Origin: a virus
DNA length: 64,000 bases
Strand: one strand, 5' to 3'
Virus record (IMG/VR): IMGVR_UViG_3300031088_000782
Coordinates: 107,383 to 171,382 of that record
Shown here: positions 1 to 64,000 of the stretch, one piece after another
Layout of the letters: each line of letters begins with the position of its first letter
Position numbering within the stretch: the first letter of the stretch is position 1
Notes under the pieces: model-generated
Seen by the model: only the letters and a program-made list of their open reading frames with translations
Database searches by the model: none
What the model was told of the DNA's origin: nothing
Program-made: the position numbers and the translations under genes

Positions 1-254
1 AAACATTCTCAAAATATTTTGAATCTTCCGCTAAGGGGGTTGATCACATTCTCAGAGATGTTAAACTGTATTATAAGAAGTTAGTTCTTCAGGGAAATTG
101 GTCTGAGAAAAAATATGTTGTTGTCATTAATGATATTTTTGAAAATCGCATTCCTTTAACTGTTGTTACTTTAGACAGAAGTGGGCTTCTTTTCGAAAAG
201 GAAAAACTAAATTCTCAAAGAAGAGCTAAAACAGGAAGCAGGAGGCGAGTTTGA
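1..254 (+). CDS. 3' end of a truncated CDS (possibly replication initiator, by position)
   Basis: Frame 3 is open from the window edge to TGA at 252-254, directly before the DnaC-like gene. Confidence 0.6.
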   Translation, partial: TFSKYFESSAKGVDHILRDVKLYYKKLVLQGNWSEKKYVVVINDIFENRIPLTVVTLDRSGLLFEKEKLNSQRRAKTGSRRRV

Positions 255-255
255 A

Positions 256-1035
256 ATGAACGATGACAAACTTCATAACGCTATAAACAGTGATAATTTC
301 AATTTCGTCAATCACAATGAAACAGATTTTGAATCTTTCAGAAAATTTCAGCAGGACATTGACAAAAGATACTCAAAAGTTGAACGCGAAAGAACCATTC
401 GTGAGCGTTCAAAAAATCTTGAAAAATGGGACAATAGCCTACCAGAAAGATGGCGTGGAGCTTCTTTGTCGAAAATTCATAATCCGGCAGCTGAAGTAGC
501 CTTAAATATTATTAAAGAAAAAGGAAAAGGAAGCTTTTTTGTTAATGGAAATGCTGGATCAGGAAAAACCTATTTATCTTATGCCATCATTCGTAAATAC
601 ATTGGTTCAGGTTGGACAACTTTTTCTCAAGTGAAAATTATTTCAGAAGAAAGCATTCTGGGATTAGCTTATACTGGCTTTGAGGGCCGATCACGATTTG
701 AGAAAATGTTTGATGATAAGTATAAAGTCTATCTTTTTGATAACGTTGGAGGTCGAGAGCATTACGATACAAAAAAAGAGACTCCTTTATGGGAAAGACT
801 AATCGATCACATTTACAACAATTCTTTATATGCTATCTTCACAAGCAACGATTCAGCTTTGAACTTTTCCGAAATTCTCAGTGATTCAGGACAGGCAAAA
901 TTTAGCCATTTAATTTCAGGTAGAACTATTGAGGTCAGAGGAACACGACAGCCTGCTATTTCAGATAAAGACGATAAGAGAAAATCATCAAAAAACAATA
1001 ATTTTGATAGCAAATTAGATGCTTTCGATGGATAA
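256..1035 (+). CDS. DnaC/IstB-like AAA+ ATPase (helicase loader-like)
   Basis: LPERWRGASL N-motif, Walker A GNAGSGKT, degenerate Walker B YLFDNVG, IFTSN. Confidence 0.75.
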   Translation: MNDDKLHNAINSDNFNFVNHNETDFESFRKFQQDIDKRYSKVERERTIRERSKNLEKWDNSLPERWRGASLSKIHNPAAEVALNIIKEKGKGSFFVNGNAGSGKTYLSYAIIRKYIGSGWTTFSQVKIISEESILGLAYTGFEGRSRFEKMFDDKYKVYLFDNVGGREHYDTKKETPLWERLIDHIYNNSLYAIFTSNDSALNFSEILSDSGQAKFSHLISGRTIEVRGTRQPAISDKDDKRKSSKNNNFDSKLDAFDG

Positions 1036-1114
1036 TGCATATTTTCTGTCATAATCTTTGAATAATTTGTTAAAATGGTAGAGGCAAATAAAAACACTTC
1101 TGCTAAGGGGAAAC

Positions 1115-3460
1115 ATGTCAAAGAGAAAAGACGAAAGAAATTATATGCAGATTGATGAATTTTTCAGCAACACAAATTTGGAGCTGAATTCACAAGAGGC
1201 AAAAAAGAAAGCTGGATTCTTTAAGAAAACTGGAAGCTTCTTCATGCTTATCGTATGTGCCTCTGTTATGGGTGCTTTAATCAGCGTTCCAGGAATAGCT
1301 ACTGGATCAACTATTGCACAAGTTTCTGAACCCGTAGTTGACATGTGGAAAAACTACCCTGAAGAGTTAGATAATATTTCTATTGCTGAAAGAAATATAC
1401 TTTATGATAAAAATGGGGATGTCTTCGCTCAGGTATGGTCAGAAGATAGAGTCTCTGTAGAGGGGCTTGACGAAATAAGCGATTATGCAAAAAAAGGATT
1501 GATTGCAACAGAAGATAAAAGATTCTATGAGCATAATGGTTTTGACATCAAAGGTACAGCAAGAGCTGCGCTGAAAGGCGGCGGCGGTTCCGGCATTACT
1601 CAGCAGTTAGTTAAAAACCTACAGTTTTATAATATGGCCGGTAAAGACAAAAAAGAAAAAGCCATCGAGGTTTCTTATCAAAGAAAGGCTAAGGAACTTA
1701 AGCTTTCATTAGCCTATGAAAAAACTCATTCAAAAGACGAAATTCTTCTTCAATATTTCAATACAGTTGCTTTTGGAAATCCCAATATTTATTCAATTGA
1801 AGCTGCTTCTCAGTATTTTTTCGGGAAACCAGCTAAGAATCTCAGCCTTGCAGAATCAGCCATCCTTGTAGGATCTGTGCAAAATCCGGTTAAATACAAC
1901 CTTAGCAAAGACGAATCTAAAGATTTGTGGAAAGAGCGACAGAAAATTGTCCTCAACAGGATGGTTTCAGAAAAATATATTACTCAAGACGAAGCTGATG
2001 AAGCTTACAAAGAAAAAATCAAACTTGTCAAAAAGAAAACCTCAGCAGGAAGCTGTGTTTCATCAAAATACCCTTTCTATTGTGATTATGTTATGGGATA
2101 TTTGAAAAAATCTTCTAAGCTTGGAGAAACACAAGAAGAACGAGATGCTATTCTTGCAAAAGGTGGATTGCATATCAAAACATATATGGATCCGAAAGTG
2201 ATGAAAGGCATTGATAAACAGTTGGAAAATGATTTTGGAAACAAAAATCGTGTTGTTGCTCCTGCAGCTGTTGTTCAACCGGGAACTGGTGGAGTTTCAG
2301 GGTTTGGGGTCAATAGAGAATATGGATCAGGTAAAGGCAAGACTACTATCAATGTTCCTGCTAACAAGTCAGGAACAGGATCCGCTTATAAACCGATAAC
2401 TTTGGCCGCAGCTTTGGAAAGTGGAATGAAAGAAAGCGATTTGAATTTCAGTTCATCTTGTCCTTTGAATCCTGGTTCCCAATATGATGCTCCTGTGGGT
2501 GGATTCAAGAACTCTAATGGTTGTGGTTTTCAATCTGGAAAACTTGACTATGAACAAGCTACAGCATGGTCATCTAACACCTGGTATCTAACGCTTGCAA
2601 TGAAAACAGGAATGAATAATGTTATTGACATGAGTAAAAAACTTAATTTGAATGTTCCAGAAGGGACTTCAGAACGAAGCCTTGCTCTTGTTATAGGTTC
2701 AGCAGAGAACAGTAACATCGACATGGCTGCGGCTTTCGGAACTTTTGCAAATGAAGGTGTCTTTTGCCCTGCAACACCTGTGGCATCTTATGAATATGCG
2801 GATGGAACTTCTCCCGCTGTTCCCGATACGTACGATCCTTCAGAAACATCATGTAGGCGTGTTATGAGTCCTCATACTGCATCTGTAGGGTTGAAAGCTA
2901 TGCGAGCAAATACTTATCCAGGACATGCTAAATCTCCTTTCGGTGTTGCAGCAAAAATTAAAGGATATGACGCTGTTGGAAAATCAGGAACAAACCAGAA
3001 TTACAACTGGACATGGGTTCAGGTTTCCAAAGATTATTCAATGTTCTTCAATATTTATGACATGGATAGGGTTTCTAATGGGGTCAAAGGAATGACTTAT
3101 AAAGGAAGTTTCACAAGTAAAAACATCTCCACTAAGGCCGGGTCTGATGTTCTTCGCAGTATTGTCAAAGAAACAAATGCAAAGAGCAAAAAACTTGATT
3201 ATAACAATAAGGATAGTAGTTTGAAGCCAGTTCCAGTTGAGACACGAGATTACTTTACAATCCCTTCCACTTTGGGAATGAAACCTGCTGAAGCTCTTTC
3301 TGCAATGAAAGCATTAGGAATTAATGCTTATGTCAGTAAAGAGAAGAGACCTGCATCCAAAGGTTATCCTGAAGGTGTCATCATTGAACAATCTCTTGAC
3401 CCAGGGTTGCAATTGCCTGTGGGGACAAATAAAGAAGTAATTCTATATATGTCTGAGTAA
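1115..3460 (+). CDS. Class A penicillin-binding protein (transglycosylase + transpeptidase + C-terminal PASTA-like)
   Basis: TM anchor; EDKRFYEHNG and ITQQLVKN transglycosylase motifs; SAYK, SSN, KSGT transpeptidase motifs. Confidence 0.92.
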   Translation: MSKRKDERNYMQIDEFFSNTNLELNSQEAKKKAGFFKKTGSFFMLIVCASVMGALISVPGIATGSTIAQVSEPVVDMWKNYPEELDNISIAERNILYDKNGDVFAQVWSEDRVSVEGLDEISDYAKKGLIATEDKRFYEHNGFDIKGTARAALKGGGGSGITQQLVKNLQFYNMAGKDKKEKAIEVSYQRKAKELKLSLAYEKTHSKDEILLQYFNTVAFGNPNIYSIEAASQYFFGKPAKNLSLAESAILVGSVQNPVKYNLSKDESKDLWKERQKIVLNRMVSEKYITQDEADEAYKEKIKLVKKKTSAGSCVSSKYPFYCDYVMGYLKKSSKLGETQEERDAILAKGGLHIKTYMDPKVMKGIDKQLENDFGNKNRVVAPAAVVQPGTGGVSGFGVNREYGSGKGKTTINVPANKSGTGSAYKPITLAAALESGMKESDLNFSSSCPLNPGSQYDAPVGGFKNSNGCGFQSGKLDYEQATAWSSNTWYLTLAMKTGMNNVIDMSKKLNLNVPEGTSERSLALVIGSAENSNIDMAAAFGTFANEGVFCPATPVASYEYADGTSPAVPDTYDPSETSCRRVMSPHTASVGLKAMRANTYPGHAKSPFGVAAKIKGYDAVGKSGTNQNYNWTWVQVSKDYSMFFNIYDMDRVSNGVKGMTYKGSFTSKNISTKAGSDVLRSIVKETNAKSKKLDYNNKDSSLKPVPVETRDYFTIPSTLGMKPAEALSAMKALGINAYVSKEKRPASKGYPEGVIIEQSLDPGLQLPVGTNKEVILYMSE

Positions 3461-3512
3461 AAAATTGGGTAGAAAGCAACTTTAAAAACCACAGCTTTCT
3501 ACCCAATTTTTC
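3460..3512 (+). terminator. Inverted repeat, probable terminator
   Basis: AAAATTGGGTAGAAAGC...GCTTTCTACCCAATTTT directly after the PBP stop. Confidence 0.65.
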
Positions 3513-3564
3513 AGTAGATATTTTCGGTAGAATATTAAGAGATAAAACAACAAAAGGAAAATCT

Positions 3565-4026
3565 ATGAGCAAAGAAATTGACTATGAAAACATTCATCAA
3601 TCAATTGAGGATGCTATCGAAAACTTCAAAGTGGCGAAAAATAATTTTGAAACCCAACGCGAAGAACTTGTGTCAATAAACAGAAAAGTTTCTGAAAGCA
3701 TTTCTCAACTTCAAGAAGCAAAATTGAAGATTGAAGATCTTTTGGGGGAAGATGAAGATAAAGTTTCTAAAAAAACACCAAGAAAAACTGCATCTAAATC
3801 TCAGTCGAGCAAAAAATCATCTGCTAGTAAAAAAGTAGTTGAAGAACCTAAAAACGATTTAAAAGAAGAAAGCGAATCTTTGGCTAAACCGAAGAATAAA
3901 GTTATTGCTCAAAATGATACTAATGATAAAGATGATTCCGCCAGCAGTAAAGATAAAGACATTGAAAGCTTTATCACTGATGATGGATTGTTTGATTCTG
4001 ATGATATAGACGAAATTAATTTTTAA
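3565..4026 (+). CDS. Hypothetical protein (N-terminal coiled coil, acidic tail)
   Basis: ORF with AAGGA RBS; C-terminus DDIDEINF resembles SSB-type acidic tails. Confidence 0.7.
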   Translation: MSKEIDYENIHQSIEDAIENFKVAKNNFETQREELVSINRKVSESISQLQEAKLKIEDLLGEDEDKVSKKTPRKTASKSQSSKKSSASKKVVEEPKNDLKEESESLAKPKNKVIAQNDTNDKDDSASSKDKDIESFITDDGLFDSDDIDEINF

Positions 4027-4050
4027 GAGAAGAAAAGGAAAAACAATATA

Positions 4051-5253
4051 ATGAAGATTACGATTAATTCAAAAAGTTTTGTGGAGGCTGTTTCTTGGGT
4101 CACAAAATCATATGACACAAAAAACGACAGGTCTTATATAGCTTTGTCGATTGATTCAGAGGGTGAAGGTGTTCTTTCACACGCTAATGCCAACTCATAT
4201 ATGAAGAGCAATTACAGCGTTGTTTCAGTTGATTTTGATGGTGATGATCAAGACAATGCTGTTTTCTCCGTAGATGGAGCTTACCTGAAGAATTTAGCTA
4301 ATGCTATCGGTTCATCAGGTGGAGATTTTGTCATCAGTAAAAAGCTGAAAGCAGAAAGAACCTCTCTTGATGTTAAAACAAATTTAGGAAAATTCACTAT
4401 CCCACTTCTTGATCAGACAGTTGCAAGCGAACCAGAATTCGTTGAAATTGGAGAAGTTGATGACAATGAATTTTTTGATTCTTTGACAAGAATTGCAAAA
4501 CTGTGTGATTCTGATAATTCAGGTTCATCAAGCTTTATCGGATCTGTTGATTTCGGCTTTGACACAGAAGAAAAAACTGTTAAGATGTTTGCTACTGATA
4601 GATATGCTTTAGGTGAAATTTCTCTTGATTTCAGCCCCTCCGAAGAAGAAGATGATACAGTTGATGAAATTGTTTCAAAACATATTCTACTTCCTAGCAA
4701 CAGCGCAAATATTGTTTCTTCTACTAAGGGGATAAATACTTCTATCACTCTCATTGCTGAAGATAGTGGAGATGGGACATTAAGGTTTGGCTATTCTTTC
4801 CCTGATGGACGAATCGCTCTTTTCTCTTTAGTCAATGCTGCTACCTTCCCTCACACAAAAGCAATGAAAGATAAAGCACTTAAAGAAGTGGAGCACGAAG
4901 TTACTCTTGAAACTTCTGATTTGAAAAATGCTATCAGAACTATTTCAAGCCTTTCTCCGTCAGAAGATGACATTTATTTCACAATTTCAAGTAAAGGTTT
5001 AGTTGTCACAGATTCAACTAAATCAAATTCCCTAAAAGTGGATCATGATGAAATCGACTATGACAATGACGAGGATTATCGTGCTCGTTTTGTCAGAAGT
5101 GTTATCAATGAAGCTTTCAGTCCTATTAGCACAAATAAAATGAAACTCAAGTGGGGGTCAGACAGTATGGCTTTTGTTCTTGAACCTATTACAGAAGATG
5201 GGGAAAGTGTAAATAACGTTTTCGTCATGGCTGTTATTGGGAAAGTCAACTGA
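4051..5253 (+). CDS. dnaN: DNA polymerase III beta sliding clamp (divergent)
   Basis: 400 aa; MKITINSKSFVEAVSWV start resembling actinobacterial DnaN; conserved ATDRYAL motif. Confidence 0.8.
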   Translation: MKITINSKSFVEAVSWVTKSYDTKNDRSYIALSIDSEGEGVLSHANANSYMKSNYSVVSVDFDGDDQDNAVFSVDGAYLKNLANAIGSSGGDFVISKKLKAERTSLDVKTNLGKFTIPLLDQTVASEPEFVEIGEVDDNEFFDSLTRIAKLCDSDNSGSSSFIGSVDFGFDTEEKTVKMFATDRYALGEISLDFSPSEEEDDTVDEIVSKHILLPSNSANIVSSTKGINTSITLIAEDSGDGTLRFGYSFPDGRIALFSLVNAATFPHTKAMKDKALKEVEHEVTLETSDLKNAIRTISSLSPSEDDIYFTISSKGLVVTDSTKSNSLKVDHDEIDYDNDEDYRARFVRSVINEAFSPISTNKMKLKWGSDSMAFVLEPITEDGESVNNVFVMAVIGKVN

Positions 5254-5278
5254 AAAAACACGATAGGATAAATAAAAC

Positions 5279-5965
5279 ATGGTGCCAGAGACAAATCTAA
5301 TAGGAATAATTGCTTCTTTTCTTGCAGTTATTGTTCCAGTTGGTTTAGGAATTTTTTCAATATTTTTTAAGCCAAAATGGATGAAAGATAAGTCTCTGGC
5401 TCCTTCGTGGACAAAAATTAACGTAGCTGCAATAACAGTTGGATTGTTATCAGGATGTTTTGGTTGGTTCATGTACAAAGAATTTGGAACTTACATCAGC
5501 GGTATAGCGTTTCTCAACTCTTCACTTCTAGGATTCAGTGTTTTTCAAACTTTTTTCACTGATTTTTGGTATAGGCTTGCAGATAGAAGAATTTTAAATA
5601 TTTCTACGCTAATTTCTCTTCTCTTCGGTATATATATGACTTGGGATATTTTTGGAAAAGAAATGTTGATGATATATGGCATTTTATTCTTTCTAGCAAC
5701 AATAGTTTTATTTATTCCAAGCATAGGATCTTCTGATGGAAGAGCTTTACAACTAGTTGTTTCTGCAACTGTTCCTCTTGTTGGTTTAATGGGTTTTCAA
5801 TGGGGAATAGTAATGTTTTTGATTTTAATTTGTGCTTTTGGAATCGGGAATGCAATATACAAAAAAGATTTGAAGTCTTTAGTGAAAAAGGTCTCTATGC
5901 CTTTGGTTCCTATAATATTATTAGCATTTTTAATAGTCATATTATTCTATAATTTATTTTTCTGA
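5279..5965 (+). CDS. Multi-pass membrane protein, prepilin peptidase (A24)-like
   Basis: Multiple TM helices; TDFWYRLAD and GSSDGR resemble the two catalytic Asp motifs; C-terminal MPLVP. Confidence 0.55.
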   Translation: MVPETNLIGIIASFLAVIVPVGLGIFSIFFKPKWMKDKSLAPSWTKINVAAITVGLLSGCFGWFMYKEFGTYISGIAFLNSSLLGFSVFQTFFTDFWYRLADRRILNISTLISLLFGIYMTWDIFGKEMLMIYGILFFLATIVLFIPSIGSSDGRALQLVVSATVPLVGLMGFQWGIVMFLILICAFGIGNAIYKKDLKSLVKKVSMPLVPIILLAFLIVILFYNLFF

Positions 5966-6022
5966 AATAGTGACCATTGGCGATATTCATTTTAAATATC
6001 CGTAAATTTGAAAGGTTTTAAC

Positions 6023-6937
6023 ATGTCAGACATTTTAGACAGCATTGACGATTTGGTTGATGATGATGAAGATTTTAACGAAGAAACAGAAGATTTCTAT
6101 GATGCTTCTTCTGACCTTGACACTGTTCTCAATGACGAAGGAGAAATGTCAGAAACAGAAGCAAGAGAAGTGACAGCTGCAATACGATCTGCAGTGACAG
6201 CAACTTACATTCTTTTGTCTCAAGCTCATGAAGGAAAAGCCTATAAAGCATTAGGGTATGACACATGGGCTGATTATGTCCGCGAAGAATTTGAAATCTC
6301 TCCTCAACGCTCTTATCAGCTTCTTGATCTTTCAAAAACAATTAAACTTATTGAAGAAGTTTCGCCAGAAGGAACAGTTGTTAAATTAACCGAAGCTCAA
6401 GCTCGTGACATCAAAAGAGAGCTTCCAAAGATTACAGAAAAAATTAGCGAAGAAACCAAAGATCTTAATTCCGATGAAGCCGGAGATCTTGTTGGACGAA
6501 TTATCGAAGATGCAAGAGAACAGCAGAAAGCTGATGAGAAAGGCATTGCTGAACGAGAGAAAAATCTTGCTGAAGCGGAAAAAGAAGGATATCAAAAGGG
6601 ATTAGAAGCGGCTGCTGATGCAATGCTTGAAGAAGATGAGGAAGAAAGAAGCCCTAATAGAACTTTTGATGCTGATGCTCCTGACAGAATGACAGATTCA
6701 GCAGATGACGAATTTCTCGAAGTTGATGTGGATGGGGACGGAGGAGTTTCTCCATCTGATAGCATGAACCTTTATCAATTCGTTAATGCTTTGACAGGTA
6801 TTTCCTCTCTTCCTGAACCCGATGATTTTGTTGAAACCATTCCAGAATCACGATTTGATGAAATGTATGAACAGATTTTAGAGTCAGCTTCATGGATGAA
6901 TAGATTATCTACATTAATGGAGTTGCGTAAAAGTTGA
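6023..6937 (+). CDS. Hypothetical acidic protein with possible HTH
   Basis: ORF 6008..6937, ATG at 6023; ALGYDTWADYVREEFEISPQRSYQLL segment looks HTH-like. Confidence 0.65.
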   Translation: MSDILDSIDDLVDDDEDFNEETEDFYDASSDLDTVLNDEGEMSETEAREVTAAIRSAVTATYILLSQAHEGKAYKALGYDTWADYVREEFEISPQRSYQLLDLSKTIKLIEEVSPEGTVVKLTEAQARDIKRELPKITEKISEETKDLNSDEAGDLVGRIIEDAREQQKADEKGIAEREKNLAEAEKEGYQKGLEAAADAMLEEDEEERSPNRTFDADAPDRMTDSADDEFLEVDVDGDGGVSPSDSMNLYQFVNALTGISSLPEPDDFVETIPESRFDEMYEQILESASWMNRLSTLMELRKS

Positions 6938-7000
6938 TTTTTGAGTTTTTGTTTGGTAGAATGAATTTATCATGTCCCAACTAAATGAAGAGGTAGAACA

Positions 7001-9028
7001 TTGGATAAATTCTCAGATTACGCAAACACAGCAGAAAACTCTTACCAGGTCTCTTTAGAGCTTAAAATGGTAGATCAAGACAGTTCTTACCTGCCTATGA
7101 TGTATGAAAACCTTCCACTCGAATTCAAAAAGGAATTGGACGATTTAGCGTCTGAACTTCTTGATCCAGATCGTGGACATGTAGCTGTTATCGGTTCATC
7201 ACAGTCAGGTAAGACTTTTTTGATCAATCAACTTGTTGGAAATTTTGATCGATACCTTGACAAACTCAATAGAGATGTCATGCACTTTGTCCGAGTTGAC
7301 GAAGATGATCTGTATGACATTATGGCACTTCCTAACCGTTACAGTACATATATTGACAGTATTGTAGATGAACTTCAGTGCTCGGAAGCTGACATTTGTT
7401 TTGTTACAGAAAATGTCGAAGTTGCATCAAAATTGTTCTCTTTCTCAAAGCGTTCACGCATTATTTTCGAAGCAAGCCGTTCAACATTTGTCAACATCGT
7501 CAATGCAGAAAACTCCGGAGACACTAAAATGTGGGCTAGCTGGAGATATGTGGATGTGACAGAGATTTTCATTAAAAAACAAGAACTTATTGATACCGTT
7601 TATCTTGCTTTAAATGAAAGAATTAAAGAAACATTCAATGTTGATCTAACAAAGAAAATGATTGCAATGTTCGTCAGTCATGCTTTGCGCAAGATTCCCG
7701 GATTGGTTGGAAAAGAAGGATATACAAAAGGAAAAATCCTTGCCCCTCTCGGCGTTTGGTTGGTTACTCTGAGAAGAATGGGAGGAATTCTTGGGCTTGC
7801 AGAGTCCAATTCCTTCCAGGATAAAAACGGAAAACTTGTTTTAGGAAAAGTCATTAATAACATTTTCCAAGACAATCAGGAAATTCTTGAATCATACATT
7901 GAAGAAGAGTTCCCAGAAGATTCAGATAACAGTATTCTTATTCCGCTTCCTGGTGGTCAATTCGTCAAAATTCCTATGCCACCGATGGCTAATCCTTTTG
8001 ACGGAATTCCAGGGTTGGAGAGTTCTAGCGAAGAGAATATTCTTCAAGAGATCGATAAGAACCAGAAAGTTCAATTTAAAAACATTGATGAACTTGGCGA
8101 TAAGCTGAAAAAAGAAGTTATCGGTCAAGATGATGCAGTTAAAGAAATCGTTGATGGTTTGGTTGTTCCAGCAGCCGGTTTGAATGATCCTACTAAACCA
8201 ATTCGTTCAATGTTCTTCCTTGGGCCTACTGGCGTAGGTAAGACTAAGATGGCGCAAACTCTTGCTGAAGAAATTGCAGAAAAGCCTCTTAACCTTGTGA
8301 GAATCGACATGAGCGAATATTCTCAGCCACATGAAGCTTCAAAACTTCTTGGTGCACCTCCAGGATATGCCGGATTTGACAAGGGAGGCGTTCTTACAAA
8401 TGCTATCAGTCAGAACCCATGCTCTCTCATTCTTCTTGATGAAATCGAAAAAGCAGATCCGAAGATTTGGGATAGTTTCTTGCAGATTCTTGATGCAGGT
8501 AGAATGACTGATGGGACAGGAAATGTAGTTGATTTCACTCAAACAATTATTATTATGACCTCAAATTTGGGAGCAAAAGAAAACCAGAAGTCTCTCACCG
8601 GATTTAACACCGGAATGGAGAATGAGGATGAAAAGAATCAGAAAGCGAAAAAGGTCACAATGAAAGCATTGGAAGACAATTTCCGTCCTGAACTTATTAA
8701 CCGTATTGACGAAATTATCAACTTTAATGAAATTTCTAGAGATACAGCTCTTCAGATTGTAGCTAAAGAAGTTGGGATCCTTTCTGATAGAATGAAGAAT
8801 TCAGGATATACTCTTGAAGGTCTCTCTTCTGATATTTTGGATGAGGTTCTTCTTCGTTCTAATATTGCAAAATATGGAGCAAGGGATATCCAAAGAGTTA
8901 TTTTGAAAAGCATTTCAAATCCTGTTGCTTACAGTATGGTGACAAACAAAAATGACGATAATAGTAATGTTTTTTCGCTCTTTATAGATAATGATAAGAA
9001 CATTTCAGTTAAACGATCACTGAAATGA
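7001..9028 (+). CDS. ClpA/B/C-family AAA+ ATPase (degenerate first AAA, intact second AAA)
   Basis: VIGQDDA, GPTGVGKT, RIDMSEY, LLGAPPGYAG, LLDEIEKA, FRPELINRID, YGARDI. Confidence 0.88.
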   Translation: MDKFSDYANTAENSYQVSLELKMVDQDSSYLPMMYENLPLEFKKELDDLASELLDPDRGHVAVIGSSQSGKTFLINQLVGNFDRYLDKLNRDVMHFVRVDEDDLYDIMALPNRYSTYIDSIVDELQCSEADICFVTENVEVASKLFSFSKRSRIIFEASRSTFVNIVNAENSGDTKMWASWRYVDVTEIFIKKQELIDTVYLALNERIKETFNVDLTKKMIAMFVSHALRKIPGLVGKEGYTKGKILAPLGVWLVTLRRMGGILGLAESNSFQDKNGKLVLGKVINNIFQDNQEILESYIEEEFPEDSDNSILIPLPGGQFVKIPMPPMANPFDGIPGLESSSEENILQEIDKNQKVQFKNIDELGDKLKKEVIGQDDAVKEIVDGLVVPAAGLNDPTKPIRSMFFLGPTGVGKTKMAQTLAEEIAEKPLNLVRIDMSEYSQPHEASKLLGAPPGYAGFDKGGVLTNAISQNPCSLILLDEIEKADPKIWDSFLQILDAGRMTDGTGNVVDFTQTIIIMTSNLGAKENQKSLTGFNTGMENEDEKNQKAKKVTMKALEDNFRPELINRIDEIINFNEISRDTALQIVAKEVGILSDRMKNSGYTLEGLSSDILDEVLLRSNIAKYGARDIQRVILKSISNPVAYSMVTNKNDDNSNVFSLFIDNDKNISVKRSLK

Positions 9029-9049
9029 AACTACTGAATGGAGTAATGT

Positions 9050-9997
9050 ATGTCACAGGATTTTGGCATAGACAATGAAGGTCAAGGATTTGATTTCGAT
9101 GATGACGATGAAACAGATCTTGACAAACTGCTTGACATAGCTGGGCGAACATCTGATGCTGATGACGATGATGATTCAGTGCTATTCTTCAATGATGACA
9201 AAAAAGAAGAACCACAGACACCAGTTTATGAAACAACAAGCAGAGTGCAAGATAATAACGAATCAGATGATTCTTCTGTAGAAGTTGAAGATAATTATGA
9301 TGATGTTGAAGAAGTCGTTGTTGAAACACGCCCGGAGCCAGTTGCTTATACTCCAGAGCCAGATAATAGCTATCAAGAGATTCAAAGACAAGAGCCTGAA
9401 CCTGCAGAGACTCCGCAAGCAAGGGAAAGGGAGACTGAAGTGCAACAACAATATGTTGCATCAGTCTCCCAGCCTGAGCCTGCAGTTCAAGAATATTCTT
9501 ACAATAATTACGAAACAAGCCGACCTAGCCCTAGCATTCGTAAGGTAGCTATAAAATCAGAAGCAGAAGAGATCAGAGAAACACGTAAAGTTATTAAAAT
9601 TCTTGACACTTACAGAAATCTTCAAAGTGATGCCAGAAATATTGTTTCTCAATTCTTAGATAATGATGACATGGATGATGAATCCACACTTGTTGTCAAA
9701 GTTTTGAGAGCCGATCCTATGTTTGCGAAAACAATGGCAGCTTTGAAAGATTCTGCAAGTCAAGATGATAGGGTTGAAAGAGTATTCTATATTCTGCGTC
9801 TTAATACAGAAGTTCTTCATAATTTAGGAAAACTTGTTGGAACTTTGACAGATGAAGAAGAGGAAATTCCAGGAATAGGCGACAGTATTGAATATTCTAA
9901 GAATGTAGAAGAAGCAATCAATGGAATCGACAAGAAAATCATCGGTTATGTCTCAGCAACACAATCGGTTCTTGCCGCTGCAGAAGATGAAGAGTGA
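9050..9997 (+). CDS. Hypothetical protein, acidic disordered N-terminus
   Basis: 315 aa ORF in operon-like spacing. Confidence 0.7.
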   Translation: MSQDFGIDNEGQGFDFDDDDETDLDKLLDIAGRTSDADDDDDSVLFFNDDKKEEPQTPVYETTSRVQDNNESDDSSVEVEDNYDDVEEVVVETRPEPVAYTPEPDNSYQEIQRQEPEPAETPQARERETEVQQQYVASVSQPEPAVQEYSYNNYETSRPSPSIRKVAIKSEAEEIRETRKVIKILDTYRNLQSDARNIVSQFLDNDDMDDESTLVVKVLRADPMFAKTMAALKDSASQDDRVERVFYILRLNTEVLHNLGKLVGTLTDEEEEIPGIGDSIEYSKNVEEAINGIDKKIIGYVSATQSVLAAAEDEE

Positions 9998-10006
9998 AAG
10001 TAGAAA

Positions 10007-12739
10007 ATGACAGAAGTTGACATTTGGGAAGATGAGCCTTTAGCTTTACCAGATCCTACAGAATTGGTGGAAGCATCTATAGAATCTACCACTGAAAAAA
10101 TAGATGCTTCCATCATTATGCCTGAAGTAGAGGGAAAGCAAATAGTCCTTACCATTGATGATGGCAACATTCATTTGTTTTCAAAACAAGATCTCATGAC
10201 AGGATATTTTTTGAATCTTATTAATTTTCGAAAAGTTCAGAAAATAAACCAAACGAGTCAGTACCTTCTTCGCCTTACGCCCCTGAACGCCTTTGTTTTA
10301 AGAAGAGCGCTCATGGGGTATAAGAACATTATAAACCCCTCAGATGTCCAAATAATGGCTTCTGAGGCGGATAAAGTACCTCTCCCCGAAGCTCATTTGA
10401 CAGAAGATGGAAAACATGTTGAAATTGTTGCGCCAAAAATCAAATTCTATACAGAACTTTTGTCAAAAGTAAATTCTTATCCAACTAAAACTGGTTATAG
10501 AGTTGAAATTGCAAGAGTAATGGATCTCGAAACATTATCTGAAACAACAGAGTCACGTTTCCCTAAAATAAAATTTGACAGAAAAGTTTTACAATTGAAT
10601 CGTGAGCCAATAGTAGGATTTGATGGAACATTACAGTCATTGAAAGATATCCCTATTGGGTCTCTCAATGTTGTTTCAGCAAACAATCAATCATGGAAAG
10701 CATTAAAAGGATCAAAACAAACACTTGAAGAAAAAATGCAATCATTAGGTATTAACAGTTTGTATGATATGCTTTTCTGGCTTCCTAAAAGATATATAGA
10801 TAAATCAAAACCTCAAGATATAAGCGATCTTGTAGAAGGCGAAACAGCTGTTGTTGTTGGAAAAATTGATGAAACACACGAAATAACCGCTGGACGAGGC
10901 GGCGCAGTATTCACAGTTAAAACGAACACTGGTAACACAATACGAACAACATTCTTCAATCAAAAATGGCTGTTGTCTAAATTTTCGGTGGGAAACGAAG
11001 TTCTTGTCACAGGAAAATTCTCTTGGTGGAACAAAAAACCTCAAATTTCTGGATCTTCGATTGAACACGCTGAAGAAGCAGCAATGCTCCCTATCGTTCC
11101 TATTTACAAACAATCTCCTTCAAAAGGAATTACTACATATTTTCTTATGGCATCAAATAGAGAACTCTTATCACGATTAGGAGATATAAAACTTCCGCCA
11201 TATTTCCGACAAGAAGGAAGAATGAACTATTGTGAAGCTCTTTCTGAACTTCATTTCCCAAGCTCACTAGCAGAACACAAAAAAGCAGTTGAAACTCTTG
11301 CTTATTATGAGTTAATTCATATGCAAATTATTGTTCAAGAGGCGAAAGAAAAATCTGAACTAAGAGCTGGATTAGTCATACCTGAAGGCAAAAGAAAACT
11401 ACAAGCAAAGGGCATTAAAATGATGCCTTTTGAGCTTACTGTGTCTCAAAAACGTGCTGTTGTCGAAATGAATTCAAAATTAGAGAACCATTTGCCATCC
11501 TCAACTCTTCTTAGCGCAGATGTTGGGGCAGGTAAGTCAGCAATCGCTCAACTTGCTGCTTTAAGAGCCGTTGATGGGGGCTATCAGGCTGTTGTAATAG
11601 GTCCAACGGATATTCTTGCACGACAACTTTTTGAAGGCTTTAAAAAGCTTTTAGACAAGATTGAAGAAAAATTTGGAGATCACATTCCTATCATATTCAT
11701 CAATGGCTCTATGAAAGCTAAAGAGAAAAAGGAAGCTTTTAAAAAGATTTCAGATGGAGAAATTTCTATTGTTGTAGGAACGCATTCTGTTATGAATTCT
11801 GTCACCTATAATAATTTAGGTTTTGTTGCTATTGATGAACAACAAAAATTTGGAGCTGAACAGAGAAGTAAACTTCTTACTTCACGCGAAGATGGAGCTA
11901 TTCCAGATATCATGATGCAAACAGCAACTCCTATTCCAAGGAGCACAGCACAGGTTTTCTACGGAGACATAGATATGATAGAACTGGCAGAAAAACCGCC
12001 AGGAAGAATCCCTATTGTTACAGAATGGATTCGAGAAGACCCTAATGAAATGATAGAACAGATAACAAATAAAGTATGGGCTGACATTATCGAAGAAGCT
12101 GGAAAAGGAAATCAAACCTTCATTATTACTCCATTAGTTTCAGAATCAACAAAAATTGATTCCGCCTCTGTTGAAAGAACATACAAAAGTCTTCAGCAAA
12201 TGGCTTTGAGTGGATTAAGAATAGGTTTTGTTCATGGGCAGATGAAACAAGACCTTCAACAGCAAGAAATGGATAAATTCAGAAATAAAGAATATGACGT
12301 TCTCGTTTCCTCAATGGTTGTCGAAGTTGGTGTGGATATTCCAGATGCCACAAGAGTTGCTATATTATCTGCAGACAGACTGGGAAGCGCCTCTTTGCAT
12401 CAAATCAGAGGTCGTGTAGGAAGAAATTCAAAACCATCCAAGTGCTATCTTGTGTCTTTGGGGAAAACAGAGAACAGTCAGATAAGACTTCAATCTCTTG
12501 TCGACAGCGAAAACGGTTTCGATATTGCGAAAGCTGACCTTGAACTTCGTGGAGAAGGTAATATGTTCAGCACAGAACAATCAGGTAGGTCAGAAATGAT
12601 TTTCGCAAACTTAGCTAAACATCGAGACAAGATTAACGAAGCCAAAGAAGAGGCGAAGCGGATATTAAAATCACCATTCAAAGATGCAGCGATAAAAGAC
12701 AGTAAAGAGAAATTCCAGTCAGAAGAGAGGATTATATAA
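10007..12739 (+). CDS. recG: RecG helicase with N-terminal extension
   Basis: Wedge/OB region, ADVGAGKS, DEQQKFG, QTATPIPRS, EVGVDIP, HQIRGRVGR, DLELRGEG. Confidence 0.92.
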   Translation: MTEVDIWEDEPLALPDPTELVEASIESTTEKIDASIIMPEVEGKQIVLTIDDGNIHLFSKQDLMTGYFLNLINFRKVQKINQTSQYLLRLTPLNAFVLRRALMGYKNIINPSDVQIMASEADKVPLPEAHLTEDGKHVEIVAPKIKFYTELLSKVNSYPTKTGYRVEIARVMDLETLSETTESRFPKIKFDRKVLQLNREPIVGFDGTLQSLKDIPIGSLNVVSANNQSWKALKGSKQTLEEKMQSLGINSLYDMLFWLPKRYIDKSKPQDISDLVEGETAVVVGKIDETHEITAGRGGAVFTVKTNTGNTIRTTFFNQKWLLSKFSVGNEVLVTGKFSWWNKKPQISGSSIEHAEEAAMLPIVPIYKQSPSKGITTYFLMASNRELLSRLGDIKLPPYFRQEGRMNYCEALSELHFPSSLAEHKKAVETLAYYELIHMQIIVQEAKEKSELRAGLVIPEGKRKLQAKGIKMMPFELTVSQKRAVVEMNSKLENHLPSSTLLSADVGAGKSAIAQLAALRAVDGGYQAVVIGPTDILARQLFEGFKKLLDKIEEKFGDHIPIIFINGSMKAKEKKEAFKKISDGEISIVVGTHSVMNSVTYNNLGFVAIDEQQKFGAEQRSKLLTSREDGAIPDIMMQTATPIPRSTAQVFYGDIDMIELAEKPPGRIPIVTEWIREDPNEMIEQITNKVWADIIEEAGKGNQTFIITPLVSESTKIDSASVERTYKSLQQMALSGLRIGFVHGQMKQDLQQQEMDKFRNKEYDVLVSSMVVEVGVDIPDATRVAILSADRLGSASLHQIRGRVGRNSKPSKCYLVSLGKTENSQIRLQSLVDSENGFDIAKADLELRGEGNMFSTEQSGRSEMIFANLAKHRDKINEAKEEAKRILKSPFKDAAIKDSKEKFQSEERII

Positions 12740-13359
12740 TGTATTTCAGAAAAGCTTTGGTTCGTATCCGAAAAGAATACAATCTAAACCCAAAAAGGCT
12801 TTTCCTATATTCAGGAATCGCTGCTCTAATCTGTTCTCTTCTTGGAATTCTTTCAGATGTTTTACTACCGTTTGAATTGTGGGGAAATATTATTAGAAGC
12901 CTTGTTCTTATTCCAACATCAATCTCAATGTTCGTTTTCGGCTACGGAGTAAGCCTGTTTCTTCATTATGCAAGAATAGCGGACAATCCAGAATGGCAAC
13001 CCTTTAGATTACGCTTCTCTCCTACATGGAGAAGAAGAATATCTGCAATAGTAGCTGCAATGATGTTTGTAGGGATATATGCTAATGGATTCAGAATAGG
13101 ATATACTGTAATAGCTTCTTTGTTTGTCGCTCTTGCAATTGGATTGTTTGCATTCATGAGAACTACAAAAGAAGAATCAAAGAGAGAAGAGTTGAATCTT
13201 CCTGACATCAGAGATACGCGATATGAGGAACAAATGAAAAAACTTGAAAAAGCTCGTGCCGAAAGTATCAGACAGAAAGAGATAAGACGAAAAGAACGAC
13301 GAGAAAAACTTATTCACGGATCCAAAAAAGACAAGAAAACAGAAGAAGAAGCAGAATAA
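12739..13359 (+). CDS. Hypothetical membrane protein
   Basis: Four hydrophobic segments; start overlaps the recG stop. Confidence 0.7.
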   Translation: MYFRKALVRIRKEYNLNPKRLFLYSGIAALICSLLGILSDVLLPFELWGNIIRSLVLIPTSISMFVFGYGVSLFLHYARIADNPEWQPFRLRFSPTWRRRISAIVAAMMFVGIYANGFRIGYTVIASLFVALAIGLFAFMRTTKEESKREELNLPDIRDTRYEEQMKKLEKARAESIRQKEIRRKERREKLIHGSKKDKKTEEEAE

Positions 13360-13721
13360 TTAATATGTGACAAAATTCACAATTAAACATTTTTCAACAG
13401 AATAGCTACAAACTCCCTAAAACTTGCCGAAACAGACGAATTTCAAATTTTTTGAAGTTTTTCTAATCAGTACTTCAATAAAAATACTTGTTAGAAAAAC
13501 TTCAACATTACAAAATAAACACATCATTATAAAATAATTTTTCAATGCCTAAATGTGAGATCATCATCTTTTATTAATGAATTTCTCTGATGGTTTTATT
13601 GATGAAAAATAGAATTGAAATAATGGTAGAATGTTTATTGAAAACAAAATTGAGAAAAATTTTGTTCATAGAAAATTGATAAAATCATTAGACAAGAAAT
13701 ACACGATAATAGGAGAAATAC

Positions 13722-15899
13722 ATGTCATCACCAAACGATGCTTTAGAATACACAGGCAATACAGAAACAACAGAATTAGATTATCACGCACTCAATGCAC
13801 AGGTCAATCTCGTAGGTGCGGATGGCAAACTGCAATTAGAATCAGATAAAGAAGCAACACGACAGTTTTTTCTTCAGCATGTCAACCAAAACACCGTGTA
13901 TTTTCATGACCTTGAAGAAAAATTAGAATATCTCGTAGACAATGGATACTATGAGGAAGACGTTGTTGAACAATACGCTTTCGAATTTGTCAAATCATTG
14001 TTCAAAAGAGCATACTCCTATAAATTCCGATTCCAAAGCTTCTTGGGTGCTTTTAAATACTACTCATCTTACACACTGAAAACTTTCGATGGGAAACGCT
14101 ATCTTGAAAGATTCGAAGATCGTGTGACAATGACAGCACTCTACCTTGCAAGAGGAAACGAAAAAGATGCTGAAAAAATTCTTGACGAAATCATTTCAGG
14201 TCGATTCCAACCCGCAACTCCAACATTCCTCAATGCTGGAAAAGCACAACGTGGAGAATTGGTCAGCTGCTTCCTGCTTAATGTAGAAGATAATATGGAA
14301 TCAATCGCAAGAAGCATCACAAACTCACTGCAACTCTCAAAACGTGGTGGCGGCGTGGCTCTCAACTTGACAAACATTCGTGAACAAGGAGCACCAATCA
14401 AGAAGATTCAAAATCAATCATCAGGCATCGTTCCTGTTATGAAAATGCTTGAAGATGCGTTTAGTTATGCAAACCAGCTGGGCGCGCGACAGGGAGCCGG
14501 TGCTGTATATTTGAATGCTCATCACCCTGATATTATGCAATTTCTTGACACAAAACGAGAAAATGCGGATGAGAAGATTCGTATTAAAACTCTCTCTCTT
14601 GGAGTCGTTGTTCCAGACATAACTTTCCAACTAGCCAAAAAGGGTGAAGATATGTATCTCTTCTCCCCATATGATGTTGAGCGAGTTTACGGAAAACCTT
14701 ACTCTGACATCAGTATCACAGATAAATACTACGAGATGCTTGATGACAAGAGAATTCGTAAGACAAAGATAAAAGCAAGAAGCTTCTTCCAAACTCTTGC
14801 AGAAGTTCAGTTCGAATCAGGATACCCATATATCATGTTCGAAGATACTGTTAACAGGGCAAATCCGATTGATGGAAAAGTTAAAATGTCGAATCTTTGT
14901 TCAGAAATTCTCCAAGTTTCAGAACCAGCAACATTCAAAGAAGATGGAACCTATGAAAATGTTGGTCGAGACATCTCTTGTAACCTTGGATCTTTGAACA
15001 TTGCTAATGCTTTCGATTCACCAGATTTCGGTCTGACAATCGAAACAGCAATCCGTTCATTGACAGCAGTTTCAGACTTGTCAAACATTTCATCAGTTCC
15101 CTCAATTGAAAACGGTAACAATCTTTCACATGCAATTGGTCTTGGACAGATGAACTTGCATGGATTCTTGGCACGAGAGCACATCCACTATGATTCTCCA
15201 GAAGCAGTAGATTTCACAAATCTCTATTTCTACGCTGTTGCATATGCAGGGATCAAAGCCTCTAACAAGATCGCTAAAGAACGTGGAGAAAAATTCTACG
15301 GATTTGAAAAATCAGCATATGCAAATGGCGAATTCTTTGAAAAATACATTGAAAAAGATTGGACTGTTGCTAAAACTGAAAAGGTAGCAAACTTAATTCA
15401 CCGTTCCTCAATTTATTTGCCAACACAAGAAGATTGGGTAAAACTTGCGGAAGATGTTAAAGAATATGGATTGTATAATGCGTATCTTTTCGCTGTGCCT
15501 CCGACTGGCAGCATTTCGTATATAAATAATTCAACAAGTTCCATTCATCCAATTGCGGCACCTATTGAAGCACGTAAAGAAGGAAAAATTGGTCGAGTTT
15601 ATTACCCTGCACCATATTTGAGTGATGATACTCTTCCTTACTACCGTGATGCTTATAAGGTTGGTCCAGAGGCAATTATTGATGTATATGCAGCGGCAAC
15701 TCAGCATACCGATCAAGGGCTTTCTCTTACCTTGTTCTATCCTGACACTGCAACAACGAAAGATTTGAATAAGTCCTATATTTATGCATGGACAAGAGGA
15801 GTTAAAACTCTTTACTACCTCCGACTTAAAAACTCTTCTCTTTCTGAGACTACTGTGGAAGGTTTAGCCAACGATTTTTGTGAATCTTGCCAGCTTTGA
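13722..15899 (+). CDS. nrdE: Class Ib ribonucleotide reductase alpha subunit
   Basis: [40 protein letters not shown]-terminal CESCQL; N-terminus [11 protein letters not shown] is actinobacterial-like. Confidence 0.97.
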
Positions 15900-15930
15900 C
15901 AAAAATAGAGAAAAATTATAATTAAATACT

Positions 15931-15989
15931 AAAACAAAATAAACACTACTGAAATGTTATTTAATTCAGTAGTGTTTATTTTGTTTTTT
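15931..15989 (+). terminator. Long inverted repeat, probable terminator
   Basis: AAAACAAAATAAACACTACTGAA...TTCAGTAGTGTTTATTTTGTTTT. Confidence 0.7.
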
Positions 15990-16033
15990 GATATAATAAG
16001 ATTAAGGAATATTTTTTAAAGGATGGATAAAAC

Positions 16034-17740
16034 ATGACTGAAAAGAAAATGTTGAATAATTATCCAGAATTAATTTCAGAATGGGATTGGGTTAAAAATC
16101 AAAAATTAAATGTTGATGAACTTTCTTGCGGAAGCAACAAAATAGCTTGGTGGATATGCCAAAAAGGACATTCTTATGATTCAAAAATTTCGACAAGATT
16201 TAAAACTAAAGGATGTCCATATTGCTCTAACCAAAGAATATTAGCTGGATATAATGATTTTGAAAGCCAGCAATCGGATCTTATGAAATTTTGGAATTTT
16301 TCAAAAAATACAGTAAGTCCTAAAGAAATTAGTCCAAGAAGTGGCAAAAAAGTTTGGTGGATTTGCGAAAGAGGACACGAATATCAAAGTTCACCTCATT
16401 TAGTATCCACAGGAAGAAAATGTTTGTACTGTTCAAATAAAAAAGTATTAACTGGATTCAATGATATATTAACAGTCAATCCTCTTTTACTAAATAGGTG
16501 GTCTGATCGTAATTCTCTACCAATAACTGAATATCTTGCTGGAAGCAACAAAAAAGTTTGGTGGATTTGCAAAAAAGAGCATGAATTTGAAGCACCAATT
16601 AGAAATATGGTAAAAAATCCTGACATTTGCGCTATTTGTTCAGGGAAAAAAGCCCTTTCTGGTTTTAACGATCTTTCTACTATAAGACCAGAGCTTTTGG
16701 AGTTCTGGGATTTTAAAAAGAACAAATATTTACCTTCAGAAGTAACAATTGGTAAATCCTCTGACAAGACTTACTTTATTTGCAAGAATAAACATTCTTT
16801 TTCTATGACTCTTGCTGATATCAATCAAGGTAAATGGTGCTTACAATGCTCTATTGATTCTTATGTTTCAAAACCAGAAAAAGAAATTTATGAATTTTTA
16901 AAAAGTTTATTTAATGTAAACATAGAGCAATCAAGCAGATCAATCATCTCTCCTTACGAACTTGACATATATTTACCTGATTTTCAAATAGCTATTGAAT
17001 TCAATGGGTTATTTTGGCATAATGAAAAATATATGAAAATGACAAATAAAAAAAATATACAATATTACCATTTCAATAAATGGAATATGTGTAGAAAACA
17101 GGGGATTCAGCTTATCACTGTTTGGGAGGATGATTGGCGAGATAATAGAGATGTTGTCAAAAGCATGATTGCTCATAAACTGAATTTTTCAAGTAATGCA
17201 AAAATTTATGCAAGGAAAACTGTTGTTGAAAAAATTTCGGCAAGTGCTGCAAAAACTTTCCTCAATTCATATCATATTCAAGGATTCAAAAATGGGTGTG
17301 CGAACATTGCTTTGAAGTCTCTTGATGGAGAAATTGTCGCTGTGTCTCAATTATCTTTCAATAAGGGAGAATGTTCTATTGAAAGATATGCCACTTCGTG
17401 TAATGTTCCTGGTGGATTCACTAAAATTGTAAAATATATTGAGAAAACATATTCTGAAATTGGTTCTATTTCAACGTTTTCTGATAATGAAGTTAGTGAT
17501 GGTGGTTTGTATTCGAATAATGGCTTTGAAGTTGATTATTTTGTCCGACCTGATTATAAATACATTTATGAGAACAAACGTTTTCATAAATTCAATTTCA
17601 GAAAAATTCGTTTTGAAAAGGATCCTGAATTGTTATTTGAAAAAGATTTGACGGAAAATCAATTGGCTGATTTGAACAATATCCCCCGCATATGGGATTC
17701 AGGAAAAACGAAGTATATAAAGAAACTCAATAGAGAATGA
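16034..17740 (+). CDS. Zinc-ribbon repeat + PD-(D/E)XK-type nuclease + GNAT-like domain (Hef-like homing endonuclease), copy 1
   Basis: Repeats EWD..KN...WWxCxxGH...CPYC; ELDIY..IAIEFNGLFWH; C-terminal ARK...HIQG...RYA...RIWDSG. Confidence 0.75.
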   Translation: MTEKKMLNNYPELISEWDWVKNQKLNVDELSCGSNKIAWWICQKGHSYDSKISTRFKTKGCPYCSNQRILAGYNDFESQQSDLMKFWNFSKNTVSPKEISPRSGKKVWWICERGHEYQSSPHLVSTGRKCLYCSNKKVLTGFNDILTVNPLLLNRWSDRNSLPITEYLAGSNKKVWWICKKEHEFEAPIRNMVKNPDICAICSGKKALSGFNDLSTIRPELLEFWDFKKNKYLPSEVTIGKSSDKTYFICKNKHSFSMTLADINQGKWCLQCSIDSYVSKPEKEIYEFLKSLFNVNIEQSSRSIISPYELDIYLPDFQIAIEFNGLFWHNEKYMKMTNKKNIQYYHFNKWNMCRKQGIQLITVWEDDWRDNRDVVKSMIAHKLNFSSNAKIYARKTVVEKISASAAKTFLNSYHIQGFKNGCANIALKSLDGEIVAVSQLSFNKGECSIERYATSCNVPGGFTKIVKYIEKTYSEIGSISTFSDNEVSDGGLYSNNGFEVDYFVRPDYKYIYENKRFHKFNFRKIRFEKDPELLFEKDLTENQLADLNNIPRIWDSGKTKYIKKLNRE

Positions 17741-17776
17741 ATTGTCTAATTTGTTAAAATAATTATAAATTAATTA

Positions 17777-19714
17777 TTGAATAAGAGGAGGGTTATTGTG
17801 GCTGAGAAAAAATCATTGAGCGATCATCCTTCTCTTTTGTTTGAATGGGATTATGAGAAAAATAAAAATCTTAGTCCTTCGCTTGACAAGTTTTCTGGCC
17901 GGACAAAACTTTGGTGGAAATGCAAAAAGGGACATTCTTGGGATGCTATTCTGACAAACAGGATTAATGGCTCTGGTTGTCCTTTCTGTGCTGGAAAGAG
18001 AATTCTTAAAGGTTTTAATGATGTTTTGACTCTTAATCCAGATTTGGTCAATAATGAGTGGGATTTTGACAAAAACACCCTGTGCCCTTCTGAAATTGGA
18101 TTGAACAGTTCCAAAAAAGTTTGGTGGAAATGCTTGAATTCAGATCATTCTTATGAGTCTACTACTGCTTCTCGAAAACGTGGTCGCGGTTGCCCTTATT
18201 GTACTAATAAAAAAGTCCTTATTGGATTCAATGATTTCGCTTCTCAATCTTCTGAGTTGCTGTCAGAATGGGATTTTAGCAAAAACAAAATAGATCCTAC
18301 TGAAATAACTTCTGGCTCAGATAAAGCTGTTTGGTGGGTGTGCGCTAATAGTCATTCCTATAATATGTCCGCCTATAAACGCTCTATTGGCAGAGGATGC
18401 CCTGTCTGTGCTGGAAAGACAGTTATTTTTGAAACTTCTGTAAAAGGTGACTCTCATATGTCTGAATTGTGGGATTATGAGAAGAACAGTGTTGATCCTG
18501 AATTAATATCCACAGGAAGCAATAAATTATGTTGGTGGATCGGTAAAGACTGCGGACACAGGTTTGAAAAAAGCCCTAAATTTATCAAAAACGGGTCTGA
18601 ATGCCCATATTGTGCCTCTGCGAATCCACAAGTTTTAAAAGGATTTAACGATCTTCAAACTAAAGCTCCGCACTTAGTTAGGGAATGGAGTAAAAAGAAC
18701 TTGTTATCCCCTTCGGATTTCATTGCCGGATCAAAGAAAAAAGTATGGTGGGTATGTAATAAAGGACATGAATGGGAAACAGCTATCGAATATCGCTATA
18801 AAAGCCTTTCATCTTGCCCTAAATGCTCAATGAAAGGAACCTCAAAAACAGAAAAAGAAGTACAGAATTTTGTTGAGCATATTATTTCCGATAATTCTCA
18901 AATAGTTTTTAATTCTTATCAAATAATTCCTCCACAAGAGCTTGATATTTATATTCCGTCTAAAAATATTGCGATTGAATTCAACGGGTTATATTGGCAT
19001 AGCGAAATGGCAGGTAAAGATAAAAATTACCACTATGATAAATGGAAAAAGTGTCAAGATCAGGGAATACAGCTTATAACCATATGGGAAGATGACTGGA
19101 AAAACAATCGCTTAATAGTAGAATCAATGCTTAAACACAAGCTGATTTTAAGTGATACTGATAAAATTTATGCAAGAAAATCATTTTTTAAAGAAATATC
19201 TTATGTTGATGCTGAATCTTTTCTTAACAAACATCATATTCAAAAATATAAAGGTATGACTAAAAACTTTGGATTATTTGATACCCATAAAAAAGAGTTA
19301 ATTGCAGTTATGTCATTTTCCAGCAAAAACAACATTTTAAGCTTAGAGCGTTATGCTACATCTGTGAATGTTGTTGGTGGATTTTCAAAAATGTTAAAGA
19401 ATTCAATTAAATATTTTAAAAATAACAATCCAAATATTGATACTGTTGTAACTTTTTCTGATCATGAAGTTAGTGATGGTGAATTGTATAAGAAAAATGG
19501 GTTTGAAGTTGACTACTTGATTGATCCTGATTATAAATATATTTACAAAAATCAGCGATTTCATAAATTCAGTTTTAGGAAAATTCGATTTGAAAAAGAT
19601 TCTGAATTAATATTTAAAAAAGAAATGACGGAAAAAGAATTAGCAGACCTTAATGGAATTTTTCGTATTTGGGATTCAGGAAAAACAAAGTATATAAAAA
19701 TGTTAGATGCATAA
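17777..19714 (+). CDS. Zinc-ribbon repeat nuclease, copy 2
   Basis: Same architecture as 16034..17740 with more repeats. Confidence 0.75.
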   Translation: MNKRRVIVAEKKSLSDHPSLLFEWDYEKNKNLSPSLDKFSGRTKLWWKCKKGHSWDAILTNRINGSGCPFCAGKRILKGFNDVLTLNPDLVNNEWDFDKNTLCPSEIGLNSSKKVWWKCLNSDHSYESTTASRKRGRGCPYCTNKKVLIGFNDFASQSSELLSEWDFSKNKIDPTEITSGSDKAVWWVCANSHSYNMSAYKRSIGRGCPVCAGKTVIFETSVKGDSHMSELWDYEKNSVDPELISTGSNKLCWWIGKDCGHRFEKSPKFIKNGSECPYCASANPQVLKGFNDLQTKAPHLVREWSKKNLLSPSDFIAGSKKKVWWVCNKGHEWETAIEYRYKSLSSCPKCSMKGTSKTEKEVQNFVEHIISDNSQIVFNSYQIIPPQELDIYIPSKNIAIEFNGLYWHSEMAGKDKNYHYDKWKKCQDQGIQLITIWEDDWKNNRLIVESMLKHKLILSDTDKIYARKSFFKEISYVDAESFLNKHHIQKYKGMTKNFGLFDTHKKELIAVMSFSSKNNILSLERYATSVNVVGGFSKMLKNSIKYFKNNNPNIDTVVTFSDHEVSDGELYKKNGFEVDYLIDPDYKYIYKNQRFHKFSFRKIRFEKDSELIFKKEMTEKELADLNGIFRIWDSGKTKYIKMLDA

Positions 19715-19955
19715 ATTGATTGAACTCATTCTTAATCAATTTTGATAAGATATGAAATGTAGGTAATGTGTACAGGATGCTTTTTGCTGACATTAAAGTT
19801 GTTTTCAATGCGGTGATATTCAAAATGAGTTTTTTGAAAAATCTTTTTGAAAACGATTGAAATAGTGCTGAAAAAGTGGCTTGTAATCTAATGTTTTTAG
19901 GGTGCGTTACAGAATAGATTTTAAGAAATATTAAACAATGCAAAAAGGGAGTTTT

Positions 19956-20414
19956 ATGAGCGAGGATAACGAGTTTTCTGATATGAGGTCTGCTGATGAT
20001 GTACCCTCCTATAGCGTTCCTCAATTTAAAAACGCTCAGTCTGATCGATTTTATGATTATGAAACAAATATTTTCGATTATGAACATTTAGATGATTTAA
20101 ACATGGCTATAAAAAATGCACGTTTGGCTTTGTTTGAAATTACAGATAAAATTAATGAAGCTGAACGTAAAGAGAAACATTGTAAGGTCAAATACGAAAG
20201 AGAACACCGTAGAGCTTATTTGAAAGCAACACAAAAGACAGAAAAAGACAGAAAAGCTTATGCTGATCTGCAATGTGAGGATCTTGAGGATAATGCAATA
20301 GTCTATGAACAGGTTAGAATTGATTTGATACGCATTAGTAATTCTATTCGTTTAGAACTTCAAACATTACAGGCTCTTGGAAATAACATCAGACAACAAA
20401 TGAAGATGGAGTGA
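19956..20414 (+). CDS. Coiled-coil protein, weakly UvsY-like recombination mediator
   Basis: ORF 19938..20414, better RBS before ATG 19956; helical pattern resembles UvsY-like proteins (impression only). Confidence 0.45.
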   Translation: MSEDNEFSDMRSADDVPSYSVPQFKNAQSDRFYDYETNIFDYEHLDDLNMAIKNARLALFEITDKINEAERKEKHCKVKYEREHRRAYLKATQKTEKDRKAYADLQCEDLEDNAIVYEQVRIDLIRISNSIRLELQTLQALGNNIRQQMKME

Positions 20415-20418
20415 GACT

Positions 20419-20979
20419 GTGGCCGACCTTGCAACGAAAGATTTAACAAAAAGATTGACTAAACTTGGATCAATCTTCCTGATCGCTATAATTATTCTTT
20501 CTATCAGTGTTGTTGCTACTTTATTGATTCAGAGAGTTTCTATTTTTGCTATTGCGGGATCTTCTATGGAGCCTACTTTGACAGATAGACAAACTGTTAT
20601 TCTTAAACAATCGAAAACTGTTGAGCATGGAGAATTTGTTTTTTTCAAGAAACCTAAATCCTGGAGCGATTATGTTGATAGAGACACTACTTTGGTTAAG
20701 AGGATAACTGCTGTTCCTAACGACACTCTTTCTTTTGACGGGAAATCGTTCAAAGTTAATGGGGAAGATGTTTATGATCTTTCAAAAAACGAATACGAAT
20801 GTGCAAAAGGTCAAAAAGGCTATGAGCACACATTAAGCAATAAAGAAATTTTTGTTATGGGTGACAATCCTAATCATAGTTTGGATTCGAGAAGAATTTT
20901 CTGTGATGGAAATGTTAATGAAATGTTCATTCCCAAATATTCTATTGTTGATTATGGTCAAATTGTTGTTAAATTTTGA
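20419..20979 (+). CDS. lepB: Signal peptidase I
   Basis: TM anchor, GSSMEPTL, LVKRI, GDN..SLDSR. Confidence 0.9.
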   Translation: MADLATKDLTKRLTKLGSIFLIAIIILSISVVATLLIQRVSIFAIAGSSMEPTLTDRQTVILKQSKTVEHGEFVFFKKPKSWSDYVDRDTTLVKRITAVPNDTLSFDGKSFKVNGEDVYDLSKNEYECAKGQKGYEHTLSNKEIFVMGDNPNHSLDSRRIFCDGNVNEMFIPKYSIVDYGQIVVKF

Positions 20980-20988
20980 GAAAGGTGA

Positions 20989-21939
20989 ATGTATATGAAG
21001 ATTGCTTTAATTGTTGATAAATCTCAACCTTACCTTGATTTTCAAAGAGATCGTATTTTTACTCAATGGAATGTAGAAGATTTTGATCATGTGAAAAGTT
21101 TTTCTGAAGTTGGAGAAGCAACTATTTTTGGAGAGCCTCCTGCTTCTGCTATTTTTCTCAATGATATCAACAGTGTAAAAAAAATTTATGAGGATTTGGC
21201 ACAAGCAAAAAAGTCAAACATTTTAGAATCTCGTTTGTCTCAGGGGTTAATCATAACAACGACAGTAGCAAGAGTATCTACTAAAAAACTTGAATCTTTC
21301 ATTAAGGATAATAATGGAATTGTCGTTTTTGCAAAAGAGAACTCAAAAGACAAAACTAATGTCACTGATAAATTATTGAATGAAACTTCTTTGAACAGAG
21401 AGGTAAAGAAGTTTCTTTCAGAATATATTGGAGATGATTATGAAACTCTTGTGTCATTGTTGAGAAATATTTCGGTTCTTTCCCCAAAACAGCAGAATAA
21501 GCTTGAAGTTGAGGATATGTTTATTCGCCTTCCACAGTCTCCTGGCTCTGTTGCTCCTTGGGAAATTGAGAAACCTTTAATGTCAGGTGATGCGAATTCA
21601 ACCATTGAGCTTTACAGAAGAATTTCTCAACATAGTCATTACTTGGTTGTTTTATCTATCTTGAAAAATAAGATTCAACTGTCATGGAGAATTGCTTCTT
21701 TGTTAAGTATTGATTCAAGAATGAATTTAGCTGATTCCGCTTCTGCTTTGGGTGTTGCTAACAATTATCCTTTTAAATTAGCAACAGAAAATGCGAAAAA
21801 ACTAGGTTTAAATAAACTTGAATATTGTTTAAGTGTTATAGCTGACACAGAAGCAGATGTAAAAGGTGGGTCAAGTGCTGATGGAAATGTTATAATGGAA
21901 ATAACGTTAATGAAGATTTTAAATAAACTTAGGGGTTAA
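20989..21939 (+). CDS. holA: DNA polymerase III delta subunit-like (clamp loader)
   Basis: ATIFGE N-motif; C-terminal ADTEADVKGGS typical of HolA. Confidence 0.7.
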   Translation: MYMKIALIVDKSQPYLDFQRDRIFTQWNVEDFDHVKSFSEVGEATIFGEPPASAIFLNDINSVKKIYEDLAQAKKSNILESRLSQGLIITTTVARVSTKKLESFIKDNNGIVVFAKENSKDKTNVTDKLLNETSLNREVKKFLSEYIGDDYETLVSLLRNISVLSPKQQNKLEVEDMFIRLPQSPGSVAPWEIEKPLMSGDANSTIELYRRISQHSHYLVVLSILKNKIQLSWRIASLLSIDSRMNLADSASALGVANNYPFKLATENAKKLGLNKLEYCLSVIADTEADVKGGSSADGNVIMEITLMKILNKLRG

Positions 21940-21941
21940 TT

Positions 21942-23516
21942 TTGAGAGCAAAGCATGATTATGAAGCAGAGAGTGCCGTTCGTAGGCAAACAAATTTAGA
22001 TAGAATTGACACAGATCCTTTTATCGGTTATTCTACAGGGCTTGAAGCTGTTGAAGACTGTCAAATTTCCAGTCAGGTTGAGGTTTTAGCTCGGCTTCTT
22101 AATCGTGAAAATCTTTTTATTTCTGGTCCCGCTGGCTCCGGAAAGACAACTATTATCAAAAGATTTATTGATCTTATTGATGGGCAATTTGAGGGAAGAT
22201 TCAATGTTGAGGTTACTGCTTCAACTGGCCTTGCAGCGACTCTCATCAATGGACGAACAATTCATTCATGGTCTGGGCTAGGTGTTTACGACAAAGTTTA
22301 TCAGCCAAAAAATAAAGACGTTAATCTTTATACCGCTTGGGATAGAATCAAATATACTGACGTTTTGATTATTGATGAAATTTCTATGCTTCATGCTTAT
22401 TATTTGGACAATATTGATGCAGTATGCAAACAGGTCAGAAGAAACAAAAAGCCTTTTGGAGGAATTCAAGTGGTATTTCTTGGTGACTTCCTGCAACTTC
22501 CTCCGGTTGCACCGCGTGATAAGAATGATGACATGAATTATGATTATGCGATTACTTCTGATGCATGGAAAAACGCTAACATCAAATATTGCTATATGGA
22601 CAAAACACATAGAGCCTCCGACAAATATTTGCAATATATTCTTAAAAGTATTTCTGCAAATAAAGTGAATGATACTACTTTAAAAATCATCAATGCTTGC
22701 AGAAATAACAAAAAAGATCCACAAGCAACTTATACTACTCTTTTTACAAAGAACAGAAATGTTGATCTTTACAATGATCAGCAACTAGCGAAGAATCCCA
22801 ATCCTTTGAAAACTTTCAATTTGGTAAAGTTTTCAGGAAGTGAAAAAAATATTGAAAAATTAGTAAAAAGCAGAAATGTTCCAGAAAAAATCAATCTTAA
22901 AATTGGAGCTACTGTTATTGTGACAGCAAATTACTTTGATGAAAATTTGGGAAGAAACACAGCCGCTAACGGAACTGTGGGAAAGGTTGTTTCAATAGAT
23001 AGGTATGGGATAGAGGTTCGTTTGAATGATGGCGAAATTATTCCAATTCAGCCAATGAACTACCTCTCTTCTAAAAAGGAAGTAGTAGAGAGCAAAATCA
23101 CAGGTAAAATCACTGAAATTGAAAAAGTTGAAGCAAGCGTCTCTCAACTTCCTGTAAAATTGGGTTATGCTATTACAGTACATAAATCTCAGGGGCAAAC
23201 ATTAGATGCTGTTGAAGTTGATTTATCAGAATGCTTTATTCCAGGATTGGGATATGTGGCACTGTCAAGAGTGCGAGATGCGAAAAATCTTATCATCAAA
23301 GACTTCAATGACAAAGCTCTGGAAGTTGATAAAAGATCGCTGAAGATTTCCACACTTGTTAAAAAGAAAGCTTTGGAAAATAGAAAAGAATTTATTGAAA
23401 AAATTGATGATTATTTAGGCTTAGTAGAAAACCCTTTATTACGCAATCTGACTTGGGATGATTCAAAAGCAGGCAACGTTCGTAAGGTAGAAAACAAGAA
23501 GAATAAGAAAAAATAG
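21942..23516 (+). CDS. PIF1-family SF1B helicase
   Basis: GPAGSGKT, TIHSWSG, DEISM, PFGGIQ, GDFLQLPPV, QLPVKLGYAITVHKSQGQT, YVALSRV. Confidence 0.93.
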   Translation: MRAKHDYEAESAVRRQTNLDRIDTDPFIGYSTGLEAVEDCQISSQVEVLARLLNRENLFISGPAGSGKTTIIKRFIDLIDGQFEGRFNVEVTASTGLAATLINGRTIHSWSGLGVYDKVYQPKNKDVNLYTAWDRIKYTDVLIIDEISMLHAYYLDNIDAVCKQVRRNKKPFGGIQVVFLGDFLQLPPVAPRDKNDDMNYDYAITSDAWKNANIKYCYMDKTHRASDKYLQYILKSISANKVNDTTLKIINACRNNKKDPQATYTTLFTKNRNVDLYNDQQLAKNPNPLKTFNLVKFSGSEKNIEKLVKSRNVPEKINLKIGATVIVTANYFDENLGRNTAANGTVGKVVSIDRYGIEVRLNDGEIIPIQPMNYLSSKKEVVESKITGKITEIEKVEASVSQLPVKLGYAITVHKSQGQTLDAVEVDLSECFIPGLGYVALSRVRDAKNLIIKDFNDKALEVDKRSLKISTLVKKKALENRKEFIEKIDDYLGLVENPLLRNLTWDDSKAGNVRKVENKKNKKK

Positions 23517-23607
23517 GATTATTAAATAATATTTTCATATATTTTTGTTAGAATATTCAATGAACTATTTTTAAAAGTGAAGATTATGAGATTTAGGTAG
23601 TATAACT

Positions 23608-24891
23608 ATGAGCAAAGAAAACAAAGATTTACCAGAAAACGAAGATAAACATACATCAAATGATAGCATTAATAATGGCGCATCTGATGATCAAATGTTT
23701 GCAGATTTGATTTCTGATGATGATAATAATGAATATACTCGTGATAAAGAATATGAAGAAGCACTTCCTGATCTTGATGAAAATCATTTTGCATCTGATA
23801 AAACATCAGAGACTTCAGTTATTGATTCAAATGAAACAGAAAGCGAAAACAAATCTCCAGTAATTCATTCTGAAGATGATAAAATTCAAAACACAAATAT
23901 GAAAAATACTGTTGATGATTCTGCTGTTCCTAAGAGCCGTGCAGAGATTAAGCGAGCAGAAAAGAAGAAGAAGAAAAAGAAAAAAATTATCGCAAGCTCT
24001 ATTGCTGGAGCTGTTATTATTGCAGGACTTGGCGGATTTTTCGGATTTCAAAAATATATGGACACACAGTCAACCACTGTTCCCCAAGCAGCAAAAACCA
24101 TTAGTTATGATGAAGACACCAAAAAAGTTTGTAAAGAATTTGTTTCTTCTGATCTAAAATGCGAAGTCAAGTGGGAAATCAATGACAATGTTGATCGCGG
24201 AGGGCTGTTGAGTCAATCCGTGGCAAGTGATGAAAAAGTCGACAATGGAACAAATGTTGTTCTCACATATTCCAATGGGCCTTCAACTTCTGAATTCCCT
24301 AACCTTAATGGTGTAAATATTGAGGAAGCCAAAAAATCTCTTTATAACATGAATATTGAAGTTTCCGAAGTTAAAGAAGTTGATGGAAATGGACTTGATA
24401 AAAACGAAATAGTCTCAACAAGTATAGAACCTGGGACTAAGGTTAATAATGGTGATGCTGTCACCATTAATGTATCTAACGGAAATGTAAAACTTCCTGA
24501 TTGGAGCGGCAAAACTAAGGAATATGTAGAAGCTGATGCTAAAAAATTGGGAATCAAGGTTAAATTCACAGAAGAAGAATCAGATAAAGCTTCAGGAATT
24601 GTCATTAGTCAAACCCCTAAAGCTGGTGAAACAACTACATCAACAGAAATAAATGTAGTTCTTTCGAAATCTTTTGAAGCCAAAGAAATTGAAATTCCTG
24701 ATGTGATTGGGAAAACAGCAGAAGAAGCTCAAACAGAATTAGCTACAGCCGGATTCCGTCAAATTAAAACTGTCAAAGTAAAGAATGCGGAAGTTACTGA
24801 AACACAAGTTACACAAGTTGTCCCTGGCGTTGGACAAAAAGGAAACAGTGAAGAAAATATTGTCATTATTGTTTCTGAACCTATCAAGTAA
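23608..24891 (+). CDS. Membrane-anchored multi-PASTA protein without kinase domain
   Basis: Acidic N-terminus, TM helix, about four PASTA repeats (PNLNG, PDWSG, PDVIG). Confidence 0.85.
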   Translation: MSKENKDLPENEDKHTSNDSINNGASDDQMFADLISDDDNNEYTRDKEYEEALPDLDENHFASDKTSETSVIDSNETESENKSPVIHSEDDKIQNTNMKNTVDDSAVPKSRAEIKRAEKKKKKKKKIIASSIAGAVIIAGLGGFFGFQKYMDTQSTTVPQAAKTISYDEDTKKVCKEFVSSDLKCEVKWEINDNVDRGGLLSQSVASDEKVDNGTNVVLTYSNGPSTSEFPNLNGVNIEEAKKSLYNMNIEVSEVKEVDGNGLDKNEIVSTSIEPGTKVNNGDAVTINVSNGNVKLPDWSGKTKEYVEADAKKLGIKVKFTEEESDKASGIVISQTPKAGETTTSTEINVVLSKSFEAKEIEIPDVIGKTAEEAQTELATAGFRQIKTVKVKNAEVTETQVTQVVPGVGQKGNSEENIVIIVSEPIK

Positions 24892-24898
24892 AGCATTT

Positions 24899-24957
24899 TC
24901 GGACGAAACTCACAATTGACATAATTCTGATATTATTTAATTGTGAGTTTCGTCCGA
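24899..24957. terminator. Long inverted repeat after PASTA gene
   Basis: TCGGACGAAACTCACAATT...AATTGTGAGTTTCGTCCGA. Confidence 0.55.
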
Positions 24958-25281
24958 CAGGAATAAATTCATTAATTTTTTGATTCGTTAAACAATCAAA
25001 GGAAGTAAGGCATTGTTCTGAAAGTTTCGATATTGTCTGCTTCTGAATCAATAAAGGGTGATATGTCAATAACTTAAAATGGTGCAATAATATGGAGACA
25101 AAAGCGTTTGCCAAAATTTCTATATGATTGTACTATTTTTTTGACAATTACTACCCAATAAAGAAGAAGAGCAAACGAATCTGCTCTTTCATCTAGTTAC
25201 TCAAAGCTAGGTGCCAAACCGAAAATAGAGGAAGTGAGATATACCGACTGAGAACGGGAATCTCCCTAGTGGAAGAACAAT

Positions 25282-26424
25282 ATGAAAAATAAATTAAACT
25301 ATATATTATCAGGATTTACGTTAGCAATATGTGTTACCAGCATTACAGCTACAAGCGCAGTTGCTGCTCCAAATGAAATTCTAGACAAAGCTCCTGAAAC
25401 AACAATAAACAATGATGATAAAACGAACAATGAGTATAATTCAAAGATTATTCTCAATGATTCAGAGGGAACAGAAGTCATCAACATCAATACAGCTGAC
25501 ACCACACTTTCAGAAGCACTTGCAGATAACGGCGATAAAATAACTGACTACAAAGATTCTAACTCTGAACCTGTGGACGAAAGCCAATCTCTTAAAAACG
25601 GAGAGGATATTTCTCTATTCAAATCTGAAACATCTGGCGATTCTGATGTTATTAAACTCAAAGCTCCCACAATAAAAAAGAAAACTGATGATCTTTATGT
25701 TGGCGAAAAAGAAGTTAAAGAAAAAGGTAAAGATGGAGAAGCTCTGAAAACAACTCTTGTCACAAAAGATTTGGCATCTGATAAGAAAATAAACGATGAA
25801 GCTTCGGGTGATGACAATGGGAAAACAGTTGAAGAAAAATTGACTGTCCTAAAAGCACCAAAAGCGAAAATCGTTCTTGTCGGAACAAAAGAACGACCAA
25901 CACCTACTGCATCAGAAGAAGAGACTAATACTGATCCTGTATATGACGAGAATTCTTCCAATGCAAATTCTGCTTCAACAGAAAATAACTCAAACAACAG
26001 TTCATCCGCAAGCTCTGAATCAACTTATGAAAATTCAAGCTCATCTAGCGCATCCAAAACCTCTTCAAAAGGATCTGAAAGCAACCGAAGTGATGTTGTT
26101 AGCTTAGTAAGAGCACAATTAGGCAAACCTTATGTTTGGGGAGCTACTGGTCCTAACTCGTTTGATTGTTCAGGATTGGTTTATTATATTTACCACACTA
26201 AGAAAGGTATGAATATCCCACGAACATCAACTGCTCAAGGTATGGCATCTACTCCTGTTAGCTGGAGTGATATCCAGCCTGGAGATATTGTGTGGAGAAC
26301 AGGCCATATTGGAATCTATGTTGGCGGCGGAAAAGTAATTCACGCTCCAAGAGCAGGAAAGCCTGTTACTGAATTAAGCGTTGATTATTTTAAGAATAGC
26401 GGATTCAAACCAGGCAGATTTTGA
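25282..26424 (+). CDS. Secreted G5-domain NlpC/P60 peptidoglycan endopeptidase
   Basis: Signal peptide, G5-like segment, GKPYVWGATGPNSFDCSGL, GHIGIY. Confidence 0.92.
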   Translation: MKNKLNYILSGFTLAICVTSITATSAVAAPNEILDKAPETTINNDDKTNNEYNSKIILNDSEGTEVININTADTTLSEALADNGDKITDYKDSNSEPVDESQSLKNGEDISLFKSETSGDSDVIKLKAPTIKKKTDDLYVGEKEVKEKGKDGEALKTTLVTKDLASDKKINDEASGDDNGKTVEEKLTVLKAPKAKIVLVGTKERPTPTASEEETNTDPVYDENSSNANSASTENNSNNSSSASSESTYENSSSSSASKTSSKGSESNRSDVVSLVRAQLGKPYVWGATGPNSFDCSGLVYYIYHTKKGMNIPRTSTAQGMASTPVSWSDIQPGDIVWRTGHIGIYVGGGKVIHAPRAGKPVTELSVDYFKNSGFKPGRF

Positions 26425-26451
26425 TAAAAATTAATATTTATGCAATCTAGT

Positions 26452-26495
26452 AAAAGATACCTTCATTTTTGACAAAGAGTGAAGGTATCTTTTCT
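26452..26495 (+). terminator. Probable terminator
   Basis: AAAAGATACCTTCA...TGAAGGTATCTTTT. Confidence 0.65.
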
Positions 26496-26662
26496 TCTGT
26501 ATATAGGGTGATTTCTTTAAAAAGCACCCTATAAGCCCTTAACGAAACTTTTTGAATAAACTCTATGTTCCATATGTTAAAACGTCTTATAATCCAAATT
26601 TGACAAATCCCTTTCGCTATAATATGATTAAACTATCAAATGAATTTACGAAAGGTTAAATA

Positions 26663-27238
26663 ATGTCTATTCGTCCATATCCGGTTGCTCTGGAAAATGA
26701 GAATTCCGCTAATGCTAATGTTGCTGACATGTATAAGTCATGGACTCTCAATGAAATTCGCGCTGATCTCGACAAAAAGCGCACACCCCTTGTTTCTGTT
26801 TTTATGAATCTTACGCATGAATTCAACAAAGCTTCTGGAATCAGGGCAAGCAATGCTTATCTTGGCGATCATGTCTATCTTGTTGGGCGAAGAAAGTACA
26901 ATCGAAAGGGAACTGTTGGAACGCATCAGTATGAGCATGTTTCAAGTGCTGACACTCTTTCTGAAGTTGTTGAACTCCTTCATGAAAAGGGATACACTGT
27001 TTTTGCTGTAGATAACATTGATTCGTATAATCCTAAAAACATTTGGGACGTAGACCTTCCGGAGAAGAGTGCTTTTGTCTATGGTGAGGAGATGAGAGGA
27101 CTTCAGCCGGAAGAGATCGAGTTGTGCGATGATATGATTTTTTGTCAGATGTATGGAAGCGTGCGTTCTCTTAACGTAGCTCAGTGTAGTGCGGTTGTGA
27201 TGAACGAATACTCAAAGCAGAATCGTCATCTTAGATAA
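26663..27238 (+). CDS. SpoU/TrmH-family RNA 2'-O-methyltransferase
   Basis: SPOUT motifs N..SGIR, FVYGEEMRGL, MYGSVRSLNVA. Confidence 0.88.
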   Translation: MSIRPYPVALENENSANANVADMYKSWTLNEIRADLDKKRTPLVSVFMNLTHEFNKASGIRASNAYLGDHVYLVGRRKYNRKGTVGTHQYEHVSSADTLSEVVELLHEKGYTVFAVDNIDSYNPKNIWDVDLPEKSAFVYGEEMRGLQPEEIELCDDMIFCQMYGSVRSLNVAQCSAVVMNEYSKQNRHLR

Positions 27239-27266
27239 CAGAAAATCGTTTTGAGATAAATTATAT

Positions 27267-27315
27267 AAAAGCATGACAGGATTTTGAAACAATTAAATCC
27301 TGTCATGCTTTTTAT
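27267..27315 (+). terminator. Probable terminator
   Basis: AAAAGCATGACAGGATTT...AAATCCTGTCATGCTTTTT. Confidence 0.7.
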
Positions 27316-27450
27316 TATTTTTTTCGCAAATTTCACCAATACACAATAATATTATGAAAAGCTGTGATAAAACAAAAGTTATTTTCAATTAATAATTAGG
27401 TAAAATACTAAGAATGAATGAATATGATGAAAATATTGTAGGGAGAATGA

Positions 27451-28692
27451 ATGTTTAAACTAGCTCAATTAAGTGATCTACATGCTGGATATTCAGCTAC
27501 AAGGTTACTTACAGCTCAAGGTCTTAACGTAAGAGAAGCTGATGGATATCTCGCTTTTTCTAAAATGGTAACGGAAATTATTGAGAATGAAGTAGATGCT
27601 GCTTTAGTATGTGGCGACACTTTTCATACCCCAAACCCTGATATTCGTACAATAGTTTTTGTTCAAAATCAATTTCGAAGATTATACGAAGCTGGAATTA
27701 AAGTCTATATTTTAGCCGGAAATCATGATGCTAATGACATTAAAGCAGACATTGCAGCATCAAGAGTACTTCATGACCCTTGGAAAAAAATCTATTCTCA
27801 TGTTGAACCCTATGTTCACTATGAAATAGCAGATGGAATAAATCTTCATCTTATTTCTCACCATATGTTCGAAGACCAATCATCAACAATGTCTAATGTT
27901 AAGCCGATAGATAATGAAATTAATATTCTTGCCACTCACGGTAGTGTTTTTGATAAATATTTTCACGAAGTTCTTCATGCTGAAAAGTCTCCCCGCGAAA
28001 TTGTTATCCCTGAACATTTGTTAGATGACTACAACTGGAGCTATTCTCTATTCGGACACATTCACGAAAGAGGATGGGTAGGTTCAGCAGACAAAAAAAC
28101 AGACACAGCCGGATCTAAAATATACTACAATGGAAGCGCAATTCGTCGTGGATTTAGCGATGCAGATGTTCCTTTGGGTAGAGGATGGACACTATGGACG
28201 ATAGATGATTTCGGAAATTTTGAAGCTACTCCCAAAACTGTCATTCAAAGACCTCAATATGATTTTAAACAAATTGATGCAACCGGATTATCATCATCCG
28301 AAATAACAGACATGGTTATCGAAAATCTTAAAGAAACACAAGTAAGTGGATTGGATCTCGAAGTATCAAATGCACCTATTCTCCGACAAAAGATTATAAA
28401 TATCACTCCCGCAAAACATTCTGCTTTGGATTTGAAAACTATTAGCCATAACGCTTCTCATGCTTTGTCATGGACTTTGGCGACAAAAACTGTTGCAGAA
28501 ATACAGGCTGAGCAAGAAAGGCTCGATAAGAAAACAAACAGCGATAATTCAGATGTTGTCAAAGGCTACGATGAATGGATTGAAAACTCAAAATCTGTGC
28601 AAGGAGTTGAAGAACCCATTAAAGATAAAGTTGTTCAAAACGCAAGAGACTATGTAAAACTTGGACAAGAGGAGGTACTTGATGCTGAATGA
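27451..28692 (+). CDS. SbcD/Mre11-family nuclease
   Basis: SDLH, GDTF, GNHD, THG, GHIH, YNGS metallophosphoesterase motifs. Confidence 0.88.
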   Translation: MFKLAQLSDLHAGYSATRLLTAQGLNVREADGYLAFSKMVTEIIENEVDAALVCGDTFHTPNPDIRTIVFVQNQFRRLYEAGIKVYILAGNHDANDIKADIAASRVLHDPWKKIYSHVEPYVHYEIADGINLHLISHHMFEDQSSTMSNVKPIDNEINILATHGSVFDKYFHEVLHAEKSPREIVIPEHLLDDYNWSYSLFGHIHERGWVGSADKKTDTAGSKIYYNGSAIRRGFSDADVPLGRGWTLWTIDDFGNFEATPKTVIQRPQYDFKQIDATGLSSSEITDMVIENLKETQVSGLDLEVSNAPILRQKIINITPAKHSALDLKTISHNASHALSWTLATKTVAEIQAEQERLDKKTNSDNSDVVKGYDEWIENSKSVQGVEEPIKDKVVQNARDYVKLGQEEVLDAE

Positions 28693-29638
28693 AGATGAGA
28701 ACAAAGAGAAACCAGTAAATGAAGAAGTAATGAAAGATTCCGCTGAAAAATCAACTGACAATAATGATGTTGTTGAAGATTCAGATAAAGATAATAATGA
28801 AACCATCAAAATAGATAGTGATGATGAAAAATCTTTCTGGACAAAGAAAAAGATTATTGCCATACTTGTTGTCATGTTGATTTTAGTTCCAGGTGTAGCA
28901 ATTGGAAGCAGTTACCTCCTCTCACGATATCAATCAAATCAAACAGCTGAAACAGGACTGAAAAGCATTTCTTCTCAAAAAGGTGATATTAGAGTATCGA
29001 ACACAAAACTTTCTACCTTCAAAGGGCAAAAAATATCTTCAGCAAACATTGATCAAAAATCTTTGACCAATGCATCAGGTATGGGTTCAGACTCTGCTGT
29101 TTTTGTCTTTTCGAACGGGAAAGAGAATAAAGATAAAAAGATTGTCGATGTATATTTAGATTTCAGTTCTCAAAAATCACGAGATTTCATATTACTTAAT
29201 CAATCCTCACTCAAAAGGATGGTCGAAAACAATCTAATAGAGTTAAGATTACATCCTGTACCTTCTGCTTCATCTTTTTCGATTTATGCAGCTGAAGCTA
29301 TTTCTGAATCTATAGTAACATCCCCTGACAAAACATGGGATTTTGTTATTGCGTTAATGAAGACTTCAGCAACGTTGAATACTGACAAAAATGATGATGT
29401 GATTAAAGCTGTTTTAGATACAGTTAAAGAAGAGCGAATAGATGACGTTGATGCTGAATCAATCAAAAACGGAACATTCGCAAGCTGGATATTGGCTGTT
29501 GGTGATGATAACAAATTAAAAACAGGTTATTATCCTCCAATCATTTATTTGAATGACAAAGCCGTAGACCCTGATGATGTATTCTTGAATGACTCATCCG
29601 CTTTTCAGAAATATGTTTTAAATGAGGAGAAAAATTGA
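28682..29638 (+). CDS. Membrane-anchored DsbA/thioredoxin-fold protein lacking CxxC
   Basis: TM helix; VDVYLDFSSQKS at the DFxCPxC position; YPPIIYLN near the C-terminus. Confidence 0.6.
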   Translation: MLNEDENKEKPVNEEVMKDSAEKSTDNNDVVEDSDKDNNETIKIDSDDEKSFWTKKKIIAILVVMLILVPGVAIGSSYLLSRYQSNQTAETGLKSISSQKGDIRVSNTKLSTFKGQKISSANIDQKSLTNASGMGSDSAVFVFSNGKENKDKKIVDVYLDFSSQKSRDFILLNQSSLKRMVENNLIELRLHPVPSASSFSIYAAEAISESIVTSPDKTWDFVIALMKTSATLNTDKNDDVIKAVLDTVKEERIDDVDAESIKNGTFASWILAVGDDNKLKTGYYPPIIYLNDKAVDPDDVFLNDSSAFQKYVLNEEKN

Positions 29639-30543
29639 AAAAGGAATGGACAAAGAGAATAGTGTTGTTTGCTGCTTCACTGGCAATCGTTTCGTCATCA
29701 ACAGTAGCACATGCTGAAACAATCAATGAAACAGAAAAATCAACACAAAGCTCGGCAGTAAAAAATGAGAGTGCGACCAAATTAAAAACAGAACTAGTGA
29801 AATTCGATACCAGAATAATCAAAGATAAAAATCTTCCAAAAGGTATTGAAGTAGTTGTTCAAAAAGGGACGAATGGAGAAAGAACATTCTATAAAACTTT
29901 TGACACAACAAAAGATGCAAATGGTCACATATCAGAATTTCCCGTATTCTATGATGAAATAACTACTCTCCCCACAGAAAAAGTTGTCAGACAAGGAACT
30001 AATAAAGAAATTATTGAAGGAATTTCTGACAAAACTAAAAAATTAGAAAAGAAGAAATCCGACGAAAAGAAAGCTGCAGCAAAGAGAAAAGCTGAAGAAA
30101 AAGCTCAGCAAGAGCAGGAAAGTTCAGATTCTCAATCTTCTTCAGATTCAGGAGAAAGTAATACGGTATCTCCTTTTAAAACAGAAACACAACCTGCGAA
30201 AAAACCGAATAGAAAAGTTGATGATAGTGCACCAGCAGGGCATGTGACAACACCTTCTGAAAACAGAGCATATGTTCAGTCTGTTCTTTCTCCATCTGAA
30301 TTTTCTTGTGCTGACAAGCTTATTATGAGAGAATCAGGGTATCTCACAACAGCCGATAACCCTAATTCAAGCGCATATGGTGTCCCCCAAGCATTACCAG
30401 GCAGCAAAATGGCTTCTGCAGGTTCTGACTGGCGAACAAACGGAAAAACTCAGTTTAAATGGATGCAAGGTTATGTAAAAGAGCGTTATGGAAATAGCTT
30501 TTGTATAGCTCTAAACCATAGCTATAATGTTGGATGGTACTGA
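29635..30543 (+). CDS. Secreted G5-domain lytic transglycosylase (SLT/Rpf-like)
   Basis: Signal peptide, G5 segment, RESG..NPNSSAYGVPQALPGSKMASAG..W..GYVKERYG..GWY. Confidence 0.88.
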   Translation: MKKEWTKRIVLFAASLAIVSSSTVAHAETINETEKSTQSSAVKNESATKLKTELVKFDTRIIKDKNLPKGIEVVVQKGTNGERTFYKTFDTTKDANGHISEFPVFYDEITTLPTEKVVRQGTNKEIIEGISDKTKKLEKKKSDEKKAAAKRKAEEKAQQEQESSDSQSSSDSGESNTVSPFKTETQPAKKPNRKVDDSAPAGHVTTPSENRAYVQSVLSPSEFSCADKLIMRESGYLTTADNPNSSAYGVPQALPGSKMASAGSDWRTNGKTQFKWMQGYVKERYGNSFCIALNHSYNVGWY

Positions 30544-30649
30544 TTTATATTTAACAATCGTTTCTGAATATTTTAGATATGATTGATATAATGAACAAGT
30601 GCAAATAAAATCAGCAAAGAACTAACTATCTAATTCACCGGAGGAAAAT

Positions 30650-31006
30650 ATGGAATTCAATATTTACGACATTTCAGATTTAAACGAAGATGAGCTTTAT
30701 GAGCTGATAGAATCATCTGAGACAGGCGAGTTGAACGAACTTGAAATGGGTTTGTCCTCCGGTGAATTACGACAGGCTATTTTAGATAGGGTTCGTGAGG
30801 ATCTAAGGCAAGATGAATTGCATTACATTAACAAAACTCTTCAGCAATTCGATTTGAACATCAACAACGAACTTCTAGAAATGGAAGACGGGAAGAAAAC
30901 CATACTTGATGATGTTGATTATCTTATTTATGAACTTTCTGACGAAGAAATAGATTCAACAATTTGGGAATTTTCATCAGAAGTTATTTACATAGGAGAA
31001 ATATGA
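30650..31006 (+). CDS. Hypothetical acidic protein
   Basis: GGAGG RBS, 118 aa. Confidence 0.7.
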   Translation: MEFNIYDISDLNEDELYELIESSETGELNELEMGLSSGELRQAILDRVREDLRQDELHYINKTLQQFDLNINNELLEMEDGKKTILDDVDYLIYELSDEEIDSTIWEFSSEVIYIGEI

Positions 31007-31140
31007 TAACTATCAACAAAAAAAGCATTTTATCAATTATTGCTCTATCTCTTATTATTGCTGGTCTGGTTGTCGGAGCCTTAATTGGCGATAATCCAGA
31101 AACAACTATCCTGGCACCATCATTTCTCCATATTAGATAA
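31003..31140 (+). CDS. Small membrane protein (45 aa)
   Basis: AGGAG RBS, ATGA overlap with upstream stop, MITINKKSILSIIALSLIIAGLVVGALIG. Confidence 0.55.
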   Translation: MITINKKSILSIIALSLIIAGLVVGALIGDNPETTILAPSFLHIR

Positions 31141-31219
31141 AATTCAACAAACTTGACTTTTTTCAATCTCCGTTATACAATATTTTTATTAAGTTTAAAT
31201 ATTGTAGATAGGAAAAATC

Positions 31220-31902
31220 TTGAAAAAGTCTTTTGTTGTTATTGCTACCATTATCACAGCAGTCACTCTATCGCTTTCTGCTTGTGATTCTTCCTTTGAA
31301 AATTCTGATTCTCTCACGCAAAGCTCTGATGTTGAGGATTCAAAAAAGTTATTGAATCCTTGAATAAAGCCCACGATATTCGAGTCAAAAAAGAAGCGTT
31401 TTCTATTGGTGATTCTTGGGTTGTTTATGTAGATGATGAACAAATTGCTGAAATCAAGGGCGAAGTTTTCCCTGTTCTTGGTGATACTTATTCAATGTAT
31501 TCGAATGCTGGAAATCTTGTTGGGGCCGAAACAGAAGATTTTCTTACTCTGACTCATGGTTCAAAAACTTATGACTATATGGGAGAACAGAGGGGGTATA
31601 TTAAACAAAAAGCACTCACCTTCGGATACGATTTTGATATTTATGAAAAATTCGAAAATGTAGGAAATGTTCGACAAAAGTTTTCTCTTGGACTTCAGGC
31701 TGATATCAAAGATTCTGATGGAAAAGTCGAATATAATGTTGATAAAGAATTTTTCTCTTTCGGAAGTGATATAACAATTTCAAAAGTGAGCACTGAAAAA
31801 GAAACATCTGTTGATGCCATTGATGCTGTTTGGGCTACAGTTATGATGAATGAGATTGATGAAGCACAAAATTCAGATAGCGGGAACAATAACAATAAAT
31901 AA
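31220..31902 (+). pseudogene. LURP-one/Tubby-like lipoprotein split by a frameshift
   Basis: Lipobox LSAC ORF 31220-31363 continues in the -1 frame (KVIESLNKAHDIRVKKEAFSIGD) at an A6 run near 31342. Confidence 0.6.
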
Positions 31903-31907
31903 CTTCT

Positions 31908-31952
31908 TCAAAGAGGGCAAGAGTATTTTCGTATATTTCTTGCCCTCTTTGA
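31908..31952 (+). terminator. Inverted repeat
   Basis: TCAAAGAGGGCAAGA...TCTTGCCCTCTTTGA. Confidence 0.55.
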
Positions 31953-32056
31953 GCTTCATGGTTATTTTTAAATACACAAAAAATAACGATAAATCCTTAC
32001 TTATTGATATTAGTATTAGAATATTTTGCTATAAAAAGAGTAAGGATAAACAAAGA

Positions 32057-33841
32057 ATGCTCTATACCTTAGATCTGCCGTGGGGAGTTAAACACCCTAA
32101 TGTACAATACTGGAAAGACCAAAAAATCCATGTTTATAAAGGATCCATTCTTCCTGCTGAACTACGTCCTTATGCCAGTGAAGATTTTTCCTATTCAAGA
32201 TGGCGTGAAGATGAACTTAATGGAATGGTGATGCCGCCTGAAAAAAGCGGAACTAAATTTACTCCAAAACCACATCAGGAAGAAGCTGCTAAAAAGATTT
32301 ATAAAGCCTACAATACCGGGCAAAGAGGACTTTTACTGGCAGACAAGACTGGAACTGGAAAAACATTGTCAGCGCTTGCCGGTGTTTCCGCAATGGCAAA
32401 ACATGATGGTTTCGGAGCTAAGAACAAGGGTAAACTACTCGTTGTATGCCCTAAAGGTGTCATTCCGCAATGGCGACAGACTTTACATAATTATCCTGTC
32501 TCAACAGCTCTACTGAGAGTTATGATCATCAATTATCAACAATTAAACAAACTTCTCGAAGCTCCTGCTTCTGCACGAGTAGCGAAAAAACGACACACAA
32601 AGAATAAACAAACATCAGCTAAAGGAAAACCAACAATTGATTGGAATTATGTCATATTTGACGAAGCTCACTCGTTAAAAAATTTCCCTAAATCAACAAC
32701 ATCATTAGCTGCAACTAATATTGCTAAACTTGAAAAAAAATACCGTAAAGGAATAGAACCTTTCACAATTTTCTCAACAGCAACACCAGGAGCATCACCA
32801 TTGAATTTTGCTTGCATGGCAGGAATTGTTGCTCCTTTACTGTCTAATAAGGTCAGTGCAAAAGATGTTACGCCTTCAACTTGGGGAGAATTCCTCGCCC
32901 AAGAAGGATTCGCTATATCAAAAACCAAAGCAGGGTATACTTGGGCAACAGTTCCTTGGTTCGGAAAAAACTCAGACGATCCCCGCGAAAAAAGAAAATA
33001 TGATGTAGCAGTTGCAAAAGCAAAAGCGATCCAAAGAAAAGACGCACAACGAATAGGTAAAGCCTTAACAAAACCAGGTGCACCTTTCATTATGAGATCA
33101 CCTAAAGATTTAGCTGGATGGCCGGAACAGCAAGTTATACCTATGCCTATTCAGTTAACAACAAAACAAATACCCATTTATGAAGAAGCTTGGACAAGAT
33201 TCAGAAACTTCCTTCGTTTGACTCCAGCTAAAAGTGATCCAAAAGGGGCATTAGTAGAAACATTGAGATATCGTCAAAAAGCTTCCTTACTGAAAGTTGA
33301 CTCAATGGTTGACAACGTTGTGGAAATGGTTGAAGCAGGAAATCAAGTATATATTTCTGTTGAATTTATGGAAACAATCGACAGATACAAAGAATTACTC
33401 AACAAAAAGAAAATACTTGTTGCAGAAATGAGCGGAAGAAATGTTTCTGAAAGAGAACAAGAAAGAATTAAATTTCAAAAAGGTGAAGTTGATGTAGTTA
33501 TTTGTACTGTTGTAGCTGGAATCTCTCTACATGCTGAAGAAATATTGCCTGGCGGAAATAAAGCAACTTCAACTAACAGAATAACAGTGTTGCATGATGT
33601 TCGACAAAACAATTTGGATTCTGCACAAGCCCTCGGTAGGGCACATCGAGATGGAAAGAACAGTATTTCCTACATTCCTTTCATCGAAAAAACTGTTGAG
33701 GAAAATATTGTTCAAAGTTTTACTAACAAAACAGCTAATATGCAATCTATGACAGGATCTTCTATTGATGAGTCAGAATTAATGGAAAGACAATTTAGAG
33801 AAGCATCAGCGAAAAGCACTCCCCCTAACAGATTCAGCTAA
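32057..33841 (+). CDS. SF2 (SNF2-like) helicase
   Basis: LLADKTGTGKT, DEAH, TATP, GISLH, QALGRAHR; likely ATG at 32057. Confidence 0.85.
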   Translation: MLYTLDLPWGVKHPNVQYWKDQKIHVYKGSILPAELRPYASEDFSYSRWREDELNGMVMPPEKSGTKFTPKPHQEEAAKKIYKAYNTGQRGLLLADKTGTGKTLSALAGVSAMAKHDGFGAKNKGKLLVVCPKGVIPQWRQTLHNYPVSTALLRVMIINYQQLNKLLEAPASARVAKKRHTKNKQTSAKGKPTIDWNYVIFDEAHSLKNFPKSTTSLAATNIAKLEKKYRKGIEPFTIFSTATPGASPLNFACMAGIVAPLLSNKVSAKDVTPSTWGEFLAQEGFAISKTKAGYTWATVPWFGKNSDDPREKRKYDVAVAKAKAIQRKDAQRIGKALTKPGAPFIMRSPKDLAGWPEQQVIPMPIQLTTKQIPIYEEAWTRFRNFLRLTPAKSDPKGALVETLRYRQKASLLKVDSMVDNVVEMVEAGNQVYISVEFMETIDRYKELLNKKKILVAEMSGRNVSEREQERIKFQKGEVDVVICTVVAGISLHAEEILPGGNKATSTNRITVLHDVRQNNLDSAQALGRAHRDGKNSISYIPFIEKTVEENIVQSFTNKTANMQSMTGSSIDESELMERQFREASAKSTPPNRFS

Positions 33842-33925
33842 TTGTTTTCATTTGATTTGATAATTGGGTAAAATTGTTATAAGCAAAATCTATAAATAAG
33901 ATTTTAAAGGGAGGGTGAATTGATA

Positions 33926-36055
33926 ATGAGAAAAAGAGTCCCAACAAAAGAACAATCTTTAGGAAATAAAATGACTCCTAAAATGTTCAATGAATGGGAT
34001 TCCTCAAAAAATACAAAATCTCCTTTTGAAATTTTTGCCGGTTCTCTTGATAAAACATATTGGATATGTTCTTATTGTGAAAATGAATGGGGAACTCCAG
34101 CAAGATCGATAAAAAATGGATCTGGATGCCCTATATGTTCTAAATACAAAAAAGGGGATATTACTAAAACCCATCCTGAACTTATGCCAGAATGGAATTC
34201 TGAAAATGGAAATCCAAGACAGTATGGAAGCGGAAGTATGAAAATTGTAAAATGGGACTGTGTTGTGTGTTTAAATACATGGGAAGCAACCATTCCATAC
34301 AAAACTCGTGGTGCCAAATGCCCTTATTGTGAAAACAATAAAGCAATTAAAGGGTTTAATGACTTACAAACTACTCATCCTGATCTTTTAAAAGAATGGG
34401 ATTATGATAAAAATATTATCGATCCAAGTTCTCTAACTTTTAAAAACGTAACGAAAGTTTGGTGGAAGTGTGAAAAAGGGCACAATTGGGAAGCAACAAT
34501 TAATCAAAGAATAATAAAAAAAACCAACTGTTCTTTTTGTAGCAATAGAAAAGTTTTGGAAGGTTTTAATGATTTAAAAAGTCAGTACCCTTTTTTGGAA
34601 AAAGAATGGGATTACAAAAAGAACAAAAATTTATTACCTTCAGAAATAGTTTTTGGATCTCATATAAAAGTTTGGTGGAAATGTAGCAAAGACCATAGTT
34701 GGAAAGCAACAATAAGCCATAGATCTCTTGATAATTCAGGATGTCCTTATTGTTCAAAGCTGAGAACAGCAATTGGTGAAAATGATATAAAAACCATTAA
34801 TCCAAACTATTTAACAGAATGGGATTATGAAAAAAATAATATATTGCCATCAAGTGTAACTTTAAATTCGAGTAAAAAAATTTGGTGGAAGTGCAAAAAA
34901 GGACACTCTTGGCAAACAGCTGTATCAGAAAGAACAAGAGGCTATTCTTGCCCCTTTTGTAAGAATCAAAAAATACTAAAAGGATTTAATGATTTAAAAA
35001 CATTGCAACCAAATCTTCTTAAAGAATGGGATTATGAAAAAAATAATGTTTTTCCTGATTGTGTTGGTCAAGGGGCGAAACAAAAAGCGCATTGGATTTG
35101 TAGTAAAAATCATGAATGGGAATCATCTATTTATCATAGAGTCTTTAATAAATCGGGCTGTCCAAATTGTTATCATTTTAACAGTACTTCAAAAAGAGAA
35201 AAAGAATTACTAAAATTTATTCAAGAAAAACTAACTAAAAACAAAATAGTTATCTTCCCAAATGATAGAACTTTAATTCATCCTTATGAGTTGGATATTT
35301 ATATTCCTGAAAAGAATATTGCTATTGAGTTCAATGGGGTTTACTGGCATAGCGAAAAAGCCGGTAAGGATAATAGCTATCATTATAATAAATGGAAGCT
35401 ATGTAAAGAAAAAGGAGTTCAACTCATCACTATTTGGGAAGACGATTGGATTAATAAACAAGACGTTATCAAGTCAATGTTAAGCCATAAATTAAACTCT
35501 TCTCAAAATGACAAAGTTTATGCCAGAAAAACAGAAATTTCAGAAATTGATTATATTACTGCAAGAAACTTTTTAGACAAAAACCATATTCAAGGATCCA
35601 TGTCAGGGTCAAAATATATTTCATTGAAACACGAAAATGAAATAGTTGCTGTATCGGTATGGAAAAAGAAAGATCCATTCACTGTATACTTAGAAAGGTA
35701 TGCTACTTCAAAAATTGTTGTTGGCGGAATGGGAAAATTAATTTCTTATGTTCAAAACAATACATATGTAAATCAAAATATAGTCACTTTCGCATCCCAT
35801 GAAGTTAGCAATGGAAAACTTTATGAAGATTTAGGTTTTATTAAAGACAAAGAAATACCTCCAGATTATGCATATGTTGTCAACAGTGCAAGGAAACACA
35901 AGTTTGGATACAGAAAGTCTAAATTTGAGAAAGATCCTAATTTATTATTTGATAAGAATTTAACCGAAAAAGAATTGGCTGAATTAAATGGATTATATCG
36001 AACATGGGATTGCGGGAAAACTCGATATATCCTTCACCCTAACAGATTTAGTTAA
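33926..36055 (+). CDS. Zinc-ribbon repeat nuclease, copy 3
   Basis: Same architecture as the copies at 16-19.7 kb. Confidence 0.75.
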   Translation: MRKRVPTKEQSLGNKMTPKMFNEWDSSKNTKSPFEIFAGSLDKTYWICSYCENEWGTPARSIKNGSGCPICSKYKKGDITKTHPELMPEWNSENGNPRQYGSGSMKIVKWDCVVCLNTWEATIPYKTRGAKCPYCENNKAIKGFNDLQTTHPDLLKEWDYDKNIIDPSSLTFKNVTKVWWKCEKGHNWEATINQRIIKKTNCSFCSNRKVLEGFNDLKSQYPFLEKEWDYKKNKNLLPSEIVFGSHIKVWWKCSKDHSWKATISHRSLDNSGCPYCSKLRTAIGENDIKTINPNYLTEWDYEKNNILPSSVTLNSSKKIWWKCKKGHSWQTAVSERTRGYSCPFCKNQKILKGFNDLKTLQPNLLKEWDYEKNNVFPDCVGQGAKQKAHWICSKNHEWESSIYHRVFNKSGCPNCYHFNSTSKREKELLKFIQEKLTKNKIVIFPNDRTLIHPYELDIYIPEKNIAIEFNGVYWHSEKAGKDNSYHYNKWKLCKEKGVQLITIWEDDWINKQDVIKSMLSHKLNSSQNDKVYARKTEISEIDYITARNFLDKNHIQGSMSGSKYISLKHENEIVAVSVWKKKDPFTVYLERYATSKIVVGGMGKLISYVQNNTYVNQNIVTFASHEVSNGKLYEDLGFIKDKEIPPDYAYVVNSARKHKFGYRKSKFEKDPNLLFDKNLTEKELAELNGLYRTWDCGKTRYILHPNRFS

Positions 36056-36188
36056 AAATTATGTTAAAAAATGTGATTTTCGCAACATTTAAGCAATGAA
36101 GCGATAAAAACGGTTGAAAACATACCTAAACCTCTGATAATATTAATGTAAAGATAAAAATCATTAATAATCAGGGGTTTAGTGTGTA

Positions 36189-36614
36189 ATGACTGAAATA
36201 ACAGCAACTAAAGAAAATATTTTAGAAGAAAATTCAAGTAAGATTTTTGACAACATCATGAGTATTATCAAAGATGTAAGCAAAGCAACTCGATCTTCTT
36301 ATGTCAAAGAAAAAATTGTTGAACAAGAAAAATACATTTACGAAGCAAAAGTAGATAATGCTTTACATAGATTTATTCAAATTGATGAACTTTTGAAACA
36401 TGCGAAACAGCCAAAATTTTATCATTCATCAGAAAAGAAACAGAAGATTGAAGAAAATTTAGCCTTTTGGGAAATTAAAAGAGAAGAAAGTATTCAGAAT
36501 TTCAAGAAAATCGCTCTATCCATTCCTGACAATATGAATAGAGATGAGATCAGCAGACTTGTTTCACTGTATTTTGAAAAGTTTGAAATTATTGCTGAAA
36601 CCGAGATTATTTAA
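36189..36614 (+). CDS. Hypothetical protein
   Basis: 141 aa ORF. Confidence 0.6.
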   Translation: MTEITATKENILEENSSKIFDNIMSIIKDVSKATRSSYVKEKIVEQEKYIYEAKVDNALHRFIQIDELLKHAKQPKFYHSSEKKQKIEENLAFWEIKREESIQNFKKIALSIPDNMNRDEISRLVSLYFEKFEIIAETEII

Positions 36615-36898
36615 TTTTTTAAAAAATATTTAATAATGATCTTGCATTCTACGATTTTATTTGTTATAATGAATTTCACAAACATATTTTGAAAATATTT
36701 CGTCAATATTTAACAAGAAAAAGTACATGTTGATATTGTATTTTTGAAATTTGTTAGAAAAAGATTTCAGCTTTTGAGAAAGAATATTTTCGAATGTTGA
36801 TATTATTGAAAGTTTCTTTGATAAGATGAACTTGTCGAAGAAAAAGACAAAACGATATTAATGAGCACCAACTAATTTTTAAGAAGGAGGAACAACTA

Positions 36899-37075
36899 AT
36901 GACTACGATGATTAATTCCGTAATTACCGCGACATCAGATCGCGATCAGTTGTTCGCTCCCTCACAGCTCCCGGTGGGAAACATGCTTAATAATGGCTTT
37001 AAGCAATCAGCCGGGAATAAATGTGAGCATAGTTGGTGCGACAGAAAACATAGTTATCATAATTTGAATAAATAA
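36899..37075 (+). CDS. Small ORF (58 aa) with strong RBS
   Basis: AAGGAGG 7 nt upstream of ATG; MTTMINSVITATSDRDQLF... Confidence 0.5.
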   Translation: MTTMINSVITATSDRDQLFAPSQLPVGNMLNNGFKQSAGNKCEHSWCDRKHSYHNLNK

Positions 37076-37751
37076 GTTTTCTACTCAGGTCATAAACGCA
37101 CAAGACCTGCCACCAAATAAAAATTCCCTTGGAAACAGGGTTGAAATGTGCAAATCCCTTAAAAAACAAAGTAAAAAGAAATAAATTTAATAATATTTTT
37201 GTTAAGGACTGTCCCAGAGTTGACACGAGAGAAAAATATGTTAAACTGATTTCTACAAAACTGAATAAAGGGAATTCTTAATACAAAGACTTTCCTTACA
37301 GCATTTGACTTGAAAGAGAAAAATGTGTTATAGTTACGAATAGCAATCAAATTATATAAAATATTGATGACTGACACAGAGTTGACACGAGATAATGAAT
37401 GTGATAAGATTGAAAACGTAACAACGACAAATCAAAGCAATTTGGTTTTGTAAGGTTTAAAAATGAATAACAGGTTGGTGCACGAGCCAAGGAAGAAAAA
37501 GTGATGACGCAATCGGACGTTACTCTAGAAAAGAAAATCCGTGATTGACACTGTTGAAAGTGTGAAAACTTTCTGAACATTGTTGAAGTAAGGCCGGGAG
37601 GCAAAATTTCAATGATTAGGATGTGGATCGCCGCTCATGCGGACAAAAATGATTTTGGTTAATCATTCGTTCATAGTATAAATAAGTAACGCTATGAAAT
37701 TGACGAATGATTAAATCTTCGTCAATGTTGCTTATTTCAGCATTGATATAT

Positions 37752-37824
37752 TCCCCTGTAGCTCAATTGGCAGAGCATTCGGCTGTTAACCGGAGGGTTC
37801 TTGGTTCAAGTCCAAGTGGGGGAG
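37752..37824 (+). tRNA. tRNA-Asn(GTT)
   Basis: Cloverleaf, loop ctGTTaa. Confidence 0.92.
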
Positions 37825-38021
37825 CGCGGCTGAAAAATCATTTGGCCTTTATTAAATATATGCGAAATAATTGAAGCACCACGCAATGAAACTGTTCAAA
37901 ATATTCCTTTTCGCAGGTTTATGATTTTGTTTTGAATAAGTCTTGTAAGATAATGATTTCTATGATTCAAGGTGGAACAAAGATAAATAATCTTTGCTTG
38001 ATAATATTAATCATTATATTT

Positions 38022-38093
38022 GCCCCTCTAGCTCAGAGGCAGAGCAACGGTCTTTTAAACCGTGGGTCGAGATTTCGAAATTCTCGGGGGGCA
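38022..38093 (+). tRNA. tRNA-Lys(TTT)
   Basis: Cloverleaf, ctTTTaa; atypical T arm. Confidence 0.88.
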
Positions 38094-38327
38094 CAATTGG
38101 GACTGCACACACTGTCGATGTGAAGCGGTCCTGAGTTAAACCACTGATCTGCCATGTGTAGAATTCAGTATCTTTCTCCGTTGTATCGCAGTATGACGGA
38201 GAATGCTTATCGCTATCTGACAGTAGCGGTAATAGAAAACGAGTTATTGATGCACGTCTGTCAGCGTCATGGATAATCATTGCGACAATGACCGGCATGG
38301 ATAGTCCGGTTAAAAACGTTTTCATAT

Positions 38328-38400
38328 TCCCTTATAGCTCAGTTGGCAGAGCGTTTGACTGTTAATCAAAATGTCCCTGGTTCGAGTCCAGGTGGGGGAG
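38328..38400 (+). tRNA. tRNA-Asn(GTT)
   Basis: Cloverleaf, ctGTTaa. Confidence 0.92.
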
Positions 38401-38481
38401 CACAGTGACAAAAATTGCTGTAACAATGCTCTAGAAGCGTTACGTAAATAATTGATAAAATATTCATCAATTATTTAATGT

Positions 38482-38555
38482 AGCTGGGTGGGGAAGTTAG
38501 GTATCCCGTCGTGTTCATAACTCGAAGATCGTTGGTTCAAATCCAACCCTAGCCA
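38482..38555 (+). tRNA. tRNA-Met(CAT), initiator-like
   Basis: ttCATaa, A1:C72 mismatch. Confidence 0.8.
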
Positions 38556-38585
38556 CTATTTTTAACAAATATTGTTGAAAAATAT

Positions 38586-38660
38586 CCAGATATAGGAAAG
38601 TTTGGTCATTCCGCCTAGTTAGGGGCTAGGAGATCGCAGGTTCGAATCCTGCTATCTGGA
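38586..38660 (+). tRNA. tRNA-Pro(AGG)
   Basis: cctag-ttAGGgg-ctagg, C1-G72. Confidence 0.88.
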
Positions 38661-38797
38661 CAAATGTTATAGAAGTATCATAAGCCATGAGAAAATATAA
38701 CATTGATAAAAGTTGAACACCCTCGTAAAAATGTTTGCGAATATATTCTAGGCTAGTTTATATTGGGCTGAACGCGCATTTTCTTTTATCGCCTTAA

Positions 38798-38870
38798 TCC
38801 TCTATGGTGGAATGGTTTAACACTCTTGGCTCTTAACCTTGAGATCTAGGTTCGAATCCTAGTGGGGGAA
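38798..38870 (+). tRNA. tRNA-Lys(CTT), weak anticodon stem
   Basis: ctCTTaa with two T-T mismatches in the stem. Confidence 0.7.
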
Positions 38871-38872
38871 CT

Positions 38873-38945
38873 GTGGTCGTAGCTCAATTGGTAGAGCGTC
38901 TGCTTGTGGCGCAGATGGTTGGGGGTTCAAGTCCCCTCGATCACC
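38873..38945 (+). tRNA. tRNA-His(GTG), no encoded G-1
   Basis: ttGTGgc, C73; preceding base is T. Confidence 0.88.
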
Positions 38946-39029
38946 CTATGGGACGGCAATCCCTAGTGTTTTATCATCGGGTCTGTTTTGCCGAACAGAA
39001 TAAGATGTAGCCAACACTTTAAACATGGC

Positions 39030-39103
39030 TCCCTAATGGTCTAGTTTGGTTAGGGCACATCCGCGTGGAGGGTGGGGCGTAGGTTCAAATCCTACTTAGG
39101 GAA
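39030..39103 (+). tRNA. Atypical tRNA, anticodon GTG with G32/C33 and A73
   Basis: Full cloverleaf TCCCTAA/TTAGGGA, loop gcGTGga. Confidence 0.6.
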
Positions 39104-39234
39104 CGGTTTCGAAAGGAACTACTGAAATGCGCAATTTCGAGTGGATAGTATCATTGGGTGCTGTTTATCTTAAATAGTTAAGCTGACTATGCAGGTGAGA
39201 CAGTATAAGATGTAGTTACCACTATAAACAAAAC

Positions 39235-39307
39235 TCCCTGATAAGTCTCAAGAGGTAGAGCTGGCAATACGCGTCCGGTTGTGGGTTCAAGTCCCACTCA
39301 TAGGGAA
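39235..39307 (+). ncRNA. Degenerate tRNA-like element
   Basis: D-like arm, canonical T arm, bulged acceptor stem, no clean anticodon arm. Confidence 0.5.
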
Positions 39308-39325
39308 CAATTCTGAAAAGAATAT

Positions 39326-39398
<73 letters not shown>

Positions 39399-39421
39399 CT
39401 TGATTACAAAAGTAATCATAT

Positions 39422-39492
39422 GCGGATATGGTGTAGTGGTAGCACAAGAGCTTCCAACCCTCTTGGTCAGAGTTCGATTCTTTGTGTCCGTG
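39422..39492 (+). tRNA. tRNA with CCA anticodon (Trp; Gly-like body)
   Basis: agagc-ttCCAac-cctct with C31:C39 mismatch, G73. Confidence 0.6.
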
Positions 39493-39585
39493 CTGAATAT
39501 GCAAAAATATTCATAAATTTTTAACAAATATAACCTTTGGGAAGTAATTAAGGTTCGATTCTGTCTGTTGTATTTGTTAAATTAT

Positions 39586-39658
39586 GGGGGTATGGCGCAA
39601 TTGGTAGCGCATCTGCTTTGCAAGCAGAGGGTTACGGGTTCGAGTCCCGTTATCTCCA
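39586..39658 (+). tRNA. tRNA-Ala(TGC)
   Basis: ttTGCaa, G3:U70. Confidence 0.93.
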
Positions 39659-39659
39659 C

Positions 39660-39734
39660 AGCTGGGTAGAGAAGTTCGGTTATCTCGTCAGGTTCATATC
39701 CTGAAGATCGTGGGTTCAAATCCCACCCTAGCCA
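39660..39734 (+). tRNA. tRNA-Met(CAT), initiator-like
   Basis: ttCATat, A1:C72 mismatch. Confidence 0.82.
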
Positions 39735-39832
39735 CAATCTAAATCACAGGATGATTTAGCGGATTCCAGGGGTAATTCGTTAGCGTTCCATTGAAAAATG
39801 GTAGACAAGATTCTAAAAAGCAGACCCAATAT

Positions 39833-39905
39833 GGCGGCAGTGGCAGACTGGTAATGCGCTTGACTGTGGCTCAAGTATATGCGGGTTCAATTCCCGTCTG
39901 TCGCC
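39833..39905 (+). tRNA. tRNA-His(GTG) with G-1
   Basis: ctGTGgc, C73. Confidence 0.9.
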
Positions 39906-39944
39906 CAAATTTTTATTAATATTATAAAATATGTTAATAAATTT

Positions 39945-40018
39945 GGTCCTATAGCTCAGTTGGTTAGAGCATTACCTCGACACGGTAAAGGTCACTGGTT
40001 CGAATCCAGTTAGGATCA
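39945..40018 (+). tRNA. tRNA-Val(GAC)
   Basis: tcGACac (C33). Confidence 0.88.
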
Positions 40019-40060
40019 CGTATTGTTTAAATATTAATTAATATTTTAAATAATATCTAT

Positions 40061-40150
40061 GGAAGTGTGGTCGAGTCTGGCTTATGGCACCTGTTTTGAA
40101 CACAGACGTAGCGTAAAAAACTACCGGGGGTTCGAATCCCTCCACTTCCG
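40061..40150 (+). tRNA. tRNA-Ser(TGA)
   Basis: ttTGAac, long variable arm, G73. Confidence 0.88.
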
Positions 40151-40260
40151 CTTTATACAAATAATAATTGTATAATTTTCACAATTTATTTGACAAAATA
40201 ATTGACTAATGCTATATTTAAGTTAATAAATAAATTTGGTAATTAAATAGTGGAAAATAT

Positions 40261-40332
40261 TGTCCTATGGTGTAATCGGCAACACAATGGTTTCTGGTAC
40301 CGTTATTCTAGGTTCGAGTCCTAGTAGGACAG
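40261..40332 (+). tRNA. tRNA-Gln(CTG)
   Basis: ttCTGgt. Confidence 0.92.
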
Positions 40333-40366
40333 CTTAGAGGATAAAACCTCTTTAAAAATATTTTAT

Positions 40367-40438
40367 GCCTCTATAGCTCAAAGGAAGAGCATATGGTTTC
40401 TACCCATCAGGTTGGGGGTTCGAATCCCTCTAGAGGTG
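40367..40438 (+). tRNA. tRNA-Arg(TCT)
   Basis: ttTCTac. Confidence 0.88.
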
Positions 40439-40492
40439 CTGAGAATAAAATCTCAAAAATTCAATAATATTTTTATAATATTATTGAAATAT

Positions 40493-40564
40493 GGCGGTGT
40501 GTCCGAAAGGTTTAGGTAACAGTCTGCAAAACTGTGTATGCCGGTTCGAGTCCGGTCACCGCTT
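40493..40564 (+). tRNA. tRNA-Cys(GCA)
   Basis: ctGCAaa, U73. Confidence 0.92.
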
Positions 40565-40664
40565 CGAAGTTTGCCTGAAGCCAACTCAGCAAATGCTTGA
40601 TAGGTAGCCCCTTGAATAGCGGCGGAATCGCGTTTTCGCTACTGAAGGATAACAAACTTCTCCA

Positions 40665-40737
40665 GCCTCCATATTTCTAATGGATAAGATACTCGGCTAC
40701 GAACCGAATGATGTGGGTTCGAATCCCGCTGGAGGTA
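40665..40737 (+). tRNA. tRNA-Arg(ACG)
   Basis: ctACGaa. Confidence 0.85.
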
Positions 40738-40857
40738 CTCACAGGCTGATTTTCCCAGCTTGTTAAAATAAATGGGATTAAGAAGGCGGGAACAAGATCT
40801 CCCGTTATGCTTATGATAAGGTCACTCGGACTTAATGCGCTGTTTGGCTTTATCTTT

Positions 40858-40931
40858 GGCTGTGTAGCTCAGTTGGTTAGAGCGTTGCCCTGTCACGGCA
40901 AAGGTCGCGGGTTCGAGTCCCGTCACGGTCG
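40858..40931 (+). tRNA. tRNA-Asp(GTC)
   Basis: ctGTCac, G73. Confidence 0.93.
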
Positions 40932-41027
40932 CGTTTAAACAATATTTCCACAACATTGTTTAAATATTATTGAAATTTGACAAACATTTCATAAAATGCT
41001 ATAATTTCAATATACAACAAAATATAT

Positions 41028-41111
41028 GCATCAGTAAAGCGTAATTGGCAGCGCCGGTGACTGTAAATCATCTCTCTTCGGGGTCTGGGGGTTCAAGTCC
41101 CTCCTGATGCA
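41028..41111 (+). tRNA. tRNA-Tyr(GTA)
   Basis: ctGTAaa, variable arm. Confidence 0.88.
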
Positions 41112-41199
41112 CTTTGATAAATGGTAAATAATATTTATCAAATCATTTGACAACATTAAACAAGTGTGATAGAATGAATAAAGAAAATTAAATAAATAT

Positions 41200-41274
41200 G
41201 GGGATGTAGTGTTTAACGGTTCAGCATATGAGTCTTCCAAACTTAGGGTGCGGGTTCGAATCCCGTCATCCCCT
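41200..41274 (+). tRNA. tRNA-Gly(TCC)
   Basis: ctTCCaa, U73. Confidence 0.9.
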
Positions 41275-41357
41275 CGCTTAATTAAATTTGACAATTATTC
41301 TTCAATATGATAGAATAATTATTGAAATTAGTTAGTTAAAGAAAAAATGAATAGTAT

Positions 41358-41430
41358 GCCCCATTGGAGTAGTGGTTATCTCACCTGACTTTCAATCAGG
41401 AGAAGGCCGGATCGTAACCGGCATGGGGTA
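41358..41430 (+). tRNA. tRNA-Glu(TTC)
   Basis: ctTTCaa; T loop ATCGTAA. Confidence 0.88.
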
Positions 41431-41567
41431 CTAAATCTTAGAGTAAAATCTAAGTATTGAATAAAATTATAGAATTTTATTCAATAGGCTTTAAATAGCC
41501 CAAGTTGATATAAGCAAACTTGACTACCTCGGGTGTAACGACCTTGAAAAGAAACGGGCTTATAAAT

Positions 41568-41661
41568 GGAAGTGTGGCTGAGCTAGGTTTAAAGCATCTC
41601 ACTGCTAATGAGACATACCTCACAAAATGAGGTATCGCAGGTTCGAATCCTGTCACTTCCG
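41568..41661 (+). tRNA. tRNA-Ser(GCT)
   Basis: ctGCTaa, long variable arm. Confidence 0.92.
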
Positions 41662-41827
41662 CTGAAATGTAGATTATTACTGAAATTAATTGAATAAGTC
41701 GACAATTCAATTAATAAAGGTTGATCACAATTTATTCATTTTGGTCGCTCCTTGATGAATTTGTGAAATAATAGATCGTCAGCTTAGGCGGCTGAAGGAC
41801 TAGTGAGACCCTAGCATTTCAACATTT

Positions 41828-41900
41828 GCGAAAGTAACTCAATTGGTAGAGTTTCTGACTTCCAATCAGAATGTTGCGGGTTCAAGTCCCGTCTTTCGCT
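41828..41900 (+). tRNA. tRNA-Gly(TCC)
   Basis: ctTCCaa. Confidence 0.92.
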
Positions 41901-42104
41901 CAAAAATTTCATAATAATTAAAATATTTTTATAAAACTTTAAAAATGAGTTGACAACGAAATTTAGTTGTGTTAGTATTATATATATAAGCAACACAGCG
42001 GATTGAAAAGTTAATAGTGGAAAATTTTAGGAATAATATGTTTTACTTTATATTTAAAAGTAAAGTATTAGGGTATATTTTAGGTTCGATTCCTATTATT
42101 CCTA

Positions 42105-42202
42105 CGAGGATCGAAAAGTCATGGGTTCGATTCCCATATAGTCCACATATTCATGGGCTATTGATGAAATGGTATCATATTTTGACAGGACCGTGAAACT
42201 CG
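42105..42202 (+). ncRNA. Circularly permuted tRNA-like RNA (YrlA/Y RNA-like)
   Basis: Order T arm, closed acceptor hairpin, D arm; flanked by GGATCGAAAA / TTTTGAC. Confidence 0.7.
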
Positions 42203-42246
42203 GCAAACTTAGTGAGAGGCTAAGGAAATAGATGCAAATTCTTTAT

Positions 42247-42321
42247 GGGGGTATGGCGCAATCTGGTTAGCGCATTTCGCTGATAACGAAAAGGTTCCTG
42301 GTTCAAATCCAGGTGCCCCTA
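42247..42321 (+). tRNA. tRNA-Ile(GAT)
   Basis: ctGATaa. Confidence 0.92.
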
Positions 42322-42352
42322 CGAAACAAAGCTTCGCAACTTTGTTTAAATA

Positions 42353-42530
42353 TTGGCTAAATGGTGTACAACATTTAGTTCAAACTATCAAAATAGACAG
42401 ATCATCTATAAATGGTAGAATAAGTTTTGACATTCCAGGAGTCAGGCGGTTGCAGGTTCGAGTCCTGTCAGTTAGCACACAAGTTAATTGTAACTCAATA
42501 GGTTAGAGTTCCTGATGAATGGTTTGTTTA
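42353..42530 (+). ncRNA. Permuted tRNA-module ncRNA, paralog A
   Basis: 5' TTGGCTAAA..TTTAGTTCAA hairpin, long stem, T arm 42452-42468, closed acceptor, D arm. Confidence 0.65.
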
Positions 42531-42538
42531 GAACTTTT

Positions 42539-42612
42539 GGCTTGCTATCCCAATTGGTAGAGGAAACGGATTCAAAACCCGTTCAGTCTGAGTTCGAGTC
42601 TCAGGTAAGCTA
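42539..42612 (+). tRNA. tRNA-Leu(CAA) with short variable loop
   Basis: ttCAAaa, A73, no variable arm. Confidence 0.75.
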
Positions 42613-42614
42613 CT

Positions 42615-42786
42615 TTGGCTAAACACGGTACCATGTTTAGTTCAACCCATTGGTCTAGAACAATGGAAGATAGTTATTATTAGATAATTGATTTTAGAGA
42701 TCTGGGTTCAAGTCCCGGTGGCTCCCGCATGGGGGTTATGGAATAATTGGGAAATTCGCTTCATGAAATATTTGATAATAATTATT
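42615..42786 (+). ncRNA. Permuted tRNA-module ncRNA, paralog B
   Basis: Same 5' hairpin, long stem, T arm 42702-42718, acceptor hairpin TGGCTCCC-gcat-GGGGGTTA, D arm. Confidence 0.65.
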
Positions 42787-42787
42787 A

Positions 42788-42861
42788 CAGGGCATAGGAT
42801 AACTTGGCATTCCGTCTGGTTTGGGTCCAGAAGATTAGGGGTTCAAATCCCCTTGCCCTGA
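42788..42861 (+). tRNA. tRNA-Pro(TGG)
   Basis: ttTGGgt. Confidence 0.9.
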
Positions 42862-42965
42862 CGAAATTTTTTTGGAATTTTTTTAAAATCCTTGTATTTT
42901 AGGGATTTTTGAACGATCTTTTTGATAAAACAATTGTAAGAAGATTTATCGAAAAGGATTAAAAA

Positions 42966-44039
42966 ATGAAAAGTGAAATTGATTTTTCTTGGCAAGATTT
43001 AAGTGATGAAGAATTTATAAATCATTCTAAAAATTTTACTTCTAAAGAAAAATTTGCTCAATCCTATGGTTACAAGAAATTGAGCAAAAAACTCAATAAA
43101 AGATTTAAAAAACTTGGAATTGATTATAAAAAGATTATTGAACCTATCTCAAAAGAAGAGTTTAAAAAGATTACTGAAGAATCGAAGTCTATTACAGAAG
43201 TGATAGATAAAATGATAGATAATACTTCAAGCCGTAGAGCATACTATAATTTTGTTAAAAAATTGTCGAGAGATTATAATATTCCTTTGCCAAAATTTAA
43301 TTACACTGAATCTGCGCGTAGGGCGTTTAAAACAGTAACGATTCCCGATGAAGAATATTTTGCTAAAAACACTCTTCGACAAGGACCAGCGACACGAAGA
43401 CGTCTTATTAGAATGGGCTGGGAATATAAATGCTCTATCCCCGAATGTTTTCTTTCGCAAGATGTAGAAATTGTTGGAGAACAAGTTTTTTGGGTTGGAC
43501 AATTATTAACCTTACAGGTAGATCATATTGATGGTGATCATTTAAATAATGAGTTGTCTAATTTGAGATTTCTTTGTCCAAATTGTCATTCAGCTTCTTC
43601 TACTTATGCCGGAAGAAATAAAGTTTTCAACAATTCTTCTAAAAAGACAGAGAAAACTAATTCGTTAAATGGAAAGATAAAGTATAAGAAGAAGCCTGAC
43701 AATCTTTGCGAATGTGGAACAAAAATTTCAAGAAAAAGTAATTCTTGTATAAAATGCGAAGCTTCTAATAGAACAGGTGTATATAAGACAGATTATCCTC
43801 CACTTTCTGAAATGATTGCTAAAATTAAAGAATTAGGATATAGTGCTTATGCTAAGGAATTGGGTGTTTCTGATAATGGTATTCGGAAACATTTAAGAAG
43901 AAATAATATAAATCCTTTGCCTAAGAAAATTCATGTTTTTATTGTTAAAACTTGTATTGATTGTAATAATGAGATAAGTAACAAAACTGCTGTTCGTTGT
44001 CCTAAATGTGCTGTTGATTTCAGGTATTATAGACAATGA
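42966..44039 (+). CDS. HNH endonuclease with Zn fingers/HTH
   Basis: LQVDHIDGDHLNNELSNLRFLCPNCHS. Confidence 0.9.
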   Translation: MKSEIDFSWQDLSDEEFINHSKNFTSKEKFAQSYGYKKLSKKLNKRFKKLGIDYKKIIEPISKEEFKKITEESKSITEVIDKMIDNTSSRRAYYNFVKKLSRDYNIPLPKFNYTESARRAFKTVTIPDEEYFAKNTLRQGPATRRRLIRMGWEYKCSIPECFLSQDVEIVGEQVFWVGQLLTLQVDHIDGDHLNNELSNLRFLCPNCHSASSTYAGRNKVFNNSSKKTEKTNSLNGKIKYKKKPDNLCECGTKISRKSNSCIKCEASNRTGVYKTDYPPLSEMIAKIKELGYSAYAKELGVSDNGIRKHLRRNNINPLPKKIHVFIVKTCIDCNNEISNKTAVRCPKCAVDFRYYRQ

Positions 44040-44043
44040 TTAT

Positions 44044-44117
44044 TCCCCGGTGCTATGCTGGCATTGGCGACTGAGCTTTGGACTCAGGAGGCGTAGGTTC
44101 GATTCCTACTCGGGGAG
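44044..44117 (+). tRNA. tRNA-Gln(TTG), atypical D arm
   Basis: ctTTGga. Confidence 0.78.
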
Positions 44118-44171
44118 CGTTATAAAAATGATCAACAAGTTTTAAAAAATTTTTATAATAAATAATTTTAC

Positions 44172-44256
44172 GCGCATGTGATGAAATTGGTAAACATGAC
44201 GGTCTAAGAAGCCGTTGCTCGTAAAGAGTTTGGAGGTTCAAGTCCTCTCATGCGCA
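44172..44256 (+). tRNA. tRNA-Leu(AAG)
   Basis: acggt-ctAAGaa-gccgt, variable arm, A73. Confidence 0.9.
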
Positions 44257-44299
44257 CAAAATATTCTTGAAATATTTCATTAATATTTTTAAAATTTTT

Positions 44300-44450
44300 A
44301 AACAATCAGTGGCGAAATATATTGGGATACGCGGCTGTTTAGTAGCCTAAGTTTTTATAAATATGGCGAAACACGGCTATACGGTGAAACTTGCTGGGAA
44401 ACTTTCAAGTGGCACTTATGTGTGTAGGTTCGAGTCCTACCTGATTGTTT
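44300..44450 (+). ncRNA. Oversized tRNA-like RNA 1
   Basis: 10-bp terminal stem, D arm, expanded anticodon and variable arms, canonical T arm. Confidence 0.6.
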
Positions 44451-44524
44451 AATTGTTCCACAATGAACTTGACAAATAGTTGAATATGTTATATAATTAT
44501 TTGTATAAGTTTGAATAAAACTTT

Positions 44525-44547
44525 TGTTGTTTGAAATTTGAATAGTG
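44525..44547 (+). promoter_or_regulatory. rrn boxA-like antitermination element
   Basis: TGTTGTTTGAAATTTGAATAGTG just downstream of a TTGACA..TATAAT promoter. Confidence 0.6.
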
Positions 44548-44677
44548 AAAAGTTTAGCATACCGGAATGATTGGTCCTGATAAATATTGTTACATGTAGT
44601 TAGTTTGTATAATATTTATGGAAAGTGTAACAAATCCGAAGGGTAGGTTGGGAAACCTTTATGCGCACATCCCATTA

Positions 44678-44750
44678 GGCTCTGTAGCTCAGTTGGGAGA
44701 GCATTCGATTGAAGATCGAAGGGTCAGCGGTTCAATCCCGCTCGGAGCCA
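44678..44750 (+). tRNA. tRNA-Phe(GAA)
   Basis: ttGAAga. Confidence 0.92.
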
Positions 44751-44786
44751 CTTATACGCCTTTATAAGCGTATAAACATAAGATAT

Positions 44787-44861
44787 GGACCTATGGAGCA
44801 GTCTGGAGTGCTCGTTGCCCTGTCACGGCAAAGGTCGCGGGTTCAAGTCCCGTTAGGTCCG
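44787..44861 (+). tRNA. tRNA-Asp(GTC)
   Basis: ctGTCac. Confidence 0.93.
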
Positions 44862-44916
44862 CTGTGTTTAGTAGTTCGAAACGCTGAATACAAATGTTGA
44901 TATATCACATTTATGC

Positions 44917-44992
44917 GGCTGTATAGCATAGCCTGGTCTAATGCGCCTTGCTCATAACGAGGAGATCGTTGGTTCGAATCCAACTACAGCTA
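44917..44992 (+). tRNA. tRNA-Met/Ile2(CAT)
   Basis: ctCATaa. Confidence 0.85.
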
Positions 44993-45050
44993 CAAAAAAT
45001 ATTTAAAAGTTTTGAATATTTTTGATACAATAATTTTATTAATAAATTAT

Positions 45051-45121
45051 TGCCCCATAGTGTAATGGCAACACCACGGTTTTTGGTACCGTTATTCTAG
45101 GTTCGAGTCCTAGTGGGGCAG
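45051..45121 (+). tRNA. tRNA-Gln(TTG)
   Basis: ttTTGgt. Confidence 0.92.
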
Positions 45122-45290
45122 CTTGTTGAAAACAAACATACTTGTCAGTTGAAACACTAACTACAGACTGACAACTTACACTGTGTGGTGACAGTTGGTA
45201 AGTTAATTCTATTTAATCGTAAATCGAAAATAGACGTTAATAGGAATGGGATGTTTCTATGCGATTGAGTGCGTTAAACTTAATCACATT

Positions 45291-45363
45291 GCCACCTTAG
45301 CTCATCTGGTAGAGCAGCTGTCTTGTAAACAGCAGGTGATCGGTTCGAGTCCGATAGGTGGCT
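45291..45363 (+). tRNA. tRNA-Thr(TGT)
   Basis: ctTGTaa. Confidence 0.93.
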
Positions 45364-45582
45364 CTTAAATAGGTCAAATTGCCTTTTGGTAATGAGATTT
45401 TTTAAAATATTCTAAGTAAAGAAAATATTGATGAACTATTCTGAATTACGTAATAAGTTTAGTTCTGATATATGAGTATTTATATGAATTCTGTTGTAGC
45501 ATAAATACTAATGCGCTGTTGAAAGGGTATTCAAGTGAAAATCTTGACAACAGATGAAAAAAGGGTTTGCGAAAGCTTCTCC

Positions 45583-45656
45583 TACTGTGTAGTTTAATGG
45601 CAAAACACTAGGCTCTTAAAGCTTAGCATATAAGGTTCGAATCCTAATCACAGTTG
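45583..45656 (+). tRNA. Atypical tRNA (enlarged anticodon arm; CTT or TTA register)
   Basis: ctaggc-tcttaaa-gcttag, imperfect T stem. Confidence 0.5.
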
Positions 45657-45663
45657 AAAATAT

Positions 45664-45735
45664 GCCTCTCTAGCTCAGAGGAAGAGCAACGGTCTTTTAA
45701 ACCGTGGGTCGAGATTTCGAAATTCTCGGGAGGCA
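45664..45735 (+). tRNA. tRNA-Lys(TTT)
   Basis: Near-identical to 38022. Confidence 0.88.
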
Positions 45736-46006
45736 CTTTAATTCATAAATTTTTAGCTAATATTTGTGAATTTTGATGTAGATAGTTGATGACTATTGGC
45801 ATGAGTGAAAAGGTTGTTCATTATGGAACATTTTGAACGCGGTTCGAGTCCGATTAAGCTCAACACCTAATAACTGGTCTGATTTAATCACGGATAATCT
45901 TGGATTAAGCTAACTACAATGGAAACATGAGAATGGTAGGATAGCGATGGTAGGTTCAATTCCTACTGGCTTAATGATTAGATGAAAAACTATTTTCGCT
46001 TTTAAT

Positions 46007-46079
46007 GCCACCTTAGCTCAGTCGGCAGAGCAGCTGTTTAGTAATCAGCAGGTCATCAGTTCAATTCTGATAGGTGGCT
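46007..46079 (+). tRNA. tRNA-Thr(AGT)
   Basis: ttAGTaa, Thr-type acceptor GCCACCT. Confidence 0.88.
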
Positions 46080-46160
46080 CTTGTGGATAAATTCATCAAC
46101 TATTTTTTTGATAATCTATTCATAAATTGTAAAACATTATGGATAAAGGAGGATAGAAAT

Positions 46161-46712
46161 ATGAGTATTGATTTTATAAGTGGAAATGTGAATTTAGAAG
46201 AAAAATATTTTAAAAATTATTCTACAAGCGAAGATACTTATTATGTAATTACAAAAATCCTTTCTTTGAATAATGATGTTAAACTACCTCATCCTGTTAG
46301 CAAAAATGAAGATAACTATGCTTATACTTTGTCATATCATTACAATGACAAAAAATCTATTCAAGGATTAGTTCGACATGACCCTGATTTAGTTGTATTT
46401 GAGTATACCTCTTATGTATCTGTAACAGATCCTAAACTATGGACTGATTTCACAGTAACAGGACATGATGTTCTTGTTTCTTTACCTTTCAGAAGTTTGG
46501 ACGATATTTCACAATTTATTATCCAAAATGTTCAACAAGAAAAAACTTTGGATAATCTTATTGGAAATTTTTATGATCATATCAATTCAGTAGAAGTTTT
46601 TGATGGATTGTATTCACGAACATTTTTACCTACTGATAATACACGTCAACTACTTAGAGAAAATGGAACAGTTAGTGAAGTTTCTCATTCTTTTGCTGAA
46701 AAAATAAAGTAA
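46161..46712 (+). CDS. Hypothetical protein
   Basis: AAGGAGG RBS before ATG 46161. Confidence 0.7.
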   Translation: MSIDFISGNVNLEEKYFKNYSTSEDTYYVITKILSLNNDVKLPHPVSKNEDNYAYTLSYHYNDKKSIQGLVRHDPDLVVFEYTSYVSVTDPKLWTDFTVTGHDVLVSLPFRSLDDISQFIIQNVQQEKTLDNLIGNFYDHINSVEVFDGLYSRTFLPTDNTRQLLRENGTVSEVSHSFAEKIK

Positions 46713-46965
46713 TTTTGTTGAAAGATTGGATAAAAATTATGAAAAAAATATTTGTCTTTATCAATGGATGAAATTGTATCATATGATGATGTTATTGAAG
46801 ATTATAATTTTTCAAAAGAAAATGATTATATTGGCTCTTTAGAAGATTTTATTAATGATGAATATGAAGAAGTAGGGGATTAAATTTACCTATATTTAGT
46901 AATCTTTCATTCTAAATTTGATAAAATAACAAAAGGGTATTTTATTATTTGAAAGAATTATTGAT

Positions 46966-47805
46966 ATGAAAATTGACACAACTAGATATGGTTATATTTA
47001 TCGCATAACAAACTTATTAGACGGAAAGACCTATATTGGAAAACATAAGATTAAGAAAAATGAAGAGTTTTTTGACTATATGGGATCAGGAAGATTAATT
47101 TGTTATGCGATAAATAAATATGGAATAGAAAATTTTAAGAAAGAAATTATTTGCTATACAGATTTAGATGATTCTTTATCTATTTTAGAGTATAAATATA
47201 TTGATATTGAACTTTCAAATAATAAGTCAGAATATAATATACAAAGAAGCGAAAGTTCTTTAAAAACTGTTCTTGAAAACCTTGATTTTTCTGATGAAGA
47301 TTTATTAAAATGGTACTTTGAAGATGAAATGTCATACAATGATATAGCAATAAAACTTAATTGTTCTATTCCTACTATATATAATTATATGGAAAAGTTT
47401 AGACAAATTGATGAAAGATTTAAGAATATTAAACATGGTGATAATAGGGGAAAATCTACTTGGTCTCCAGAAGCAGCTCAAAAAGGACTTAGTATTTCTA
47501 ATAGAAAAATTAAATGTGAAAATTGTTCTAGACAAATAAGTTTTGCAAATTATTCTAGACATTTAAAAGCATGTTTGAATGGAACGAGCCAACATGAATG
47601 TTATTATAATAATTGCGAACAATTAATAGGATCAAAAAGCAAATTATGTAAAAAACATTTTTTAGAATCATTAAAAAATAATGATATTAACAATTCTAAA
47701 AATTTTGGCGACAGTGTTAAACAAGGTGGAATTACAGCATCTCATAATAGATGGCATGTTAAAAGAAATATAGTTAGTGATAAATGTTCTTTATGTAAAA
47801 GTTGA
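46966..47805 (+). CDS. GIY-YIG homing endonuclease (Seg-like)
   Basis: YGYIYRITNLLDGKTYIGKH, YMGSG, YGIENF, EYN. Confidence 0.88.
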   Translation: MKIDTTRYGYIYRITNLLDGKTYIGKHKIKKNEEFFDYMGSGRLICYAINKYGIENFKKEIICYTDLDDSLSILEYKYIDIELSNNKSEYNIQRSESSLKTVLENLDFSDEDLLKWYFEDEMSYNDIAIKLNCSIPTIYNYMEKFRQIDERFKNIKHGDNRGKSTWSPEAAQKGLSISNRKIKCENCSRQISFANYSRHLKACLNGTSQHECYYNNCEQLIGSKSKLCKKHFLESLKNNDINNSKNFGDSVKQGGITASHNRWHVKRNIVSDKCSLCKS

Positions 47806-47950
47806 CAACTGAATATTGATTATGATATAATTAATTTGTTGTTAAAAAATGAATAAAATAAAATTTTGTTAAAGATTTTAATTATTGTCATAAATAAAGT
47901 TGCATAAGCGATTTAAGTGTGATATAGTTTAAATTGTAAAACAAAAGCAA

Positions 47951-48027
47951 GCCTCTGTAGCTCAGTTTGGTTTCAGAGCATCCGGCTCTTAACCGGAGGG
48001 TCGTGGGTTCGAATCCCACCGGGGGCA
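47951..48027 (+). tRNA. tRNA-Lys(CTT)
   Basis: ctCTTaa. Confidence 0.93.
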
Positions 48028-48144
48028 CTTTATTAAATTAAGAAATTTAATAAAAGTTACGAAATGATTTGACAAGTTTGAAAAAATTTGTTAAGATTGT
48101 CAAAGTAACACAGCGGATTGAAAAATTAATAGTGGAACATATAT

Positions 48145-48224
48145 GGCGGGTTCGCATAGCGGCAATTGCGGCTGACTGTAAATCAGCTCCTTCGGGTTCG
48201 TGGGTTCGAGTCCCTCACTCGCCA
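48145..48224 (+). tRNA. tRNA-Tyr(GTA)
   Basis: ctGTAaa. Confidence 0.9.
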
Positions 48225-48272
48225 CAAGGTTCGTTAGATGAAAAACACCAGCATTGTCAAAATCTAACATTT

Positions 48273-48345
48273 TCTCTTATAGCTCAATTGGCAGAGCATT
48301 CGACTGTTAATCGAATGGTTCCTGGTTCGAGTCCAGGTGGGAGAG
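48273..48345 (+). tRNA. tRNA-Asn(GTT)
   Basis: ctGTTaa. Confidence 0.93.
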
Positions 48346-49028
48346 CTTGAATATTTGTTTGACTGGAGTGATAAAACCAAAAGGTTAAGGCAGATAAAAT
48401 ATTCAAAGGTTAATGAAATATTTGAAACTTTTATGAAATGGTTATTCAATAAAGTTCCTAAAATGGATAAAACTATTAGGGTTCGATTCCCTTTCTCAAC
48501 GTTTAACCAACAACGAGGCTGGTGCTAGTTTGAAGAAAATATTTTATTAATTTTTTCCTGAGACAGCATTGGAAACCAAAAGGCTTTGCGCAAGTCTGGC
48601 GGATTGGGTTCGAAACCCAACTAGGAAGCTGGAGTAAGTCACACGGCTAGTGACAGCTATAGACCGTATGGATATAGTCAAGATCGCAACTTGAGAGGTT
48701 CGACTCCTCGCTCCTTATTTTTAAAAACATTTTCGCAAGATAGATAAATTTCTCGTATCGGCAAAATATGTAAGTAATCAACATTGAGTCTCGAATGAAA
48801 ATGAGCGGAAACTTTTCAACCTACAATCGAACAAAAGGTTGATGGAGATTGTTAGTTTAATTGAAAAACAGTTCTTTAATGATTTGGCAAAAGTCACTTT
48901 ATTAAAGAAAAGACGAGAATATCATAATTTCTCACAATTACGGTTCTTGAAAAAGAATTAAAAATATTTGCGAAACAATTTGACATTGAGAAAATTTTTT
49001 GGTAAGATTATTGTTGTAACAAGGAAAT

Positions 49029-49100
49029 GCCCCTCTAGCTCAGAGGCAGAGCAACGGTCTTTTAAACCGTGGGTCGAGATTTCGAAATTCTCGGGGGGCA
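49029..49100 (+). tRNA. tRNA-Lys(TTT)
   Basis: Identical to 38022-38093. Confidence 0.88.
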
Positions 49101-49169
49101 CAAGTATTCTACAATTTGACAAACAATTGTGAAATATGGTAGAATATGATTAAAGAAAAGTTAATATAT

Positions 49170-49251
49170 GCCCTTGTGGTGGAATTGGTAGACACGCTTG
49201 ACTCAAAATCAAGTTTCGCAAGAAGTGTGGGTTCAAGTCCCACCGGGGGCA
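49170..49251 (+). tRNA. tRNA-Leu(CAA)
   Basis: ctCAAaa, variable arm. Confidence 0.93.
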
Positions 49252-49371
49252 CCGTTCTTTTGTGGTGACGAATGGAAGTTTTAAGAAAGTGCAAAATTTT
49301 TAAAACACACTACACGAACCAAAATTCTTTTCAAAGGAATTGCACTCTTGCGATTATGAATGTTTGGATAT

Positions 49372-49444
49372 TCCTCCGTAGCTCAGTTGGCAGAGCATTC
49401 GACTGTTAATCGAAGGGTCGCTGGTTCAAGCCCAGCCGGGGGAG
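49372..49444 (+). tRNA. tRNA-Asn(GTT)
   Basis: ctGTTaa. Confidence 0.93.
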
Positions 49445-49639
49445 CGCAATATTTTATCAAATATTTCAGAAAATTATTTGATAAAATATTACAATAAGAG
49501 ACAAAAGTTCCTTTCACCATTAGGAACTTTTGGTTCAGATACGAAAAATCTGAATTAATGGAATGGTGATCAATATGGACTAACCACCATATTTAAAATC
49601 TTTGCTAATGACTTTGGTTAAGATATTAGCAAAGAACAT

Positions 49640-49712
49640 GCGCCTATAGCTCAGTTGGTAGAGCGCCTTCTTTACGCGGAGGATGTCAAAGGTTCGATTC
49701 CTTTTGGGCGCA
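49640..49712 (+). tRNA. tRNA-Val(TAC)
   Basis: ttTACgc. Confidence 0.9.
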
Positions 49713-49864
49713 CAACTTGAAAGTGAGTTCGATACTCACCGTATGGATAATAACCCACCATACGAATAAGGATATTGAGTAGAGTTTACTTGTGGTAACG
49801 GTTCGATTCCGTTGTAATAGTCTGGGTGGCTTTATCATAAATGGTATGAACATGAGTAATTTTG

Positions 49865-49937
49865 TTTGCTGTAACTCAGTTGGCAGAGTGCCCGGTTGAA
49901 AATCGGGAAGTCAATGGTTCGATTCCATTCAGCAACG
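49865..49937 (+). tRNA. tRNA with GAA anticodon (Phe), atypical acceptor end
   Basis: ttGAAaa; U1:C72 mismatch, G73. Confidence 0.7.
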
Positions 49938-50102
49938 CTTTTGCGACAAAATTACACAAACTGAAAATTTGGTAATCGTTCTGGCTTGCTTTCACGCAGG
50001 TTCAGAACTTGGCAAAACGGGCTGTGACCGCCTAGAATGATTTATGTATGGGATTATTCATTAATCATTAAAAAGTTCGCTTATGAATCCCCATAGGCGT
50101 TT

Positions 50103-50173
50103 GCAAGTGTAGTTTATTGGTAAAACACCTGCGCTCCAGCAGGAAAAGTAAGTTCGATTCTTACCGCTTTGCT
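50103..50173 (+). tRNA. Atypical Gly-like tRNA with 6-nt anticodon loop
   Basis: cctgc-gctcca-gcagg; bulged acceptor. Confidence 0.5.
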
Positions 50174-50375
50174 CTTATAGTCTGAAACACACTATAATCC
50201 ACAAGTGTTTAAAAATTTGAAGAAAGTTCGCCACTTGAAGCGAAATGAGCTATCCGTCATAAAGGTAGCAACCAGCAAACGGTTTTCAAATTATTCAAAG
50301 TTTGTAGTAACAGCTTGGATAAACTGTTGCGGAATCTTTTGTAGCATTAGATTTACTAAACAAATGCTACTGTAA

Positions 50376-50448
50376 GTGGTAGTGGCCTAATTGGTAAGGC
50401 ATCTCGTTGCCAACGAGAGGATTGCGGGTTCAAGTCCCGTCTGCCGCA
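50376..50448 (+). tRNA. tRNA-Gly(GCC)
   Basis: ttGCCaa; A73. Confidence 0.85.
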
Positions 50449-50487
50449 CAAAACAGTGAAGTAGAGACATCTATGTTTCTGTTTTAG

Positions 50488-50664
50488 AATAAATTGAAGA
50501 ATAGTGATCCATGTTGGTAGAGATAGGGCACTAATGACCTAAGTTTTGTATAAGATGTTATTCAAAATATGGCGTGAATGTCCTAAAAGATGTAAAATAA
50601 AATGAAAAGATTATGGATGCAGTCTTATACACGCAGGTTCGATTCCTGTTATTCTTTAATTATT
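50488..50664 (+). ncRNA. Oversized tRNA-like RNA 2
   Basis: Long terminal stem, D-like arm, expanded centre, canonical T arm GCAGG-TTCGATT-CCTGT. Confidence 0.55.
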
Positions 50665-50666
50665 TT

Positions 50667-50751
50667 GGAAGTGTGGCTGAGCGGCTTAAGGCACTCGCTT
50701 GGAAAGCGAGCATAGGTAACACTATCGCAGGTTCAAATCCTGTCACTTCCG
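50667..50751 (+). tRNA. tRNA-Ser(GGA)
   Basis: ttGGAaa. Confidence 0.93.
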
Positions 50752-50801
50752 CGTTTATGAATATTTAAAATAATATTATTGAATATTTTCATAAATAATA
50801 T

Positions 50802-50875
50802 GGGGATGTTGCATAATGGTAGTGCCTCTGCCTTCCAAGCAGACGGTGCGGGTTCGATTCCCGTCATCCCCTCCA
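50802..50875 (+). tRNA. tRNA-Gly(TCC) with encoded CCA
   Basis: ctTCCaa. Confidence 0.92.
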
Positions 50876-51024
50876 GGGACGCGTGAACATTAAATTAAGT
50901 CCAAGTTGCGATGGATACTGGTTTAGTGCTGTTACACTAATATTTTAGACCGCTAATCTAAAATTCGAAATTCAGGACAGAAATGTTGCTGATACTTGGG
51001 ATTCGATACCCAAGCGTTCCACCA
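50876..51024 (+). ncRNA. Minimal tmRNA-like RNA
   Basis: GGGACGC/GCGTTCC-ACCA with G3:U70, T arm, no D stem, internal 10-codon ORF. Confidence 0.55.
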
Positions 51025-51086
51025 ATTTAAAACAATGAAATAATATTGTTAAAATTCTTGTTCATACATTTTACAAGAACAAATAT

Positions 51087-51159
51087 GGGGGTTTAGCTCA
51101 TCCGGTAGAGCATCTGCTTTGCAAGCAGAAGGTGAGGGGTTCAAGTCCCCTAACCTCCA
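51087..51159 (+). tRNA. tRNA-Ala(TGC)
   Basis: ttTGCaa, G3:U70. Confidence 0.93.
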
Positions 51160-51160
51160 C

Positions 51161-51235
51161 AGCTGTGTAGAGAAGTTCGGTTATCTCGTCAGGTTCATAT
51201 CCTGAAGATCGTGGGTTCAAATCCCACTCTAACCA
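51161..51235 (+). pseudogene. tRNA-Met(CAT) copy with broken acceptor stem
   Basis: Body identical to 39660 but acceptor AGCTGTG/TCTAACC mispaired. Confidence 0.65.
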
Positions 51236-51418
51236 CGATTGTCAAAAAATATTGAAAAATAATTTGACAATAATTATTAATTATGCTAAGATTAACTTGT
51301 TAAATCAAATTGAGGACTTATCAAGAAGATAACGAGATTATAGATTTGACAAGCGTTAAAAAATAGTTTATAATTAATAATATAAAGCGGTTTGGAAACT
51401 TAATAGTGGAAAATATAT

Positions 51419-51492
51419 AGGAGTGTAGCTCAGTTGGTTAGAGCGTTTCGCTGATAACGAAAAGGTCATGAGTTCAAGTCTCATCATTCCTA
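51419..51492 (+). tRNA. tRNA-Ile(GAT)
   Basis: ctGATaa. Confidence 0.93.
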
Positions 51493-51546
51493 CGCAAAGC
51501 GGTTGTAAGTGACGCGGGTGCAATGTGTGCGGCGGAACTTTCGTAT

Positions 51547-51628
51547 GGCTCCTTGGCGAAATTGGTAGACGCGCCAGATTTAGGTTCTGGTATCTTAGGA
51601 TGTGCGGGTTCAAATCCCGTGGGGGCTA
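51547..51628 (+). tRNA. tRNA-Leu(TAG)
   Basis: ttTAGgt. Confidence 0.92.
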
Positions 51629-51822
51629 CGAAAAATGTTTGTTAAATAAATAAAGCTGGTTTTCTTGTTTTTAAATCAGTGAAAGATTTAACAAAGAAAC
51701 CTTAGCGGGTGAATTTTTCCAAGAGGAAACAAGTGAGGAAAAGCATTTTTTATTATATATTAAATAATAACTAAGTTTAATATATGTTAAATTTTCAGTA
51801 ATTTTTAAAATTATTGAAAAAT

Positions 51823-51895
51823 GGCTCTGTAGCTCAGTTGGAAGAGCATTCGATTGAAGATCGAAGGGTCGACGGATCGAAACCGTCCGGAGCCA
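51823..51895 (+). tRNA. tRNA-Phe(GAA)
   Basis: ttGAAga. Confidence 0.9.
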
Positions 51896-52048
51896 CGGTG
51901 TGAGCAGATTGCAGTCTGACTTAACACAAGAAAAAGAACATATCTCTTTCTCACACTAGAGGTTCTTTTTCGCTATCTTTCCTATCGACACTGCAATGTT
52001 GGTATAGTTATTTTATTGAATAAACTTGGGGAAAGGGTTTATTCTTAT

Positions 52049-52122
52049 GCCCCATTGGAGTAGCGGTTTATCTCGTCTCCCTCTCACGGAGAAGAACACC
52101 AGTTCGAATCTGGTATGGGGTG
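52049..52122 (+). tRNA. tRNA-Glu(CTC)
   Basis: ctCTCac. Confidence 0.9.
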
Positions 52123-52363
52123 CTTTTGTTCAAAGCGTAGTGTAAAGCAAGGAAGGTCCAATCGGACTGGAATGGGAACAGAGTTCTTGGAAGCACACTC
52201 AGTTATGGTTGAGAAGGCTTGTGTTAGTTGGTTGCACGCGAGTAAGCTTTGAACAGATATTATTGAATAAAGGTTGAAGCCAGCTAATAAAGCGGTTCTT
52301 TATATAAGATAAAGAATGAACGGTCTCACTGACAGATACCTATGGAAAGTCTGTCATCCTTAT

Positions 52364-52436
52364 GCCACCTTAGCTCATCAGGTAGAGCAGCGATTTTGTA
52401 AGTCGCAGGTGATCGGTTCGAGTCCGATAGGTGGCT
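52364..52436 (+). tRNA. tRNA-Thr(TGT)
   Basis: ttTGTaa. Confidence 0.92.
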
Positions 52437-52695
52437 CAAATTAGTTTAAAAAATATTTGAATAATGATTTGACAATCAAAATAAAAGTATGTTAGACTAA
52501 TAATGTCAAAGAGAGATTGAGGACTTGTTCAGAGAAACAACGAGATAAGGATTTGACAGAAAATAAAAAATATGTTAAACTTAAACAAGAAACACAGCAA
52601 CAAAGTTTGATAAATGAATAAAGAAAAAGTTAAACAATAAATTTGACAAGTTTGAAAAACTTTGATAAACTTATTGAGTAACAAAAACAAAATAT

Positions 52696-52779
52696 GGCTC
52701 TATGGTGGAATTGGTTTACACAGCGCACTTAAAATGCGTCGCCCCTTGCGGCTTACGGGTTCGAGTCCCGTTGGAGCTA
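52696..52779 (+). tRNA. tRNA-Leu(TAA)
   Basis: ctTAAaa. Confidence 0.92.
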
Positions 52780-52923
52780 CGATTTGACAAAACAATTTAA
52801 CAATGATATGATAAAATTGTTGAAAGTTAGTCAAATTAACAAAAATAAATAATTGGCACTCGCTTAACCGTCCCGATAGTAAGAGCAAAGGTTGTAAATA
52901 TTGCCGCCAATTATTTAATATAT

Positions 52924-52996
52924 GCCCCTGTAGCTCAGTGGATAGAGCAATCGGTTTCTACCCGATTGGCCGGGAGTTCGAATCTCTCCAGGGGTG
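52924..52996 (+). tRNA. tRNA-Arg(TCT)
   Basis: ttTCTac. Confidence 0.92.
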
Positions 52997-53169
52997 CTTA
53001 GATGTAAATGCCGATTAGGTTAGTAACCTCCTGTGTGAGCACGACTTGGTAACGCCAAGATATTTACATCATTAAATTTTTGATAAGTTGAAAAACTTTG
53101 ATAAAAAATTTGACAAACGATATAAAAATTTGGTAAAATAAGTTTGTTAAAGAAAAAATAAAAGAATAT

Positions 53170-53243
53170 GGGGCTGTAGTCAAGTGGGTTAAGACATCTC
53201 ACTCATAATGAGAGGATCGGGGGTTCAAGTCCCTCCAGCCCTA
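53170..53243 (+). tRNA. tRNA(CAT), probable Ile2 (lysidine)
   Basis: ctCATaa, GGGGCTG acceptor, adjacent to tilS. Confidence 0.8.
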
Positions 53244-53256
53244 CCCATTAAATATT

Positions 53257-53300
53257 AAGCGGCAATCAGAATAATAAACGTTCTGATTGCCGCTTTTTTT
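53257..53300 (+). terminator. Rho-independent terminator ending the main tRNA array
   Basis: AAGCGGCAATCAGAA...TTCTGATTGCCGCTTTTTTT. Confidence 0.8.
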
Positions 53301-53415
53301 GCTTCCTTTTTTACAATTGACAAATTTCTTCAAAAATGATAAAATATTAACAGATTAAGTAAGTATAAGAATAAATATAAGAAATTTTTGCAAAGGTTCG
53401 AAAAGGGGTTTTAAC

Positions 53416-54384
53416 GTGAGAAAAGATCATTACACTATGGTTGCTCGTAATTCAGTTAAAAACGCGCTACAAGACATTTCTGCGTCCTCTCACGTAGGTT
53501 TTGGTTGTTCTGGCGGCGCTGATAGTCTTGCTTTGATGTTTTCTCTTGCTACTCTTTACAAAAAGGACCGCGCTAAGCTGGTTCATGTGATTATTGTCGA
53601 TCATCAACTTCAAGATATTACTGCAGAAATTTCTCAAAAAACTGCTGATCTTGCAGAGTCTTTGGGATTCAATGCTCATATTATTCCTATTGAAATTGTT
53701 TCTACGAAAGAGGGCATGGAGAGCGATGCTCGTAAGGCTCGTTATGAAGCTTTTGAAAATGCTATTGGTGAATATAATCTTGAATCTTTTTTGATTGGTC
53801 ATACTAAGACTGATCAGGCTGAGCAGGTTTTTCTTGGTATGCTTCGAGGTTCTGGGACAAAGAGCCTTTCTGGGATTCCTCAAAAGCGTGGAATTTTTGT
53901 TCGTCCTTTCTTAAATTCTCTTTCTCGTGAGGATACTCAAAAAGTTTGTGAAGAGAATAATTATGATTATTGGTGCGATCCTCATAATGACTCTACCGAA
54001 TACCGTCGTGTTATTGTTCGCAAAATGATTAAAGATGTTCAAAAAGAAACTGGTCAAAGTATTGTAGATCCTCTTGTCAGAACTTCTCAAATGAATGCTG
54101 AAGATACAGAGGCTCTTGATTTCTATGCTGATATGGCTTTTGATAATTTTGTCAAATCAAATTGGGACGTTAATGTTCTTGCTGATTCTCCTGCAGCTAT
54201 TAGAAAACGAGCTTATCGTAAGATGATTATTGGGATTGGATCTGATAGTGATTCTGTTGATTTTGAATTGACTAATCGTGTGGATGATTTTGTTGTCAAG
54301 TGGAGGGGGCAAAAGGCTGTTTTCTTCTCTAATGGCGTTCGCGTTAAGAGGGACGATGGATGCTTAATTTTCTCTGTTGAATAA
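53416..54384 (+). CDS. tilS: tRNA(Ile)-lysidine synthetase
   Basis: SGGADS, DHQLQ, EsdARKARY, GHTKTDQAEQV, RGSG, VRPFL, DPHN. Confidence 0.92.
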   Translation: MRKDHYTMVARNSVKNALQDISASSHVGFGCSGGADSLALMFSLATLYKKDRAKLVHVIIVDHQLQDITAEISQKTADLAESLGFNAHIIPIEIVSTKEGMESDARKARYEAFENAIGEYNLESFLIGHTKTDQAEQVFLGMLRGSGTKSLSGIPQKRGIFVRPFLNSLSREDTQKVCEENNYDYWCDPHNDSTEYRRVIVRKMIKDVQKETGQSIVDPLVRTSQMNAEDTEALDFYADMAFDNFVKSNWDVNVLADSPAAIRKRAYRKMIIGIGSDSDSVDFELTNRVDDFVVKWRGQKAVFFSNGVRVKRDDGCLIFSVE

Positions 54385-54460
54385 TTGTTAAAATCATAAT
54401 CCTCCGCGCTCAATTTGGTAAAATAATTGTAGTAAGTTATTAAATAAAAGAGCAGGAATT

Positions 54461-55322
54461 ATGGATATTGATTTTACAAAATATGGTTATATTTACCGAA
54501 TGACTAATTTAGTAAATGGTAAAACCTATATTGGTCAACATAAAATCAAATCAAATGAAAAATTCCTCGATTATATGGGCAGTGGAAGAATCATTCGCCA
54601 AGCTATTCATAAATACGGTAAAGAAAATTTTTCAAAAGAAATTCTTGAATATGCTATAAACAAAGAAGAGTTAGACATCTTAGAGAAGAGTTATATTCAT
54701 AAAGAAATTTTGAATAGTAAATCAGAATACAATATTGAATATAGTAGCTCTTCTTTACAATTTAAATTCAAAGAATTGTTAATAAACGATAATGATTTAT
54801 TAAACTGGTATTTTGATAAAAATATGAGCTATAAAGACATTGCTTTAAAACTTGGTTGTTCTGAACCTTCTATTTATAGATATATGAACAAATTTCGTAA
54901 ATCTGATGAAAGATTTAAAAATATTAAGCACGGAGATAACAGAGGAAAAAAGTGGATTTACTCCAGAAGAAAGAGAAAAAGCCATTAAGTCTGCTAAGGT
55001 AAAAGTTAAGTGCGAAAATTGCGGACATCCAATTAGTAAATTTAATTATCCAAAGCATTATAATGTATGTATTGACGAAAACTTTACTTATGTTGATGGA
55101 ATTAAGAAAAAGAAGTGTCCTGTAGATAACTGTGATACCTTAATCTACACTAAAAATAAAACTTGTAAAGAACATAGAACAGCAGGATCAAATTTGAATA
55201 ATATAAAAACTCCTGAAAGTTTACGAAAAGCTGGACTTTCTTCAACGCATAAGAAATGGCACGTTAATAGAGATATAATTAATCCTAACTGTCCTTTATG
55301 CAATCCTGTTGACAAACCTTAA
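54461..55322 (+). pseudogene. GIY-YIG endonuclease paralog split by a frameshift
   Basis: Homologous to 46966..47805 across two frames; one extra A in GGAAAAAAGT at about 54946. Confidence 0.75.
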
Positions 55323-55581
55323 TCAACTTTTTCAACAATCTTTCAACAACCTTTCAGAAACACAGAAATAGCCCGTATAGGCGATAGCTTGCTTAATTCG
55401 CACAGACTTACACAAATATGTAAAACCCGCTTAAACAACCGTTTTTCAATGTTTCAACAAACGATTCATTAATCTATTTCAATACCCTCGAACGATGACA
55501 AAATTAATGAATATTGTTGAATAACATTGGTAAACTGCTATAGCAAGAAACTTTATCCATTAAGTATAGGAGAGGTAACAA

Positions 55582-55791
55582 ATGAGCGAAAATGCTGAAA
55601 ATCTTAAAAAAGATATGGAAGACAATAAAGAGTTATTGAATTTAAGCGATAAAGAGAAAAAAGTATATGATGCTGCTTTCATTGCTATAGCGAATAAGCC
55701 AGTTCATAATTCTCCACCAATCATTCAGATAGCGCTTATGATTATTATTGCTATTGCTTTAATTATTGGAGTTGTTCAAATTGCAGGTTGA
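55582..55791 (+). CDS. Small membrane protein
   Basis: AGGAGAGG RBS, C-terminal TM helix. Confidence 0.6.
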   Translation: MSENAENLKKDMEDNKELLNLSDKEKKVYDAAFIAIANKPVHNSPPIIQIALMIIIAIALIIGVVQIAG

Positions 55792-56002
55792 TGAAATTAA
55801 TGAAGATGATGATTTTTTAATTTCAAAAGGTTTTATTATAACTATGTTAGCATTTATGTTTATTTTTATTGCTGTTATGATCCTTGCAGGAGTTATGGCA
55901 GTTAATAAGATATCTCCTAATAATCTTCTTGCTCATTTAATGCTTGTTGAAGATTTAGATTCTTGTAAACCAATTCTTAATGGTTTTTTGTTAAAATGCT
56001 AA
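55766..56002 (+). CDS. Small membrane protein
   Basis: One TM helix; start uncertain. Confidence 0.45.
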   Translation: MELFKLQVDEINEDDDFLISKGFIITMLAFMFIFIAVMILAGVMAVNKISPNNLLAHLMLVEDLDSCKPILNGFLLKC

Positions 56003-56235
56003 AAATATTTTGAAATGGATTTGACTTTTTGAAATTAATTGTGTTAAGATAATATTGTCAAAGAGAGATTGAGGACTTGTTAGAGAAACAACGAGATAAA
56101 GATTTGACAAATAGTTTCAAAATGTGTTAGAATATTTTTTGTAAGACAGAAAAATTTTGATAAGTTAATAATGAAGCAAAGTTGATATTGTTAAAGTTAT
56201 TTGATACAATATTAAAGTGATAAAAATTCACGTAT

Positions 56236-56309
56236 CGCGGGGTGGAGTAGTTAGGTAACTCGTATGGCTCATAACCATAAGATCGTAGGTTCAAATCCTA
56301 CCCCCGCCA
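56236..56309 (+). tRNA. tRNA-fMet(CAT)-like
   Basis: CGCGGGG start, C1:C72 mismatch, ctCATaa. Confidence 0.88.
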
Positions 56310-56339
56310 CTAAATCTGATTGAAAAATTGGATTTTATT

Positions 56340-56423
56340 GCCCTTGTGGTGGAATTGGTTTACACAGCGCACTTAAAATGCGTAACTCATAGCAGTTTGC
56401 GGGTTCGAGTCCCGCCAGGGGCA
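56340..56423 (+). tRNA. tRNA-Leu(TAA)
   Basis: ctTAAaa. Confidence 0.92.
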
Positions 56424-56424
56424 C

Positions 56425-57000
56425 ATGATTAATTGGAATATGAGAACATATACAAAAGAAGATTTTATAAAAGCATGGAATTCTTCTGAATCAATAAGAC
56501 AAGTATTGATTAAATTAGGGTTAAAGCCTATTGGTGGAAATTACCATACTGTAAAGAAAATGGCAAAAGAGCTAAATTTAAAAAATGATCATATGCTGGG
56601 GCAAGCTATAAATCGCGGAAAATCAATAGTTAATAGTAAATCTATTTATGATTACTTGACAAAAGACAGCCATATTTCTTCTTATCATTTAAAGAACAAA
56701 CTCTTTAAAGCAGAAATTTTTAAAAAAGAATGTTCTATATGCTATAATAGTATGTGGATGGGCAAACCAATTCCACTTGAATTAGATCATAAGAACGGGG
56801 ATCATTATGATAATCGTATAGAAAATTTAAGAATTTTATGCGCTAATTGTCATGCTCAGACAAAAAATTATAGAGGTAAAAATAAAAAGATTCACAGGAA
56901 TTTTAAAAACAATGCCAACAAATGTTTAGTTTGCTCAAAAGAAATTTCAAGAAACGCCAAAAAATGCAGGAAATGCGAATCAAATTCAAGAAAAACATGA
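56425..57000 (+). CDS. HNH endonuclease abutting tRNA-Leu
   Basis: PLELDHKNGDHYDNRIENLRILCANCHAQT. Confidence 0.88.
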   Translation: MINWNMRTYTKEDFIKAWNSSESIRQVLIKLGLKPIGGNYHTVKKMAKELNLKNDHMLGQAINRGKSIVNSKSIYDYLTKDSHISSYHLKNKLFKAEIFKKECSICYNSMWMGKPIPLELDHKNGDHYDNRIENLRILCANCHAQTKNYRGKNKKIHRNFKNNANKCLVCSKEISRNAKKCRKCESNSRKT

Positions 57001-57122
57001 ATAATTAATTTTAATCAATGGGATATGGTATTTTTGCTGTATCCTATTTTTTTACTTCATTTAGAAAAATATTAAATATTATGACTTGATTGACATTAAC
57101 TATGGCAAAAGGATTTTTAACA

Positions 57123-58091
57123 ATGAGCAAATTTCATATTTCAAAAGATGGGATAGCAAGACAGTGCCGTGCGCAAACACCTGATGCTTGCCGCGCCACA
57201 AAATCAGACCAAAAAGAACACTATGAAACAAGAGAAGAAGCAGAAAAAGCTTACGAGAAAAAGAATACAACAGTAAAAAGTTTAAGTAAGAAAAATAAGA
57301 ATGATTTTGTTACTAAAAAAGTTTCTTTAAAAGAACAACTTGCGAAAAGTGAAGAAAAAGTTAGGGAAAGTTTTTCTGAACATCAGCATCACAATGATCA
57401 ACAATTAGATAAAATAGCTAAACGAAATCAAACAACAACAGTAGATCTTATCAATAATTATAATGATTCTACTGATAATTATAATAAGTTTCTCAATAAT
57501 AGATACGAAAATTATAAAAATGATAGTAAAATTCCATTAGAAAAATTGTCAAATGAAGTAAAAGCCGGAGAAGACTTTATTTATCATAGCAGGAAAATAG
57601 CCAGCACATCTGACGAAAGAATGGAATCATATCTAAAAAATATTAGATTATACAAAAATAGTTTGAATTTGGAAAACAAGGCTTTGAGAAAAGAAATTGA
57701 AAAAGTTGAGAAATCTGGAAGAATTCGTAGTGCTTTTGATAATGATTTCAAAACTGAAAAAGAGAATAAATTAAATGAGCTTAATAATAGATTAAAAGAT
57801 AACAGAAGTTCTATTGTAAAAGCAATAAATTCAGAAGAGTCAGTTGCTGCAGGATTACAAGCAAAAAGGATTAAAATTTTAGAATCCAAAGGTTATAAGC
57901 CTGTTACTGCATATAGTGGAATGAATATGTCTTTTCATCCACAAGGTCCAGAGTTTAGATATACTTGCCCAAATTGTGGAATTGAACATACTAATAGATT
58001 GAGAAGACTTCAGTATGTTCAAGAAGTTGGATATACAGATGCTTGTAGATCATGCCGTAAAAGAATGATTTTACCTGTTACACCTGAATAA
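57123..58091 (+). CDS. Hypothetical protein: shared N-terminal module, coiled coil, C-terminal Zn ribbon
   Basis: MSKFHISKDG..CRA..C..HYETREEA; CPNC...CRSC. Confidence 0.7.
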   Translation: MSKFHISKDGIARQCRAQTPDACRATKSDQKEHYETREEAEKAYEKKNTTVKSLSKKNKNDFVTKKVSLKEQLAKSEEKVRESFSEHQHHNDQQLDKIAKRNQTTTVDLINNYNDSTDNYNKFLNNRYENYKNDSKIPLEKLSNEVKAGEDFIYHSRKIASTSDERMESYLKNIRLYKNSLNLENKALRKEIEKVEKSGRIRSAFDNDFKTEKENKLNELNNRLKDNRSSIVKAINSEESVAAGLQAKRIKILESKGYKPVTAYSGMNMSFHPQGPEFRYTCPNCGIEHTNRLRRLQYVQEVGYTDACRSCRKRMILPVTPE

Positions 58092-58154
58092 TCTAATCTA
58101 CTTTCACTATGGTGTTTAGCCCCATTTTACAATAATAATGATACTGACTCTCTA

Positions 58155-58715
58155 ATGGACAAGTATCAAAAAGAACATGGTAAATTAAAAGATCACGAAG
58201 ATTTTGAAAAATATCGTGAATGGCGAGATGAATATGTTTATCAAGAATTAAAAAAGATCGAAGCATCTAAAGACAAAAATTATAATAATATAAGAAAAAT
58301 GACAGCAGAGGGAGTAGAAGCACTTGATGACAAGCTAAGTGATTTAACATCTCGTGCTGTTGAATTTGAACAATCAGAATATGTTAATGAAGATGGCGAA
58401 AAAATTACTTATGATGTAATTACTTTTAATGATTTGAGCGATATCAATTACAACATTTACAAAAAGAATGGACAATATTTTATTAAATCAGACTATCTTA
58501 TGAAAAATAAAGATGGATATAAACCTATCACTAATGAGTTAGACACAGATAGACTATTCTCTAACAGCGAAGAATTTATGAACAATACTCATGGAGATGA
58601 CTTCACTTACAACAAAAATGAAGCTAATTCAAATAAATTATATATTAAAGATTTTGCAAACAAACATTTCTCTGAAGCTTCTGAAATATTAAAGAAAAGG
58701 TATAATATTGAGTAA
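58155..58715 (+). CDS. Hypothetical protein
   Basis: 186 aa ORF. Confidence 0.6.
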   Translation: MDKYQKEHGKLKDHEDFEKYREWRDEYVYQELKKIEASKDKNYNNIRKMTAEGVEALDDKLSDLTSRAVEFEQSEYVNEDGEKITYDVITFNDLSDINYNIYKKNGQYFIKSDYLMKNKDGYKPITNELDTDRLFSNSEEFMNNTHGDDFTYNKNEANSNKLYIKDFANKHFSEASEILKKRYNIE

Positions 58716-59190
58716 ATAACATTAATTAAAAAGAAAGAGAAGTCTTATGCATAAAAACAATATTCCTACAGTAAAAGAAGTTTTAAAAGATTTTAATAAT
58801 GTTGTGGAACGATGGAAGAATCATGAAATGAATGATTCTGACATGGTTGATTTTATATTCGTCTAGAGGGTCGAAAATTGAACAAAGTTAATTCTGTTTG
58901 TTATTGTAATGAACCAGATGTGTGTTGCGTTGCTCATAATAATCATAATTCAGAGATTCATAAAGGATGTATTTTAAGGTAATTTTGTTATTATTAATAA
59001 AATAAGTTATGGATATATATGTTAGAATTAAAATATTGGAAAAGTTCGACTAGTTTCAAAATAAGAAAGATAAGGTGACACAATTTTAAAGAATATTAGT
59101 TGTGTCACTTTATCTCTTTATCCTTGATCTTTTTGGAATAATTCATTAATTATATCAGTTAATAATTTTACTCTCAAAAGGACGGATAAA

Positions 59191-59781
59191 ATGGAACATC
59201 ATAATAATAATTTTCAACATAATCATATTAACCACGAAGATCATTCTCATCATAGTGGTGGTCATGAAGGAATGGCTCTTTCAGCAACCCTCCATTGTTT
59301 AACGGGTTGCGCAATTGGCGAAATCTTAGGAATGATTATTGGGACTTCGCTTGGTCTTCATAATTTATCAACTGTTATTATTTCAATAGGATTAGCTTTT
59401 GTTTTTGGTTATGCTTTATCAATGAAACCTTTATTGATAAATGGAATTAAATTAAACCAAGCTTTAAAACTTGTTCTGGTGGCTGACACTTTATCAATTC
59501 TCTCTATGGAAATTGCAGAAAATTTAATAATGCTTGTTATTCCTGGTGCAATGTCTGCAGGTGTTTCTAATCCTATGTTTTGGGTGTCTATGAGTATCGC
59601 TTTTCTTGTCGGTTTTGCAGTTGCTTATCCTGTTAATAAAGTTTTGCTTAAGAAAAATAAAGGACATGCTATTACTCATGAAGCCACTGGACATCATGAG
59701 ATGAATAATGCTCCACTTATCTTTGCTTTAGTATCATTTATGTTAGGTGGTTTAATTACATCACTTTTAGGAAATTTTTAA
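59191..59781 (+). CDS. DUF4396-like membrane protein with His-rich N-terminus
   Basis: ATLHCLTGCAIGEILG, ADTLSI..MEI..N, AYPVN..L. Confidence 0.8.
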   Translation: MEHHNNNFQHNHINHEDHSHHSGGHEGMALSATLHCLTGCAIGEILGMIIGTSLGLHNLSTVIISIGLAFVFGYALSMKPLLINGIKLNQALKLVLVADTLSILSMEIAENLIMLVIPGAMSAGVSNPMFWVSMSIAFLVGFAVAYPVNKVLLKKNKGHAITHEATGHHEMNNAPLIFALVSFMLGGLITSLLGNF

Positions 59782-59835
59782 ATATTATTTAGAAAAATAT
59801 AATATATTAATATTATTTAAATTAGGAAAAAGAAA

Positions 59836-60756
59836 ATGACTAAATATCACATAAATCCTGAAACAGAAAGAGTAAATATCTGTCGTGCTGAAAAGAAGTG
59901 CCAGTTTGCAGACGATCAAGGAAATGAACCACCACACTTTAACACTAAACAAGAAGCGCGCGCCTATAACGAAAATAATCTTAAAAAAGAATTAGGAACT
60001 TTCTCAACTATTTCAAAAACAAAAAATAGTAAAAAGAAAATTAACACTTTGACAGAAAACGAAAATATTGAATTAACAAATAAAATGGTTAATGAATTTA
60101 ATAAAATGTATAAATCTTTATCTAATACAGAACAAAGAGCAATTGATTATTACACTTTTTGTGGATCATCTTCAATGAATAGACTATTACATGGAACCCC
60201 AAGAGAAGATGAAGAAGCTTCAGTAGAATCCACTATGAAACATATTAAAAATCTTGATAATGTTATAAATAGACACTACGAGGAACACAAAGGAGAAAAG
60301 AAAACTTTGTATCGTTATCTTTCATTAGACAAGAATACTGATGTTAATGAATTTATAAAAGAAAATTTTCAAGAAGGTAAAGAATATTCTGATACCGGGT
60401 TTATGAGCACTACTGAAGATATTTCTTTTATTGCTGGATATGCTAAAAAGCACAGTAGAAACAGAAAGTTTGTTATTTTAGAGATGGAAACAGATAAAGG
60501 AATAAGTTGCCAAAAACAAGAAGAGCAAACTGGAACTATCCAAAGCTTTGAAAAAGAAAGATTATTACCACGAAATATGAAATTTAAAGTTGATGAAATT
60601 TTTGAATCAAATGTTAAAATTGATAAATCAAGAGAAAAACTTCATAAACAATTTGGGGGAAATGGTTATATGTTAAGCGAACACATTAATTATATTCCAT
60701 CTAAAAAATTCAATTTTATCAAACTAATAGAACAAGAGGACAATAAAAGTGACTAA
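59836..60756 (+). CDS. ADP-ribosyltransferase (VIP2/Alt-like R-S-E class) with shared N-terminal module
   Basis: AIDYYT..MNRLL, LYR, GFMSTT, EKERLLPRN. Confidence 0.85.
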   Translation: MTKYHINPETERVNICRAEKKCQFADDQGNEPPHFNTKQEARAYNENNLKKELGTFSTISKTKNSKKKINTLTENENIELTNKMVNEFNKMYKSLSNTEQRAIDYYTFCGSSSMNRLLHGTPREDEEASVESTMKHIKNLDNVINRHYEEHKGEKKTLYRYLSLDKNTDVNEFIKENFQEGKEYSDTGFMSTTEDISFIAGYAKKHSRNRKFVILEMETDKGISCQKQEEQTGTIQSFEKERLLPRNMKFKVDEIFESNVKIDKSREKLHKQFGGNGYMLSEHINYIPSKKFNFIKLIEQEDNKSD

Positions 60757-62185
60757 ATATCATATAAGCGATTCAGGTAAAGTAGTCATTTGTCGTGCAA
60801 CTAAAACTGTTTGCCCAAAAGAAAATTTTGACAGTATTGAAGATGCTGAAAATTTTAAAGAAACTCTATACAATAATACTATTCCAACTATGTCTAAACA
60901 GTCCAATAAGGGACTTAGGGAAGCTGAAAAGTATTATGGCGGTAAGTTCCTCACTTATCATAATATATCGCTTGAAAAAGGCGTAGAAAGCGTTTTAGAT
61001 GATTTGAAAAAGATAGGGAACCCATTAATTGTTGGCGGGGCTGTAAGAGATTCGTTTGTAGGATCAGAAAATAAAGATATAGATATCGAAGTTCATAAAA
61101 CAGATATAGACACACTTGTTAAAACATTGAAAAATGATGGATATATAGTTGATGAAGTAGGAAAACAATTCGGTGTTCTCAAAGTTTCTAAAAAAGGTGT
61201 TGTGAATGACTTAGACATATCTGTTCCTCGTAAAGAAAATCGTTTAGGAGCAGGTCATCGATCTTTTAATGTTGAAATGGATGAAAATATGACCGTTCAA
61301 GAATCTGCGGAAAGAAGAGATTTCACTTTCAATGCTGTCATGTATGATCATACAAGAAAAGTTATCATCGATCCTTCTGGTGGAAAGAATGACTTAAACA
61401 ATAAAGTCATTCGTCATGTTTCTGAGAAATTTTCTGAAGATCCTTTAAGAGCTTTGAGAGGATTTCAGTTTGCAGGTAGATTTGATATGACTGTTGCTCC
61501 TGAAACAGCAACTTTATGTAAAAAATTGAGAAATGAATATGAACACTTGTCAATAGAAAGGGTGCAAGAAGAGTGGGGTAAATTCTTCACTAAAAGCGCA
61601 CACCCAGCAAAAGGAATTCAAGCTTTAAAAGATATGGGATGGAATGACACTATACCCGGACTTCAAAAAGCATTAGACAATTCTTTTACAAAAGAATCTC
61701 TGAATAATCTCCCTACTGTCAGCAAGCAGAATAAAATAATTTTCGGATCTGCTGCTATCGCTCGAAATATGAATAATAACGAAAGAAAAAGTTTTATCTC
61801 TTCAACAGTCATTGGAAATAAAGAGCAATTAAAAACTTATACTCTTAGCAGTTTTGACAATAATGAAGCCAGAACTTCTTATGAAAGAAAAAAAATTGCT
61901 AAAAAACTTGAGAAAACAGGCTTTACCTTTAGAGATTATCATAATTTCTCTCAAATGAATAATGACAGCGAAGGTGTTAAATTAAGTGAGAAAGCTGTTG
62001 CTGAAGGTTTAGCGGATGGCCCTGAAAAAGATTTGATTGCTGGTAAAGATATTTTTTCTTTGACTGATAAAAAACCTGGTCCTTGGATGGGTAAATTATT
62101 GAATGAAATAAGAGACAAACAGTATCAGGGTGCTTTTTTAAATAAAAATGAAGCAATGATGTTTGCAAAAAGTAGAATACAGTGA
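60749..62185 (+). CDS. cca: Class II CCA-adding/tRNA nucleotidyltransferase with shared N-terminal module
   Basis: VGGAVRD, DIDIE, RRDFTFNA, EDPLRALR, SIERVQEE. Confidence 0.88.
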   Translation: MTKYHISDSGKVVICRATKTVCPKENFDSIEDAENFKETLYNNTIPTMSKQSNKGLREAEKYYGGKFLTYHNISLEKGVESVLDDLKKIGNPLIVGGAVRDSFVGSENKDIDIEVHKTDIDTLVKTLKNDGYIVDEVGKQFGVLKVSKKGVVNDLDISVPRKENRLGAGHRSFNVEMDENMTVQESAERRDFTFNAVMYDHTRKVIIDPSGGKNDLNNKVIRHVSEKFSEDPLRALRGFQFAGRFDMTVAPETATLCKKLRNEYEHLSIERVQEEWGKFFTKSAHPAKGIQALKDMGWNDTIPGLQKALDNSFTKESLNNLPTVSKQNKIIFGSAAIARNMNNNERKSFISSTVIGNKEQLKTYTLSSFDNNEARTSYERKKIAKKLEKTGFTFRDYHNFSQMNNDSEGVKLSEKAVAEGLADGPEKDLIAGKDIFSLTDKKPGPWMGKLLNEIRDKQYQGAFLNKNEAMMFAKSRIQ

Positions 62186-62252
62186 TATAATAGTTTTAAT
62201 CAACAATTGACGAATATATTTAATAATATTTTTGAATAAATCGTCAATTTAT

Positions 62253-62339
62253 GGAAGTGTGGCTGAGTCCGGTTTAAGGCGTTCGTCTCGAAAGCGAAAG
62301 TAGGTAACACTACCGCAGGTTCAAATCCTGTCACTTCCG
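62253..62339 (+). tRNA. tRNA-Ser(CGA)
   Basis: ctCGAaa. Confidence 0.92.
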
Positions 62340-62384
62340 CATAATTGTTGTTGATAAATGATTTTATAAAGTGAGGATCTAACT

Positions 62385-62579
62385 ATGATTAACAAAGATT
62401 ATAGAAAAACTGTTTATTTGTCTTTGGAAGAAAGAAAATCTATTGCAGATGAAGCTTTAAGGAAAAGCGGGTTCTCTTTTGAAGAATTGAAAAATCAATC
62501 TAAAAACAGACGATTTGAAACATTGCAAGCTAAACTTTCTTGGATGGTTATTTCAGCATACAAAAAACAGTCAAGATGA
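62385..62579 (+). CDS. Hypothetical protein
   Basis: GAGG RBS, 64 aa. Confidence 0.55.
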   Translation: MINKDYRKTVYLSLEERKSIADEALRKSGFSFEELKNQSKNRRFETLQAKLSWMVISAYKKQSR

Positions 62580-62663
62580 AAATTAAAAAAATAAGATATA
62601 ATTTATTTAGTTTTATTTGACAAAATGTGATATAATTAAATAAAATGAATATAAATGTATTAA

Positions 62664-62736
62664 GCCCTTATAAGCTAATAGGATAAACTACCTCTCTCCT
62701 AAAGAGGATTTTTGGGTTCGAATCCCAATGAGGGCA
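62664..62736 (+). tRNA. tRNA-Arg(CCT)
   Basis: ctCCTaa. Confidence 0.85.
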
Positions 62737-62780
62737 CAATATGACAATTGCAATTTTTATTGGCGGGAGGTAAGATTATA

Positions 62781-63071
62781 ATGAAAAAAGTTCGAGAGGA
62801 CATGAAGCCAATACCTTCGCCTTCTTTGCCGAAAATTTCTGAAATGACTAAAAATGATGCTAAAATAGCTATTGAAAAATTTTTAGTTGAATTCGAAAGT
62901 GTTATTGAAAAAAATCACAAAAGAAACAAAAAGGCGCTCAAATATTGTATTCTTTGTGGAATTCGCAAAGGGTTTCTCATGTCTTGCGGAAGAAAAAATG
63001 TCAAATGTGCTTCATGGTGTCCAAGACCTTATTGGGAGATTGACAAAAGCGGAAATTATATTAAACAATAA
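62781..63071 (+). CDS. Hypothetical Cys-rich protein
   Basis: GGAGG RBS before ATG 62781. Confidence 0.55.
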   Translation: MKKVREDMKPIPSPSLPKISEMTKNDAKIAIEKFLVEFESVIEKNHKRNKKALKYCILCGIRKGFLMSCGRKNVKCASWCPRPYWEIDKSGNYIKQ

Positions 63072-63204
63072 TTGATAAAAATTTTCAAAGAAACACCAGT
63101 TAAATAATGATTAATTTCAATAAAGTTTGATATACTTATTAAAATAAAACTAACAATTATTTTTTAAAGCAATATGTAATAGATTCATTTATAGAAAGGC
63201 TACA

Positions 63205-63411
63205 ATGATGGCAAAAGTAACTTTTTCCGAAACAGAAGGAAAGCAGCAGAAGTATTCTTATACAGTGGATTATACTCTTCCTAAAGGATCATGGGATGCA
63301 CGAGAAGTGCCTTCTGAGGTAGTTCAAGAGCTTGAAGCTGTTGTTCAGTCAGCCGATTGCCCTGATTTCATGTATTCACCAAGTGGAAATGTTTTAGTAA
63401 CAGTTAGCTAA
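63205..63411 (+). CDS. Hypothetical protein
   Basis: GAAAGG RBS, 68 aa. Confidence 0.6.
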   Translation: MMAKVTFSETEGKQQKYSYTVDYTLPKGSWDAREVPSEVVQELEAVVQSADCPDFMYSPSGNVLVTVS

Positions 63412-63438
63412 AAACAAAACAATTAAAATATTAAATTT

Positions 63439-63494
63439 CAGGATAGGGACATTAATAAGTTTTATGGCTTTGACTTATTAATGTCCCTATCCTG
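63439..63494. terminator. Long inverted repeat
   Basis: CAGGATAGGGACATTAATAAGT...ACTTATTAATGTCCCTATCCTG. Confidence 0.55.
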
Positions 63495-63528
63495 CTTCAT
63501 CATATAATTAAATAATTGATATAATTAT

Positions 63529-63996
63529 ATGTCGATGAAGATATCTTACAAAACAATTTTAAAGAAACAGGAGCAAATTTTGTCAATTTTCAAAAGAAAA
63601 CACCAAGAAGTCAAATATAAAGATAACCGTTTCATCAGGAAAGAAAGAAAACTTTTTTCTGCCTATATTGAAATCGAACCGAAAATAGAAAATGCAAAAA
63701 CTGGATACACAGTGAGATATTTTGAAGACACCGTTACCAAAGGATGGGAATCTTGCTTATACCGTCAAGGAAGCGAACGAATTAAATTAGCTAATGACCA
63801 AATGGTTTATAAAGGAGTTATCGAAATAAGGGCAAAAGATAAAGAAACTCTTCACGAAAGAATAAATAAAGTTATGGCGAATTCGAGTGAAGAAGCAGAA
63901 GTATCTTATAATCCCAATAAACAAACTTTTTTATCTCGCACAACTCAACGATTTATCAAAATATCCTCTCAAAAAGAAGCAAATACTCCAGTATAA
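63529..63996 (+). CDS. Hypothetical protein
   Basis: 155 aa ORF. Confidence 0.55.
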   Translation: MSMKISYKTILKKQEQILSIFKRKHQEVKYKDNRFIRKERKLFSAYIEIEPKIENAKTGYTVRYFEDTVTKGWESCLYRQGSERIKLANDQMVYKGVIEIRAKDKETLHERINKVMANSSEEAEVSYNPNKQTFLSRTTQRFIKISSQKEANTPV

Positions 63997-64000
63997 AAGC

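Follow-up and report, generated by a model that had tools for sequence, protein, structure and literature searches.

What kind of RNA is encoded by the 149 nts that begin, without a single intervening base, after the CCA end of a tRNA-Gly(UCC) gene in the tRNA array of a 309,534-bp IMG/VR virus record? The element lies in the window analyzed here (a stretch of 64,000 nts, G000:C1:107383-171382), whose coordinates are used throughout unless another record is named. An initial annotation of this locus had proposed either a stripped tmRNA, tagging the products of stalled ribosomes with the non-canonical peptide AMDTGLVLLH, or a decoy for SmpB/AlaRS.

All ORFs of at least 150 aa in the window are found on the + strand. 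The same is true of the 64 tRNA genes detected by ARAGORN between 37.7 and 62.7 kb (63 tRNA matches in the window with Rfam), and the element, located between tRNA-Gly(UCC) and tRNA-Ala(UGC), has the same orientation (Table 1). In nearly all tRNAs of the array, only C74 is encoded behind the discriminator; the full CCA is present in 2 of the 64, namely the tRNA-Gly(UCC) that abuts the element and a CAU tRNA (53169-53247). Two further copies of tRNA-Gly(UCC) occur in the array without an abutting partner structure. The phage carries a gene for a CCA-adding enzyme (60749-62185 region) and also encodes, near the array, a TilS-type PP-loop protein; tRNA-related cargo is concentrated around the element's array.

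Table 1. Positions, in the 64,000-nt window, of the element, of its parts and of the neighboring tRNA genes
Feature	Position	Strand	Basis or remark
tRNA genes of the array	37752-62737	+	64 genes
tRNA-Gly(UCC), encoded CCA at 50873-50875, abuts the element	50802-50875	+	ARAGORN; Rfam 67.7 bits
Whole element, tRNA-like RNA gene, 149 nts	50876-51024	+	single copy in the 309.5-kb record
Acceptor 5′ strand GGGACGC (G3 = 50878)	50876-50882	+	pair probabilities 0.87-1.0
Hairpin A (element positions 8-60): base of 4 bp (GUGA/UUAC), helices of 10 and 5 bp, apical loop of 8 nts, AGUUGCGA	50883-50935	+	MFE and centroid folds
Proposed tag frame, most of which lies within the 3′ strand of hairpin A	50908-50940	+	stop lost in the relative
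Hairpin B (element positions 67-89): 8-bp stem, 7-nt anticodon-like loop CCGCUAA	50942-50964	+	MFE and centroid folds; identical in the relative
Hairpin C (element positions 97-117): GAAA tetraloop, at the site of a class II variable arm	50972-50992	+	MFE and centroid folds; identical in the relative
T arm TTGGG/CCCAA, 8-nt loop ATTCGATA	50996-51013	+	pair probabilities 0.75-0.93
Acceptor 3′ strand GCGTTCC (U70 = 51018), A73, CCA	51014-51024	+	sequence; pair probabilities

Several other features of the array and of the record are worth describing. Genes for HNH and GIY-YIG (SegE-like) homing endonucleases are found amid the tRNA genes (42966-44039, 46966-47805, 54461-54988 and 56425-57000), as segB is within the tRNA cluster of T4. 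ARAGORN also reports a tRNA with the anticodon UUA (“Stop”, reading UAA) at 45584-45655, which scores only 31 bits with Rfam, and, at 50103-50172, a tRNA-like gene whose “anticodon” has 2 nts (39.7 bits with Rfam). At its start, the CCA-adding enzyme gene overlaps an ORF that encodes a domain of the ADP-ribosyltransferase exoenzyme type (PF03496, E 2e-12); the two span 59836-62185. The window also encodes PBP, NlpC/P60 and G5 proteins. Elsewhere on the record, PHROG matches include RIIA, a primase, a DnaE-type polymerase, a ligase and a topoisomerase II, and recognizable structural genes are few among these matches. Downstream from the element, two strong sigma-70-type promoter matches are located at 51264-51374, after tRNA-Met (51165-51236) and before tRNA-Ile, one of which (51346-51374) is a perfect TTGACA-17-TATAAT. 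The position of these matches after tRNA-Met suggests that the Ser-Gly-element-Ala-Met group forms a transcription unit of its own.

The ends of the element had been described accurately. Its first base directly follows the CCA of tRNA-Gly(UCC), the two acceptor strands pair with a U at position 70 facing G3, A73 (51021) and an encoded CCA (51022-51024) follow, and the T arm is present, with an unusual loop of 8 nts. When the array was scanned for a 7-bp acceptor, a 5-bp T stem, any nucleotide and CCA within a span of 95-260 nts, two matches were obtained, the element and one AT-rich place devoid of a T-loop motif. Of 200 block shuffles of the array, 2 produced an acceptor, a T arm and NCCA in such a layout together with a loop of the TTCRA type. 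The tRNA-like ends of the element are real and beyond chance.

These ends carry the marks of alanine identity. Alanyl-tRNA synthetase (AlaRS) recognizes the G3:U70 pair of the acceptor helix, without regard to the anticodon. G3:U70 is present in 2 of the 64 array tRNAs, both of which are tRNA-Ala, and its combination with A73 occurs elsewhere only in these two genes and in the phage's own tmRNA. The whole alanine identity set of the element (G3:U70, A73 and 3′ CCA) is kept in its close relative, described below.

Between these ends, the RNA is predicted to be structured. The MFE fold of the element reaches -41.0 kcal/mol (z = -3.1), with 1 of 200 shuffles folding as well, and it retains the acceptor and the T arm with pair probabilities of 0.75-1.0. 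MFE and centroid concur on a five-way junction, in which the acceptor and the T arm are joined by three hairpins, one of 53 nts, one anticodon-like and one capped by GAAA. The 53-nt hairpin A is irregular and sits at the position of a D arm. The earlier statement that there is no D stem was only partly right: a 4-bp helix does occupy the D position, and it runs on into the long hairpin. In hairpin B, a C is found at the position of U33. With the 8-nt T loop and the absent D loop, no canonical tRNA elbow is formed, and recognition by RNase P could be weakened.

A relative about 95% identical was found on contigs of three runs from three studies (food fermentation, X3; abattoir, X6; plant, X10). 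It differs from the window at 18 of 338 positions, with 7 substitutions in the 149 nts of the element vs 8 in the 62 nts of the spacer that follows (Fisher p = 0.043). When the substitutions were placed by position on the element's own fold, 6 of the 7 fell on MFE-unpaired positions, which make up 55 of the 149 nts (binomial p = 0.012). Three of these six lie in the apical loop of hairpin A, two in the linker between hairpins A and B, and one in the T loop, where the T>C change at 51002 corresponds to the T54 position. The seventh changes C5 to U in the acceptor and keeps the pair (C5-G to U5-G). This distribution is modest evidence that the predicted fold is under constraint, and the structure of the element is supported by thermodynamics and by the seven substitutions of one close relative.

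The same relative bears directly on the tmRNA reading. A minimal tmRNA that is alanylated, enters stalled ribosomes with SmpB and templates AMDTGLVLLH from the GCG at 50908 would make use of the alanine identity and of the encoded CCA. The frame GCG ATG … CAC TAA is indeed present in the element, with ten codons, a GCG start and a stop, the GCG lies in the apical loop of hairpin A in the MFE fold, and its change to GCA in the relative is synonymous. However, this is the only synonymous change of the frame. The T>C change at 50938 turns the stop TAA (50938-50940) of the relative into CAA, so that the frame continues for seven codons to a TAA at 50959-50961 with a different C-terminus, and 50911 A>T turns the ATG of codon 2 into TTG; the base before GCG differs too. 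The initial annotation had itself named a frame unconserved in homologs as evidence against tagging, and with the lost stop and the changed codon the frame is unconserved in the relative. Moreover, 3 of the 6 GCN codons of the element are followed by at least 10 sense codons, and a 10-codon open stretch after GCN is unremarkable here.

The models and the fold point in the same direction. ARAGORN calls no tmRNA on the element at default settings, with introns allowed or with thresholds lowered to 60-80%, and no Rfam family reaches its gathering score on it. In a search with 4227 Rfam families at E<=10, the element's strand was empty except for the tail of a Tymo_tRNA-like match (12.5 bits), which lies mostly over tRNA-Gly. 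The tmRNA model RF00023 has 19 matches over the whole record, none on the element, and it scores the ordinary flanking tRNAs at 19-23 bits. The positive control for the tmRNA models is the phage's own tmRNA, a canonical 353-nt molecule located about 20 kb downstream (G000:178464-178816), which scores 133.4 bits with RF00023 and encodes the tag ANANKNAYALAA (ARAGORN), of the canonical …YALAA type. Two P2-like helices and a hairpin resembling tmRNA helix 5 had also been proposed in the element. The complementary words exist, but their pair probabilities are 0.00-0.01 (0.00 for P2a and P2b), and forcing the acceptor, the T arm and both P2 helices in a thermodynamic test yields -27.2 vs -41.0 kcal/mol, 13.8 worse. 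In addition, the change at 50938 breaks the proposed helix 5 in the relative, and no pseudoknots are seen in the element's fold. With an ordinary tmRNA already present in the same genome, the tmRNA claim ends in a negative result, and we consider it highly improbable that the element tags proteins.

A related proposal keeps the tRNA-like part of a tmRNA and dispenses with the tag. According to PMC4131195, the tmRNA of mycobacteriophage DS6A has a sequence that is little more than a TLD, and a DS6A-like molecule is a strong inhibitor of tmRNA, which may act through the titration of SmpB (Mao et al. 2009, in PMC4131195). CDS-less tmRNA forms, including plastid ones of ~65 bp, are listed in PMC11915505. 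By analogy with what was proposed for DS6A, the element could be a TLD-like RNA which titrates SmpB and/or AlaRS, hence a decoy for trans-translation or alanylation, given that G3:U70, A73, CCA and the acceptor/T-arm stack are common to the element and to the tRNA-like domain of tmRNA. Nevertheless, RF00023 remains silent on the element while scoring the neighboring tRNAs, no family of the tmRNA clan matches it at E<=10, and two features of the phage's own tmRNA, a 5′ segment of the GGUUUCGAC type and a GGAC preceding the T stem, are without counterpart in it. A complete phage tmRNA with a …YALAA tag also fits poorly with the blocking of trans-translation. No SmpB gene was found on the record, SmpB binding in particular is without support, and such a decoy is distinctly unlikely.

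Could the element then be a working, if aberrant, tRNA? The loop of hairpin B has the 7 nts of an anticodon loop, with purines at 37-38, and resembles the anticodon arm of the array tRNA-Asn. Read through its anticodon-like GCU, an alanine-charged molecule would decode AGY serine codons and act as a deliberate mistranslator, which the indifference of AlaRS to anticodons would permit. However, the fold departs from a cloverleaf, with a stem of 8 bp instead of 5, a C at the invariant U33 position, the 53-nt arm in place of the D arm, and linkers of 6-7 nts replacing the tight tRNA core. Neither RF00005 nor ARAGORN calls a tRNA on the element, the latter also with introns allowed or with lowered thresholds. 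Descent from an array tRNA was also tried and rejected: the best local alignment to the 64 tRNAs scores 22, within the range of shuffled sequences (mean 20.3, maximum 29). A mistranslating tRNA appears extremely improbable.

The distribution of the element was then considered. Exact words drawn from the stretch that is invariant in the relative had no match in IMG/VR (30-mer and 23-mer) and no match in JGI metagenome contigs or GTDB genome contigs (21-mer). The single IMG/VR match to a gapped acceptor-end pattern (L039) was rejected, as it is GC-rich, unrelated by alignment and not accompanied by a tRNA. No paralog was found in the phage's own record. Used as a query, TilS has no close relative in IMG/VR, and the DnaE-type polymerase has no GenBank phage match at >=60% identity; the polymerase query does retrieve two IMG/VR records, 63% identical in this protein, with 47-49 tRNA matches apiece. 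In these two records, no counterpart was found by BLAST, by R1, a covariance model of the element run on the whole records, or by R1 with filters off on their tRNA arrays; the best R1 match there, at 18.3 bits, is a class II tRNA-Ser. As far as seen, the element appears to be confined to this phage and its close relatives, and it would be either young or fast-evolving.

One of these two records is informative about the neighborhood of tRNA-Gly. In G002 (L027 9529-9680), a tRNA-Gly(UCC) is also followed by an encoded CCA and, from the base after this CCA, by a 72-nt structure with a 7-bp closing stem, AGACAGA/TCTGTCT (z -2.4). It is without T arm or CCA of its own, and may be a positional analog of the element.

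The reading that we prefer, to which we assign a probability of about one half, is that the element is a processed tRNA-shaped RNA, likely charged with alanine, which mimics tRNA without decoding and is not a tmRNA. RNase P would cut before G1, simultaneously freeing the mature CCA end of tRNA-Gly, and at its 3′ end the element would be delimited by its encoded CCA. As no AlaRS gene was found on the record, the host enzyme would have to charge the element, and it would do so through G3:U70 and A73. Several features make decoding on the ribosome unlikely: arms of excessive length, a C at position 33, the lack of a D loop and an unusual T loop. The RNA could instead be a stable mimic which occupies or diverts a tRNA-binding factor, a role suspected but unproven for the species 1 RNA of phage T4. 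Charging by AlaRS together with a mimic or decoy role is plausible in view of the alanine identity set kept in the relative, and in this weaker form the decoy option of the initial annotation survives. Against this reading stand the change at the T54 position of the T loop in the relative, the fact that the only homolog is ~95% identical, a list of runs containing the stretch in which none is recorded as RNA, and a model of the T4 RNA (rnaC, below) that does not match the element.

The excised RNA might also have no function in trans. Here, the element would serve processing mainly in cis, either as a dedicated module or as a tRNA gene that has decayed but is retained for this role. Its acceptor/T-arm helix would direct RNase P to cut immediately behind the CCA of tRNA-Gly(UCC). 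Such a role would suit an element that begins at the very base after this CCA, in an array where an encoded CCA is rare, and it would also suit the arrangement in G002, where a CCA-ended tRNA-Gly(UCC) is likewise followed by a structure closed by a 7-bp stem. On the other hand, a plain hairpin would suffice for this task, while the element keeps five helices, the alanine set and its own ACCA, and changes less than the adjoining spacer. No partner of this kind accompanies the two other tRNA-Gly(UCC) genes of the array. We regard the cis role as possible, if somewhat unlikely.

How does the non-decoding mimic that we prefer compare with known systems? With tmRNA (RF00023), the element shares G3:U70, A73, a 7-bp acceptor, a T arm, the lack of a functional anticodon arm and the fact of being phage-encoded, and a short frame starting from an alanine codon can be drawn in it. 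It is unlike tmRNA in having no model match, no D-loop-like 5′ segment, no supported P2 or pseudoknots, and an unconserved stop. Its 149 nts lie between the TLD-only or ~65-bp CDS-less forms and the 202 nts of the Carsonella tmRNA (PMC11915505 and PMC4131195); the DS6A TLD-only form was compared with the element by its published description.

A second comparison concerns the minimal substrates of alanylation. The synthetic hairpins minihelix-Ala and microhelix-Ala, of 24-35 nts, were reportedly alanylated in vitro by Francklyn and Schimmel in 1989, and an acceptor/T-arm helix with G3:U70, A73 and CCA suffices for alanylation in vitro. The element has such a coaxial acceptor/T-arm helix with G3:U70, A73 and CCA. 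Unlike minihelix-Ala, it inserts ~113 nts of structured RNA (element positions 8-120) between the strands.

YrlA-type Y RNAs (RF02553) also combine a tRNA-like module with a non-coding RNA, phages included. In YrlA, the Ro-binding stem is made by the two ends of the RNA, with the tRNA-like part in the interior. An identity of this type was rejected for the element: the 8 weak matches of RF02553 on the genome all lie outside the element, and the record was found to lack a gene for a Ro/TROVE protein.

The closest parallel in architecture is found in phage T4 (NC_000866), in which rnaC (species 1, 139 nts) and rnaD (species 2, 119 nts) are annotated as “small, stable RNA” beside the tRNA genes. 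Their biological roles are unknown according to a T4 review (PMC3014915), and the same statement on the small stable RNAs of T4 appears in a 2025 paper (PMC12685909). No Rfam family covers rnaC or rnaD. The fold of rnaC comprises an acceptor-like stem with two U-U mismatches, a hairpin of ~60 nts, a second hairpin and a canonical T arm, and in an alignment of five T4-like phages 19 pairs of its consensus structure are changed on both sides. Two of its loops are invariant across these five phages (L029 2909-3047, - strand, and alignment A2), the apical UUGACG of the long hairpin and, in the second hairpin, the CGUCAA within GCGUCAAC, and their 6-nt complementarity suggests a kissing-loop contact. 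The only loop-loop pairing of this kind seen by eye in the element is a palindromic UUCGA/UCGAA between the T loop and the linker of hairpins B and C, and it is weakened, again by eye, by the changes of the relative.

The element and rnaC are alike in several respects. Both are non-tRNA RNAs, in the range of 139-149 nts, whose genes lie within a phage tRNA cluster and share the strand of the tRNA genes. In both, the molecule is closed by an acceptor-like stem that stacks on a T arm; a hairpin of ~55-60 nts directly follows the 5′ strand of this stem, and another hairpin precedes the T arm. Both are without an Rfam family and are missed by tRNA finders. In contrast, rnaC has two U-U mismatches in its stem, no G3:U70, no encoded CCA and a canonical 7-nt T loop. 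The acceptor of the element is of the alanine type and perfectly paired, its CCA is encoded, its T loop has 8 nts, and it folds into one hairpin more than rnaC. A covariance model of rnaC built from 5 sequences (R2), run with filters off over positions 37000-64000 of the window, gives 78 weak matches, none on the element, for which no match is obtained at E<=10; conversely, the element's own model R1 scores T4 rnaC at 11.4 bits (E 0.24). The parallel with T4 rnaC is one of architecture and genomic setting, not of homology. The best match of the rnaC model in the array, itself weak (15.6 bits, E 0.014), is a segment of ~119 nts between tRNA-Gly(GCC) and tRNA-Ser(GGA) (50540-50658, + strand), which ends in a good T arm, GCAGG TTCGATT CCTGT. 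Its fold is unexceptional (z of -1.1), and it may be another tRNA-like non-tRNA.

A broader proposal can be built on this parallel, which we regard as speculative and unlikely. T4 and this 309-kb phage, which belong to unrelated lineages, would have independently built “macro-tRNAs” of 140-150 nts, in which an acceptor/T-arm core bears additional hairpins. RNase P would excise these RNAs, the one of this phage would carry alanine, and they would act in trans either as decoys for tRNA-directed host factors (e.g., defense nucleases) or as non-ribosomal donors of alanine. A dedicated donor for cell-wall or lipid aminoacylation was considered and set aside, as a FemAB-type transferase and an LPG-synthase C domain are absent from the record, although PBP, NlpC/P60 and G5 proteins are encoded in the window. 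Should the macro-tRNA reading be true, the species 1 RNA of T4 would gain a functional class. More simply, if the element is expressed, T4 species 1 RNA, a molecule of unknown role since the 1970s, would no longer be the sole case of its architecture, and the new case would be unrelated to it. Unlike the T4 RNA, the element offers a clean, testable handle in its alanine identity set and encoded CCA.
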